A stretch of DNA of 64,000 bases, from positions 192,076,001 through 192,140,000 of the forward strand of contig OZ024742.1 of NCBI GenBank assembly GCA_964016885.1. Direction: 5' to 3'. The notes below the pieces were generated by a model. The model did no database searches and had not been told where the DNA came from. It saw only the letters and a list, made by a program, of their open reading frames with translations. This document shows, one piece after another, positions 1 to 64,000 of this stretch. Within the stretch, counting starts at the first letter, position 1. The number at the start of each line of letters is the position of its first letter. This DNA is from Eledone cirrhosa. Taxonomy: Eukaryota. Made by a program: the position numbers and the translations under genes.

Positions 1-1812
1 GTCCAATGCTACTTCCCTGTCGGGAATATTCAGACTTCGACAAAATTCTACGGATTTTACCATAACCTGTATTGTACTGTACTGTATTGACTGAATTATC
101 TACCCTATGCTTCAAGGCCTTTGTAATTCACACTGAATTCTGAGGCTCGAACACACACTGATTCCATCTCTTCCATCCTTTATATCTATATGCATTATCT
201 AACTGCAACTTGATCTATATTGTATTTCCCCTGTGTTTTGATTTCTCCGATATGTTCTTATATACTTCCGTTTTACTCCACCACCACCCTAGCTATGGCG
301 GCATTTTATTTATTTTTTATGTATTTTTTCATTTATTTATTTATTTATATATTTCTACCATTTTACTTTATTAATGTGTTTTTATCTTCGTATTCTGCTT
401 TTATTTATCTATGTATTCTTTGTTTTTTGCCTACTGTTCCTTTTATTTAGGTTTTTACTCGCTTTACTCTCATTAAGTACATATCATTGTACTCATTAGC
501 ACACGACACTAGAATATCTCCCCCTGAGAACCACAATACTTATAACCCGGACTATCTGGGGACCTAGATATAGTCTATTTGCGCTTTTTATCGGGTTTTA
601 TAATTGATTACACGCGATGATCCGACTGGTGTGGTGGTTTTCCTGGCTGCGCGCCCTGCGCCCTGGTGCATAAGCCTCCCTTGAGTGCTTGGAAAAATAA
701 ATTTCCCCTTCTTTCGGTAAATGAAATTACTTGGAGAGGATTGCTTCGCTCCGGGGCCCGCCGCGCCGCCGTTTTTGACCGCCATATAGTACCTTTAACT
801 TCTAGACCTAATCATAACTATTAGCTGTATAATGCCTCCCTCTACTGGACTTAAACAAATCCCCCTCCTGTGTAAATTAATAGTACTCGTTTGGTATAAC
901 GATGGCCTAACGACGATGGCTGACTTCCCACAAGCACACCCGAAGCCTAGAACAGTTACATTCCTCGAGTGCTCGGAAAAATTGATTTCCATATCTTTCG
1001 CTAGACGGTTTCACTCGGAATGTCTGACACGGGGACACGGGGTTAGGATGGGCTGGCCGGAGTCTGCAGTTGTCGCGTGCTGTTTGACTGATAAACAAGG
1101 ACTTAATCTTTACTCTATATCCCACCCTGAAAACGTATCGAGGATCTCTATAATACACTTAAACTTTTTCATAAAAGATTCTCTCTGTAAATTATTTAAC
1201 TAAATCTCGCAACCCAAACCATACATTTTTTTAAAACGGTTTAATTTTTAATTTTCAAATTTTTTTAATTTTATAATTTTCATCTTTAATTTAATTTTTT
1301 TTTATTTCTTCCTATAAATCTAAACAAAAATTTAACGCACCTATTTTCTGTTCACACATTATACCATGCAGACGCCAACTATATATATCTCTGTTATAAT
1401 ATATACCTCTGTTAAGATATAGGTTCTTTAGAATAACATTTTTCGCGGCAATTCCTAGCCTGATTGTAGCGTGACATTAACGCTTACTTTTCTTCTTTCT
1501 TTCTGTCTTTTTTCTCTTTCACCGCGAGGTTAGTAGCACATTATAACATTATAAGCTTTCGCCCCCTCACCAGATAGCCTTAAGTAGACCGAATAACCAA
1601 CACTTGAGGGCGACCGGCTAAAGTGGAAGGTGCTAGATGGTCGGTCGTCCTCGGGTCTATGATTTTCAGCCCCATGGATTTTATCTGTTACATTCATTTA
1701 TTATATTTCGAATACCTGATGATATCACCGGATTCATACGGAACCCGGTCATTGAAATGATTATAGTATAATAAACCTTTCAAGGATTTACACAAGTCCA
1801 GCCTCCTGTTAT
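1..1812 (+). mobile_element. Penelope-like element, 3' part (degenerate GIY-YIG C-terminus, long 3' UTR/pLTR, hammerhead, AATAAA)
   Basis: Frame 2 at the window start reads SNATSLSGIFRLRQNSTDFTITCIV, resembling STSLARLIKSLKLNKVQHSLKWDIV of the PLE endonuclease at 26.2 kb. Ends with a hammerhead (1712-1769), AATAAA (1770-1775) and (TA)n. A related copy lies inverted at 5777-6610. Confidence 0.7.
1712..1769 (+). ncRNA. Type I minimal hammerhead ribozyme
   Basis: atac CTGATGA [accgg..ccggt stem II] GAAAT gatt ATA gtat. Stem I atac/gtat, predicted AUA cleavage triplet. Confidence 0.75.
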
Positions 1813-1842
1813 TTTATTATAATTATTATATATATATATATA

Positions 1843-2075
1843 TATTAAAATAACAGATTAAAGTTTAACCAAAGAATCGCTGCTTTCACCCTTAACGTGA
1901 ACTTCTGAAACTCAGTTTCAGAAGATCCCGTTAAGGGTGAAAGCAGCGATTCTTTGCTTAAACTTTAATCTGTTATTTTAATAAATATTTGCTCGACGGT
2001 TCTTATATATTTGATACATATTTATCCTTATCGAGCCCTCTTTGGATTTTAGTTTTCAAATTTATTATTATTACT
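1843..2075. mobile_element. Fold-back PLE-type 3' end fragment (70-bp arms, centre 1913) with degenerate hammerhead-like core
   Basis: 1843-1912 is the reverse complement of 1914-1983. The right arm has CAGAAGA tcccgttaagggt GAAAG, then AATAAA. Another copy is at 46241-46320. Confidence 0.6.
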
Positions 2076-2375
2076 ATATATATATATATAAATTAACTGC
2101 AAACATAAGCATTAACAATAGGCATTTATTTTTTAAAGGTAAATGTTTTTATTAATATTTAAAAACACAATAGGAAGGGAAAGGCAGGGCTGTAGGGCCA
2201 CAGAAGAAAGGGAGGGGGGAGGGTGGGTGATGGTCTCTGAGCCTAGGGCGTGATGGTGTTAGGGCTGCGCCACGCGGACAAGATCGCAAAAGCATTTCTG
2301 CGGCCAGCGATAGCCGGAGCAACAGCCACCCTACCTCGCATGACCATTTCAGTTAGTTAGAGATGTATATATATC

Positions 2376-2487
2376 ATAACTGTTTCTACTTTTGGCACAA
2401 GGCAAGCAAATATCTCAGTGCATTACTGGTACTTTATTTTATCGACCCCATAATGATCAAAGGCAAAGTTAACCTCGGTGGGATTTT
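2376..2487 (-). mobile_element. tRNA-derived SINE family 1, partial
   Basis: Reverse complement of gttaactttgcctt...ggggtcgataaaataaagtaccag...ttgtgccaaaagtagaaaca. Confidence 0.75.
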
Positions 2488-2532
2488 ATAGCCAAAAATC
2501 TATTAAGGACATTTATCATTATTTTCAATTGA

Positions 2533-2724
2533 GTGGTGGGTTGGCAGTATCGGTAGAGGGTCAGACGCCATGCTTTGCAAGCAAAGAGTTACGGCCCTTT
2601 ATTGTCTGAGTTCAAATCCCGGCGAGGTTAACTTTGCCTTTCATCCTTATGGGGTCGATAAAATAAAGTACCAGTAATGCACTGGGATAATTGCTGGCCT
2701 TGTGCCAAAAGTAGTAACAATTAT
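2533..2724 (+). mobile_element. tRNA-derived SINE family 1
   Basis: A-box-like ttggcagtatcgg, B box gagttcaaatcc, conserved core gcctttcatccttatggggtcgataaaataaagtaccag. More than 12 copies in the window. Confidence 0.85.
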
Positions 2725-3242
2725 TTTCAATTTAAAGAGAAATACGTAGAGTTGATATGTTTGTATGTCAGTATAATCAATGTGTCTACACGGTCTCGAT
2801 TATATTTTATACTGTGTACGTATAGAAATATTCTATTTGGTTTGATCTTTTTTGATATACAAGATATCTAATAAAAGACTCAAACACCATTCCTTACTTT
2901 GTTCAATCAGTTAAATATATTATCATTCATTCGTTATTTTTATTTGTTTGATTTTATTTTGTTTTTATATATACATTTTATTGTTAGTTGTTCTTTTCTT
3001 TTATTTTGTTTTTGTTTGGTTTTTTCCACTGTCCCGCTTTATATTAGATATGCGCAATAACATATCAAACGTACTCAATAGACTCTCTCTCTGTCTCTCT
3101 CTCTCCCTCTCTCTCTCAGTGCAATGTCTATCAAACGTTATCTTCTCAATGTGAATATATATATGATGAATTCGAAGAAGTAAATAGACCAGTCATTCGT
3201 ACATACATGTACAACTAAATACACATATAAATATATTGTATG

Positions 3243-3339
3243 TAAACTTTGCCTTTCATCCTTACGGGGTCGATAAAATAAAGTACCAGTAATGTACTGG
3301 GTATTTGCTGACCTTGTGCCAAAAGTAGAAACAATTATT

Positions 3340-3340
<1 letters not shown>
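3243..3340 (+). mobile_element. SINE family 1, 3' half
   Basis: Same core and tail as 2533-2724. Confidence 0.75.
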
Positions 3341-3403
<63 letters not shown>

Positions 3404-3584
3404 ATGTGTGTTTGTGTACATATATATATATTTGTGTGTGCATAGGTCAACAATTATTCAGAAAGCAATCTTTCTCATTCCAATTCACTCACATTTTCGT
3501 TTGTCTCGCGTTAGTTCGTTTGTGTTCATTATTGAATGTGCGTTAGCTTCTTAAGGTAGCTAGATGAGGAAGATGTCACAAAGG

Positions 3585-3752
3585 GGAAAAAAAGTCGATT
3601 AAATCGACTCCAGTACATTACTGGTACTTTATTTTATCGACCGCGTAAGGATGAAAAAGAAAGCTAACCTCGGCAGGATACGAACTCTTACTGTAAAGGG
3701 CCGTAACGCTATGCTGCAAAGTATGGTGTCCGACACTCTACCGATACTGCTA
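3585..3752 (-). mobile_element. SINE family 1
   Basis: Reverse-complement match to 2533-2724. Confidence 0.75.
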
Positions 3753-3906
3753 ATATTGTTTCTATCTATGCAGTTTCAATTACAACTTGCCTAAGATCTT
3801 CCTCTTCTTCTTCTTCTTCTTCTTCTTCTTCTATTTAATCAACTTGCCCTTTCCCCCCAAGTTGTTGGCCTTGTGCTTAAATCAAAAAACCATTATTATT
3901 ACTATT

Positions 3907-4085
3907 GGCAGTGGATTGGCAGTATCGATAGAAGGTCGGACGCCATACTTTGAGTTACGACCTTTTATGGTCTGAGTTCAAATTTCACCGAGGTTAACTT
4001 TGCCTTACGGGTCGATAAAATAAAGCACCAGTAATGCAATATTATAATTGCTGGCCTTGTGCCAAAAGTAAAAACAATTATTATT
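3907..4085 (+). mobile_element. SINE family 1
   Basis: Match to 2533-2724 with small deletions. Confidence 0.8.
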
Positions 4086-4360
4086 ATGCATTGTTTTATA
4101 AGATAGAATCTCTGTAAATACTTTAGAATATAGAACAAACAAATGTACATGGAGACACAGCGGGAGCACTCTTATTTCGATTTGAAAAAAAAATGTGAGA
4201 AAGTGTTTGAAGTATTATTAATTGTACTCCTAAGTTTCCTCTAATTTACAGTGAAACGAAATATTTAAGTCGTGTTCATTAACAGCAGTTTTATAGATTG
4301 AGGCTGTGTTCTAGTGACGAGAAAAACGTGAGTTTTAAAATGTATCCATAATACCACACG

Positions 4361-5776
<1,416 letters not shown>

Positions 5777-5778
<2 letters not shown>

Positions 5779-6615
5779 GAAATGACAGGAGGCTGGATTT
5801 GTGTAAATCCTTGAAAGGTTTATTATACTATGATCATTTCAATGACCGGGTTCCGTATGAATCCGGTGATATCATCAGGTATTCGAAATATAATACGTGA
5901 ATGTAATAGGTAAAATCCATGGGGCTGAAAATCGAGACCCGAGGGCGACCGCTATTCTGTTCCTTCAACCTCAGCCGGTCGCCCTGGAGTGACGTGGCTA
6001 AATTTTATAGTATGCTACTACCGGTCAGATGAACGAAAACAGAAAGAGATGGGAGCATAGGTTAACGTCGATCCCATGACACAAGGTAAAAGAAAGAAAG
6101 AAAGGAAGGAGAAGAAGGGGGAAGAAAGAAGAAGAGAAGTCAGGGTTAATGTCAGCTAAAAGAGGAAGGTAACTACTACTGGTCAGATATAGGCAAGCAA
6201 GAGGGGGAAGGAAGATAAGTCTGCGGGAGTAGGAGAGGAGAGAAGGGAGGGAAGAGAGAAGTAGAAAAGTAAGGGTTGATGGCTACAAGAAGGAAGATAG
6301 AAAGGAAGAGGAAGAAAGGTCGATATTAATGTCAGACCACAGTCAAGCCAGGAGTGGCGCGAGAAAATTTTCACAGGGACCCGCATCTTAGCGGAGATGA
6401 ATATATTGGGAGTCAGTGTTTTACAGTGTTTAGACTTCTAGGATGAAGTTAAAAAATTAATAATCAATATTCAATATTAAAGAGGTTAGAAAGTTTAAAG
6501 TTCAACAGTTTAACAATTAATTATATAATAGTTCCGATTTGTTCTGTAATTTAAAGGTACTATTTGGCGGTTAAAACAACGGCCGGGCCCCATGGCGAAT
6601 TAAGCCACGCCGAGT
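5777..6615 (-). mobile_element. PLE 3' UTR/pLTR fragment related to 1-1812
   Basis: 5786-5990 is the reverse complement of about 1605-1810. 6551-6605 matches the reverse complement of about 740-797. Flanked by microsatellites. Confidence 0.75.
5825..5882 (-). ncRNA. Type I minimal hammerhead ribozyme
   Basis: Minus strand: atac CTGATGA ... GAAAT gatc ATA gtat. Stem III/loop ATGATCAT is palindromic. Confidence 0.8.
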
Positions 6616-6624
6616 ATTTTCATT

Positions 6625-6669
<45 letters not shown>

Positions 6670-7298
6670 GTGTGTGTGTAAGCATGTATATATATTTATG
6701 TGTATGCATATGTATATACCTATATTTTAATGTATTTTTTATTAGTTTTAACTTATCGTATTTTGATATCGGGCAAGGAAAACCTATATATATTGCAGTA
6801 TGTCTCAGTTATAATGCGGACAAATATCTCTAGTGAAATGTCTCAGATATGGAGGATTTTTCTGCTGTAGTTCTAAATTTTTTTTTTTTTTTAATGGAGT
6901 AATTGTATTTTGTCTGGCGAGAATTGGTTAGTGAAAATTTATCATATTTCGTTACTCGTTTGGATAGTATAACGAAACATAATATATATTCTATCATACA
7001 TCAAATACTGTGTCGACTATTATTCCCGTTGCAAGGATACAAAATATAAACTGGAGATCCTGAAGTTATTTTAAGTTCTCTCCAGATAGAGCATCTTACT
7101 ATTTATTGATATAACTAGTAGATATATATTGATATATAGTAGAAATGGCATTATGAACATTATGTCGTCAAAGGCTCTGAGTCACATTTTATGATTTGCA
7201 AGCATCTGATCAGAATGACTAAGAACATCTAAATTATATGTCTTTCCATTAAACTATATATGAGTGTGCGTGTATGTGTGTGCTTGTATGGGGATGAA

Positions 7299-7394
<96 letters not shown>

Positions 7395-7632
7395 ATATAT
7401 ATATGTATGTATATATATATATGTGTGTGTGAGTGTATGTATGTATATATATATATATATATGCATATATATATGTTTATGCAAATGTGTAGTTGCATGT
7501 ATATATATATATATGTGTGTGTGTGCGTGTGTGGGTGTATGAATATGCATATATGTATTTGCATATGTATGTATATATATTTATGAATATATATTATATA
7601 TATATATATATACATTTACATCTCTCTCTCTC

Positions 7633-7742
<110 letters not shown>

Positions 7743-7978
7743 AATATATGTAAGCGTACATGTATAAATGAATGTGTCTACACTTTCACAAGAAGCAACT
7801 GCTAAGACGTCATAATTCTTGTTATGTAATCAATTTAAATACCTGCATCCAGTACGTAGCTTTCTTGGCATCATACACATTACCATATACACACGCATGT
7901 ATGTATATACATAAGTGGTGGAGAGATAGAATGTATATATGCATATATGTATATATTATCCAACCACACCCACATAAG

Positions 7979-8119
<141 letters not shown>

Positions 8120-8247
8120 TTATATATATATATATATATATATACATACATATATAAATAAATATATTATATATATATAATTATAATAAATATATGTATA
8201 TATATATATAATTATATATATATATATAATACACATATATAAATAAA

Positions 8248-8294
<47 letters not shown>

Positions 8295-8302
8295 ATATTT
8301 AT

Positions 8303-8352
<50 letters not shown>

Positions 8353-8360
8353 ATATATAC

Positions 8361-8392
<32 letters not shown>

Positions 8393-8660
8393 TTATATGT
8401 TTGTGCATATAGAGAAAATACAAATGTTAAATGAATGTTTACATCTCAAAGCAGCCACAACACTACAAAACATATGTCTCCCTACAACAACACAACCCAC
8501 CCATATTTCATCCTCCAAAACCGATAGACTGTGAAGATCACTAAAATGACAGCCATATTGACAAGCAATTTTTAGCAATTTTTAGCAATCATTTTCTATA
8601 GTATTTCTGCGGGCCGCTGTATTTAACATGTTCCTTATTTGTTTATTGAATAGATACTTC

Positions 8661-8702
<42 letters not shown>

Positions 8703-8709
8703 GGGGGGA

Positions 8710-8769
<60 letters not shown>

Positions 8770-8790
8770 TACATATATATATATATAGAG

Positions 8791-8891
<101 letters not shown>

Positions 8892-9199
8892 CATATATAT
8901 ATATATATTTATTTATTTATTTTCATATTTATGATATATTTATGTATTATACGGCGAAGATACATTTTTCGGATTGAAAGATGTTGTGTGCTTAGTGGAG
9001 CTGGCGGTGGAGGTATATCTACTTAGTGTAATGAAATCTCACATTGAAATTTTGAAAGGAATTCGTATCTGGCCATAAGTCATTAAGCAACCTATACACA
9101 CTCACCGCTACCACCAGTAATTCAGTTATAGATTTTTATGAATGTATATTATTCATACACACACACACAAACACACACATGCACACACATACACACACA

Positions 9200-9277
<78 letters not shown>

Positions 9278-9421
9278 AATAGAGAGAGATAGAGAGGTGG
9301 ATGAAAGTGTGGTATTGTTGTTATTGTTGTTTTTATGGTGAATGGAATAAATAATATTTCTAGACGATTCACGATATGTATGTGCATGTTTATGTGAGTG
9401 TATATATACATACATATATAT

Positions 9422-9500
<79 letters not shown>

Positions 9501-9506
9501 ATATAC

Positions 9507-9547
<41 letters not shown>

Positions 9548-9557
9548 TATATATATA

Positions 9558-9589
<32 letters not shown>

Positions 9590-9803
9590 CTCAATATATC
9601 TGAACGTGTTTCATTCAAATGTATGATAGAAGGGATCTTATTGTTCAGATTTTTGCTGATCTATAATTTGCATGTCTATTGCGAAATGTTTTCAGACCTC
9701 GCTTAGGGGATTTTAATAAATGCTATTTCATTTGAATATACATATTTACATATACATATATAGATGTGTGTGTGCATGTGTGTGTGCGTACGTGTGTGCG
9801 TAC

Positions 9804-9838
<35 letters not shown>

Positions 9839-9860
9839 CGTGTGTGTGTGCGTGTGTGCG

Positions 9861-9992
<132 letters not shown>

Positions 9993-10726
9993 CATGTGTA
10001 TGTATAATAATAGACATGTGATAATAATGCCGGCAATAGCGTTGAAATTATTCAATTTTTGGAATCCAACATTGGTATGCTTTATCTACTCGTATTCTCG
10101 GATATCTGAATAATTCTAGAAACTGAGAAATTTCTGTCTTGATAAATTTACAGCTTTCATTAATATAAACTATATAGTTTGTGGAGGAGAGATTTAACAT
10201 AATGACCTAATGTTAATAATTTATTTCTAACATATGAATACATAAAATTTCGGCATATTTGTATTAATGAAAGTCTGTTTTAAAGTTATGCTGATCTTTG
10301 GAGAAATATCAAATTACAGGAACAGATGCAAGGTTAATCTCAAGATTTTACGAATTCCTATTGTAGCAATAAACGTCGATATGAAATGCACTTTATGTAT
10401 CTCTGTATAAGTTTCTGTGAAAATGAATAGTTAGCAGCATACTTATATTTGGAGCTGGTTAGAGGTTGGAAAATATGGTTGGTATTTGAGATAGGGTACA
10501 TGTGGGATGTTTTAGTTCTAATATAAACATTTAGTTCATGATTGGCTTTGTATTTACGAATGCACTTTTTACGAGTTTGGAATCCGATGGTCTTGTCCAC
10601 AAGATGATTTGTTTATTGTTGGGTTTGATTTCTGAGTGTGTTAATTGCATACAGGGCATTCGATGATTGTTTCGGGTCTATCTATATTCGGATTTGTGTG
10701 TTTGAAGGTCCTATTTGGTTGTTTGC

Positions 10727-10775
<49 letters not shown>

Positions 10776-10776
<1 letters not shown>

Positions 10777-10897
10777 CGGGTTCGATCGGGATTAGTCCTG
10801 TAGAAGACATTTCTATATTAAACATTATATATATATATATATATATAATGTTTAATATAGAAATGTCTTCTACAGGACTAATCCCGATCGAACCCGA
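10776..10897. repeat. Perfect tail-to-tail palindrome of a family-A PLE fragment around (TA)n
   Basis: ~52-bp identical arms containing agtcctgtagaag (3' half of the family-A hammerhead). The flanks (GT)n and (AC)n are also mirrored. Confidence 0.8.
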
Positions 10898-10903
10898 CAC
10901 ACA

Positions 10904-10969
<66 letters not shown>

Positions 10970-11003
10970 ATATATAATTTTCATATATATATATATATAT
11001 ATA

Positions 11004-11660
11004 TGAAAATAAAATTAAAATTAATGTAAGCAAAATGCCAACAATAATTCAGGTATATAAGTGACTATACCATCAAGAGGACAAGATATTTAATGTACGA
11101 TGAGGGGAAAAAAGTAATACAATCTTAATTCAAAACAAATCAAGAAGAAAAACTTTGTCATCAAACATTGTGTAAGTTGGGGGAAAAGCAATACAATCTT
11201 AATTCAAAATAAAATCAAGAAGTAATACTTAACCGTCAATTTGGGTAAAACTACAAATGCACTATATAGTCTTAAAAGACCATATCGCGAAACTTTTCAG
11301 TGGGGTTAGTCACGGTTGGTGTCGATCTTCATTAGTGCTCAACACATTAACTAAATCACCACTGCTAAAATACCGAGGGGAAAAAAATAATCCACTGGAT
11401 TAAAACAGGCAAGTGACAGCGTGTAGAAATGAAATAACAAAACACACGTGAACACAAACTAGTGACGGCGGGATGAGATGAAAAAGCAGTTTACAAGAAA
11501 CAACAGTCAACAAAAATATGGAGTTCAGCATAAGCAATATTATCGCAGTCTTTAAAAAAGAAAAACTGGGATTAGTCACAAATATTGGTAGCACTCAAGC
11601 AAAACACCGAGTATAAATATATAAATGAAAATAATTCAGGTATATAAGTGACTATACCAT

Positions 11661-11662
<2 letters not shown>
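11004..11662. mobile_element. TA-embedded element with 34-bp terminal direct repeat (pLTR-like)
   Basis: aataattcaggtatataagtgactataccatcaa at about 11043 and 11630. An internal ~40-bp repeat is at 11110 and 11184. Confidence 0.45.
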
Positions 11663-11752
<90 letters not shown>

Positions 11753-12522
11753 CGTATATGAGTAATGTATGTGTATGTTGTATTATTTAGAGTTGTCGTT
11801 GATGATGAGTAGACTGACTGGCTGGAGAAACACCTTCATTTACATATATAGTGAAAAAAAAAACAACGCACAGGTTACATAAGACAGATCTACTGAGCTA
11901 CCTTGCTTGCGTGCAATTTCGCACATTAACGTAGTATTGCACTTATAATGACTATGCAACAGATTGGAGAAAAGATTCTGAATATGAATATGAGACGATA
12001 ACAAAACAGAGACAATTTACGAGTGTTTTCGACCAAATCAAAGATAAAATCCTGAAAAGTAACGTGTAGAATTGATGTAACAACCGACTTATCGTAACAT
12101 GTGCAATATTTTAACGCTGGGGAAAAAGAAAATAATTGAATGAATTAGACTTTCATTAGAAGAATGTGATCGGATTGCAGAGCTGCAGCAAATATGCACG
12201 TTACCTACCAATGTTGAAAGATAAAAGACTGAGCAATTAGATAAATGGTAAAGAGGGAGGGGTGAGGTGATAACAAGAGAATGACAGTAAGGAATACAAG
12301 GAAAGATCGGAAGAGAGAGAGAGAGAGAGAGTGAAAGATAGAGAGAGAAAGAGAGAGAGAGGGAGATGGGAATAGAGAGACAAGAAAGAATAAACAGAGG
12401 TGAGAGGCGGACACGCGAATGAAATCACAGTAGTTTATCGAAAGATGGCGGCGTGTTAGCATTGTATAAATAAATATATTCATCACCAGAACAAGCACGC
12501 AGTTTCGTATGACCAAGTCGTA

Positions 12523-12909
12523 TTGGATTGGCAGTATCGGTAGAGGGTTGGACGCCATCCTTTGACGCATAGAGTTACGGTCCTTGCCATTCTGAGTTCA
12601 AATCCAGCCGAGGTTAACTTTGCCTTTCATCCTTACGGGGTCGATAAAATAAAGTACCAGTAATGCACTGGGTAATTGCTGGCCTTGTGCCAAAAGTAGA
12701 AACAATTATTATGGTTGGTGGATTGGCAGTATCGGTAGAGGGTCGGACGCCATGCTTTGCAGCAAAGAGGTACGGCCCTTTATGGTCTGAGTTCAAAACC
12801 TGCCGTCGTTAACTTTGCCTTTCATCCTTGCGGGGGTCGATAAAATAAAGTACCAGTAATACACTGGGTATTTGCAGGCCTTGTGCCAATAATAGAAGCA
12901 ATTATTATG
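12523..12909 (+). mobile_element. Tandem dimer of SINE family 1
   Basis: Two head-to-tail full copies, 12523-12711 and 12713-12909. Confidence 0.85.
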
Positions 12910-13139
12910 GTTGATTAACTTGAAGTGTCTTTTTTTGTCTCTATTGTGCATTTTGAGAGCAAAATTTGGCTGCCATTTCTAGCACGTTGAGAGAACATGT
13001 AAATATCTTTTTTTTTTTTTCTCCTGCTAATGTTTTCGGTGTTTTTTTTGTTTTTTTTATGATTTTCCCGGTACTGCTATTTTTGCCGCTAAAGCTGATA
13101 ATGTTATTGTCGTTCCTAATTTCAATTGCCAACGGTGCT

Positions 13140-13625
13140 ATTTTTTGTTGCTAAGCCTCATGGTGTTGTTGTTGATAATCCTGATGAAAACATTGCCGAC
13201 AGTGCTATTTTTTGTTGCTAATTGCACTAATGTTGTTGTTATTGTCGTTGAGGTTATTTATTGCCGGCAGTGCGTGTTTTATGCTAATTACGCTAATGTT
13301 ATTAATGTAAGTGTCGGTGGTGGTGGTGGTGGTGAAGGAGGTGGTGGTGGTAGTGGTGGTGGTTTTGATAGTGATGGTGATGGTTGGTGGTAGCGGGGAA
13401 GAGGAAGAGGATATTGTAGATAATGCTGTTTTTGATGCTAATGTCGCTAATGATGTTCTGTGTTGTTTCGAAATTGACAATGCTATTATTGTTGCTATTG
13501 TTGTTGATGATGATGTGAGCATTGCCTACAGTGCTGTTTTTTTTTTCTCCTAATGCTGCAAATGCTGTTGTTGCTGTTGTTGACAATAATATTATTATTA
13601 ACATTATTATTGCCTTTGTTGATGT
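13140..13625. repeat. Degenerate (TTG/GGT/GAT)n trinucleotide low-complexity region
   Basis: Direct inspection. Confidence 0.7.
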
Positions 13626-13769
13626 TCCCCGCATGTGTGGCATGTATTATATCGAGGATTTCCTTGACTAGAGTATTTTCACAGGTTTATTGATTTCATA
13701 TCATATATGTCATTTATGAGGAATGTGTAATGGTTGAGGTGGGGAAACAAGAAAATAATAATTTATTAT

Positions 13770-13928
13770 AGGCGCAGCCATGACAGAATGGTTAAGGTGT
13801 TCGCTTAACAACCGACTGTTTCCCGTTTACTTCCACTGAGCTCTCATTGTGGGCAAATTTCTGTTACTATAGCTTCGAGTTGACCAATGTTTTGTGAATG
13901 AAATTTGGTAAACAGAAACTGCAGACGC

Positions 13929-13931
<3 letters not shown>
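13770..13931 (+). mobile_element. tRNA-derived SINE family 2 (degenerate)
   Basis: tRNA-like head ggcgcagcc..tggttaagg, then gggcaa..tactatagc..gaccaa..ttgtgaatgaaatttggtaaacagaaactg. Matches my recollection of an abundant octopus SINE. Confidence 0.6.
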
Positions 13932-13985
<54 letters not shown>

Positions 13986-13989
13986 ATGT

Positions 13990-14078
13990 TTTTTCCTATT
14001 ACTCACGCTACTACCCTAAGTATTGAGTACTCTGGTGCGTCATGGTCCATCCGGTTCCTTACCACACCACCTTCGTTA
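13990..14078 (+). mobile_element. PLE-type family B 3' end fragment
   Basis: Matches 61856-61940 (ctaagtattgagtact..ggtgcgt..ggtcca..ggttccttaccaca). Flanked by (TA)n. Confidence 0.7.
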
Positions 14079-14529
14079 TATACATATATATAATCCTTAG
14101 TCGCTGAGTCTGTATGTACGTCAACTCTATTATCTTACAATTTCTTTTTTCAGCATATATTATATACGTATTTGTGGTTACACATACACTGATATGCTTG
14201 CCCTCATGTATGTACTTACGCACACATTTTTTCACTATACAGATGCATTTGTACATACACACATATGTACATTTGTAGGTGCATATACACACATTTATAC
14301 ACATGCCCTTACTATATTTCCTTATTTTATTTTTATATATCTCTTACATTACTTTTATTTATATATTTTTTTTGCCCGTTAAACTTTTGCCTTTCTTGAG
14401 GAGATTTTTCAAATATTTCACTATGTTTTAAATTGTCTTGTCCGACGAACGAGTGAGGACGTTTCTTGTATTCATCTTATTCGGTAAACCTCTGGTAATG
14501 AGGTAATTATATTGTATTGTTTATAATAC

Positions 14530-14604
<75 letters not shown>

Positions 14605-14698
14605 GGAATTAAGAGTATTCCGCAGTTCACTATAATAATAATAATAATAGTATTATTAGCTCAAAGAAGAATAGAGAATTTCCTTCCGAGCTCAAATG

Positions 14699-15065
14699 TA
14701 AGTATATATTACACAAAGAGAAATGTGTAAAGAATTATTACAAGTGATTTTACCGTTACTGTATAGGGAACAATATCTACAGGTAAACAATTAAATAGAA
14801 AAAAGCCAGATCAGAATCAAATCTCTGGATTGGAATTTTAAATCACAAACCTTATAACTATATTTTGCTGATACGAACCTAATATAGTTATAAGGTTTGT
14901 GATTTAAAATTCCAATCCAGAGATTTGATTCTGATCTGGTTTGTTTCTATTTAATTGCTTACCTGTAGATATTGTTCCCTATACAGTAACGGTAAAATCA
15001 CTTGTAATAATTCTTTACACACTTCTCACTGTGTAACACATTTCTCTTTGTGTAATATATACTTA
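14699..15065. repeat. Fold-back palindrome, ~165-bp arms, 16-bp spacer, TA-flanked
   Basis: 14699-14864 is the reverse complement of 14881-15065. The right arm has a ~20-bp insertion. Confidence 0.85.
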
Positions 15066-15567
15066 TATATATATATATATATTAGATATATATATATATA
15101 TAATTAGAGCAAACATCACGTGCGTTTTATCTCAAAATTAATTTTGAAAAGCATTAGAAATGCGCAACCGGTAAAAACTTAAAACTAAAACTGAATACTA
15201 ACCAATACTTATTACTAATTTTTACTTATTCCTAATTAAATTATTTTTCACTGAGAACAATTTGTCAGCATTTTCTTTTCCTTTTACCAATATATATATA
15301 AATATATATATAAATATATATATAAATATATATATATATATATCACATAAGAACGGAGAATCATTGGTGCGACGAATAAGATTTATTAGACATATTACAA
15401 TCGATTCTCTGACGACCAGCTCCAGGCACGATCGATGCAATGATCAAACCTGACTCTGAAATCGCAAGATCCTTCGATATTTCTCGATTCTACGAAGCAA
15501 AGTTTCCAAATATCCAAATATCCAGTTACACCCGCTGCCTTCGCAGAGTGAGAGAGAGAGAGAAATT

Positions 15568-15699
<132 letters not shown>

Positions 15700-15711
15700 A
15701 TATATATATAC

Positions 15712-15890
15712 GGCATTAAAATAGTTAGACCATTATTCATCATTCAACAGAGTACTCGATACGTGGGATAGTAGAGTGTTACTATGTTAGGGAGTGTCTG
15801 GGCTAGACGGCTGCGTTTAAGTCTCAGCTAGATCTAGTCTAGAGCTAGCTGTCGAAACGGCAAGAGTTCAGTCGTCAGGCCCCAGCTCTT

Positions 15891-15892
<2 letters not shown>
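15712..15892. mobile_element. Head-to-head family B fragments with 3' half of hammerhead
   Basis: ctagctgtcGAAACggc..gtcGTC on the + strand. The left part is the reverse complement of the family B tail (actctactatcccacgtatcgagtact). Confidence 0.6.
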
Positions 15893-15920
<28 letters not shown>

Positions 15921-15925
<5 letters not shown>

Positions 15926-16351
15926 GATATCCACGGTAAGTTTTGGGGTCTATTCTGCATGAAGAACTCAATGTAATCCATATGCTGAAAGTGATGTAGG
16001 TTAAGATAAATCGCAGGAAACAATAAAACATTAAATGGAAAATAGAGTCATGATATAAGTTAAAACAATGAAATAAAAAATCAAGTCATTAGAGATATAC
16101 TTCACTGCTTTACGATCGTTTCTAGATGATGATAATTCATTGTAGCTATACTTCGTTATTGATCTATGTAAGGTTGAAAACAGCTGATGATATGCATGTA
16201 AGTAAATATTCTCTTTATCTGATAGTTTATAACTAACCTTACATAGATCAATAACGAAGTATAGCTACAATGTATTCTCATCATCTAGAAACGATCATAA
16301 AGCAGTGAAGTATATCTCTAATGGGTTGATTTTTTTATTTCATTGTTTTAA

Positions 16352-16358
<7 letters not shown>
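15921..16358. mobile_element. Fold-back PLE-type fragment (arms 16053-16175 / 16235-16358)
   Basis: ~123-bp inverted arms. The minus strand has GAAAC gatc GTA (16111-16122), but the CUGANGA box is degenerate. Confidence 0.7.
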
Positions 16359-16418
<60 letters not shown>

Positions 16419-16925
16419 TGTCTATATATATATAATTCAGCGCTCTCATAAAAGAGTGCTCGATAAAATAATGGTGGGTCTCTGTCTGGTTTCAATTGAT
16501 CATACCAGCGGTTGGTTGATATTATTGACTAAAACCAGACAGTGACATGCCCCAGCATGGCCGTAGTCATTAACTGAAAAAAAAAAAGTAAAGTGATAAA
16601 AGAGTGAAAGAAAATCATTTTACAAAAATGACATTTCAGGCTCTATCAAATTTCTAATTCCGGGTGACATTTAATGAAAAATATAACTGTGTATGTATGT
16701 GTGTGGTGTGGGCGTGTTTGGGCATGTGGGTAGAAAATAGATATGTACGTCTGTATAGAGAACATTGACAGGATATTACTACAGTGTTTGTACATTGACG
16801 TCTCGTAGGTCGGAGATGTAAGACAAATTAAAGATTTATCTATTAATCTATATATCCATGTATGTTTGTCTGTCATTCTATCTAACCTATCTATCCAACA
16901 ATCTATCTAGCTCTTTTTCTCTCTC

Positions 16926-16962
<37 letters not shown>

Positions 16963-17014
16963 ATATATATATACATATATATATATATATTCTATCTATC
17001 TATCTATCTATCTA

Positions 17015-17050
<36 letters not shown>

Positions 17051-17094
17051 AAGAGAGAGAGAGAGAGGGAGGTAGAGAGAGGGAGGGAGAGGGA

Positions 17095-17095
17095 G

Positions 17096-17157
<62 letters not shown>

Positions 17158-17158
17158 G

Positions 17159-17215
<57 letters not shown>

Positions 17216-17245
17216 GGATAGATAGATTAGATAAATAAATAGATA
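17095..17245. repeat. (GATA)n microsatellite
   Basis: Direct inspection. Confidence 0.95.
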
Positions 17246-17362
17246 GAGATAGCGATAGAGAGAGAGGGGGAGCGAGAAAGATATATATATATATATATAT
17301 ATATATAGTAATAATAATAAATATGAATGAAGACTGAAATCCGTTCAGAGTGGAAGCAGCGA

Positions 17363-17650
<288 letters not shown>

Positions 17651-17659
17651 TGTATATAA

Positions 17660-17696
<37 letters not shown>

Positions 17697-17931
17697 GTAT
17701 ATAAAACTCTCCCTTTCTTTTATACACGCGCACACAGACACAGGTATATGTGTGTGTGAGGTGGGAGAATAAATCCTAACTTTAATCAAATCTTCCTGAT
17801 GGACGACTAATGTTCCACACATTCAGATATTTCTTTTCCTTCGCCAACAAGCGTGAAACTATATTGTAATTGTATTTCTGTGTATTTCTTTTGTAATCTT
17901 GAACGCACTCCACCGTACACACGTTCAGCCT

Positions 17932-17961
<30 letters not shown>

Positions 17962-17965
<4 letters not shown>

Positions 17966-18039
17966 GTCATCAAATGTGAACTTTGTCGAAATATCTTTTT
18001 TTCTATAAATTTCAACAAATTCCATATTTGATGACCCAA
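17962..18039. mobile_element. Tiny Tc1/mariner-type MITE
   Basis: TIRs ttgggtcatcaaat / atttgatgacccaa, flanked by TA. Confidence 0.7.
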
Positions 18040-18065
18040 TATATATATAGAGAGAGAGAGGAGAG

Positions 18066-18143
18066 AGAGTGGCCCAAAACATGTATACACACTTCACCAG
18101 CATTCTGATAAACATGTGTATAAATTTTGTTGGGACACCCTGT
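18066..18143. mobile_element. Tiny Tc1/mariner-type MITE (CAGGGTGTCCCA-type end)
   Basis: Imperfect TIRs gtggcccaaaacatgtatacac / gtgtataaattttgttgggacaccctg. Confidence 0.55.
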
Positions 18144-18150
18144 TTATATA

Positions 18151-18276
<126 letters not shown>

Positions 18277-18279
18277 TAT

Positions 18280-18315
<36 letters not shown>

Positions 18316-18323
18316 GTAAATAC

Positions 18324-18354
<31 letters not shown>

Positions 18355-18389
18355 CATATATATATGCATATATATATATGTATATACAT

Positions 18390-18446
<57 letters not shown>

Positions 18447-18456
18447 ATAGCAATAC

Positions 18457-18488
<32 letters not shown>

Positions 18489-18491
18489 AGG

Positions 18492-18602
<111 letters not shown>

Positions 18603-19782
18603 GAGTACAAGTCGCAACAAGTTTTCCGCATGCTCTACAGCTATATACATATACACACATACGCCAAATACATGTCAGTACATGTTATTCCATATACCGT
18701 ATGTTTGCTTTGAAGTAAATATTTACAGGTCTTCATATGTAGCCGGATATCATGTATAGTAACCATCAATGTATTATTTCTTGAGTACTGATGCATATCT
18801 TCTTATAACATGGTTCCCTATGCATCACTGGCTTTTGTACTGTAAAAACATTTATACAGTCATACATACAGACCCATGTAATAAAACAGAAAATGAAGGT
18901 GTAATATTTAATACAATTCATATGATCAAAGATGGCTATATACCCACTCGCCAAATGAGTGTTGTAACACGCTAGGTAGGGTGTAAAGCAACAAGGACAT
19001 GGAGCTAGAGAATAGTCGGGGCCCCTAGCATCGACTCACAAGGAATTTTATATAAATGTAATTCTGCACGTTGTGAAATTCCCTAAACGATACTTGCCGG
19101 CCTAATACTAAAATTAAGTGACATGCGAATATAGGGCCGAATTAATGCAACAAGGGGCGCTTGGCCAGAGAATATTTGCATCCCACAGCAAGAAATGATA
19201 AAAATCAAAATAACATAAATGTAAGCTTACGTGTAGAAACTATGCTGAAACTTCAATATCGATCTATACGGACCTCTAAAAGAGAAGTAACACTCCAAAA
19301 CAAAAATGAATGAATTTAACTACAAATACATAATTATAAATATTCCGTAGCTATATTTCAATGTTTTCTTAAATATCTACAAACATAAACATTAAATTAA
19401 TAGTTGATATATACATATATATATCAAATATACACATCAAACAATGACAGGGGTAATTTGTAAAGAGTGCTAACACACATAGTTTCGGAGGTAACATATT
19501 ACAAATTGACAAGAACCTTGAATATATATACCTTGCAATAATGATTAATCTCCTTTGTATATATTCCATTAAAGAAATATATTTCACCATTAATCAGTAA
19601 ATCACAGATGCTAAGTCTTGTATCATCGGCAAATGAAAAGATTTAACTATCTACTTGTTAGTACGAGAGAGTGTGTATATATATATATATATATGTGTGT
19701 GTATATATATATATGTTTACTAGATGGTGATGTGAACAACACGTCGGACTAGTAGCATATCAATGGAAACTTACATCTCGAT

Positions 19783-19850
19783 TCGTCTGAAGAGAACGTG
19801 TAAGGTTGCTATTATATAACTACCTTACATCTTCGAAATACCTCTAACGA
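19783..19850 (+). ncRNA. Type I hammerhead ribozyme within a TA-flanked PLE-type 3' fragment (19718-19900)
   Basis: tcgt CTGAAGA gaa..tgtaagg/ccttaca..ttc GAAA tacct CTA acga, followed by two AATAAA. Confidence 0.7.
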
Positions 19851-19899
19851 TTTACATAATAAAATGAAGATGTACGAATAAAGCCGTCTTTCTTATTTA

Positions 19900-20512
<613 letters not shown>

Positions 20513-20980
20513 GGTGATGCCACAGGTCTTCCTACATATAAACATACATCGAATTATGAGGCCTTTGGTTGCTGCTTTCTCAGGTCCACTCGAGTTCGCT
20601 CTTTGGTTTCTCCGAACAACAGCTTACAGTCATAATGTATTAATCGGTCTTCCCTTCCTTGATTGCTTCCTAGTCAGACGTAAGTATCTTCATCTTCGCC
20701 ACTCCCAAATAACACGTAACCTTCCCCATATCCTCAGAGGCGTACGCTGTTAGATGTTAATGATGTATTAGTGTGGATTTCAACAAATATTCTGTCTTGA
20801 TCTTTGGCGGAGTACACATGTTATCTCCTTTCAAATCAGTATATGATTTCACGTTAGTCTTAGTTTCATCAAACCCTCAATTAGGTAGATATGTTGACAG
20901 ATTTATATGCTAGATAATGATTTAAATAGTTAGACAGGCAGTTATATATATATGTACATGTGTGTGTGCGTGTGTATTCA

Positions 20981-21220
20981 TTATTTAATATAGAAATGGC
21001 TTCTACAGGAATAGAACTGTTTCATTCGAATGAAATAAACAGGAATGTCGAGTGCATTAGAGAGTATCAACAACTCTCTATATCTCTCGGCATTCCAGAT
21101 GATTTCACACGAATGAAACAGTTCTCATCTTGTAGAAGCCACTTCAAAATTAAATAAATATTGTTTAAACTCTACTGATGTAATGAGTACATTTTTAACT
21201 GAATTTAATCCCGATTTCAC
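20981..21220. mobile_element. Family A fold-back element (diverged arms) with hammerhead 21093-21137
   Basis: ttc CAGATGA tttcacacgaat GAAACAG ttctcatc TTGT A gaa. The left arm 20981-21058 is its reverse complement. Confidence 0.7.
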
Positions 21221-21245
21221 TCTCTCTCTCCGTCTCTCTCCCTCC

Positions 21246-21313
<68 letters not shown>

Positions 21314-21761
21314 AGAGAGAGAATGATAGATAGATAGATGAATAAAGGTAAATTAAAAGTGTGTGAGGTGTGATACAAAGAAAGAGTAAGAACACTTGTA
21401 AGGAAGTCATCACGCCGTTATACATATTTATCTACTCCATGAAAAGGAACTATTTACATCTGTCAGTCATACATACACACATCTACACACACACACTCAT
21501 ACAGAAATACTAAAAATTATCTATGTATACACACGCACGTATCTACAAACTCACATATCTGAACACATGCACACACATACATAAACACACACACACACAC
21601 ACGCACACACACACACACGCGCGCACACACACAGACGCGAACGCACACACACACGCGCGCACGCACACACACATACCCTCATACAGAAATACAAACAAAC
21701 TTACGTGCACACTCACATGTATCTACATACACACACACACACCCATAAACACCTCTGCACA

Positions 21762-23930
21762 ATACCACTAACACCACCGACATCTCCAACACCATCACCA
21801 ACACTAACACAGTCACCAACAACACCACCACCAGCAATAACACTACCAACATCAGCCCCACCACTAACACAACCACCAATAACACCAACACCACTAACAC
21901 CAGCACTAACACCACCACCATACAACCACCACTAACACAACCGCCAATACCAACACCATTAGCACTAACACCACCACCATACAACCACCACTAACACAAC
22001 CACCAATAACACCAGCACTAACACCACCACCATACAACCACCACTAACACAACCGCCAATACCAACACCATTAGCACTAACACCACCACCATACAACCAC
22101 CACTAACACAACCACCAATAACACCAACACCACTAACACCAGCACTAACACCACCACCATACAACCACCACTAACACAACCACCAATAACACCAACACCA
22201 CTAACACCACCACCATACAACCACCACTAACACAACCGCCAATACCAACACCATTACCACTAACACCACCACCATACAACCACCACTAACACAACCGCCA
22301 ATACCAACACCATTAGCACTAACACCACCACCATACAACCACCACTAACACTACCACACCTAACACCACCACCACCAGGAATACCACTACCAACACGAAT
22401 GCCAACGCCGCCAATATCACCACCACTAACACCACCACACCTAACACCATCACCAACACCACCAGGAACACCACAACCAATACCAACACTAACACCACCA
22501 CTAACACCACAACCACCACCAACACCACTATCACAACCACCACTACCACCACCAACACCACCACCACCACTAACACAACCACCACTAACACCACCACCAA
22601 CACCACTATCACAACCACCACTACCACCACCAACACCACCACCACCACTAACATAACCACCACTAACACCACCACCAACACCACTATCACAACCACCACT
22701 ACCACCACCACCAACACCACCACCACCACTAACACCACCACCAACAACACTATCACAACCACCACTACCACCACCAACACCACCACCACCACTAACACAA
22801 CCACTACTAACACCACCACCAACACCACTATCACAACCAACACTACCACCACCACCAACACCACCACCACCACTAACAAAACCACCACTAACACCACCAC
22901 CAACACCACTATCACAACCACCACTACCACCACCAACACCACCACCACCACTAACACCACCACCACTAACACCACCACCAACAACACTATCACAACCACC
23001 ACTACCACCACCAACACCAACACAACCACTAACTCAACCACCAGTAACACCACCACCAACACCACTATCACAACCACCACTACCACCACCAACACCACCA
23101 CCACCACTAACACAACCACCACTAACACCACTACCAACACCACTATCACAACCACCACTACCACCACCACCAACACCACCACCACCACTAACACAACCAC
23201 CACTAACACCACCACCAACACCACTATCACAACTACCACTACCACTAACACCAACACCACCACCACCACTAACACAACCACCACTGACACCACCACCAAC
23301 AACACTATCACAACCACCACTACCACCACCAACACCACCACCACCACTAACACAACCACCACTAACACCACCACCAACACCACTATCACAACCACCACTA
23401 CCACTACCACCAACACCACCACCACCACCACTAACACAACCACCACTGACACCACCACCAACACCACTATCACAACCACCACTACCACCACCAACACCAC
23501 TAACACAACCACCACTAACACCACCACCAACAACACTATCACAACCACCACTACCACCACCAACACCACCACCACCACTAACACAACCACCACTAACACC
23601 ACCACCAACAACACTATCACAACCACCACTACCACCACCAACACCACCACCACCACTAACACAACCACCACTAACACCACCACCAACACCACTATCACAA
23701 CCACCACTACCACCACCAACACCACCACCAGCACTAACTCAACCACCAGTAACACCACCACCAACACCACTATCACAACCACCACTACCACCACCAACAC
23801 CACTAACACAACCACCACTAACACCACCACCAACAACACTATCACAACCACCACTACCACCACCAACACCACCACCACCACTAACACAACCACCACTAAC
23901 ACCACCACCAACAACACTATCACAACCATT
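21762..23930. repeat. (ACC/ACT/AAC)-based satellite with higher-order units
   Basis: ~59-bp units at 21900-22330, then ~70-80-bp units containing aacaccactatcacaaccaccactaccaccacc. Confidence 0.9.
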
Positions 23931-24783
23931 AATACAAACACATCAGCTTTACTAACAAGCAACTATTGCAGCATCTATAACCTAATAACTCTTCGTGTAG
24001 AAAGGAAAAAGTATTGGGTGTATGGAGGGGTGCAGATATGTTCTTTGGGGATTAATTACAGGTATGTGAGCGATATTGCAAAGGTAGGCGGATGCCAAGG
24101 AACAGCTCTAAATGGTTTAATTAACTTCAACAGTGTGACCTGTCTTAATGCAGAAAGCTTGATATACACACGCTCACTGGAATTTATATAGCAGATGTAT
24201 TATACACACCTGGGTTAGATAGAGATAAACATATATGCAAGCCTATATGAATATATGAATAAATATATACATGAATAGCTATACATATGCATATAGGTAA
24301 ATGCATTAAGAAACACACCCACACTTATCGGCGCCTGAGCGGATGTGGACATATATGTTTGTTTATTTGTGTATATACGTTTGTATGTACATATATATAT
24401 ATATGCATGCATACACACTTACATACATACATATGTATGAATGTGTGTATATGTGCAAATATATATAAATATTTGTAAGTATGCATATATGATATATATA
24501 TATATACTTATATATATGTGTGTGTGTAATTTGTGTGTGCGTGTGTGTATGCGTGTGTGTGTGTGCGTGTTTGGATGTGTGTGTCTTTACATATATATAG
24601 ATAAGTAATGTACAGTGCAAGAATTTACTTGATCCGTGACATTAGATAGGAGATATATAATTCTAACGAACAACATAGCATACATAATATATTACATTCA
24701 TGATCACATACATATTTAATACACTTAACAGCGGCAATATTCACACACATATACGCATACACACACAACGCGCGCGCACACAG

Positions 24784-24936
<153 letters not shown>

Positions 24937-25034
24937 TATATATATATGTAAAAGGTAAACAGAAATAACAACACAATCGGTACAGTATATGGAAGTTATA
25001 TATTAGGTTAACGCTTGATATAGCAGGAAGAGGG

Positions 25035-25070
25035 TCTTAACGTTTCGGACGCTAGTCCTTCATCAGAAGA
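25035..25070 (-). ncRNA. Minimal (dimer-type) hammerhead ribozyme of the PLE pLTR
   Basis: tctt CTGATGA a ggac tagc gtcc GAAAC GTT aaga. The loop-less palindromic stem III is AACGTT. Confidence 0.8.
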
Positions 25071-25154
25071 AAGAATGAGAAATAACAAATAGATTGAGGG
25101 GACGGGTGGGAGAGAATTGGAAAAAAATGTCTTTAGATAAAATTAACAGGTCCA

Positions 25155-25208
<54 letters not shown>

Positions 25209-26099
25209 TATATACACAGTTCAAGAGTAACCAATCTTAAAGAGAGGGATGGAGATAGTAGAGTAGATATGATAGGAAAGATTGGTTAGTTAGTTAGAAG
25301 CCAAAGCGTAAAGGCATGTGCTCAATGTGCAATATGCAGTAGAAAGCAGCTAGGTGGCTGGGTTCATGCGGAGGTTAGGTGCGCAAAGCTGGAAATATTC
25401 ATTAGTTAAGCTAAACAAGACCACAAATTTCACAAGGAAGACATTATTAAAAGATTGTCAACATATTTTAGTTTGATGTAAGGAATGTAGAGAATAATAA
25501 TAATAATAATATTAATAATAATAATGTCCGTTTACAATTGTTTCGCTACTCCGTATAATATTTCTGGATCAGATGACTATGTATCATAATTAATCTGGTT
25601 CAGTTGAACATAATTAACATATTTTTAAAAAAAAACAGAGTGGCTCATCGGAACTCAAAGGAGTATAAATTAAAATAATGTTACATAATATAATGTTCCA
25701 TATATTAGTTTTTATTATGGTGCCTTGGTTGCATCAGCTGTCAGCCATAATCAAGCAGTACTCATCTGTCGAGGTTGCATTGTGTGAGATCTGCCTATGG
25801 GTAACAAGATGGCTGCCAAAGGGCATATTTACCTTACTAATTAGAGGGTGGTTTCAGGGGAAGTAACTTCTCGAGAGATTAGAGATTGTGTGTATTTTAT
25901 AGTTATGTGCTAGTATTTAAATTATTTAATTGAGAGACAATGAATGGGAGGTAACTTATAATTATCGAGTTGTTCTTAGCAATTTAACTTATTAGCTACA
26001 ATTAGAGATGGGGCTACATGACTAAGTTGGGTCAAAAACTCTATTGGCGAAGGAATTAGACCTTCGATGTTGACAGCTAATAGTTACCTCCGTTCTATC

Positions 26100-26913
26100 G
26101 TTAATTGGTAGAGGTCGTGATAGAGTTATGTAATATGCTTCCGTAACACAGAGATCACAAGATTTCCTTCGTCCATTGAACGGTTGGGCCCATAGCTACG
26201 ATATCCCATTTTAGTGAGTGTTGAACTTTGTTTAATTTAAGGCTTTTAATGAGCCTAGCTAGCGATGTCGAACATCTGTTGCTAGGGTCTCGGAAGGAAA
26301 AAGAGTGCGCGTTATAGCGTACCTTAAAAGGGTTAGAGGTAGGCCCGATATAAGAGCTGGTATTCGAAGCAGTCTCAACTGTGCACCTATAGACTATGTT
26401 GGGTGTCAGGCAGTGTCCATTTAATGGGCATGCACCGGGGTACCGGCAGTTGCAGTTGCTTCTGCGGTTAGTGAGAGTAGGGTTATTTAACCTAAGCAGT
26501 TGGTCCGTGCTAAAAGGATTAGATGGGGGAGGTGTGCTACTAGAGAAATAATTGGTGTAGTGGCGTGGTGTATTTGATAGGGGTGGTGGTACCGCGGTGT
26601 GAGAGTTATACTGTCTTAGCTTATGTTGGTTACTGAATGCGATGTGGCTAGCTAGGTTAGGTGTTGTGGAGAATGAGATTTTAATGTTGTTTTTATTAAA
26701 GAGTTTGTAATATCTATGGTTAGAGAGGAAGTGTTTGGATAGGATAGAGATGAAGCGATTGGGGATATTAGTGGCTAGATTAGATGAGAATGGTGGGTTA
26801 AGCCAGGTGATATTTCTAGGTCTATTCCTTCTAGGGGTTCTAGTGGAGTTGGTAGGGGCCTTCCTAGGATTATTATTACCTGGGGGTTTGTTATTTGTCA
26901 TCCCATTTCTCAT
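26100..26913 (-). pseudogene. PLE linker, Cys motif and GIY-YIG endonuclease (frameshifted)
   Basis: ITWLNPPFS, CNCRYPGACPLNGHC, IVYRC..YIGPT..FKVRYNAH. Confidence 0.9.
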
Positions 26914-27032
26914 TCCTATTCTAGGGTTGATTCTTCGTTTGCTACTAGGAGTGGGGAGGAGGCCGCTGCCACCATTAAAATTCTCTGTATAGGTGCTGTT
27001 ACTGCTAACATTCCGGCGAATCTGGCTATATG

Positions 27033-27580
27033 CTAAGGTATTTCTAGTTCTAGTGTTAAGTTTATTATGGTGAGTTGCTGTGATATGGCATTTTGGTATG
27101 TAATAAATTGATTGTTTATAACCAGATTCAGAGAAGCCTTATTATAATATTGTGCGTGGTTTATAAATATCTCTTCATTTGCTGATAGCATTGAGATCCT
27201 ATAGGAGATAGATTTGATTACTGCTCTGATGACTACCGGTGGGTGGTTAGAGTGAGGGCTAATATATGTGAGTATTTCGCCTGGTTTATGGTAAGGGTCA
27301 TAAAGGTTATTGTTGAGATCAAGGGTGACGTCTAGGAAGTTTACTACTTTATGGTTCAGCTCGATGGTGATAGAGAGACCGTTATTTTTGAAGAATCTAT
27401 GAAATTGTTTCTTAAGCAAATCGATTCCCCGATTAGTGCAATTGTGGACTGCAAATAGGGCGTCGTCCCTGTATATTCCACCTTGCATGGGTTGGATTTC
27501 GGCTGTGATGTTACGTAATAGGTAAATCCCAACTAAATCGGTGATTTGCGCGGAGTTACTTGAGTCCATCGTAATGTCAA
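27033..27580 (-). pseudogene. PLE reverse transcriptase, C-terminal motifs and thumb
   Basis: GIYRDDALF, VNFLDVTLDL, YHKP..YISPHSNHPP..SYRISMLS. Confidence 0.9.
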
Positions 27581-28425
27581 AAAACTAAAAATAAACAAAG
27601 TTCAACACTCACTAAAATGGGATATCGTAGCTAGGGCCCAACCGTTCAATGGACGAAGGAAATCTTGTGATCTCTGTGTTATGGAAGCATATTACATAAC
27701 TCTATCACGACCTCTACCAATTACCGATAGAACGGAGGTAACCATTAGCTGTCAACATCGAAGGGCTAATTCCTTCGCCAATAGAGTTTTTGACCCAACT
27801 TAGTCATGTAGCCCCATCTCTAATTGTAGCGAATAAGTTAAATTGCTATGAACAACTCGATAATTATAAGTTACCTCCCCTACATTGTCTCTCAATTAAA
27901 TAATTTAAATACTAGCACATAACTATAAAATACACACAATCTCTAATCTCTCGAGAAGTTACTTCCCCTGAAACCACCCTCTAATTAGTAAGGTAAATAT
28001 GCCCTTTGGCAGCTATCTTGTTACCCATAGGCAGATCTCACACAATGCAGCCTAGACAGATGAGTACTGCTTGATTATGGCTGACAGCTGATGCAACCAA
28101 GGCACCATAATAAAAACTAATATATGGAACATTATATTATGTAACATTATTTTAATTTATATTCCTTTGAGTTCCGATGAGCCACACTGTTTTTTTTTTT
28201 AAATATGTTAATTATTTTCAACTGAACCAGATCAATTATGATACATAGTCATCTGATCCAGAAATATTATACGAGTAGGGAAACAATTGTAAACAGACAT
28301 TATTATTATTAATATTATTATTATTATTATTCTCTACATTCCTTACATCAAACTAAAATATGTTGACAATCTTTTAATAATGTCTTCCTTGTGAAATTTG
28401 TTGTCTTGTTTTGCTTAACTAATGA

Positions 28426-28540
<115 letters not shown>

Positions 28541-29122
28541 TAAACATATATATATATTTATATATATATATATATATATATGTTTATGTATATATATATA
28601 TATATATATGAATGGACCTGTTAATTTTATCTAAAGACATTTTTTCCAATTCTATCCCGCCCGTGCCCTCAATCTATTTTTTATTTCTCATTCTTTATAT
28701 ATATATATATATAGAGAGAGAGAGATAAATCTACCAAAAGTTTACGGTAGTGTCCAATATATATATATTTGTATATATACATATACATAAACATATATAT
28801 TTTTTTATGTTGAGGTTGAGGTTGTCTTTTTCTGGGTATACTCTTTTACTCTTTTACCTGTTTCAGCCATCCGGCTGAGGCCATGCTGGGGCACCGTGTC
28901 AATATTTATTTATAAAACAAATCTGTATTTTATCTGATGAAAGCGCACCATAACCTACCTTGGTTGCCTTTGAAATATATATAATAAAATAATTATGGTT
29001 TTATAAATATAGTTTCCATTTATTAATATATTGTATATTTACTCCACTAAATTGTTGAGTGCTTTATATAAGTTATAAAAATGTTTAAGCTTGTTGAATC
29101 CCAACAAATTAAATATAACCTC

Positions 29123-29173
<51 letters not shown>

Positions 29174-29176
29174 GAT

Positions 29177-29371
29177 TATTTTATAGAAGGAGCTTCTACA
29201 GGACTAGTACTGTTTCATTCAGATGAAATCTTCAGGAAGCTCTGAAGATTTCATCTGAATGAAACAGTACTAGTCCTGTAGAAGCTCCTTCTATAAAATA
29301 AAAAATTTTACTCTGCCATGTATTGAGTACCTTACTTACTGTGGTTATCCCCGACTCAACCCGGGACCTAC

Positions 29372-29372
<1 letters not shown>
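29177..29372. mobile_element. Family A fold-back element, perfect 59-bp arms with 6-bp spacer
   Basis: 29177-29235 is the reverse complement of 29242-29300. Spacer gaagct. The 3' tail runs to 29372. (TA)n on both sides. Confidence 0.9.
29191..29241 (-). ncRNA. Canonical type I hammerhead ribozyme (family A)
   Basis: agcttc CTGAAGA tttcatctgaat GAA ACAG tactagtc CTGT A gaagct. 6-bp stem I, 4-bp stem III, GUA triplet. Confidence 0.85.
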
Positions 29373-29417
<45 letters not shown>

Positions 29418-29739
29418 TTGTGGGTGTACATATGTGCGACGTGTATATATGGCCAGATTAATAAATAATCAATATAGTGAACATTTCCACTGGGATGTGT
29501 AATTTCTTATAATCACTTTTATATATATTGTTTATTATGGCTAAATGATGACTGTCGTTACTCTGGAGCTTCACCTTCATACTCACTGGATCATCCGATA
29601 ACACATGTCTGATAATCCGGCACGTATATAGATAAAACTCCAGAATAAAAGACTCATCATTTAGTTATTATGCGTGTGCATGTGTGTGTGTGTGTGTCTG
29701 TGTGTGTGTGTCTAGATGTTGGAGTAATTGCGAGGAGGA

Positions 29740-32500
29740 CTGATAGAAGGTACTACAGCAGTCCTTGGCTTTTACCCTGCACAGATGGATGCTCATCAGG
29801 AGATGGCCTTTTAACACGAATCCTATGTGCAATGGGAACTGCTCGTGTCCTCTGTTGAGTGACAAAGCAGACCTGTTAAGACAAATCACTGCTTTCCCTT
29901 AGTGTGTGTGGGGGGGGGGGAGAAATGTAACCCAAAGAAATTGCATGCCTGTAAAGACCGGTCATCTTACTGCAGTTGACAGGTTATCAACTATGCAGCA
30001 GAAACAAAAATAAAAACTAAGATAAAAAAGTTTCCATTAAAATGTCGTTCTTGGAATGCCCGAACCCTCCTTCAGGATAAAGCAGACTCATTAGAAACGA
30101 AAACAGCTCATGTGTCAAAGTTTGTAAATAGATACTTCATTGACATACTAGCATTAAGTGAAACTCGGCTTTCTGATTATGGTCAGTCTAAGGAGAAGGG
30201 TGGGGGGGGGTTATTCTTCTGGTCAGGGGAAAAAAGAAGACGCAATACTCTCTTCAGGTGGTGGGTTTACTGTTAGAACTAAGATAGTAACTATATTGAC
30301 CTCTTTATCACAGTGTGGGGAGTGATCATTTCATGACATTGAAACTTAAAGTTGCTAATTAATATGACAACACTAACGCTACTCAGTTACTATGTTCGTT
30401 AACATAAACACCGATGTAACAGAGATAACTAACTTTTATGAGAAATCCTATTTTATTGTAAGAAATATAGATTATCATGGCAAATTTCTGGTACTAGGGC
30501 TCTCCAATGAAGAGGTGGGTCAAATAATGAATCCTAATGAAACATTTTTGGCTTTCCTAGCATTGAAATATAAAGAGCAATGGTTTTCGCCTTCTTTCTG
30601 TTTGCAATGAATCTGGCCACCCCCTTATCACCAACACTAATTTTCAATAACCTAACATATTCAAAACTACTTGGATGCATCCAAGGTCAAACGAATGGCG
30701 TTTGATTGACTATATTCTAACAAAAAATTGTCATCAACATGATATTCGTCATACTCGCTCCTTTCATTGCACATGATTGTAATCTGATCACTCAGTGCGT
30801 TATAAGTTATCATTTCAACTTCAGATAATGCATAGAATAAACAATGCAAAATGTCTAAAAGAAATAAATATTCGATCACTTGATGTTACTAGAAAAGTTG
30901 AGTTGTCTCAATTGCTCGACAGCTGCTTTAACAAATTGGAATTTGAGACAATATTAAAGAATAGTGGAAATATCTCAAGAACACAAGATATTCTACTTCA
31001 CTTTAAGCTCTTTGTCTGCAACACGTTAACATCAAGATTGGTTCAATGAAAATTATACAAAATACTGTCACTAACTGGCAAAATGCACTTCTCTCATAAA
31101 GTATAGAGAGCCGACAAAAATCTTCTAAATTACTCTTCCACTGCAAACACACTGTGCAACGGACTTTGGGGAGGAAATGAAACACATGGCGTGGTCATAA
31201 AAAGCAGCAGGGCTTCAAACTGATAGAAAGGATATGAAACCCTTATTTATGAACCGTCCAAATATTTCTTCACCAGTATTAACATCTCATTAATTTATAT
31301 TACTTACAAATATGAGTGATATTCTTAACCGCTAGAAATAACACTTCGAAACATCTCTAAATTCACCATCGGTTGTGCATCATAATATCATTGACTCGGC
31401 TCATTTAAGGCCGGATATCTCTGAATTGAACTTTGACCTGACATATGCCGAAATTATAACAGCTACAAAATAAATGGTATCAGGAAAATCACCTAGTGGT
31501 GATGCAACACCTGAGGTATAAGAATATGTACTTGTGTATGGATTTGTTCATTTTGATTTGAAAGAATGGTCAGGTTCATCAAGACTTTAAAGACTTTCCT
31601 ATTATCAATATATTTAAACGAAAAGGCATGAAAAGGATTGAGACAACCATCTAAGTATATCACTGCTTTCTGTGGCGGGCAAGATCCTTGCTCGATTTGT
31701 TCTTAACAGAATAATAAATCACCAAGTATATCATGTTTATCCTGAATCCCAGTATAGCCTCATGGCTGGTAGAGAAATGAGAGACACGATATATTGCTTG
31801 CGGCAGGTTGCAAAGAAACTACGCGATAAGACCACTGGCTTATCTATAGTCTTTGATGATTTGACAAATGCTTTTGACTCCGTCGATGGCAATGCTGTTT
31901 GGGTATTGCTGACACGATTGTGATTCCTAATAAGATGCCGTCTGTTATAACATTCTTCCATGAAAACATGCAAGTGTCTATCAAATCAAATGTCACTTTA
32001 TCAGATTCCTTTCACAAGAATTGTCTCAGAAATATCTGTGGTTTCACATGGACAGACAAAGTCTCTAATGAACATAAAAATGTGATATACAAAGCATAGA
32101 AGCCTGCTTGATAAAATCTCAATTAAGATGGGTTCGCCATGCTACTGCCAAAGATTCTCTCTAATGGCAAACTTCAGGTGAGAGTGCAAAATGTAGGAAG
32201 ATCTCTTCTTAGATACAATGATAATATCAACCGTATTGGAATTCAAGAATTAGAATATTACGATGGTGCTGCTGACTGTAATAGGAAGGGGATGTCTGTC
32301 AAAATGTCAACAGGAGCTATGCCAAGAAAAGGATTGAGCATCTAAGTGATCTAACGCAAGGTCAGAGGAATAGAGGTTCTTGTGAACGTTTTGTGTGTAA
32401 TGGAAGCGGCATTGTTTGCAAAAAGCAAAGCAGATTTAGTGTCTCATAAAAAACACAAAAATTAAAATGTCATCGAAAACGACGACAGAGTTCATCATAT
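29740..32500 (+). mobile_element. Degenerate RTE-clade LINE (APE endonuclease + RT relic, internally deleted)
   Basis: DILALSETRL (about 30142), WMHPRS (about 30672), ISLLSVAGKILAR..PESQ..IVFDDLTNAFDSVD (31660-31890). Many stops and frameshifts. Confidence 0.85.
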
Positions 32501-32519
32501 ATGCCTAATCTAGTCTAGT

Positions 32520-32805
32520 TTAATCTAAGTCTAAAGTCTGTCTCAAGCCAGGAGGCTCGTCTAGCCGGTGCTTGTCCTGGTTTCGTGGCGGTAAGCGCCT
32601 GAGAGTACAAGATTACCCCGTGAACAGAAAGTCATCTATCGCAGGTTTAAACCACAAGCTATTGCTGGCATTCATTTTCAGTTGAGTATACTGGAGCAAC
32701 GCGACATGAAGTGTTTTTCTCAAGAAAACAATACACAAGCCAGCCCATGAATCGATCTCACAACATGATCGTAAGTCCAACAACCTTACCACTAAGCCAC
32801 ACGCC
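32520..32805 (-). mobile_element. tRNA-derived SINE family 3 variant
   Basis: Minus-strand head gaggcgtgtggcttagtggtaaggttg, and body ttcttgagaaaaacacttcatgtcgcgttgctccag, related to 45945-46163. Confidence 0.6.
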
Positions 32806-33204
32806 TCAATATATGATACATTAGTAATATTATTCACCCTTTGACGGACATTCTCCCGCTCAACCAAATTATTATGAAATTTGATTCTCTGTGCAGCTAT
32901 TCGTAATAGAAACAGAGCTGTTTTCTGCAACAGATTGCTATGTTCTACCAAACTTTTAATTTTAGACGTTAATGTATGAATTAGTTTCTGTTCTACAAGT
33001 GTTATCATTCTTTTTTCTTACTAAAATTTTCCACTAATTTCACTTTCATTGTTTTCCCCGTTTTTCAACCCGTTCACTCTCTTTCTCACGCATACACAAC
33101 ATACGAATTCTTGGTTGCCTTTTGGATATTTTTCATTTTAACGTAGCTATAAACATTTTTCAATCCATCCCTATATATCCCTCTCTTCCTCTCTTCCCTT
33201 TTAT

Positions 33205-33251
<47 letters not shown>

Positions 33252-33465
33252 AGCTATGTGTGCTTACACACTTGTAACAAATATCCCTGTGATTATTTCA
33301 TATGTTTATTTATATGTTAATCAATTTCTAGTTGTTATAAAATGCTCGGACCTATTCATTAGAATCTTGGAGCTTATTTTACGGGTGATATGGCGCATGC
33401 CTTTCTGGCATGACACCCATAATTTTGATTTAGATTATTAAATTCACTTTGATTTATCTTAATTT

Positions 33466-33508
<43 letters not shown>

Positions 33509-33627
33509 AAATGTGAGTTTACGATTGGCGATCGATACAGATTCACATTTGAATAAATATTATTACACACTACTGGAGTATTTAACATGTTTACACTGGC
33601 TTGCAGTTCAGTCCAGAGTTTATCATG

Positions 33628-33664
<37 letters not shown>

Positions 33665-33694
33665 CGTGTGTGTGTGTGTGTGTGTGTGTGCGTG

Positions 33695-33751
<57 letters not shown>

Positions 33752-33865
33752 TTCTGTGTGTGTGTGTGTTTGTGTGTGTGTTTGTGTGTGTCTTTCTGTG
33801 TGTGTGTGTGTGTGTGTTTGTGTGCGTGTATATATATATATATGTATATGTATATATATATATAT

Positions 33866-34185
33866 GATGATGGCTGTCCCCTCGTTATCGAGTATGGCCA
33901 TTACACGATATAACATTATTAATAATTATTAATTAATTCTATCGTGCAATGCCTGTGCGTGAAGATATTTTTTAAAGTAAGGAAAGACTGTGCACTGAGC
34001 CAATCCCACTCTCTGAGCGACAGTAGGTGTAACCCGAAAAGAAGAAAAGATCAACATCATCGGTAACTACTGAGCCGCAGGTTTTATATCGGACTTATCC
34101 CAGTTTCCTGAGTTGTCTTCTCCTAGAAAAATGCCTTGACAAAGGCTAGGAGTCCTTCACGCCCACTGGTTTAACCGCGCGGTAC
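33866..34185 (-). mobile_element. Internally deleted RTE derivative (5' UTR fused to 3' end)
   Basis: The minus strand has the RTE-type 5' UTR motif ctaggagaagacaactc and ends ctcgataacgaggggacagccatcatca. Confidence 0.5.
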
Positions 34186-34375
34186 ATGTCTATATACATA
34201 TTTTCACACTTTCGGATGGCCGTTGACTCTTATGAGTTCTTCTGCCCTTTGTCAGGTTTTGTATTTTTGTACAGCAGGGTATCCAAAATCACCCTCCTCA
34301 CCAAGTACACTTGGTGGGGTTGCCGGTTTTGTCGCCGACGACCCGACCATGTGACAGGTTGTACTGGGTTACATG

Positions 34376-34420
<45 letters not shown>

Positions 34421-35521
34421 CATACATACATAGATATGGAAGACGTGCACTAGCAGCCGAAGTGTATGATAAACTTATATCTATATAAATACAGAAGGTG
34501 TATCCGATAATACACCAACCTATATAAATATACGTAGGCAAGTAAACATGCCAGAAACTATGAATTACCCTGTAAATTGAAATAATGATAAACATATTTA
34601 ATCTATGTTTGGCTCTTATTGGTTCTTCACCAGAAGACATGTATATCATACAATCAACCACAAGGGAAAATGTATTTCATGGGTATATGTACCCATTCGC
34701 TCTTAGTATTATACTTAAATGAACATACTAATATGCATATAATTAGCGTTCGTGTTAGTAATTAATTAAGAGATATAGTAGGAAGTGCGCTAGCAGCCGA
34801 AGTTTATGTTAAAGTTATATTTGTATAAATGGAGTGTGTAACACATTTTAAGTTGCCTCTATCTGTGACTTGATTTTGGGTTTGTCTTTTCATTTTAACC
34901 AAGCTTATATATACAGGCACCCCGCGACATACAACCTACTCATTATACACAAGTCTCGATCATCTATATTTCCGCGAACACACATACATTTTTTGGTGGC
35001 ATTCCTTATGTTTCAGCAGTTAAATTGAAATATTTCTACGTCTTAACACAAAGTGACAAAAACCATGCTGAAGTAAATTCATATTTATAAACACGTTCAA
35101 TGTTGCATATAGACGGCAAATTGACAAGGTCGTTAGAACATTGTGCAGAATTCGGTCCGTCTCTCTGCGTTCGAGGTCAAATCCTGCAGAACACAACTTT
35201 ACCTCTTAACCCTTCGAGATAATATACCAGAACATGCCAGAACCATACTTTGGTCGATTCTTTTTTCCTTGTCCCTTTCTCACTTCCTTTCCGCCACACT
35301 CTCTCAGAAGAGGTTGGCTCTGCCAAGTTTAATGTGCTATAACTCACAATGGTGTCCCTACGACTCCAACAGGAGATATATATCTATATGCATAAAATAA
35401 AATAAACAGAGATAGAGCGAGTACGCATGAGTAATGTTGATCATATGTACAGGCTTCGAATTACGTGGATGTCCACTTAAAGGTCGGTTCGCTGGAAGGA
35501 AACCTCTTCTAAATTCTTGGA

Positions 35522-35569
<48 letters not shown>

Positions 35570-35733
35570 TTTAGTACAGCATTAACGAAGCTTTAGGCTG
35601 CGGGTAAGCTAACGAATACAAATTCGGAATGCAGCTGTAGCACTCGATAGAGAATAATACCCCAGAGTAATAACAATACGTTTAGACAGCTTTGCAAATC
35701 AAATATAGCGATCGGCAGTCCAGCCGCATTGCC

Positions 35734-35784
<51 letters not shown>

Positions 35785-36210
35785 CGTGTGTGTGTGTGTG
35801 TGTGTGTGTGCGCGTGTGTGTGTGTGTGCGTGTGTGCGTGTGTGTGTGTGTGCGTGTGTGTGTGCGTGTGTGTGTCTGTGGGGGTATGTGTGCGTGTTCC
35901 TTCCTCTTTATATGGTAATATTTCTGTTTTAACTTGTCAATTTCTAATTACTGTCTTCAATCTTAATTGCTGTTAAGAAATTGTTTAATATGTTCAACCT
36001 GGTCATGTATGTTATTTTCATATAAATTGTCGATGTCACTGGTTAATGAACAGTATAAATATCACGTAACAATACTTCAACTTAATTGCTAGTTAAAATG
36101 TTACAATAATTCGCACACCCAAAACTCTCCATTTCTCTCTCTCTCCCTCACACAGACGCATACATACACACACATATTAATATATACATATACACATATA
36201 TATATATATG

Positions 36211-36263
<53 letters not shown>

Positions 36264-36264
<1 letters not shown>

Positions 36265-36511
36265 CTGGGGATTCCTTTCTTTGTTTCTGTGCCTCTCCTT
36301 TGTTCTGTCCTACGCCATTTTGTTTCTGAAGAGGTCACAGAGTGTGTGACGAAAGAACTATGACTATATATAAACAACTATCTGGTTGTGGAACCAACCA
36401 ACCAACCAACCAGAAATTTATAAATTTATAAATTTATAAATATATAATAAATTGAAGTGAAAGTAACTGGTGCGTGTGTTTCTTATTGGCAACATGACCC
36501 TCCCAAAGTAT

Positions 36512-36516
<5 letters not shown>
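36264..36516 (+). mobile_element. Family C PLE-type 3' end with 5' inversion exactly at the hammerhead core (core 36326-36364)
   Basis: 36264-36325 is the reverse complement of about 36857-36919. 36326-36516 matches 36921-37112. Confidence 0.8.
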
Positions 36517-36594
<78 letters not shown>

Positions 36595-36595
<1 letters not shown>

Positions 36596-37107
36596 CGTTT
36601 CTAAATTTGTTTAGCAAGATTCTTTATCTGAAAACGTGTGTTGAAACCGATATTGTTATGAACTCCAACCAAATTAAATAGAAAACATGAATGGAATAGC
36701 AACATCACAACTTACAATTAAGGACAAAATGAAAACACACACACACACATAGAACAAACAACCAACCAGTAACGTGTAAATAAACAAATAAATAAACAAA
36801 TATAAACACACACAGACACCCGGATGTAACACATGCGCAAACTAAGCACACAACAAAAACAAGATGGCGTAGGACAGAACAAAGGAGAGGCACAAAAACA
36901 AAGAAAATAATCCCCAGTCACTGAAGAGGTCACAGAATGTGTGACGAAAGAACTTTGACAATATATGAACAAACGTCTGGTAGTGGAACCAACCAACCAA
37001 CCCGAAATTTATAAATTCCTAAATTTATCATTTTTAATTTATAATAAATTGAAGTGAAAGCAATGGTGCGTGTGTTTCTTATTGGCAACATGACCCTCCC
37101 AAAGCAT

Positions 37108-37112
<5 letters not shown>
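36595..37112 (+). mobile_element. Family C PLE-type pLTR fragment
   Basis: Contains a hammerhead and AATAAA, and has the same 3' end as 36516. TA flanks. Confidence 0.75.
36917..36959 (+). ncRNA. Type I minimal hammerhead ribozyme (family C)
   Basis: gtca CTGAAGA g gtcac agaatgt gtgac GAAAG aa CTT tgac. Confidence 0.8.
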
Positions 37113-37188
<76 letters not shown>

Positions 37189-37368
37189 ATACATTAACAG
37201 AGAAAGCCTTAAGCGATTCTCTGACCAACTCCATCTCACTCAACAAACATTAGGATATACCTAAGTATTCTCCCAATTTAGTGTTTGGGGTGCTAACTAA
37301 TCGGTATTTCGTGGATAGCTGGTTGTATTATGTTATATGAGACATAATTAAATAAATATATCTTTCCT

Positions 37369-37478
37369 TCCAGACGATCGTTTCGTTATAAGATTTCTAC
37401 AATTTGGGATCAATAATGTTCAGGTTATGCGGAAACTTGTCTTATACACAAGCGGGCACTTATAAACTCATCAGTGGA
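37369..37478 (-). ncRNA. Type I hammerhead with long stem II insertion, within PLE-type fragment 37184-~37730
   Basis: tcca CTGATGA gtttataag [~70 nt] cttataac GAAAC gatc GTC tgga. Confidence 0.8.
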
Positions 37479-37879
37479 TGCCAAAATAATATCGATATAA
37501 AAATTACATCGACATTAATAAATTAGTGATGGTCTCCTTCAGCGCTAAAGAGACTGCTAGATTCGAAAGGCCAGCAGTCCTTATAAAGATAAGATACACG
37601 CTGCCCCCAAGAAGGTAAGGGGATGTCATCTTAAAATATAAAACAATATACACGCTGGTCATTTAAACCTATTAGGTATTATAGCCACGGGTTTAAGAAC
37701 ACAATTGGATATTAAAAGAATGATTATATGTATACACAATCGATGCACACATAGAGATATTAAAATATAATAAATACATGTATGGACCACTCATATACAC
37801 ACATAGTTATTCTCTAAGGCTAAAAAATCAGACATGGGATATAAGGAAAATCAATCAGTATTTCATATAAGAAATAACA

Positions 37880-38184
37880 ATAATTGTTTCTACTTTTGGC
37901 ACAAGGCCAGCAATTATCCCAGTCTATTACTGTTACTTTATTTTATCGAGCCTGTAAGGATGAAAGGCAAATTTAACCTCGGTGGGATTTGAACTCAGAT
38001 CATAAAGGAAGGTAACTCTATGCTTCAAAGCATGGCGTCCGACCCTCTACCAAATACTGCCAATCCACCGCCCTGTAATTGTTTCTACTTTGGGGCACAA
38101 GGTCAGCAATTAACCAGTACATTACTGGTTCAATATTTCATCGACCCCGTAAGGATGAAATGCAAAGTTAACCTCGGCGGGATT
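37880..38184 (-). mobile_element. SINE family 1, tandem 1.5 copies
   Basis: Reverse-complement matches to 2533-2724. Confidence 0.8.
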
Positions 38185-38237
38185 AATAATAATAATAAAG
38201 AAAGTCATACCTTATATCTGGAAATTATATCTGGCCA

Positions 38238-38560
38238 CCAAGAGTATATATTTAATACATTAACAGAGAGAAAGCCTTAAGCGATACTCTGACCAACTCA
38301 ATCTCACTCAACAAACATTATATATATATATAAATAAACACGAGTGTGTATGATTGTGTATAGAAGATTATATTAATAAAAGGAATTCCAACTTTGTCTG
38401 ATTTACTCGTTTATTTACAATCCTTTAAAATTATAATATTATAATGAAATATTATGGTAGCATATTAAATGTTAAATGTTAATTGGACAAGTACTTTCAT
38501 GCTTTCGCAATCTTCAGGGTCATATTCAGTGGTGATAGTCAAGTTTGCAAATTTCAATGT

Positions 38561-38591
<31 letters not shown>

Positions 38592-38832
38592 GTGGTAGAA
38601 CACTGGAAGGTAATATCCATGGGACGAGTTAGGTAGAAGTGCTTACACAATAGTTAGTTCACCAAACCGAGAGCAATTGTTTACCCTTAGTGGATCCTCA
38701 CCTCGTAAATTACGTAGATTACGAGGTGAGGATCCGCTAAGGGTAAACAATTGTTCTCGGTATGGTGAACTAACTGTTGTGTAAGCACTTCTACCTAACT
38801 CGTCCCATGGATATTACCTTCCAGTGTTCTAC

Positions 38833-38926
<94 letters not shown>

Positions 38927-38939
38927 TATATGTATATAC

Positions 38940-39035
<96 letters not shown>

Positions 39036-39354
39036 GTATACATTGCAATTTTCAAACTTGACTATCACCACTGAATATGACCCTGAAGATTGCGAAAGCA
39101 TGAAAGTACTTGTCCAATTAACATTTAATATGCTACCATAATATTTCATTATAATATTATAATTTTAAAGGATTGTAAATAAACGAGTAAATCAGACAAA
39201 GTTGGAATTCCTTTTATTAATATAATCTTCTATACACAATCATACACACTCGTGTATATTTATATATATATATATAATGTTTGTTGAGTGAGATTGAGTT
39301 GGTCAGAGTATCGCTTAAGGCTTTCTCTGTTAATGTATTAAATATATACTCTTG
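38238..39354. repeat. 1.1-kb composite palindrome of three TA-separated PLE-type modules
   Basis: Mirror symmetry about ~38714. Hammerhead cores at 38485-38522 (-) and 39078-39115 (+). Degenerate cores flank the centre. Confidence 0.9.
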
Positions 39355-39391
39355 TATGTACGTATACATACTTATATATATATATATATAT

Positions 39392-39494
<103 letters not shown>

Positions 39495-39574
39495 CATATA
39501 TATATATATGTATATATATATATAAGTATGTATACGTACATAAATATATATGTATACAGACGTACAGTAGTATG

Positions 39575-39615
<41 letters not shown>

Positions 39616-39618
<3 letters not shown>

Positions 39619-40114
39619 AGTATGTATACGTACATACATATATGTATACAGACGTACAGTAGTATGTATATATATATACATACATGCACACATATATATA
39701 TGTACGTATGGATTCACCGAACATTTTTTATAATGCTCGGTGTGTTTGTAAACAAACATCCCGTATTAAGCCGTGGTGTCTAGTAACCATCGTTGCTCGT
39801 TTGTTCAACACTGACAAAGGAACACTGTACTAGTTTCAAGCGAATTAGCTATCGTCAGCAACGTATACCTTCCTGCCAGATGATTGAACCTCTGAAAGTA
39901 TATACTTTCCTTATGCATATTAACGGCTGAGCAGCCTAATTTGCATATCGAGTGGGTTAATCGGCCGGGTGCACCTAAAACGATAAACGGAAAAAATGAA
40001 ACGAAATTTCATTTCCCAATCTTAGTACGGCTGTTACTTAAATATAAGTATGTATACGTACATACATATATGTATATAGACGTACAGTATTATGTATATA
40101 TATATACATACATG

Positions 40115-40161
<47 letters not shown>

Positions 40162-40857
40162 GTATGGATTCACCGAATCCATTGCTAGACACTACGGCTT
40201 AATACGGGATGTTTGTTTACAAACACACCGAGCATTATAATAAATGTTCGGTGAATCCATACGTACATATATGTATGTGTGCATGTATGTATGTATATAT
40301 ATATATACATATATATATATATACATACTACTGTACGTCTGTATACATATATGTATGTACGTGTACATACTTATATTTAAGTAACAGCCGTACTAAGAGT
40401 GAGAAATAAAATTTCGTTTCATTTTTTTCGTTTATCGTTTTCGGTGCACCCGGCCGATTAACCCACTCGATATGCAAATTAGGCTGCTCAGCCGTTAATA
40501 TGCATAAGGAAAGTATATACTTTCAGACGTTCAATCATCTGGCAGGAAGGTATACGTTGCTGACGATAGCTAATAAGCTTGAAACTAATACAGCGTTCCT
40601 TTGTCAGTGTTGAACAAACGAGCAACGATGGTTGCTAGACACTACGGCTTAATACGGGATGTTTGTTTACAAACACACCGAGCATTATAATAAATGTTCG
40701 GTGAATCCATACGTACACATATATATGTGTGCATGTATGTATATATATATACTTACTGCTGTATGTCTGTATACATATAAGTATGTACGTATACATACTT
40801 ATATTTAAGTAACAGCCGTACTAAGAGTGGGAAATGAAATTTCATTTCATTTTTTCC

Positions 40858-40862
<5 letters not shown>
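39616..40862. mobile_element. Retrozyme-like ~450-bp tandem repeat with one hammerhead per unit, in two opposed arrays
   Basis: Period 450 (ttgctagacactacgg at 40182 and 40632) and 456 (cgtatggattcaccgaa at 39705 and 40161). Orientation flips at about 40180. No meaningful ORF. Confidence 0.75.
40555..40595 (+). ncRNA. Type I minimal hammerhead (second copy about 39824-39864 on minus)
   Basis: cgttg CTGACGA t agct aata agct t GAAAC ta ATA cagcg. The minus copy has GAAAC ta GTA with palindromic ACTAGT. Confidence 0.75.
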
Positions 40863-40931
<69 letters not shown>

Positions 40932-41236
40932 GTGTGTGTGTGTGTGTATTGCTAACAAGAAAACGAATGTTGAATAATTATGGTACATAACCAGCAGTGA
41001 AGTTATTCTCCTCCTTGTATATATGTGTGTGTGCGTGTGAGAGAGAGAGGCGGTTGTAATGTAATATTTTAGAGATAAATTGAATGAATTGGAAAATCTT
41101 CAGCTTGATTTGGATTTCAAGATCTTTCGAACTTGTTGAAACTGAACTCTATACTCTTTAAAATTAGTTTTGTGTGCTGAATCGAAAATGTCGGTTGACA
41201 TCCTCATTACAACCATCAGCACTAAATCATTCATGA

Positions 41237-41600
41237 TAATTGTTTCTACTTTTGGCACAAGACCAGCAGTTATCTCAGTGTATTACTGGTGCTTTATTTT
41301 ATCGACCCCGCAAGGATGAAAGGAAAAGTTAACCTCGGCGGGATTGAACTCAGACCATAAAGGGCCGTAACTCTTTGCTGCAAAACAACTCGTCAGACCC
41401 TCTACCGATACTGCCAATCTACCGCCCTCTAAATTAAACACCATTATTATAATTCATCCATAATAATGGTGCTTAGTTTAGGCAGAAGGCCAGTAGGTTT
41501 GGTTGTGTTTATGAAATCTACCTCAGTACATGACTGGTATTATAATTATTGACCCAGGAGAGATAAAAGGCAAGTTTGACTACGGCGGAATTTGAACCTA
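41237..41600 (-). mobile_element. SINE family 1, two copies (second degenerate)
   Basis: Reverse-complement matches to 2533-2724. Confidence 0.75.
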
Positions 41601-41749
41601 TAAATAAAGAGTTAGAAGATATGAAAACAATGTATTGTTATTTTTATTACTGATATCATTTTAATTAAATCAATTGATTGATTTTAATTAATGAATCAAA
41701 ATTTCTTTTCTCACTGCATTACGTATACTATTTAGTGATTGAATGGATC

Positions 41750-42092
41750 TCCTTTGGTTTCCGACGATGAATATAACAGTTTTTCGCTCAATGAAAATGC
41801 CTGATGGTGAAATTACCTTTATATGACTGAGCATTCCATAGACACGTGTACTTTTATGTAGTTCTCCTAGAGATTTAACATGACAGAATGTGACAAGGCT
41901 GATCCTCTGAATCACAGGTACAATCCATTCGATTAGCTTTTGGATAATTTAGTTCTACACAGTTTCATTCATGAAGATTAGGCTAACCGGAGTTAGTGCC
42001 AAATGACACTAACATGCTAGGCAATGGGATGAAACACGGAAATAATGATTCCGAAGCGAACCCCTTAACCATTCGGCTATGCTGCGTCCATG
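41750..42092 (-). mobile_element. tRNA-derived SINE family 4 (degenerate)
   Basis: Minus-strand tRNA-like head ggacgcagcatagccgaatggttaagggg. The body is related to 61019-61165. Confidence 0.55.
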
Positions 42093-43892
42093 TAAAGATA
42101 AGCCTGTGGAAAGATGTCGTTGATAAAATATATTGCTTCCCGTTATTCAGAGTTAAGATGGCGACATAACTACCAACTACATTTGATTTCAACATAAATA
42201 ACACATCTACCTTATTTAGTCATTATTTATTTACTCAGTCCACCACGTTTGATTTCCTGGCCTGCAATTAACTTAAGCATCACATCTGCCCTATCTAATA
42301 CTTATTTATTCACTTTGATTCATAGCTGCTAACAAATTTGCTTTTTCTTTTGTTTTGTTTTTTTTGTTTTTTCCATTACAGTTATTTGTGGCTGCTAATC
42401 AATTATTTCTTGAGATTCGTGAATAGAGTTCCGCTAATGATTTAGTAATAGTGAATGTCTAAAGAAGGTCCTACTGCTTCGAAATGCATGTCTGTGTTGG
42501 AGGTGGGTTGATTGGGATACTTTCCCTGACCTAAAACTTTTAGAAATCAATATTCATCTATCTATGATATCATTGGAATTTTATGTGTAGCAACGATTAG
42601 TTCCCATGTTGATTATTGTCCCAAAACTCACAGTATTGTTATCCTTATTGTTGTTGATGTTGCTGTTGTTGTTAAGGAGGGAGTTTAGCAAAATGAGTTG
42701 AGTCAGTGACAAAATGTTTTGTGGTATTGAATTACGGCTCTTTACGTTCTATCTTGAAATGTGGCGAGTCAATGAAAAAATATAGTATCTGTATAAATAC
42801 TGGGGTCGATAAAATATACTGTTTCCGTCCCACTAAATTGCTGGCACTGTTCCTAAAGTAGACACCGATTGTAGTTGTGTAGTGTTCATTGCTATTCTGA
42901 TTCTATTTTTTTAGATGCGTGATGAGAACATGGGGATCAGGTTTCAAATTGTACAAAAGCGATATCAATGAGAAATAATTTTGATCACTTAAATTTCTAA
43001 CGAGATAGCAGGATTTGATTTGATGCTATGATTTACTATAAGACAAGATTTTAGGTTCGTCGAATAGGCTAAAATCGATAGGTTTGTCAAATAGGCTAAC
43101 ATTTATGTTTGTTATACTATCGTATACTTTCGTTTATGTTATCATGGCTGTAAGCTAGTTGGTGTCATGTTATAGCTTGGTTTATAGTGATATATATAAT
43201 TAATGAGAAGACGCAGAGGGTGATAATGCTGATTGATGTTATGTCCATGCGTGACAATGCGGTTGAGAAATTTTCTTCAGAACTTCGAAATATCAAGTCC
43301 TATCACATTGCGTGACGTTTTGAATTTATTGTCTTCAACAATAACTACGACGCAGTTATCAATTTCTGAGTAAAATGGTAAACAGGTATAATATAGGACA
43401 GGCCGTTCCAGGTTTTGCAGGAAGATTTAATTTCTCATCCGGTTTAACAATCCAACATATTTCCTGCGTACATATATCACTTCTGATACCCAACCACCTA
43501 AAATCAACACTGGTTCTTTGCTACAAAGCTGCTTGTATTGAGATATTTAGCTAAGAACTTTCTATCATAATTTTGTGTAAGAAAATTTGTTATCGCAAAC
43601 ACCAGCTCCTATAAATTACACCGTTAGATATATATTCTTAAATCCCTACAAATTCTTGATCATTTTCAAAATTAATTGAAATTCATTCATTTGAAATGTT
43701 TTAGTGAAATCGTTAGAACGTCGGATACAATATTTAGCCGTAACCGTTCTGGCCCTCTAAATTCTCAGTTCAAATTCTGCCGATGTCAAATTTGCGTTTA
43801 ATTCTTATATATTACTGGATCAATTTCTCGTACTATCTCCTCTCCTCCTCTCTATTTTTTCTCGTTCTCTCTCTCGCTCTTTCTATCTCTCT

Positions 43893-43972
<80 letters not shown>

Positions 43973-44369
43973 TCTCTCTCTCATGTTCCCCCAGTCAAGT
44001 TCTCTGTCACTTAGTGGAAAGATTCGGCTATGTTCAAACCTAGACACTAATTGACTCCACCAGGATTAAGTCCCCGGGACACACCGCGTATCACTACGCC
44101 ATGTATCACAACGTAGCATTTCCCATTCCATCAGGAGTTAAGACATTGTTATGTCATGTCCAGACATGACATAACAATGCTAGTTTTAAGAGAATTTGGA
44201 TATTGCTAATCTGTGATCATTCCATTAGTTTCCTCTACACATGGCACTAGTGACAAACATATCTTGTCCGTCAATATGTCGTGTAATAACATCGACTGAC
44301 ATGTCTCCCTCGCCATCCTCCCGGGCAATACATTCTCCATCCTGTCAACCGGAGCCAAGAGGCGAAAGG

Positions 44370-44640
44370 TCATCATCATCATTCGTCGACTACTGTCGAG
44401 ATGATGGATCTCACTCTCATGCCCCAGAATTCCCTGTCCCCCATCGCTGCCCCCAGGTCCTGCCTACTGATTCCCGTATCCCTAGAGATAACGTCAGGGA
44501 ATGACAGCTTCCTACTCCTAGTCAGGCTGGAGTCAGGGTTCCAGAGCAAGAGAGCGGATATGATTTCATTGCTGGCACGGTGACAGTGGCCAGCAAATTG
44601 AGCTCTCCGGGATTTTAGAAGGGCAGAAAGGTAAGTTAGT
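44370..44640 (-). mobile_element. RTE-group LINE 3' fragment
   Basis: Minus-strand translation LSALLKSRRAQFAGHCHRASNEIISALLLWNP..FPDVISRDTG..AMGDREFW, followed by a (TGA)n tail. Confidence 0.75.
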
Positions 44641-44955
44641 TGGACATAACAAATATAAATATATATACTTCATAAAATTGATAAAGTTTTTATGCCACTT
44701 CATGTTCCTTGTCTACTTCCATATTGTTTTCTTGTTTGAATTTAGTTTACAAAATCAAAAAGTCATGTGCACTGTACGGTTTGAAGAAGAAGAAGATGAG
44801 TATGAGGAAGAAGAGGATTGGGGGGGGGGGGGGATTACTATTGGATTAACATTTACTATTCCTACCAGACACACCTTCAGAAAGTGCATATATGCACACA
44901 CGCGCCTGCACATATGACTGAAATGAAAAAGGTATATATATAAGGAGATAGAAGC

Positions 44956-45009
<54 letters not shown>

Positions 45010-45108
45010 ATCAACATATCACACCTATGTTTATTACATCGTTATATATTTACCGACTATACGGCGACATGGGAAATCTTTTCCAACCAAACTTGTTAAT
45101 AGTAAAGT

Positions 45109-45178
<70 letters not shown>

Positions 45179-45191
45179 TTACATATATATG

Positions 45192-45253
<62 letters not shown>

Positions 45254-45290
45254 CATATATATATATATATATATTACATATATATATATG

Positions 45291-45407
<117 letters not shown>

Positions 45408-45662
45408 ATGTATATATATATATACAAATATATTTGAAGTATATGTACATGAAAATATTTGAAATATTCTCAGTGATTGGACTAAACAAGGAGACAGAAT
45501 GCAACTTTGATGAGAAATATTGTTGTTTTGGAAGAACATAGAAACGTTTAACTGTCACATGTTTTACAAATTAGTTTTCACGTCGAATACGTATATTTAT
45601 GTAAATATCTCCAAGGTCATATGCTTGTGAGTATCTCATTCTGTAATTATGTGATATATATG

Positions 45663-45922
<260 letters not shown>

Positions 45923-45944
45923 CACACATATATATAGAGAGAGT

Positions 45945-46163
45945 GAAGGCGTGTGGCTGAGTGGTTAGAGAATTGGATTCGCAATCGTAAGGTTGTGAGT
46001 TTGATTCCTGGACCAGGCGATGCGTTATGTCCTTGAGCAAGGCACTTTATTTCACGTTGCTTCTTCTACCTGGAGTTGCGACCGATAGATAGTATTAGCA
46101 ATTGGAAAGACCAACGGAAACATTGTTCCCTCGGTCCGATTTGACGAAAGTCGATCGTTCCTC
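45945..46163 (+). mobile_element. tRNA-derived SINE family 3
   Basis: A box tggctgagtgg, B-box-like gagtttgattcc. Near-identical inverted copy at 49038-49255. Confidence 0.85.
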
Positions 46164-46196
<33 letters not shown>

Positions 46197-46316
46197 CGTG
46201 TGTGCGTGTGTGTGAATATATACATATATAAATACATCTATTGAAACTTTCAGAAGATCCCGTTAAGGGTGAAAGCAGCGATTCTTTGCTTAAACTTTAA
46301 TCTGTTATTTTAATAA

Positions 46317-46353
<37 letters not shown>

Positions 46354-46431
46354 TACAACGCTCCCCTCCATATATATATATATATAGTGACGAAACATAA
46401 GTCAATTGCATGAACTCATAATCCTTTATTT

Positions 46432-46487
46432 ACTGCTATATATATTTCGATGATAGCCATTGAATGGCTATGACCTCATCAGGCAGT
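46432..46487 (-). ncRNA. Type I minimal hammerhead within PLE-type fragment 46387-~46815
   Basis: actgc CTGATGA g..atagcca ttcaa tggctat..c GAAAT atat ATA gcagt, immediately followed by aaataaa. Confidence 0.85.
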
Positions 46488-46821
46488 TAGTCAGTTCTTA
46501 GATATGCCAGCTCTGTGTTTATAGTGTTGATGGTATTAGAGCCTTGGCACATATGAGCTTGTTAGGAATACTTTAATGTTGTCAGCAGGAATAGTCTTGA
46601 TTCTCATTGGTCAGTTTGTAGATGGTAGTAGGGTTGGTATTTGACCTCAAAGAGGCAGGTGGTGTTGTAAAGTTCAAACCGTCAGGCAAGATGACAATAG
46701 TTCCATATGACTGATTTTCACAAAAAGCATTCCTGGTCAGATATATATTGAATATAGTTTCGTCCAACACATGTTAAAGTTGAAAATTGGACGTATAAAA
46801 GATAATGATGTGTACATACTT

Positions 46822-46914
<93 letters not shown>

Positions 46915-46926
46915 CATACATACTTA

Positions 46927-46966
<40 letters not shown>

Positions 46967-46975
46967 TCTGTTTGA

Positions 46976-47004
<29 letters not shown>

Positions 47005-47007
<3 letters not shown>

Positions 47008-47422
47008 TAATAAAAGGAATTCCAACTTTGTCTGATTTACTCGTTTTATTTACAATCCTATAATGGTATTAGAATGAAATAGTATGGTAGAATATTAAAT
47101 GTTAAGAGTTAATTGAACAAGTACTTTCATGCTTTTACAATATTCAGGTTCATAATGTGTGGTGACAGTCAAGTTTGCAATTTTCAACTGTGTTGAAAAT
47201 TGCAAACTTGACTGTCACCACAGAATATGAACCTGAAGATTGCGAAAGCATGAAAGTACTTGTTCAATTAACACTTAACATTTAATATTCTACCATACTA
47301 TTTCATTCTAATACCATTATAAATTTTAAAGGATTGTAAATAAAACGAGTAAATCACACAAAGTTGGAATTCCTTTTATTAATATAATCTTCTATACACA
47401 ATCATACACACCCGTGTATATT
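47005..47422. mobile_element. Family D fold-back element (~185-bp arms, 3-bp spacer near 47190)
   Basis: Inverted arms. Same family as the middle module of the 38.2-39.35 kb palindrome. Confidence 0.85.
47228..47266 (+). ncRNA. Type I minimal hammerhead (family D)
   Basis: tgaac CTGAAGA t tgc gaaa gca t GAAAG ta CTT gttca. GNRA loop II, palindromic AAGTACTT. Confidence 0.85.
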
Positions 47423-47526
47423 TATCTATCTCTATCTCTCTCTCTCTATATATATATATACATATGTTTGTGTATGCGTATGTGCGTGTTTAAAATGTAG
47501 ACGACGCATGTGATTTGTTTATGCAT

Positions 47527-47586
<60 letters not shown>

Positions 47587-47852
47587 ACACACACACACAC
47601 ACACACATACACAGGTTGAGACACAGGCACACACTATACAATAATTACATGCAAATGATACGAAACCAAACATTAACGTTTGCTGTAGCTGTGTTGATTG
47701 TGAAAGAAAATACAACCTTCATAGCAAGAATTGATTTACCAAATATATAAAAAAAGATATATATAATATATAGATAAAAACCTGGAATAAATACGTGTAG
47801 CATAAAGACAGAGTGGGTGTATATATATATGTGTGTTTGTGTGTGTGTGTGC

Positions 47853-47891
<39 letters not shown>

Positions 47892-47984
47892 CATAGCTGG
47901 GTGTGTATTTTTGTGTGATTGCTTCCAGTTTCTTCACAGGTAAGTAAACAAATTAATAGACAAGGATGTCACACGATACGAAAT

Positions 47985-48023
<39 letters not shown>

Positions 48024-48032
48024 ATACACAGA

Positions 48033-48087
<55 letters not shown>

Positions 48088-48196
48088 ATACACACACACA
48101 CACGCACTCACACACACACACACACATGCATTCGTTGCAGAGATATATGTACATATATATGTGTGTGTGTGTGTGTGTGTTTGTGTGTGTTTATTC

Positions 48197-48392
48197 ATTT
48201 CATTAAGATTAAATAGTTGTACTCTTGAGTTTCGCCTGTTTATCACAGGCTCATCAGACAAAATGACCCTGTGATAAAGAGGCGAAACTCAAGAGTAACA
48301 TGACTAACTGTTTAGTCTTAATGAAATGCATATTAAAACTCTACTTCAGTATTGAGTTCTCATTTCTTTCACCCATCAACGACATGCGGATG
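48197..48392. mobile_element. Family E fold-back element with hammerhead (48218-48260, minus)
   Basis: Minus strand: tgt CTGATGA gcctg tgataaa caggc GAA ACTC aa GAGT A. The plus arm restarts inside the core at about 48265. Confidence 0.8.
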
Positions 48393-48796
48393 TATATATA
48401 TATTCGCAATCGTGCGGTTGTGAGTTCGCTTCCCGGGGCAGTTATACAGTACTGGCAATTGGAAAGATCCATGGAAACATTGTTTCCTCGGTCCGATTTG
48501 ATCGACTTCTATCTATATATATATTCGTATGTATATATGTATATGTATATATATATATGAATGTATATATATATATATACATACAAAGATATCTATATAT
48601 ATGCTTCTGTGTGTGTGTGCGTGCGTGTGTGTGTGTGTGTATTTGTGTGTACGTGTGTATTTATATGTGTATGGATGTGTGTGTGTGACTGCGTGTACGA
48701 ATGAGTGAACGTATATAATCATATGTCAACAGGTTGATAAACACAAAAGCACACACACATAAACACACACTTGCCTACAAACACACATTCACATTA

Positions 48797-48990
48797 TAAT
48801 TGTTTCTACTATTGGCACAAGGCCAGCAATTATATGTCAATTTATTACTGGTACTTTATTTTATCGACCCCGTAAGGATGAAAGGCAAAGTTAACCTCCG
48901 CGGGATTTGAACACAGACCATAAAGGGCCGTAAATCTTTGCTGCAAAGCATGTTGTCCGAACCTCTACCGATACTGCCAATCCACCGCCA
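48797..48990 (-). mobile_element. SINE family 1
   Basis: Full reverse-complement match. Confidence 0.85.
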
Positions 48991-49037
48991 TACACATTAT
49001 AATATCAAAATGAATGTTTACTATTATATGATATATA

Positions 49038-49255
49038 AGGAACGATCGACTTTCGTCAAATCGGACCGAGGAAACAATGTTTCCGTTGGTCTTTCCAATT
49101 GCTAATACTATCTATCTGTCGCAACTCCAGGTAGAAGGAGCAACGTGAAATCAAGTGTCTTGCTCAAGGACGTAACGCATCGCCTGGTCCAGGAATCGAA
49201 CTCACAACCTCAAGATTGTGAATCCAATTCTCTAACCACTCAGCCACACGCCATC
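49038..49255 (-). mobile_element. SINE family 3
   Basis: Reverse complement of 45945-46163. Confidence 0.85.
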
Positions 49256-49294
49256 ACATGATATATAAAACTGCTGAAATAGTGTCTCTGCAAA

Positions 49295-51915
49295 CACTTT
49301 ATTTTATTTCCATTTATTTTTCTTTAAATAACATACATATAATACAAACATAATTTATGTAATAACAGACATACATATTAAACTACGAAACATTAATGAT
49401 ATTCTTATGATATAAATATAATATATATATAAAATTGTAATAGTACACCATGTAATATCATACACAATGATACATTATGAAAAATTACACCCTACGATGA
49501 TGAAGATGCATGATCAGGATATTCGATATAAAAACTTCATTGTTGTCAGCACCATTAACAACAATAATCATAGCAAAAACAACAATAATATAAATAACAA
49601 CAACCATAATAATGCTTTCTTTATTAACCACAAGGGTTGATATAAAGTATAACATTAAGGACAGCACAGGACGGTACAAATGGACATTTCTGTGTGTAAA
49701 GAAGAAAAAAACAATAACAAAGGAAATTACAAAAAAATGAAACAAAAGAGAATTCTCCAATAGAAGGGAGACTTCCGAGGGTGACTTGTGGAGAAAGCCC
49801 ATTAAAAACGCCACGGTGACCCTGATGACCAGGGCAAGTGCCCTCTCCCAGTTTTCCACCTCCAATCTACAGGCACATACTCAGAGAAGGCCCATTCACG
49901 CGGGCCATGCTTGCCTCTCTCACCCATCTTTCAACAAATTGCTGGGGAAAGAGCGCTTCCCTCTCCATCCTGATTTTACTAGAAATTTGAAAAAGTGAAT
50001 CAAGGCAACACCGAAGAGGTAAGTGCTCTTCTTCAGCCCTTTCAAACGCGTCCACCAAACGACCTCTTTCGCCATGGCCACCAGGCAGATAAAAAGTGCC
50101 TGCATTTCTCGGCTAAAGGAAGGCGGCGGGGAAATCCTCACGATGGTCTTAGTTGATAGTCGGATCCGTCCTACACGCGACAGCAGGTGTTCGACATAAA
50201 CCCACAAGTCAGTAATGCTCGGACACTGAACGAGTTTGTGCAGGACGGTTTCGTCGCCCTACGTGCATCTCGGACATGCTCGGCTGGCGGCACTTCCATG
50301 CCTATCGAGTTTATCCCGAACTGGCAAAGCTCCCCGGTAGCACTGCCAGGCCAGAGATTTCTAGAACTTATCCATGGGCCACGGCCCGAAAGTTCTCCCG
50401 AAGAGATTGGCTAGTTTATTTTCGTCGACGCCCAGAGTCTCCCCACCGATGTCGTCGGTCTTACCTTCCACTAACCCTATATAGAATGCTAAGGTGGAGT
50501 TTCCACTGATCGCATCACCCAACTAGTCGAGGGCTGTGAGTGCCTGAAGACATTCCAGTCTCCAAACGCTCGCTCTCGATCTTCGCTTGACCCAGGACAG
50601 CAGCTGCGTCAAGGAGACGAGCTGGACGGATACGTGTCTAGCAAAGGGCGACCACACCTGATCACCGCCAAGGAAGAGGTGGAGATGCGGTAGCCAGAGC
50701 GCTTGTTTGCACATCATCAGCCACGGCATGCCCGCCCCTTTACGTAGCGTCAGTTGACAGCAGATGGACCGCCTGGCCTTCCACAGAAAGCGAAAGAGCA
50801 AACGCTCCAGCACCATCAGGCGAGGCTTAGGACAGGCACGACGGTCAGGCGGTAGTAGATCATGGCGCAATGTATGCGTTCACCACCGATTGTCGACCCT
50901 ATCGAACTCTTTCGACTGAACTAAATTGATCAAAGACCTACCCGTGCCAGGTTCCCTAGCTACCCTCTCCATGATGTATCGCATGAGGTGGGGGTTGTCG
51001 TGGATGGATCTGTCTGAAATGGTGCATGACTGCGCCTCTCCCAACAGACCACCGACCACATGCAGCAACCTTCTTCTAGCAGGTTTGCCAAAATCTTGAA
51101 CTCTGCGTTTAGAAGAGTTATGGGTCTGACATTATCTATGTCATCCCCCTTGTTCGGGTCTTTTCTCAGCTGCGCCACCGCTCCTCGGCTCATAGAGCTG
51201 GGAATTCTCCCGTTCTGCTGCCAGTTGCAGTAGACGTCCACCAAGAGGTTGCCAAACAACTCTGGCATGTGTACGTAAAGCTCGTAGGGGAAACCATGTA
51301 AACGAAGCGATTTATCCATCAAGCAGTCTGTCATTGCTTCCCGTACTTTAGCGGCTGTTATCCGCTTTTCACAATACTCCGCCTCGGTGGCCCAGAGCTG
51401 CGGCAGTCCATCTAGGTAGGCACTAAAGTCCATCCTACGATCCGGCCCACCGCTGCCCTCGAACATCTTCACGAAGTGTCGCTGAAAAGCCACACGCATT
51501 ATCCCGGGCTCGACTAACATGCGCCCGTCATGGTCCTCCAAAGACCGGATCGTAGCTTTGTTGTCACGACCGCACCTCCACCACTCGGGCCCATTGAACG
51601 GCTTTCGTCCCCTCGTATCTCAGAGCACGCGCTATAGCTCTAACTGCGCAGCCTTCGTGCTTTGCGTTGAAGAATTGTTCGAGGGCCAATTTCGCCGCAA
51701 GCACGTCGATCACGTTGCCTTTACTAAGCTCCTCGTTTAGTTTTCTAACTAGTTCTTCCTCTGCTCTATTTTTCTCTATTGCTAACGCCTTACTAAACCT
51801 AATGGACTCTATTCCCATCGCCCTGTTCAGAGCGAACCACCATTTGTTGTTGACGACTGCCCTTATCAACGCCCGCTTAACTAGTTCGCTAATTCGGTCT
51901 CTGTAGGCTTTGCGC
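49295..51915 (-). mobile_element. 5'-truncated, internally deleted L1/Tx1-clade LINE
   Basis: ORF fragments align with ORF2 at 55.5-58.1 kb (NNKWW, WQQNGRIP, RPITLLNAEFKILA, GMPWLMM, RMEREAL). The RT core between LINLVQSKEFD and YYRL is missing near 50875. Confidence 0.9.
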
Positions 51916-52474
51916 GTTATATATAAACCCCCTAGTTGTTACGAAGCTCAGTGGGTGGTTTCTAATCTACTTGTGCACCACATTCTAGTTCTTGTACTCA
52001 GCAATCAATGAAGAGAAGAGAGGGAGTAGAGAGGGGGCTATAATGGTGACAGTTGTAGAGGTATGTGACATGTGATGTAGTATATAAATATATGCATATA
52101 CACCAGGACCGACCACTAAGGAACCGAACTCCCACTGTCACTGACATTGTGTCTGACATTTTGTCAGTCATATTTCAGTCTCCATACCTCTCCTCCATCA
52201 CGCTACGTATATCTCACAAGCTCTGCCTTCCCTTTAACTTTTATTTATAATTCCATTCTTTGAGTTTTGAAGTTGAGCTCTCCCAATCGTCTACCATTCT
52301 CACATCTTAATGGAAAAAAACCTTTAACATGATGAGTATATATTAATTGCAGCATCTATCGGTCTGTCTGTTTATTTATTTATTTACTTATTAATTTATT
52401 TATTTACCTATATGTCTATGTATCTCTCTGTCTGTCTGTGTGTCTGTCTGTGTATCTGTCTGCGTGTCTGTCCG

Positions 52475-52531
<57 letters not shown>

Positions 52532-52765
52532 TAATCTAGCTGTCGTCTGTTCTACAGCGTAGATGTAATTCACTTCGCGCAGAAGTGTTGTTCAAATTTA
52601 TTGCGGAAATTTTGTAAGTTCAATTTTAATTTTGATACTATTGTGTAGCTTGACTCCCCGTCTGAACTGTCAGGCGGTGGGTCAGCTCATCTTTACCCCT
52701 CCTAGGGGTGAAAACCTGTTTTTAAAAATTTTGTGGCATAAAAAAATTTCAATCGTCTGACAGAA

Positions 52766-54720
52766 ATGTTAAACGAAGCTAACAAAAATAGTGGTGGGGG
52801 ACAGCGGTAAGAGTTGTAAGCTCGCACGCTTTAGTCCCCCCTTCCTTCCCAACTAACGTCATAGAGAAGGAAGGAAAAAATAAAATAAAAACAGACGAAT
52901 CTGCGGAGAAGAATGACGAAAACAAAAATCTGGACATGGATTCCAACAACGAAAAAAAAAAATTTGAAAAATTGCATGACAATATTAATACCACAAACAA
53001 AGACACGACAAACACAAAAATAACATTTGAAAACAACATCATTAACATTTGAAAACAACATCATAACAGAAAGCAAAGCAGACGACAAAGTCAACACCAA
53101 TAAGATTTCATTTGCACAAACAACAAAGAAATCTTTGACATATATACCTGAAAATATTTCAGATGTGGCACAAAGAATTGCAGACGCCAAACAATATATA
53201 ACTGAAGGAGAGAATGGTATTTTATCGGTAAAAATGCCTCAAGAACTCACCAAAGACATTGAAAGTCGAATGGTCGTTTTCCGCACCATCAACAACATTT
53301 CTAAAAAACCTGAACAGCCAACTCAAACAGAAATCAAAACAGTACTTACAGAAGTACTTAATGAAACCACTCTCAGAAGAAAAGACAGACTGTATGGAAG
53401 CCTAGCGATTATTATGAAGAACGAATCGGCGGCAAAAAAATGTGCTTTGTCACCGATTCGTTCGAAAATGTTTACCTTTTATCCATCTTATATGGGTAAA
53501 AGAACTCAACGCATATGGCTGGATGCAATGATGCCAGATGTGGACTACTGCTGGCTCATAGCTGGCTTCATCGATCCAGCGAATGACAACGTGATTTCCA
53601 TTGGGAAAACCACAGGCAATGCGTTCAGTGGAACAGGTAGTGCAAATGAAGCCTGAACGCATCACCCAAATACCCGACAGAATCCTATTAGAGGGCCACG
53701 GGTATATAAACATTAGCGTGGAGGGGAGAAGGCCGTCCTGTCATATCTGTGCAGGCAGAGGGCACCTGAAGGCGGCTTGTCCCCAACTCAACAAAAAGAA
53801 AACCCTGCTACCAACACCAGCTCCACCACCACCACCACAATAGATAAACAAACAACAAAACTCAGTCCCACCCAACCCGTCCCTCAGTAAAACTACACCA
53901 CCACCACAACACAAACAGTCACAACACATTACCCCAAAACAAAATACAGGCCCACCCAACCCCTCACTCAATAAAACAACACAACCACCGCAGCCACAAC
54001 ACACAACACAGTCTAACATAGTGACATCCATCTCCCCCACAAAGAAAACCAACACGGAAACATTACCAGCAAACATACCTCTTCCCTCCAACACTGAAGA
54101 TAACCCAACGAATTCGGAGGAAGAAACGGAGTCCTTCAGACAGATTAAAAGGAAAAAAAGAAAACGTGCAAAACACACAAGGCCAAACAACCCCCACCCA
54201 AATGTCAACACAATCCAACAAAACACAAAACACCCCTCCAGCAACAAACAAAACCAAACCTGCCCCTCCCCTCTTCGAAACACTCACACCATCCGAAAAA
54301 AAAAGACATTACACTATACTTACATCAACAGAAACAATAATAAATTAAATGAACTCATAAACAATAATCCTTCGGTACAAACCGAAGGTGTAAACTTTGT
54401 TTCTTCAGAAAACTACCCACATTTAAAATTAATAAAGATCCCAATGAACCTCTACCAAAAACTAAAAAAGGATTTTAAGGAGGACGTAGGACCACCCTCT
54501 GTCAAACCCATAAACCGCGTCCTACTAAAAAGCTTTCCTCCTCCCCTTCCCCTCCCCAACACAACTCCAAACACCCCAACCCCACCACACACTGACGACC
54601 CCACACCACCACAAGACACCCCTTCACCCAACACCCCCCGACCCCATGGAAGTCGTGCGACCCGAACCCCGGGAAGCAGAAAGGTAGGTCTCTACACTCT
54701 CCTTTGGCTCTGCCGCCCAC
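52766..54720 (+). pseudogene. Tx1-type ORF1 (gag-like, zinc knuckle), disrupted
   Basis: CHICAGRGHLKAAC and a Pro/Thr/Asn-rich tail. Lesions: 22-bp tandem duplication near 53022-53065, frameshift near 53635, stop at 53841. Confidence 0.75.
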
Positions 54721-57700
54721 ATGGATGTGTTAAGAGTAGGATGTTTGAATGCACGTGGCCTGGGCTCAACTTGGAAGCAAGCAAAGCTTCTAAATGACCT
54801 CAGGTCATGTGGTATAAATGTAATGGTTATCTGTGAGACTCGGATCAGCGTCGTGCGGCAGCTGGCCCCTACCTTCGATGACTTTGAGGTGCATGCATCT
54901 CTCTGTCAACCTGGAGGTGGGGGTGGGGTTGTCGTACTGCTGCAAAAACACCTGGGTCTTGCCGTACAGGTTGTTCACTCGGACCCGGAGGGTCGTTTGT
55001 TGGTACTAGACGTTGGCAGTAGTGAAGGTGCGGCCTTGAGACTGGTCGCCGTCTACTCCCCTTTCGGAGCTGAACGGCCCGACTTCTTCCAGCGTTTGGA
55101 GATTTTTCTGGGAACGTCGCGTTCCCTGCTTCTAGCGGGGGATTGGAATGACATCCTAGATGCACGTTGGGACTATGCAGGAGCATGTCCTAATAGAGGG
55201 GTGTAACAGCCTCAAGGGGTTACTCAACCGTTTTAACTTGGTCGATAGATATCGACTAGATTTTCCAACTGTGCCTACCTGGACTTGGACGAACCATAGT
55301 GGTCAATCTAGATCGTACTTAGATAGATTCTTAGTTATAAGTAAGGATAGGGACATATTAAGCTGTCCAGAAATGCGCACGGTTGGCTATACGGATCACA
55401 AATTAGTGACCTGCGTAATCAATCTCGAGAAAACACGTAAACAGGGTCCCGGTTACTGGAAACGTAATTTGTCTTTACCGGCAAAAGAGACTTACAGAAA
55501 CCGGATTAGCAGATTAGTTAAGGAGAGGTTGACGGGTGCAATCGTCAACAACCGATGGTGGGCATCTCTCAAAAGAGAGATTAGAACAGAATCAATAAGT
55601 TATAGCAAGATGTTAGCTGCCGATAGGAATAGAAACGAGAAAGAATTAACAGGTAAATTAGAAGAGGCAATCAAGAGCGAAAATGTGGTCAGCGTGCTGG
55701 CATCGAGGACGGCATTGAACCAGTTTTTCGATGCAAAGCACGAAGGCTGCGTCATTCGAAGTAAAATACGTGCTCTAGGTAATGAGGGGGCCAAAGCCGT
55801 TGGCTGGGCCCGCGTGACAGAAGCTAAGAGTAGAAATCGATCCACCATCCGGTCGTTGCAAGACGAGGATGGACGGGTGATCCGGGAGCCTAAGCAGATG
55901 TGCGAGGCCTTTCAAAGGCACTTTGCCCGATTATTCGGGGGAGGCGAGGGTCCGGGCGGGGACGTGAATTTCGGTCCATACGACGACGGCCTGCCGCGTC
56001 TCTCGAGTGAAGAGGCAGAGTCCTGCGAGGGACCAATCTCGGCTGATGAGATCGGGGATGCGCTGAGCCAATGCAGCAGACGCAAATCTCCAGGTCTCGA
56101 TGGTATACCTTACGAACTTTATTTAGCAATGCCGGTCATCTTCTCCGAACTCCTCGAAGCGGTCTACTGCAATTGGCAGCAGAACGGGAGAATTCCTTGT
56201 TCTGTAGCCAAGGGCGTAGTCTCGCTGGTGAGGAAGGACGAGAACAAGGGGGATAGTATAAATAATGTTCGGCCCATAACCCTACTAAACACAGAGTTAA
56301 AGATTTTGGCCAAGGTGTTAGCAAAGAGGTTGGCGCTTGTCGTGGGTAGCCTGGTGGGAGATGCGCAGACATGTGCTATCCCATCCAGGTCCATTCACGA
56401 TAACCTCCACCTCATGCGATACATCATAGAGAGGGTTGGCAACAAACCCGGCTTCGGTGGGGCCCTGATCAACTTGGATCAGTCTAAGGCCTTCGATAGG
56501 ATCGACCATGGTTACCTGGATGTGGTGCTAGCGGCGGCTGGGTTCGGTCCTGTTTTCAGAGGCTGGATCACTGCCTTACATAGCAACCACATCTGTTCTA
56601 GGATCAAGGTAAACGGCTACCTTTCGAAGCCGTTCGAAATCACACGATCCATTCGACAGGGGTGCCCTCTCTCCTCCCTTCTGTACGTATTGACTCTCGA
56701 GCCTTTACTGAGGAAGTTGGAGTTGTTGCAGGGTATCCCCCTGGAACCAGGATTGAGCAAAGCGGTGTCCGCCTACGCCGATGACGTAACAGTAATGGTA
56801 TCGACCGACTCGGAGATCGAGGCGATCGGTACCTTACTGGAGGATTACGAAAGGTTGTCAGGAGCGAAACTGAACCGGGAAAAATCCATCGGGCTGCAAC
56901 TCGGAACGTGGAGAGGCAGACCGATGCCTCCCGACGGTGTCGTCGGACACTGGACGGAGGGCCCGGTAAAGTTGCTTGGGGTCTGGTTTGGACCGGACCT
57001 CCAGGTGGAAAAGAACTGGGACGAGGTTACGAACAAGGTGTTTGCACTAACCCAGAGATGGGCCAAGTGTAAGCTGTCCCTAAAAGGCCGGGCGGAGGTG
57101 GCGAACATTTACATAGCGTCCGTCACTTACTACCGCCTGACTGTCGTGCCTTGCCCTAAGGAAACACTCACCAGCATGGAACGCATGCTCTTCCAATTTC
57201 TTTGGAAGAAGCGCCCTCCTATGGTGAGAAGATCCATCTGCTGCCAACAACCTTCGAAAGGAGGGCTGGGGATGCCGTGGTTGATGATGCGTAGGCACGC
57301 ATTAAGGCTACGGCACCTACAGGTATTCCTCACTGGTCAACCGGTGTGGGCTCCGTTCGTGAAACGAGCCTTTCCGAGACTCGTCTCGCTCACCGAGCTG
57401 CAGTCCTGGGTCAAGCAAAGATCCGGAAAACTGGGAGACTGGCACACTGAGTGCGCTCAGGCGCTCAGGGCTCTCTGGCAAGCGGGCCAGGCCATCGGTG
57501 GAGAATCCACCTCATCGTTCTATAGAGGGCTGGTGGCTAACAGGGGCGATGACACCCTTGGAGAGTCGCTGGACATGGAAGAGGACGAAATGGCCAGCCT
57601 GTTCGGTAGGACTTTCGGCCCGGGACCAATGGACAACTTCCAGAAGTCACTAGCCTGGCAGTGCTACCGGGGGCTCTACCCGTTCGAGAGAGGCTCTACA

Positions 57701-58155
57701 GACACGGGCGCCCGGGCAGGGATCCCTCGAAAAAGATTTGCCCTAGATGCGTGCGTCACGAAGAAACCGTTGCGCACGCATTGGTGCAATGTCCGGGCGT
57801 GGCTGATCTGTGGGGCTACGCCGAACGACTGCTGTCGCGGGTGGCGCCGATTCGATTGACCGCCGAGTCCGTGATGACAATCAAACCGCCTCCCCTCTTC
57901 ACAAAGGAAGCGAAGGCGGTTTTTCTGTGCGTAATAGCCATGTTGAAAGAGGTTGTTTGGTGGACACGATTGAAAGATCTGAGGTCAGGCAACTTCCTCT
58001 CTGGCCATAGTCTGGTCTACTTCTTCCGATATCACTTCGGAAGAAGGATAAGAATGGAGAGAGAGGTGCTTGGCCACAGCCAGTTTTATGAAAGGTGGGT
58101 GATAGTGGCTAGAATGGCTCGTGTAAATGGGCCTTCTCTGTATACCATCCTGTAG
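54721..58155 (+). pseudogene. Tx1-type ORF2 (APE endonuclease, reverse transcriptase, CCHC-like domain) with two frameshifts
   Basis: CLNARGL, ICETR, AGDWN, SYLDR, TDH; SPGLDG, RPITLLN, LDQSKAFD, RQGCPLS, YADD; CPRC..ETVAHALVQC. Frameshifts near 55200 and 57670. Confidence 0.92.
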
Positions 58156-58373
58156 GTAAAGAAGTGAAGGAGAGGGGAGCACCTCCTCCATGTGCTCCCC
58201 GGGCAAAGGATTGCACACTTTTTCGGGGGGGGGGTGCAACCCCCATCACGTCCCCTCCATTTTGAGGTTGTTTTCGATTATTTTCATTTTAGACCCTTTT
58301 TACTCGATTGTATGTAAACTCCCCCTTTGTATTTGTCCCTTCTTTTTATGCCTTTATGGTAAATAAAGAAATA

Positions 58374-58432
<59 letters not shown>

Positions 58433-59126
58433 TTACCTGTCTGTGTATCTGTCTATCTACATATCTATCTAGCTAGCTAGCTAGTTCTCCGTTCTAAACA
58501 TTCTCAACTTTACCTTTCACCATTTCAATGTCTGAACAAATGCCTTGTGGTAGTTGTTTCATCGTGGTCTATTCTGCATCTTATGTTACGTTACTTTAGC
58601 AAGGTTCCCACTATTGCAAATATTTCAAACATGCCTTCTCTTAGGGAAGAAAACTTTTTCACTTCCACCCACCAATCTCCGAGCTCTTGTGCACTGCTCA
58701 TGCCTCGTTAACTAAAAGCAATAATGAAATATTTACTGAATGTGCAAATGCAGAAGAATTTACTAAGAAGAGTCTGTATGAGATGCTATTCAAGGAATAT
58801 ATAATGAAAACGTTTTCAAGAAAATGATCAGAATAGATATTCCGAAATAGAGACGATATTAAAAATTGTTTTCATTTTGAGATGATGCCATATGAATTTA
58901 AAATCTGTAAATGAAAAGTATAACTGGTCATGTCCCACAATAAAAGTAATTTTCAATATTTCAGCGATATAGAAAATTGTTTTTATTGTAGGATTATGCC
59001 GAATCTATTTCAAATCGGTGAATGAAAGTTGAGAAAACATTGAATAAATACAGTAAATACATAAATACATGCAATGAATGAAATATAGCATTGTATGTAT
59101 TCATCCTTAATAGCCATCGGAATACA

Positions 59127-59192
<66 letters not shown>

Positions 59193-59195
<3 letters not shown>

Positions 59196-60288
59196 GTATA
59201 TATATAAAATTAAGTATGTGTGTGTGTATGTATATTACCTATAAGGGCCTACGTCTTACGACCGATTTTCATGAAACTTTACAGGCTCATAGATTAGTCA
59301 TCGGGGAATGTTTTCTATATATCAGAGAATCGTTTTTTTTATTCGGGGGTCATTCTGCAGATAAAAATCGATAGGGGGTCACCTATTTTTAGGTATCGAA
59401 AAATAAGATGTTTGGCTCTAGCTCCCACATTTTGCCACCGATTTCGTTCAAATTTTAAAGCAAAATAGAATTTATCTTTGCACATCCTCTAATGGCTTTA
59501 TATTTTGCAATTTTTGTTCAGGGACGGCGTGGCAGCCGCTTAAATATTCAAAATTACCACTTTTAGACTCAAATTTTCTCTTTTTCGGCTCTAGCTCCCA
59601 CATTAATCACCCTACGTTGTTCAAACTTTACACTACGATAGATCTGATTATTAGACCTCATGAAATGCCTTCACCTTTTGGAAATTTTGTTCAGAAACGG
59701 CGTAGCAGCCGCTTAAATATTCGAAAATACCACTTTTTCGCCTCTAGCTCCTACATTTTTCAACCGATTACGTTCCAATTCGAAACTTTGGCTCCACCTC
59801 ACACATAAATCAATTTATTGGTACAACTTTTATACTACGATAGAACGTATCATTAGCTCCCACATTTTTCAACCGATTTCGTTCAAATTCGAAACATCGG
59901 CTCCACCTCACACATAAATCAATTTATTTGGTTCAACTTTTATACTACGATAGAACCTATCATTGCACATCTTATAGATGGTCAAAGGCAAAACGATGGC
60001 CACTGACGCCGTCTGAGCTTTTAGTTGTGTATTTGAGAATTCATCGGTTTCCAATAGAGTAGCGTGACGAAATTTGGCTTAGTGTTATGGGTCATTACCT
60101 CCCTCCTCCAGCATGCCCCTTCGTCAGTCACCCGCGTTTCTCAGTGATAGAGGTCATCACCACCCTCCCCCGCATGGCCTATGTGTGGCCATAGATGAGT
60201 CATCGAGAAGCAGTCGCTAAGATCAACACCTTTTCATCAAAGCAGATATTATTTTATCTACGCAGGCAACGCTGGGTATTGCTGCTAG
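59193..60288 (+). mobile_element. Non-autonomous Helitron with internal tandem repeats
   Basis: 5' TCTGTATATATATAAAA after A. The 3' end is cgcaggcaacgctggg-N8-CTAG followed by T. Internal repeats of ctagctcccacattt..accgatttcgttcaaatt (~100 and ~170 bp periods). Confidence 0.75.
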
Positions 60289-60542
60289 TATATATATATA
60301 CCATATGAATTATATAAATATATATATATATTATATATATTATATATATATATGTGTGTGTGTCTGTGTGTATGTATGTGTGTGTGTGTGCGTGTGTATA
60401 TGTATGTATATAGGTGTCTGTGAGTATGTATAGGTATATGTAGATGTGTGTATATGTGTATGTCATTAACCATAGCTTTGGGTCAACCTCGTGAGTAAAA
60501 TGGCTTAGGCTAAAACTGTTTGGAAGCCTGTCGGATGGACTT

Positions 60543-61015
60543 TTCTTCTTCTTCTTCTTCTTCTTCTTCTTCTTGGCCCACTTCTTCGTGGGTGGGTCTT
60601 GGGGGACAGAGTCCTCTAACACTCCTTCCAGCGAGCCCTGTCAGAAGCAGGCGTCTACAGCTGATCCGGCTGTATCCCCAAGCGAGACCAGCCAAGCTCA
60701 TGAATGTTATCAAACCATCTTGCTCGGGGTCTAACTCGATTGGATTTTGATTGTAAAATCTGTCCAACGATTCTTTCCTTGCACATTCTAACCGCATGCC
60801 CGTAATGTTGGAGCTGTGATCTCTCAACGCGGAGAAGTAGCGACTTGCCTGGAGTGGTTCTCTGATATCCGAGCTACCCACTCTATCGAGTAACGTTACC
60901 TCAAATACCCTTTGGAGGAACCACATTTCGGCCGCTTGAATTCGTGATCATATTCTTTCGGTCATTACACAAGATTCAAGATTATAGGTAAGGGTTAGCA
61001 TGAATACCAAATTAG
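60543..61015 (-). mobile_element. RTE-clade LINE 3' fragment with (GAA)n tail
   Basis: YNLESCVMTERI.SRIQAAEMWFLQRVFEVTLLDRVGSSDIREPL, then a frameshifted C-terminus. Confidence 0.8.
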
Positions 61016-61396
61016 ACTGTACTTGTAATTCAAAGGTTCAGCATGGTAAAGTAAAATTTCCCTGAGAATTACCTTAAGGACACACACGTCATTAGAATGT
61101 TCAGCCACATACACTTTAATTTCTTGAACACTAATCGTTGAAACTGACGAAGGACGACGTCTTCTCTAGTAACTATCCATTATATAACAATACATAAAAT
61201 TGTGTTACTGTGAGATTTTTAATCGTTATTCATGGCTTTCCTTTATTGTTAATGTTTGATATTTATTTTAAAGTTTTAGTTGATAATTTGTTTCAATGGA
61301 TAGCTATATATCAAACCGTGTGAAGCTATAAAGGAAAGAATTACATCTAACGACTATCACTCATAATATGCACATGCTCGCATATGCACGCATACC

Positions 61397-61438
<42 letters not shown>

Positions 61439-61481
61439 AACTCTCGTCTTTTCAGTCAATGTGTACGTATACACACACACA

Positions 61482-61588
<107 letters not shown>

Positions 61589-61589
61589 A

Positions 61590-61740
61590 AGTCCCGAGGT
61601 AAATCGGGGATAACCACAGTAAATAATGTACTCAATAGATTAGTATTAAAAACATCAAAATTTAATAATTTAATTGGCTTCTCCAGGACTAGAACTGTTT
61701 CATTCATATGAAATCATCAGGCATTTTAGTATTAAATTTA
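61590..61740 (-). mobile_element. Family A PLE-type 3' end with mutated hammerhead (61677-61725)
   Basis: CTGATGA tttcatatgaat GAAACAG ttctagtc CTGGA. The tail matches 29320-29370. Confidence 0.75.
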
Positions 61741-61752
61741 CATATATATATA

Positions 61753-61941
61753 TAGGAACGAGTAGGATCCCGACGGCTGAACTCAAGCCGTTTCGACGGC
61801 TAATTCTGGACTAGCCGTCGAAACGGCTTGAGCTCCGCCGTCGGAGTCCTACTCGTTCCTATTACCCACTCTACTAACCTAAGTATTGAGTACTTTGGTG
61901 CGTTATGGTCCACATGGTTCCTTACCACATTTCCATCGTTA
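61753..61941. mobile_element. Family B fold-back element (50-bp arms) with hammerhead 3' half
   Basis: GAA ACGGC ttgagctcc GCCGT C is a 5-bp stem III with GUC. The junction lies in stem II at about 61803-61810. Confidence 0.8.
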
Positions 61942-62092
61942 TATATATATATATATAGCTTTAAAGAATTCGCTTTTAATGAATCCCCTTTCTTTAAATC
62001 CTTCAACCAATGAAATCCGCCCATCCCAATCCCCACCCTCTCCTACCACCAGATAAGGAAAGACATAAATACTACCATTTACTTGGACAGCC

Positions 62093-62143
62093 AGCTTCCT
62101 GATGATTTCTCAGGAATGAAAAGGTTCTAGTCCTGTAGAAGCT
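62093..62143 (+). ncRNA. Family A hammerhead (stem III partly degenerate)
   Basis: agcttc CTGATGA tttctcaggaat GAAA..ctGTA gaagct. Confidence 0.7.
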
Positions 62144-62462
62144 CTTATATATATATAAGGAAAAAAGATGAAATCGAAAATGCAACTGGAGTCTTTTTGT
62201 TTTAAATATATATTTATTTGGTTCCTTTACCGGTTTCGCAGTTCTTCTGCTTTTTAAAAGTAGAATTGAGATGGAGGGTTTGTGGTTTTTCTTACATACA
62301 TAGCAGATTTTTTAGAGTATTGGATATTCTTTCCGCGTCTCTTCATTCTGAGTTCAAATTCCACCAAATTACACTTTGCAACATTTCATCCTTTCGATGT
62401 CGATAAAAAAAATACCGGCACAATGCTGGGACAACCCTCTCTTTCTCGCCCATCATTTTTTC

Positions 62463-62494
<32 letters not shown>

Positions 62495-62739
62495 AGCTCT
62501 AGATTCTTCCAGCAGTCACCTCCTTGATATTTCATCTTATCAAGTGAGAATGTCTGCTCGCCAGACTTGTATGCCAATAATGGTTTAAGTGTTGTAGTTA
62601 TAATCCTATAATTTTGAGTAACTTGAATTATATAAAAAGACATACTCTTTAAAACCATATTTAGACACTTCCACAAACACACACTCACACACAGACATAC
62701 ACACGCACTCACAGACACCCACATTCATATTCAACATTA

Positions 62740-62929
62740 TGATGGATTGGCACTATCGGTAGAGGGTCGGACGCCATGCTTTGCAGCATAGAGTTACGGC
62801 CCTTGCCATTCTGAGTTAAAATCCCGCCGAGGTTAACTTTGCCTTTCATCCTTACGAGGTTGATAAAATAAAGTACCAGTAATCCACTGTGCAATTGCCG
62901 GCCTTGTGCCAAAAGTAGAAACAATTATT
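62740..62929 (+). mobile_element. SINE family 1
   Basis: Full match to 2533-2724. Confidence 0.85.
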
Positions 62930-63034
62930 TTAAGAAAGCCATTCAAATGCTAGGTAGATATAAAAGAGTGGAAACCGGAGTAATGAAGTAAGACAAAATA
63001 AAACACCCGTTAACGCTACTTTATGCTTATGATA

Positions 63035-64000
63035 TTTAGTGTTTAAATAGCAGGGATATGTGTAGCTAAACGTTGGGATATGTTTATCTAAGCGTCGGGA
63101 TATCTTTATCTAAACGTTGGGATATGTGTATCTAATTTTGGGGATATGTGTAGCTAAACGTTGGGATATGTTTATCTAAGCGTCGGGATATATTTAACTA
63201 AACGTTGGGATATGTGTATCTAATTTTTGGGATATGTGTATCTAATCGTTGGGATATGTTTATCTAAACGTTGGAATGTGTTTATCTAAACGTTGGAATG
63301 TGTTTATCTAAACGTTGGAAGTGTTTATCTAAATGTTGGAATGTGTTTATCTAAACGTTGGAATGTGTTTATCTAAATGTTGGAATGTGTTTATCTAAAC
63401 GTTGGAATGTATTTATCTAAACGTTGGAATGTGTTTATCTAAACGTTGGAATGTGTTTATCTAAACGTTGGGCGTGTTTATCTAAACGTTGGGATATGTG
63501 CATCTAAACATTGGGATATGTTTATCTAAGCGTCGGGATATGTTTATCTAAACATTGGGATATGTGTTTATCTAAATGCTGGGATATGGGCATCTAAACG
63601 TTAGGATATGTGTATCTAAATGCTAGGATATGTTTTTCTATACGTTGGGATATGTGTATCTAAACGTTGAGATATTCGTATCTAGACGCTGTGTTGTGTG
63701 TATGTAATCATTGGGATATGTGTTCATCTAGACATTGGGATATGTTTATCTAATCGTTGGGATATGTTTATCTGAACGTTGCGATATGTTTATCTAAACA
63801 TTGGAATGTGTTTATCTAAACGTTGGAATGTGTTCATCTGAACGTTGGGATATGTGCATCTAAACGTTGAGATATTGTTATTTAAACGTTGAGATATTCG
63901 TATCTAGACGCTGGGTTGTGTGTATGTAATTGTTGTGATATGTGTATCTAAACGTTGGGATATCTTTATCTAATCGTTGGGATATGTTTATCTAAACGTT
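63035..64000. repeat. ~21-24-bp minisatellite (tatctaaacgttgggatatgtg/t), running off the window
   Basis: Contiguous tandem units with variant blocks and no unique spacers. Confidence 0.95.

Follow-up and report, generated by a model that had tools for sequence, protein, structure and literature searches.

Penelope-like elements (PLEs) of the Hydra clade are marked by a CxCX5C motif together with targeting of (TA)n, and the accessible part of Craig 2021 (PMC8557442) also describes inverted truncated partners and a 30–40-bp tail, often at a single end. In the available text of Frangieh 2024, the tail is tied to two reverse-transcription start sites. The minimal hammerhead is described in the accessible part of Cervera and de la Pena 2014 (PMC4209133), and PLEs can hold foreign DNA between their pLTRs according to the available text of Arkhipova 2013 (PMC3846280). 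Inverted duplications also arise at DNA breaks: the accessible text of Yu 2024 (PMC11724301) reports yeast fold-back inversions of up to ~150 bp closed by ~2-nt microhomology, and that of PMC11702581 reports local inverted duplications and templated insertions at LINE-1 breaks.

The stretch of DNA analysed here (64,000 nt; hereafter the window) is dense in repeats and rich in (TA)n; it is of animal type, putatively octopus-like, with many short head-to-head palindromes and several minimal hammerheads with palindromic loops. At 38239–39354 it carries a palindrome of approximately 1.1 kb, of the order A-B-C|C'-B'-A', whose parts are worn ends of three high-copy families. An earlier note had read the order as A-(TA)-B-(TA)-C|C'-(TA)-B'-(TA)-A' and the unique parts as nearly identical; our arm alignments confirm the order, the coordinates and the likeness. 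A (38239–38319) and A' (39276–39354) are identical at 79/79 aligned bases with one 2-nt indel. B (38333–38564) and B' (39036–39260) have 222 matches, 3 mismatches and one 7-nt indel, and C (38592–38713) and C' (38714–38838) have 116 matches, 4 mismatches and 2 more at the apex. We consider it probable that an aged stack of three elements was duplicated inversely, once, by one or other of the two routes weighed below.

The left arm begins with 6 bp of non-A flank and the short TA target of A (38239–38251, mirrored at 39342–39354), followed by a truncated family A end (38252–38319, minus strand) with a 2-nt slip confined to this arm. A (TA)n spacer (38320–38332), 2 nt shorter than its mirror, leads to B (38333–38556, minus), an end of family D/B with an optional tail at 38333–38373, and a second (TA)n spacer (38557–38591) to C (38592–38708, minus), a family C end with its tail. 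C holds four arm-specific substitutions, polarized directly for two and by inference for two. The sequence at the apex (38709–38717) is a 9-nt filler that repeats adjoining bases. The right arm consists of C' (38718–38835, plus; tail 38794–38835), a (TA)n spacer with repeated interruption units (38836–39043), B' (39044–39260, plus), with a private 7-nt deletion and a private 7-nt micro-inversion (parsed against the D palindrome described below), and A' with its TA target and the mirrored 6-bp flank (39276–39354, plus). The TA spacers had been said to differ greatly between arms; this is so for the B–C spacer (35 versus 208 nt), but the A–B spacers differ by 2 nt. The 35 versus 208 nt difference could have arisen either during the event or by later slippage.

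A, B and C are putatively the ends of Penelope-like elements, an assignment made for B and C from the hammerhead and the tail. A differs from the TA-adjacent end of the element at 37179–37252 by 2 substitutions and one 2-nt indel. The earlier identification of A with the terminus of this 37.2-kb element thus stands; that the terminus is a 3' end is inferred from the shared terminus and its abutment on TA. A hammerhead search of the 37.2-kb element gave partial core matches only (37181–37880). Between 37186 and 38713, seven pieces (the 37.2-kb element, two SINE-like copies, a flank repeat, A, B and C) appear to be co-oriented, the polarity of several of them being presumed.

The likeness of B to the right arm of a single-family palindrome, D (47.0–47.4 kb), amounts to 93% and stops within 1–2 nt of the apex of D, as expected from the claim that both are truncated at nearly the same base. 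Membership of B in family D is likewise upheld, but the hammerhead that B was said to carry is broken, with helix I disrupted in both arms; the motif scan therefore detects the hammerhead of D (47228–47266, intact) and misses that of B. The minimal hammerhead of B lies at 38484–38522 (minus) and its broken partner in B' at 39078–39116 (plus). The degenerate hammerhead of C had been written correctly for the right arm (38722–38759, plus); its core positions C3 (38726) and G12 (38744) are altered in both arms, and the majority letters of family C would restore both. B and C thus have minimal type I hammerheads of the Penelope type, with a palindromic loop III, broken in all four copies within the palindrome and intact in D, and both are predicted to be inactive. 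RNA folds of the four hammerhead regions were no better than those of shuffled sequences, and helix I folds only in D. No Rfam hammerhead family was found among the 150 of 284 matches listed, all of which were below the gathering score and nearly all microRNA models on simple repeats. Another family, at 1846–1980 and 46236–46320, has two copies that, like B and D, turn or stop at one shared point just upstream of a hammerhead-like motif.

Family data were obtained from 4 of 23 listed sequencing runs, aligned at 85% likeness to 38186–38838, a span that comprises the left flank, the left arm and C'. The best share of the region's words in any run was 0.44 (run X1), and the runs may represent another population or species. 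No RNA run was among the 23 listed. Summed depth in X1 peaked at ~37,000 for A, ~890,000 for B and ~1,030,000 for C, values that are depths and not copy numbers. Families B and C have alternative termini 30–40 nt apart, with the tail present or absent: tail-less ends on (TA)n fall at 38369 for B (28 X1 contigs), versus 38333 in the palindrome, and at 38793 for C (34 X1 contigs and 1112 reads of run X21), versus 38835. Upstream of 38718, family C runs on differently (27 X1 contigs; 2271 X21 reads). Records of family C elsewhere turn round between 38637–38672 and 38711–38761, and the palindrome apex falls in that zone.

Ten letters are common to both arms and absent from 97.4–99.98% of the X1 family depth and 91–99% of the X21 reads: one in A (38300), five in B (38452, 38461, 38486, 38519 and 38536) and four in C (38726, 38743, 38744 and 38785). 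The count omits the family-polymorphic sites 38276, 38290, 38343, 38442, 38476, 38525, 38527 and 38528, and was made among the 40 of 94 rows listed. At all six rare sites of A and B, the majority letter is present in the two other copies from the window, namely D and the 37.2-kb element. Five of the ten (38486, 38519, 38726, 38743 and 38744) lie within the two hammerheads, where two disrupt helix I of that of B and two alter C3 and G12 of that of C. Consequently, A, B and C appear to have been already aged when the arms arose. In X1, the share of the depth that shows the rare letters does not exceed 0.09% for A and 0.02% for B, so that an amplified composite is not visible there.

Palindrome D (47008–47422) served as a control for a single-family palindrome. 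It has a tail on one arm, no visible shared rare letter (two sites being ambiguous) and eight arm-specific events. Compared with D, the 10 shared and 9 arm-specific changes of A, B and C give a Fisher p of 0.012, or 0.13 if the two ambiguous sites of D are counted against the contrast; for B alone, p rises in the same way from 0.03 to 0.17. Both arms carry the tail in B and in C (0/2 unequal), compared with ends unequal by at least 18 nt in 10/10 single-family palindromes (Fisher p 0.015). This test covered 10 of the 17 other inverted pairs, with 7 tail-to-tail or widely separated pairs excluded; two of the ten lack a TA-flush end, and in 8/10 a TA run lies no more than 6 nt from one of the ends. 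Changes made after copying amount to ~9 events, distributed as 1/80 (A), 4/225 (B) and 4/115 (C), which is compatible with a single age (chi-square p 0.49). Substitutions alone make C more diverged than A and B together (4/115 versus 2/304, p 0.05), the opposite of what nesting predicts, and a two-step history is possible on this account. The inner arms are not the most alike, contrary to what nesting requires. The excess of later changes in the left arm (7 versus 2) was not significant (p 0.18). The arms of D differ at two neighbouring sites, equivalent to 38525 and 38527, where its left arm has common family letters (in X1, 23% and 12% by depth; in X21, 45% and 37% by reads); palindromes born at insertion may therefore stem from two RNA templates rather than from fold-back. 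D and other inserts are enclosed by an inverted 220-nt pair (45943–46162 and 49038–49257, 95% alike, 2.9 kb apart), which we take to be a tRNA-like head joined to a TA-abutting tail.

The arms of the palindrome overrun the TA target of A by 6 bp of non-A sequence (chance ~1.3e-4), and this 6-bp edge with the TA target is not present in the 37.2-kb copy of A. The flank on the left (38186–38238, minus; 17 X1 contigs) is unduplicated, a short piece of a further repeat that terminates in (TTA)n on the minus strand, 39 nt separating the (TTA)n from the palindrome edge; no second copy was found within the window, and a metagenome scan gave 0 matches. Raw-read depth drops from 328 to 90 across the bin 38239–38251, as expected if family A reads end at TA. 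On the right, the 27-nt junction piece (39353–39379, plus) overlaps the palindrome by 2 nt and is identical, with 0 mismatches, to the reverse complement of 39612–39638, where the neighbouring element E, which has a hammerhead, ends next to TA; other E termini differ from it by 1–2 mismatches. No flush target duplication was found at the outer ends. Three consecutive TA units were not found within 877 nt to the left or 18 nt to the right; a larger insert may begin further left than the palindrome edge.

These features can be accommodated by a single inverted copy of the aged C-B-A stack, made in place by fold-back at a DNA end in C, to which we give about even chances. C, B and A would have inserted side by side at a (TA)n tract and then aged. 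A break 8 nt upstream of the C hammerhead would have been followed by snap-back, leaving the 9-nt filler, and by synthesis of ~525 nt on its own strand through C, B, A and the flank. A switch by 2-nt microhomology to the terminus of element E and rejoining in self-complementary (TA)n would have completed the event. The cause of the break is a guess; a Penelope-type endonuclease or a (TA)n cruciform are candidates. In favour of copying in place are the apex filler, the 2-nt microhomology with its exact 27-nt local template, and the lack of both a target duplication and a left TA. Marks of fold-back inverted duplications are present, namely a hairpin apex, adjacent DNA copied inversely and microhomology at the distal join. 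The ~525 nt copied here, however, exceed the yeast events. The position of the apex in the turn-round zone of family C hints at the element's own machinery. In size, the 39 nt left unpaired in the left flank correspond to a one-sided tail, and the outer ends of the composite are unequal, as they are in palindromes born at insertion.

A second composite inverse duplication, which we count in favour of the in-place route, is found at 10776–10897, where perfect 47-nt arms face each other across (TA)n, tail to tail, each comprising ~30 nt of the 20981/29176 family, 18 nt from outside the element and a CA/TG flank. Mirrored flanks occur at 2/40 TA tracts with complex flanks versus 0.25 expected (p 0.023); the excess across all tracts (14/120 versus 6.6) was set aside as inflated by low-complexity, non-independent flanks. 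A history in which a C|C' hairpin came first and only later prompted the copying of B and A is weakened by the four rare letters common to C and C' and by a single age not being rejected. A single PLE insert born as a palindrome would have arms that copy the active families and an outer target duplication or (TA)n; the arms instead share the ten rare letters, and neither outer feature was found. A non-LTR retrozyme, with tandem units and complete hammerheads, was rejected, as A, B and C were not found in tandem inside the palindrome. The (TA)n target had been expected to multiply in the event: in copy number this is trivially true, two spacers having become four.

The shared rare letters and two-sided tails bear out the suggestion of the earlier note that stacked ends were inversely duplicated once, and not truly nested. 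They are accounted for equally well by the other route to such a copy, in which a Penelope-like protein reverse-transcribed a read-through RNA of the aged stack, the end of the cDNA in C folded back and insertion of the entire palindrome followed. With its internal hammerheads dead, this RNA would have stayed in one piece, and it is in the two hammerheads that 5/10 of the shared rare letters lie. The window abounds in single-family head-to-head palindromes and contains a Hydra-type element, the apex falls where family C turns round, the 39-nt unpaired left flank matches the 30–40-bp tail in the accessible parts of Craig 2021 and Frangieh 2024, and the available text of Arkhipova 2013 describes foreign DNA captured between pLTRs. 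Against these stand the missing target duplication, a left edge without (TA)n (compared with 8/10 single-family palindromes flush with a TA run), a right end that is a locally templated piece, rare-letter shares in X1 (at most 0.09% for A and 0.02% for B) that give no sign of an amplified composite, and an A–B junction reproduced by none of the 14 joints or 12 of 15 inserts listed. We regard the RNA route as possible but rather unlikely. The earlier note had offered retro-copying of this kind or inverse duplication of flanking target DNA during insertion; the second, as duplication in place, fits the junctions better, although not as a by-product of a fresh insertion of C, which is disfavoured because C was already mutated in both arms.

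Palindromes nested stepwise at TA apexes could also have been made alike by later arm-to-arm gene conversion. B ends at the same base as the apex of D, which suggests that B once had its own inverted partner, and the window holds an apparent case of true nesting, element X enclosing a Penelope-like palindrome across (TA)n. Conversion would nevertheless have had to add both tails and the 6-bp flank, which makes it equal to one copying event, and no homogenization is seen in D (0 visible shared letters, two sites ambiguous, 8 arm-specific events); such a history is improbable. Three fresh palindromic insertions of A, B and C, each into the previous TA apex with no later copying, would fit the look of the structure, and the inner ends of A and B would make TA-containing apexes. 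Three independent templates with rare, partly ribozyme-breaking letters would then be needed (the product of the upper-bound shares is 4e-10, a guide only as templates are not random draws), and the tails on both arms and inner arms that are not the most alike would be left unexplained. The rare letters, two-sided tails and arm ages together lead us to reject this reading as extremely improbable; they contradict it unless subfamilies with exactly these letters exist in the genome but are absent from the four runs. A fold-back read chimera or assembly artefact appears very improbable. No record spanning the locus or carrying its letters occurs among the listed 24 of 4173 pieces, and at 38226 the letter of the window is in no aligned contig (1572.5/1572.5 of the depth differs). 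The evidence against an artefact comes from the types of difference between the arms and from their polarity, which sustain the earlier argument that arm mismatches speak against a chimera: the arms differ by substitutions, a direct-repeat deletion, a micro-inversion and 35 versus 208 nt of TA, and the right arm of C retains the family letter where the arms differ, so that it did not arise by decay of a copy of the left arm. Arm divergence of 3–15% is, moreover, seen in many other palindromes of the window.

A Hydra-type element is present elsewhere in the window as a broken Penelope-like element (25216–28428, minus) with reverse transcriptase (RT) motifs, a CxCX5C linker and GIY-YIG-like motifs. 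At 25.2–28.4 kb it has 852-nt inverted arms between (TA)n tracts. The CxCX5C motif is at residue 229 of a 327-aa frame, before the C-terminal GIY-YIG-like domain, and this linker and the (TA)n target putatively place the element in the Hydra clade of PLEs. No DNA likeness was found between it and A, B or C. Neither Pfam searches of the two PLE frames and of 8 among 150 listed relatives nor a PDB search of the RT frame gave anything useful; a word-indexed search of longer proteins found 0 matches among 1702 candidates, and an unindexed protein search gave 4706 relatives. Element X (25071–25157) and its inverted partner (86 nt, 28610–28695) enclose the Hydra-type element across (TA)n in what looks like true nesting at a TA apex, with a hammerhead of X on the minus strand near 25035–25075. 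Element E (39525–40860) is retrozyme-like, with a unit of ~430 nt and a hammerhead at 39864–39822 (minus); it lies in partial tandem in each arm of a palindrome whose arms are unequal, and a 50-nt duplicate of its terminus lies at 39525–39574. A long RT-bearing LINE-like element (Pfam RVT_1) occupies 54.7–58.2 kb on the plus strand, and a decayed relative, 66% alike and in opposite orientation, lies at 49.9–51.9 kb (region 49882–58155).

The single locus is a neutral rearrangement in a repeat thicket, for which we propose no function, and if copied in place by fold-back it is a local accident and does not represent a novel type of element. Letters that are rare yet shared, together with tails on both sides, tell insertion-born palindromes from those copied later and can be applied genome-wide. 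Should late inverse duplication at (TA)n stacks prove frequent, palindromes and TA tracts in such genomes would have an unrecognized source; the existence of source loci elsewhere would indicate cross-family transduction by Penelope-like elements. It is also conceivable, although unlikely, that Penelope-like machinery writes read-through RNAs over ribozyme-dead neighbours of other families back as composite palindromes. Families would then be shuffled into new units and (TA)n landing sites doubled each time, a feedback that could help to build TA-rich genomes.

No multi-family palindromes of this sort were found in the full-text literature, most subscription papers being outside its scope. The head-to-head PLE insertions in the accessible parts of PMC8557442 and PMC3846280 resemble the palindrome in their joined truncated ends, (TA)n targets, hammerheads near the join and a 30–40-nt tail that is optional in families B and C; they differ from it in that each of its arms takes in three families, two TA spacers and flank, the mutations common to both arms are aged, the tail is on both arms and there is no target duplication. 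Metazoan PLE and non-LTR retrozyme hammerheads (PMC4209133; Li 2026, bioRxiv 10.64898/2026.07.22.740005), as far as the available texts describe them, have the same core boxes, short helix I, palindromic loop III and unpaired base before helix II, whereas the four copies here are all broken and form no tandem array. Fold-back inverted duplications at breaks (PMC11724301; Al-Zain 2023, PMC10622511) have, in the accessible parts of these papers, the same hairpin-started local inverted copy and 2-nt microhomology at the second junction; the palindrome, in an animal assembly, is unlike them in its length (~525 nt versus up to ~150 bp) and extra templated piece. Inverted duplications at LINE-1 breaks (PMC11702581, available text) share the retroelement-rich site, the inverse genomic duplication and the templated insert, but the palindrome has neither poly(A) nor L1. 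Thus, the parts and the type of rearrangement are already known, and this instance is unusual for spanning three families.

Follow-up and report, generated by a model that had tools for sequence, protein, structure and literature searches.

How did two oppositely oriented arrays of a non-coding, hammerhead-bearing unit come to lie 5' to 5' between runs of TA in the genome of Eledone cirrhosa, and from what RNA were they copied? Wider versions of these questions are open in the literature, as far as the available text of the sources goes: whether retrozyme circles serve as templates for reverse transcription and which enzyme mobilizes retrozymes (PMC7229834, PMC7761336), and how the tandem and inverted structures of PLEs originate (PMC8557442). 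The four E. cirrhosa families described here, A to D, let both be tested from genome sequence alone. We favor, with moderate confidence, the reading that the locus is a decayed copy of a non-LTR retrozyme that was likely pasted by a PLE into a TA microsatellite through priming at both cut strands, with one circular RNA unit most likely being copied.

Anatomy of the locus and its family

Coordinates refer to the window, the whole 64,000-nt stretch of DNA that was analyzed. Positions within the unit (r1-422) refer to a natural unit, L061:2935-3356, in which r117 is the first base of the hammerhead core and cleavage is predicted after r147. On this 422-nt reference, the locus comprises 1.27 units on the minus strand joined 5' to 5' to 1.55 units on the plus strand, in agreement with the ~1.2 and ~1.5 monomers of the original prediction. 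The minus arm (39616-40177) corresponds to r254-422 followed by r1-~366: it is 5'-truncated at r~254 and its 3' end lies at a short site (r~362-366), ...CTTAT, followed by (TA)n. The plus arm (40182-40863) corresponds to r189-422 followed by r1-422: it is 5'-truncated at r~189 and its 3' end lies at a long site (r422), ...CCGTTTAT, followed by (AT)n. The 56-nt "tail" that separates these two sites (40808-40863, plus strand) is terminal in the plus arm only; the tail of PLEs is described in the available text of PMC8557442 and PMC11167929. The 5'-to-5' junction (40164-40183) contains a small snap-back hairpin, GGATTC-ACC-GAATCC, and the arms are linked there by a few templated bases. The inverted arms align with 93% complementarity (39611-40154 against 40264-40807). 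Within the left (TA)n target (39373-39615), another short-end start lies at 39524 (minus strand), and a plus-strand short-end stub (~39353-39372) directly precedes this target. The right (TA)n target spans 40861-40927.

The TA/CA-rich segment that had been assigned to the unit was located within it, at 40256-40375 on the plus strand. It forms a long self-complementary hairpin, is expanded in the window copy and stops at the short 3' site. A direct repeat at 40182/40632 has a spacing of 450 nt. The proposed 450-bp unit accordingly describes this TA-expanded copy, units of its family, family A, being mostly 420-433 nt.

Each arm carries a single type I hammerhead, at 39806-39880 on the minus strand and at 40538-40612 on the plus strand. 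Their cores, CTGACGA...GAAAC-TA-[G/A]TA, start at 39858 and 40560, stem I is cgttg/cagyg as originally claimed, and the predicted cuts fall after 39828 (GUA) and after 40590, respectively. In the minus-arm hammerhead, an A>C change opens the outer stem II pair and the ACUAGU helix III is intact. In the plus-arm hammerhead, a G>A change at 40588 breaks the ACTAGT palindrome of helix III, for which the computed self-duplex energy is +1.8 kcal/mol with the change versus -4.8 kcal/mol when intact. With a lesion in each hammerhead, the window copy is probably a decayed and dead insertion. Moreover, each arm has a single hammerhead, so the locus is unable to excise a monomer. Helix III of the palindromic ACUAGU form is weak for monomers and active as dimers, according to the available text of PMC7229834 and PMC4209133.

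Searching the window with Rfam at the gathering threshold gave no match, and short-region folding z-scores were only -0.7 to -1.4. The hammerhead call is based on core conservation and covariation. In 12 hand-picked copies from four families, the core was constant save at position 7; in the same sample, which includes few independent events, stems I and II stayed paired through double changes, both sides having changed in 6 of 13 pairs, and 92.6% of cells were paired. Helix III across the four families consists of an A-U pair plus a CUAG palindrome. In family A, the core, stem II and the palindrome were all intact in 119 of 172 hammerheads. Families A and B are 93% identical over the hammerhead, 68% just downstream and 90% over the TA hairpin. 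Among family A copies, core sites were hardly better conserved than other sites (3.2% versus 4.0%), which counts against the reading preferred here; decay of the core at near the background rate is what is expected of inserted copies. A young unit folded far below its shuffles (z -7.7), with the TA hairpin contributing much.

A 22-mer from the family A hammerhead had 8,478 exact matches in the 3.0-Gb assembly and its reversed control had none, which excludes chance. Sister family B is ~75% identical to A and had 14,779 matches, with units of 460-540 nt; sister family C had 1,088 motif matches; and sister family D, which is distant and very young, had 3,220 matches and 469-nt units. Genome-wide, intact hammerhead motifs of the A/B/C type numbered 27,080 (controls, 0) and those of the D type 3,220 (control, 0). 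Arrays reach at least 10 units in family A and 19 segments in family D. No stop-free frame of more than 60 codons was found across three tandem family A units. The unit thus has no ORF in which the RT and GIY-YIG domains of an autonomous PLE could be encoded, and each arm is bordered at its ends by TA or by its inverted partner.

By these sequence features, the element is a non-LTR retrozyme, and the marks of PLE insertion are present. The original prediction of a non-coding, dispersed and multimeric element with a type I hammerhead, mobilized in the manner of PLEs, is supported by the copy number, the lack of an ORF and the PLE signature at its ends. Two possibilities raised at the time, that the unit is confined to one locus or that it exists only as the terminal pLTR of a coding PLE, do not fit a genome with dispersed non-coding multimers. 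The family is not described in the literature searched on retrozymes, cephalopod hammerheads, PLEs and RNA editing; its hammerheads may already be listed elsewhere. That the family is undescribed is plausible.

Ends and insertion geometry

Ends were mapped in the first 100 family A matches on contig 1, the best 30 matches genome-wide and, for family B, a portion of its first 100 matches. Outer 3' ends were located at two fixed sites 56 nt apart, the short (r~362-366) and long (r422) sites, and TA-rich DNA adjoined 141 of 176 scored ends. All head-to-head pairs were joined 5' to 5'. One arm was short and the other long in 55 of 56 scorable pairs of families A and B (20 of 76 were unscorable; the count includes the window and counts one duplicated locus twice) and in 35 of 36 scorable pairs of family D (6 of 42 were unscorable). 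All 74 typed A/B pairs (two were untyped) consisted of arms from a single family, although B is at least as abundant as A. The contig-1 sample of family A contained 37 head-to-head events versus 32 single arms. One locus with arms tail to tail, L171, was ambiguous and was left out of the counts. Where target-site duplication was considered, the flanks of the insertions were (TA)n runs. Inner 5' ends were evenly spread along the unit. The predicted circular permutation of the array ends therefore holds for these inner ends and fails for the outer 3' ends, which are fixed at two sites.

Two fixed 3' ends, one per arm, are the known tail signature of PLEs. In its available text, Craig et al. 2021 (PMC8557442) describes PLEs with an inverted copy, a tail at one end and (TA)n targets. 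Frangieh et al. 2024 (PMC11167929), likewise as far as available, reports in vitro cleavage and extension of both DNA strands by an anole PLE protein, initiation at two adjacent internal sites and a predicted dimer of the protein. We infer that the insertions were twin-primed, with a PLE dimer copying a single RNA. The head-to-head mirror of the original prediction is present at the locus but has no circle-specific property, inverted 5'-truncated copies with a tail at one end being known from PLEs (PMC8557442, available text). The counted rule of one short and one long arm, which held in 90 of 92 scorable pairs and is new relative to the literature searched, constrains the PLE mechanism.

The insertions could have formed as follows. 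Tandem donors would be transcribed, and hammerheads would pair through a dimeric ACUAGU helix III and cut, releasing a monomer that would then be ligated. A dimer of a PLE protein with RT and GIY-YIG domains would cut both strands of a (TA)n run, and one cDNA would be started from the long site and the other from the short site of one RNA, both putative RT start sites ending in a UUAU-like sequence. Each cDNA would circle the unit until it broke off at an arbitrary position, and its end would be joined to that of the other cDNA. The fixed ends, the pairing of one short with one long arm, the TA flanks, the random 5' ends, the same-family arms, the lack of an ORF and private changes present in all units (see below) are the observed part of this explanation. 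The full proposal, in which a PLE dimer copies one hammerhead-made circle in both directions of the double-strand cut, with one subunit per fixed site and ADAR edits stamped in all units, is one that we consider evenly balanced between right and wrong. If true, the genome would directly record retrozyme circles as transposition templates and head-to-head PLE insertions as twin-primed events, two ideas that until now have been no more than proposals.

The template of the arrays

Template type was evaluated by comparing rare changes fixed in every unit of an insertion with single-unit changes, both read on the RNA strand. In 57 family D insertions, using alleles present in at most two insertions, fixed changes comprised 21 A>G versus 3 T>C, and single-unit changes 17 versus 30 (Fisher p 4e-5). 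For alleles in one insertion, the counts were 10 versus 1 for fixed and 12 versus 22 for single-unit changes; for alleles in at most three insertions, they were 25 versus 3 and 19 versus 34. The test is not independent by site, since a single insertion, L342, contributes 9 of the 21 fixed A>G changes: counted per insertion, the ratio was 7 versus 2, and an earlier tally with L342 excluded gave 8 versus 2 (binomial p 0.11; Fisher 0.016).

L342, a family D insertion of 2.8 units, carried 9-10 rare changes in every unit, each of them A>G and located within r12-136, and no unit-specific A>G. A 22-mer containing two of these A>G changes occurred in the assembly only at L342 (2 matches). L410 contains a second A>G cluster, part of which is shared by the arms. 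In L400, two private changes were present in 6 of 6 nearly identical units and in both arms; four other loci had the first of these changes and none of them had the second. L388 also carried private changes fixed across both inverted arms. Of the 38 two-armed insertions with at least four segments, seven had a rare change fixed in at least three units over both arms.

ADAR editing produces A>G changes, and RNA editing is reported to be heavy in coleoids. The all-unit A>G changes suggest A-to-I edits in a single monomer, of which repeated copies were then made. Two caveats apply to this reading: the donor may be missing from the assembly, and a transcription-linked strand bias in the donor could add A>G changes, in which case a one-unit bottleneck would still be needed. 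No description of the all-unit A>G signature was found in the literature searched. Comparison of all-unit with single-unit A>G edits separates monomer from multimer templates and is applicable to any retrozyme or PLE family in animals with active RNA editing.

The 26 insertions picked as closest to a query, a set biased against fixed changes, had three fixed private changes, none of them A>G. Fixed A>G versus T>C changes numbered 3 versus 1 in family A and 2 versus 2 in family B. Families A and B are thus uninformative, and for the window's own family the circle is an extrapolation by homology. Rolling reverse transcription of a ~450-nt circular RNA, as originally proposed, has gained indirect genomic support, mainly from family D; the mirror structure lends it none that is specific to a circle.

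A pure monomer circle does not account for all arrays. Some family A arrays are true mosaics of subfamilies: strictly counted, an 8-nt subfamily indel was discordant in 2 of 23 events scored within an arm and in 2 of 29 scored between opposite arms, and the corresponding figures for a TG indel were 2 of 11 and 3 of 15. In L341, two changes are common to the outermost units only, and this insertion looks derived from a multimer template. The mosaics and the L341 pattern together are impossible from a pure monomer circle. L387 is a family D array that mixes D1 and D2 subfamily units. DNA-level duplication has reshaped the arrays L062, L063 and L351. A dimer circle, considered for alternating spacings of 420/422 and 422/424, was rejected on two grounds: unit 3 of L063 is chimeric between units 1 and 5, and the outer AB pair of L062 differs from the inner four. 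More than one template route probably operates.

These observations bear on the strongest rival, in which an uncut linear multimer was the template of the same two-ended PLE insertion, the arrays are regrown and homogenized at the DNA level through gene conversion and unequal crossing-over, and the hammerhead is an incidental feature. The family A mosaics and L341 speak for it, as do the ABAB arrays, which the L063 chimera marks as DNA duplications. In addition, uncut RNA was the main in vitro substrate of the PLE (PMC11167929) and 8 of 9 Xenopus dimers showed no cleavage (bioRxiv 10.64898/2026.07.22.740005), in the available text of each. Nevertheless, the inverted arms of L400 and of L388 share fixed private changes in units that are otherwise identical, only the all-unit class shows an A>G excess, the L342 22-mer occurs at no second locus, and hammerhead stems have stayed paired through double changes in four families. 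We regard the uncut multimer as unlikely to be the template, at roughly one chance in a few.

It is still less probable that the template was a linear monomer cut by the hammerhead, with the RT, on reaching its 5' end, jumping to the 3' end of that monomer or a different one and no circle being involved. R2-type RTs are known for such end-to-end jumps, and jumping would account for the fixed private changes as well as the mosaics. However, it is opposed by the absence of a pile-up of 5' ends at the predicted cut site, where 3 of 150 were located in family A and 2 of 99 in family D, and by cut-site junctions that were seamless, with a nearby indel in 1 of 273 in family D and a deletion in 3 of 187 in family A. 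Finally, it is highly improbable that one cDNA folded back and copied itself to make the mirror, with endonuclease cleavage producing the second fixed end: symmetry at internal hairpins (d=0) is found for several junctions, the window junction has its snap-back and PMC8557442, in its available text, attributes the tail to EN-mediated resolution, but arm lengths were uncorrelated and containment fit neither direction in 19 of 53 pairs, with the rest split 18 versus 16 between the two orders, a geometry that later central deletions could blur or mimic. Copying of one circular RNA unit by a PLE remains the reading we prefer.

Coding PLEs and known systems

Three coding PLE families were compared with the unit, and no pLTR sequence in common with it was found in the Hydra-type H1, Hydra-type H2 or Neptune-type families. 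The Hydra-type H2 (L227, L228) has the same two 3' ends, with a 1.1-kb 3' region that contains a ~135-nt internal repeat; no canonical hammerhead was found. A young Neptune-type PLE (L296:4145-6469) has many intact 775-codon frames at 98-99% identity and two 3' ends ~64 nt apart. Six of seven clear pairs of the Neptune-type family read as mixed (short plus long), a count unverified in depth, and no canonical CUGANGA hammerhead was found in its 3' region. This PLE is a candidate helper. A 5'-to-5' junction between H2 and a family A tail stub, at L004:1324-1330, was the single case among 57 single-arm flanks. Another locus, L187:1940-2060, has a 5'-to-5' junction of H2 with a Neptune-type element. 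Such cross-family junctions possibly reflect mixed twin priming. Foreign partner arms gave no signal among 45 flanks, with three hammerheads pointing away and four toward.

The window contains several other features. A broken Hydra-clade PLE on the minus strand (26025-27800) has a CxCx5C linker and a short inverted 3' copy at 27570-27800; it has many relatives in the genome, with open frames of up to 727 aa, and intact relatives have a DKT motif. At least six further families of hammerhead-like motifs are present, several as head-to-head or tandem pairs, and are likely PLE ends or retrozyme families. These motifs are located at 38517(-)/39083(+)/47233(+), 29235(-)/29242(+), 36326/36921(+), 1716(+)/5878(-), 46482(-), 48257(-), 61720(-)/62099(+) and 25066(-). 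A perfect 157-bp spacerless hairpin lies between two (TA)n runs at 38557-38870, within a 160-bp inverted repeat, and is similar in sequence to a motif that lies downstream of a Hydra-type PLE fragment in L218. An 899-codon frame with an RVT_1 domain at 55160-57859 on the plus strand represents a LINE-type retrotransposon. A 2.1-kb CA-rich degenerate tandem repeat at 21786-23928 has a strong strand skew and long open frames.

The comparisons that follow are with the available text of the sources cited. Metazoan non-LTR retrozymes (Cervera and de la Pena 2020, PMC7229834) are AT-rich, non-coding tandem arrays in which every unit bears one type I hammerhead, and they reach thousands of copies, as here. 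Their reported range is 150-450 bp, whereas the units in E. cirrhosa, at 420-540 nt, are at or over its top. Expression and circles are reported for them, whereas the E. cirrhosa families are known from genome sequence alone. A search of that text for the terms "inverted", "head-to-head", "microsatellite" and "octopus" found none of them. The axolotl hammerhead HHR_Amex1 likewise has a helix III of one pair plus a palindromic tetraloop, and the U.U at the base of helix II in HHR_Amex2 is found in families A and B as well (PMC7229834).

Vertebrate retrozymes are tandem hammerhead units proposed to use PLE machinery, as here; 24 of 57 Xenopus families matched known repeats, mostly PLE ends, whereas no parent was found among the three PLE families compared here and the link is the anatomy of the insertions (bioRxiv 10.64898/2026.07.22.740005). 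Chlamys non-autonomous PLEs, such as MRC1, are PLE passengers that form multicopy head-to-tail insertions, as here; unlike the E. cirrhosa families, they have 3' sequence in common with autonomous partners, and most Chlamys are without canonical hammerheads (PMC8557442). The tail of EN+ PLEs is 30-40 nt, whereas that of the E. cirrhosa families is 56-70 nt, with no ORF in the element. Nevertheless, the EN+ PLEs Neptune, Hydra and Poseidon have in common with the E. cirrhosa families partial tandems, 5' truncation, an inverted 5'-truncated copy, a one-ended tail, (TA)n targets and two adjacent RT starts (PMC8557442, PMC11167929).
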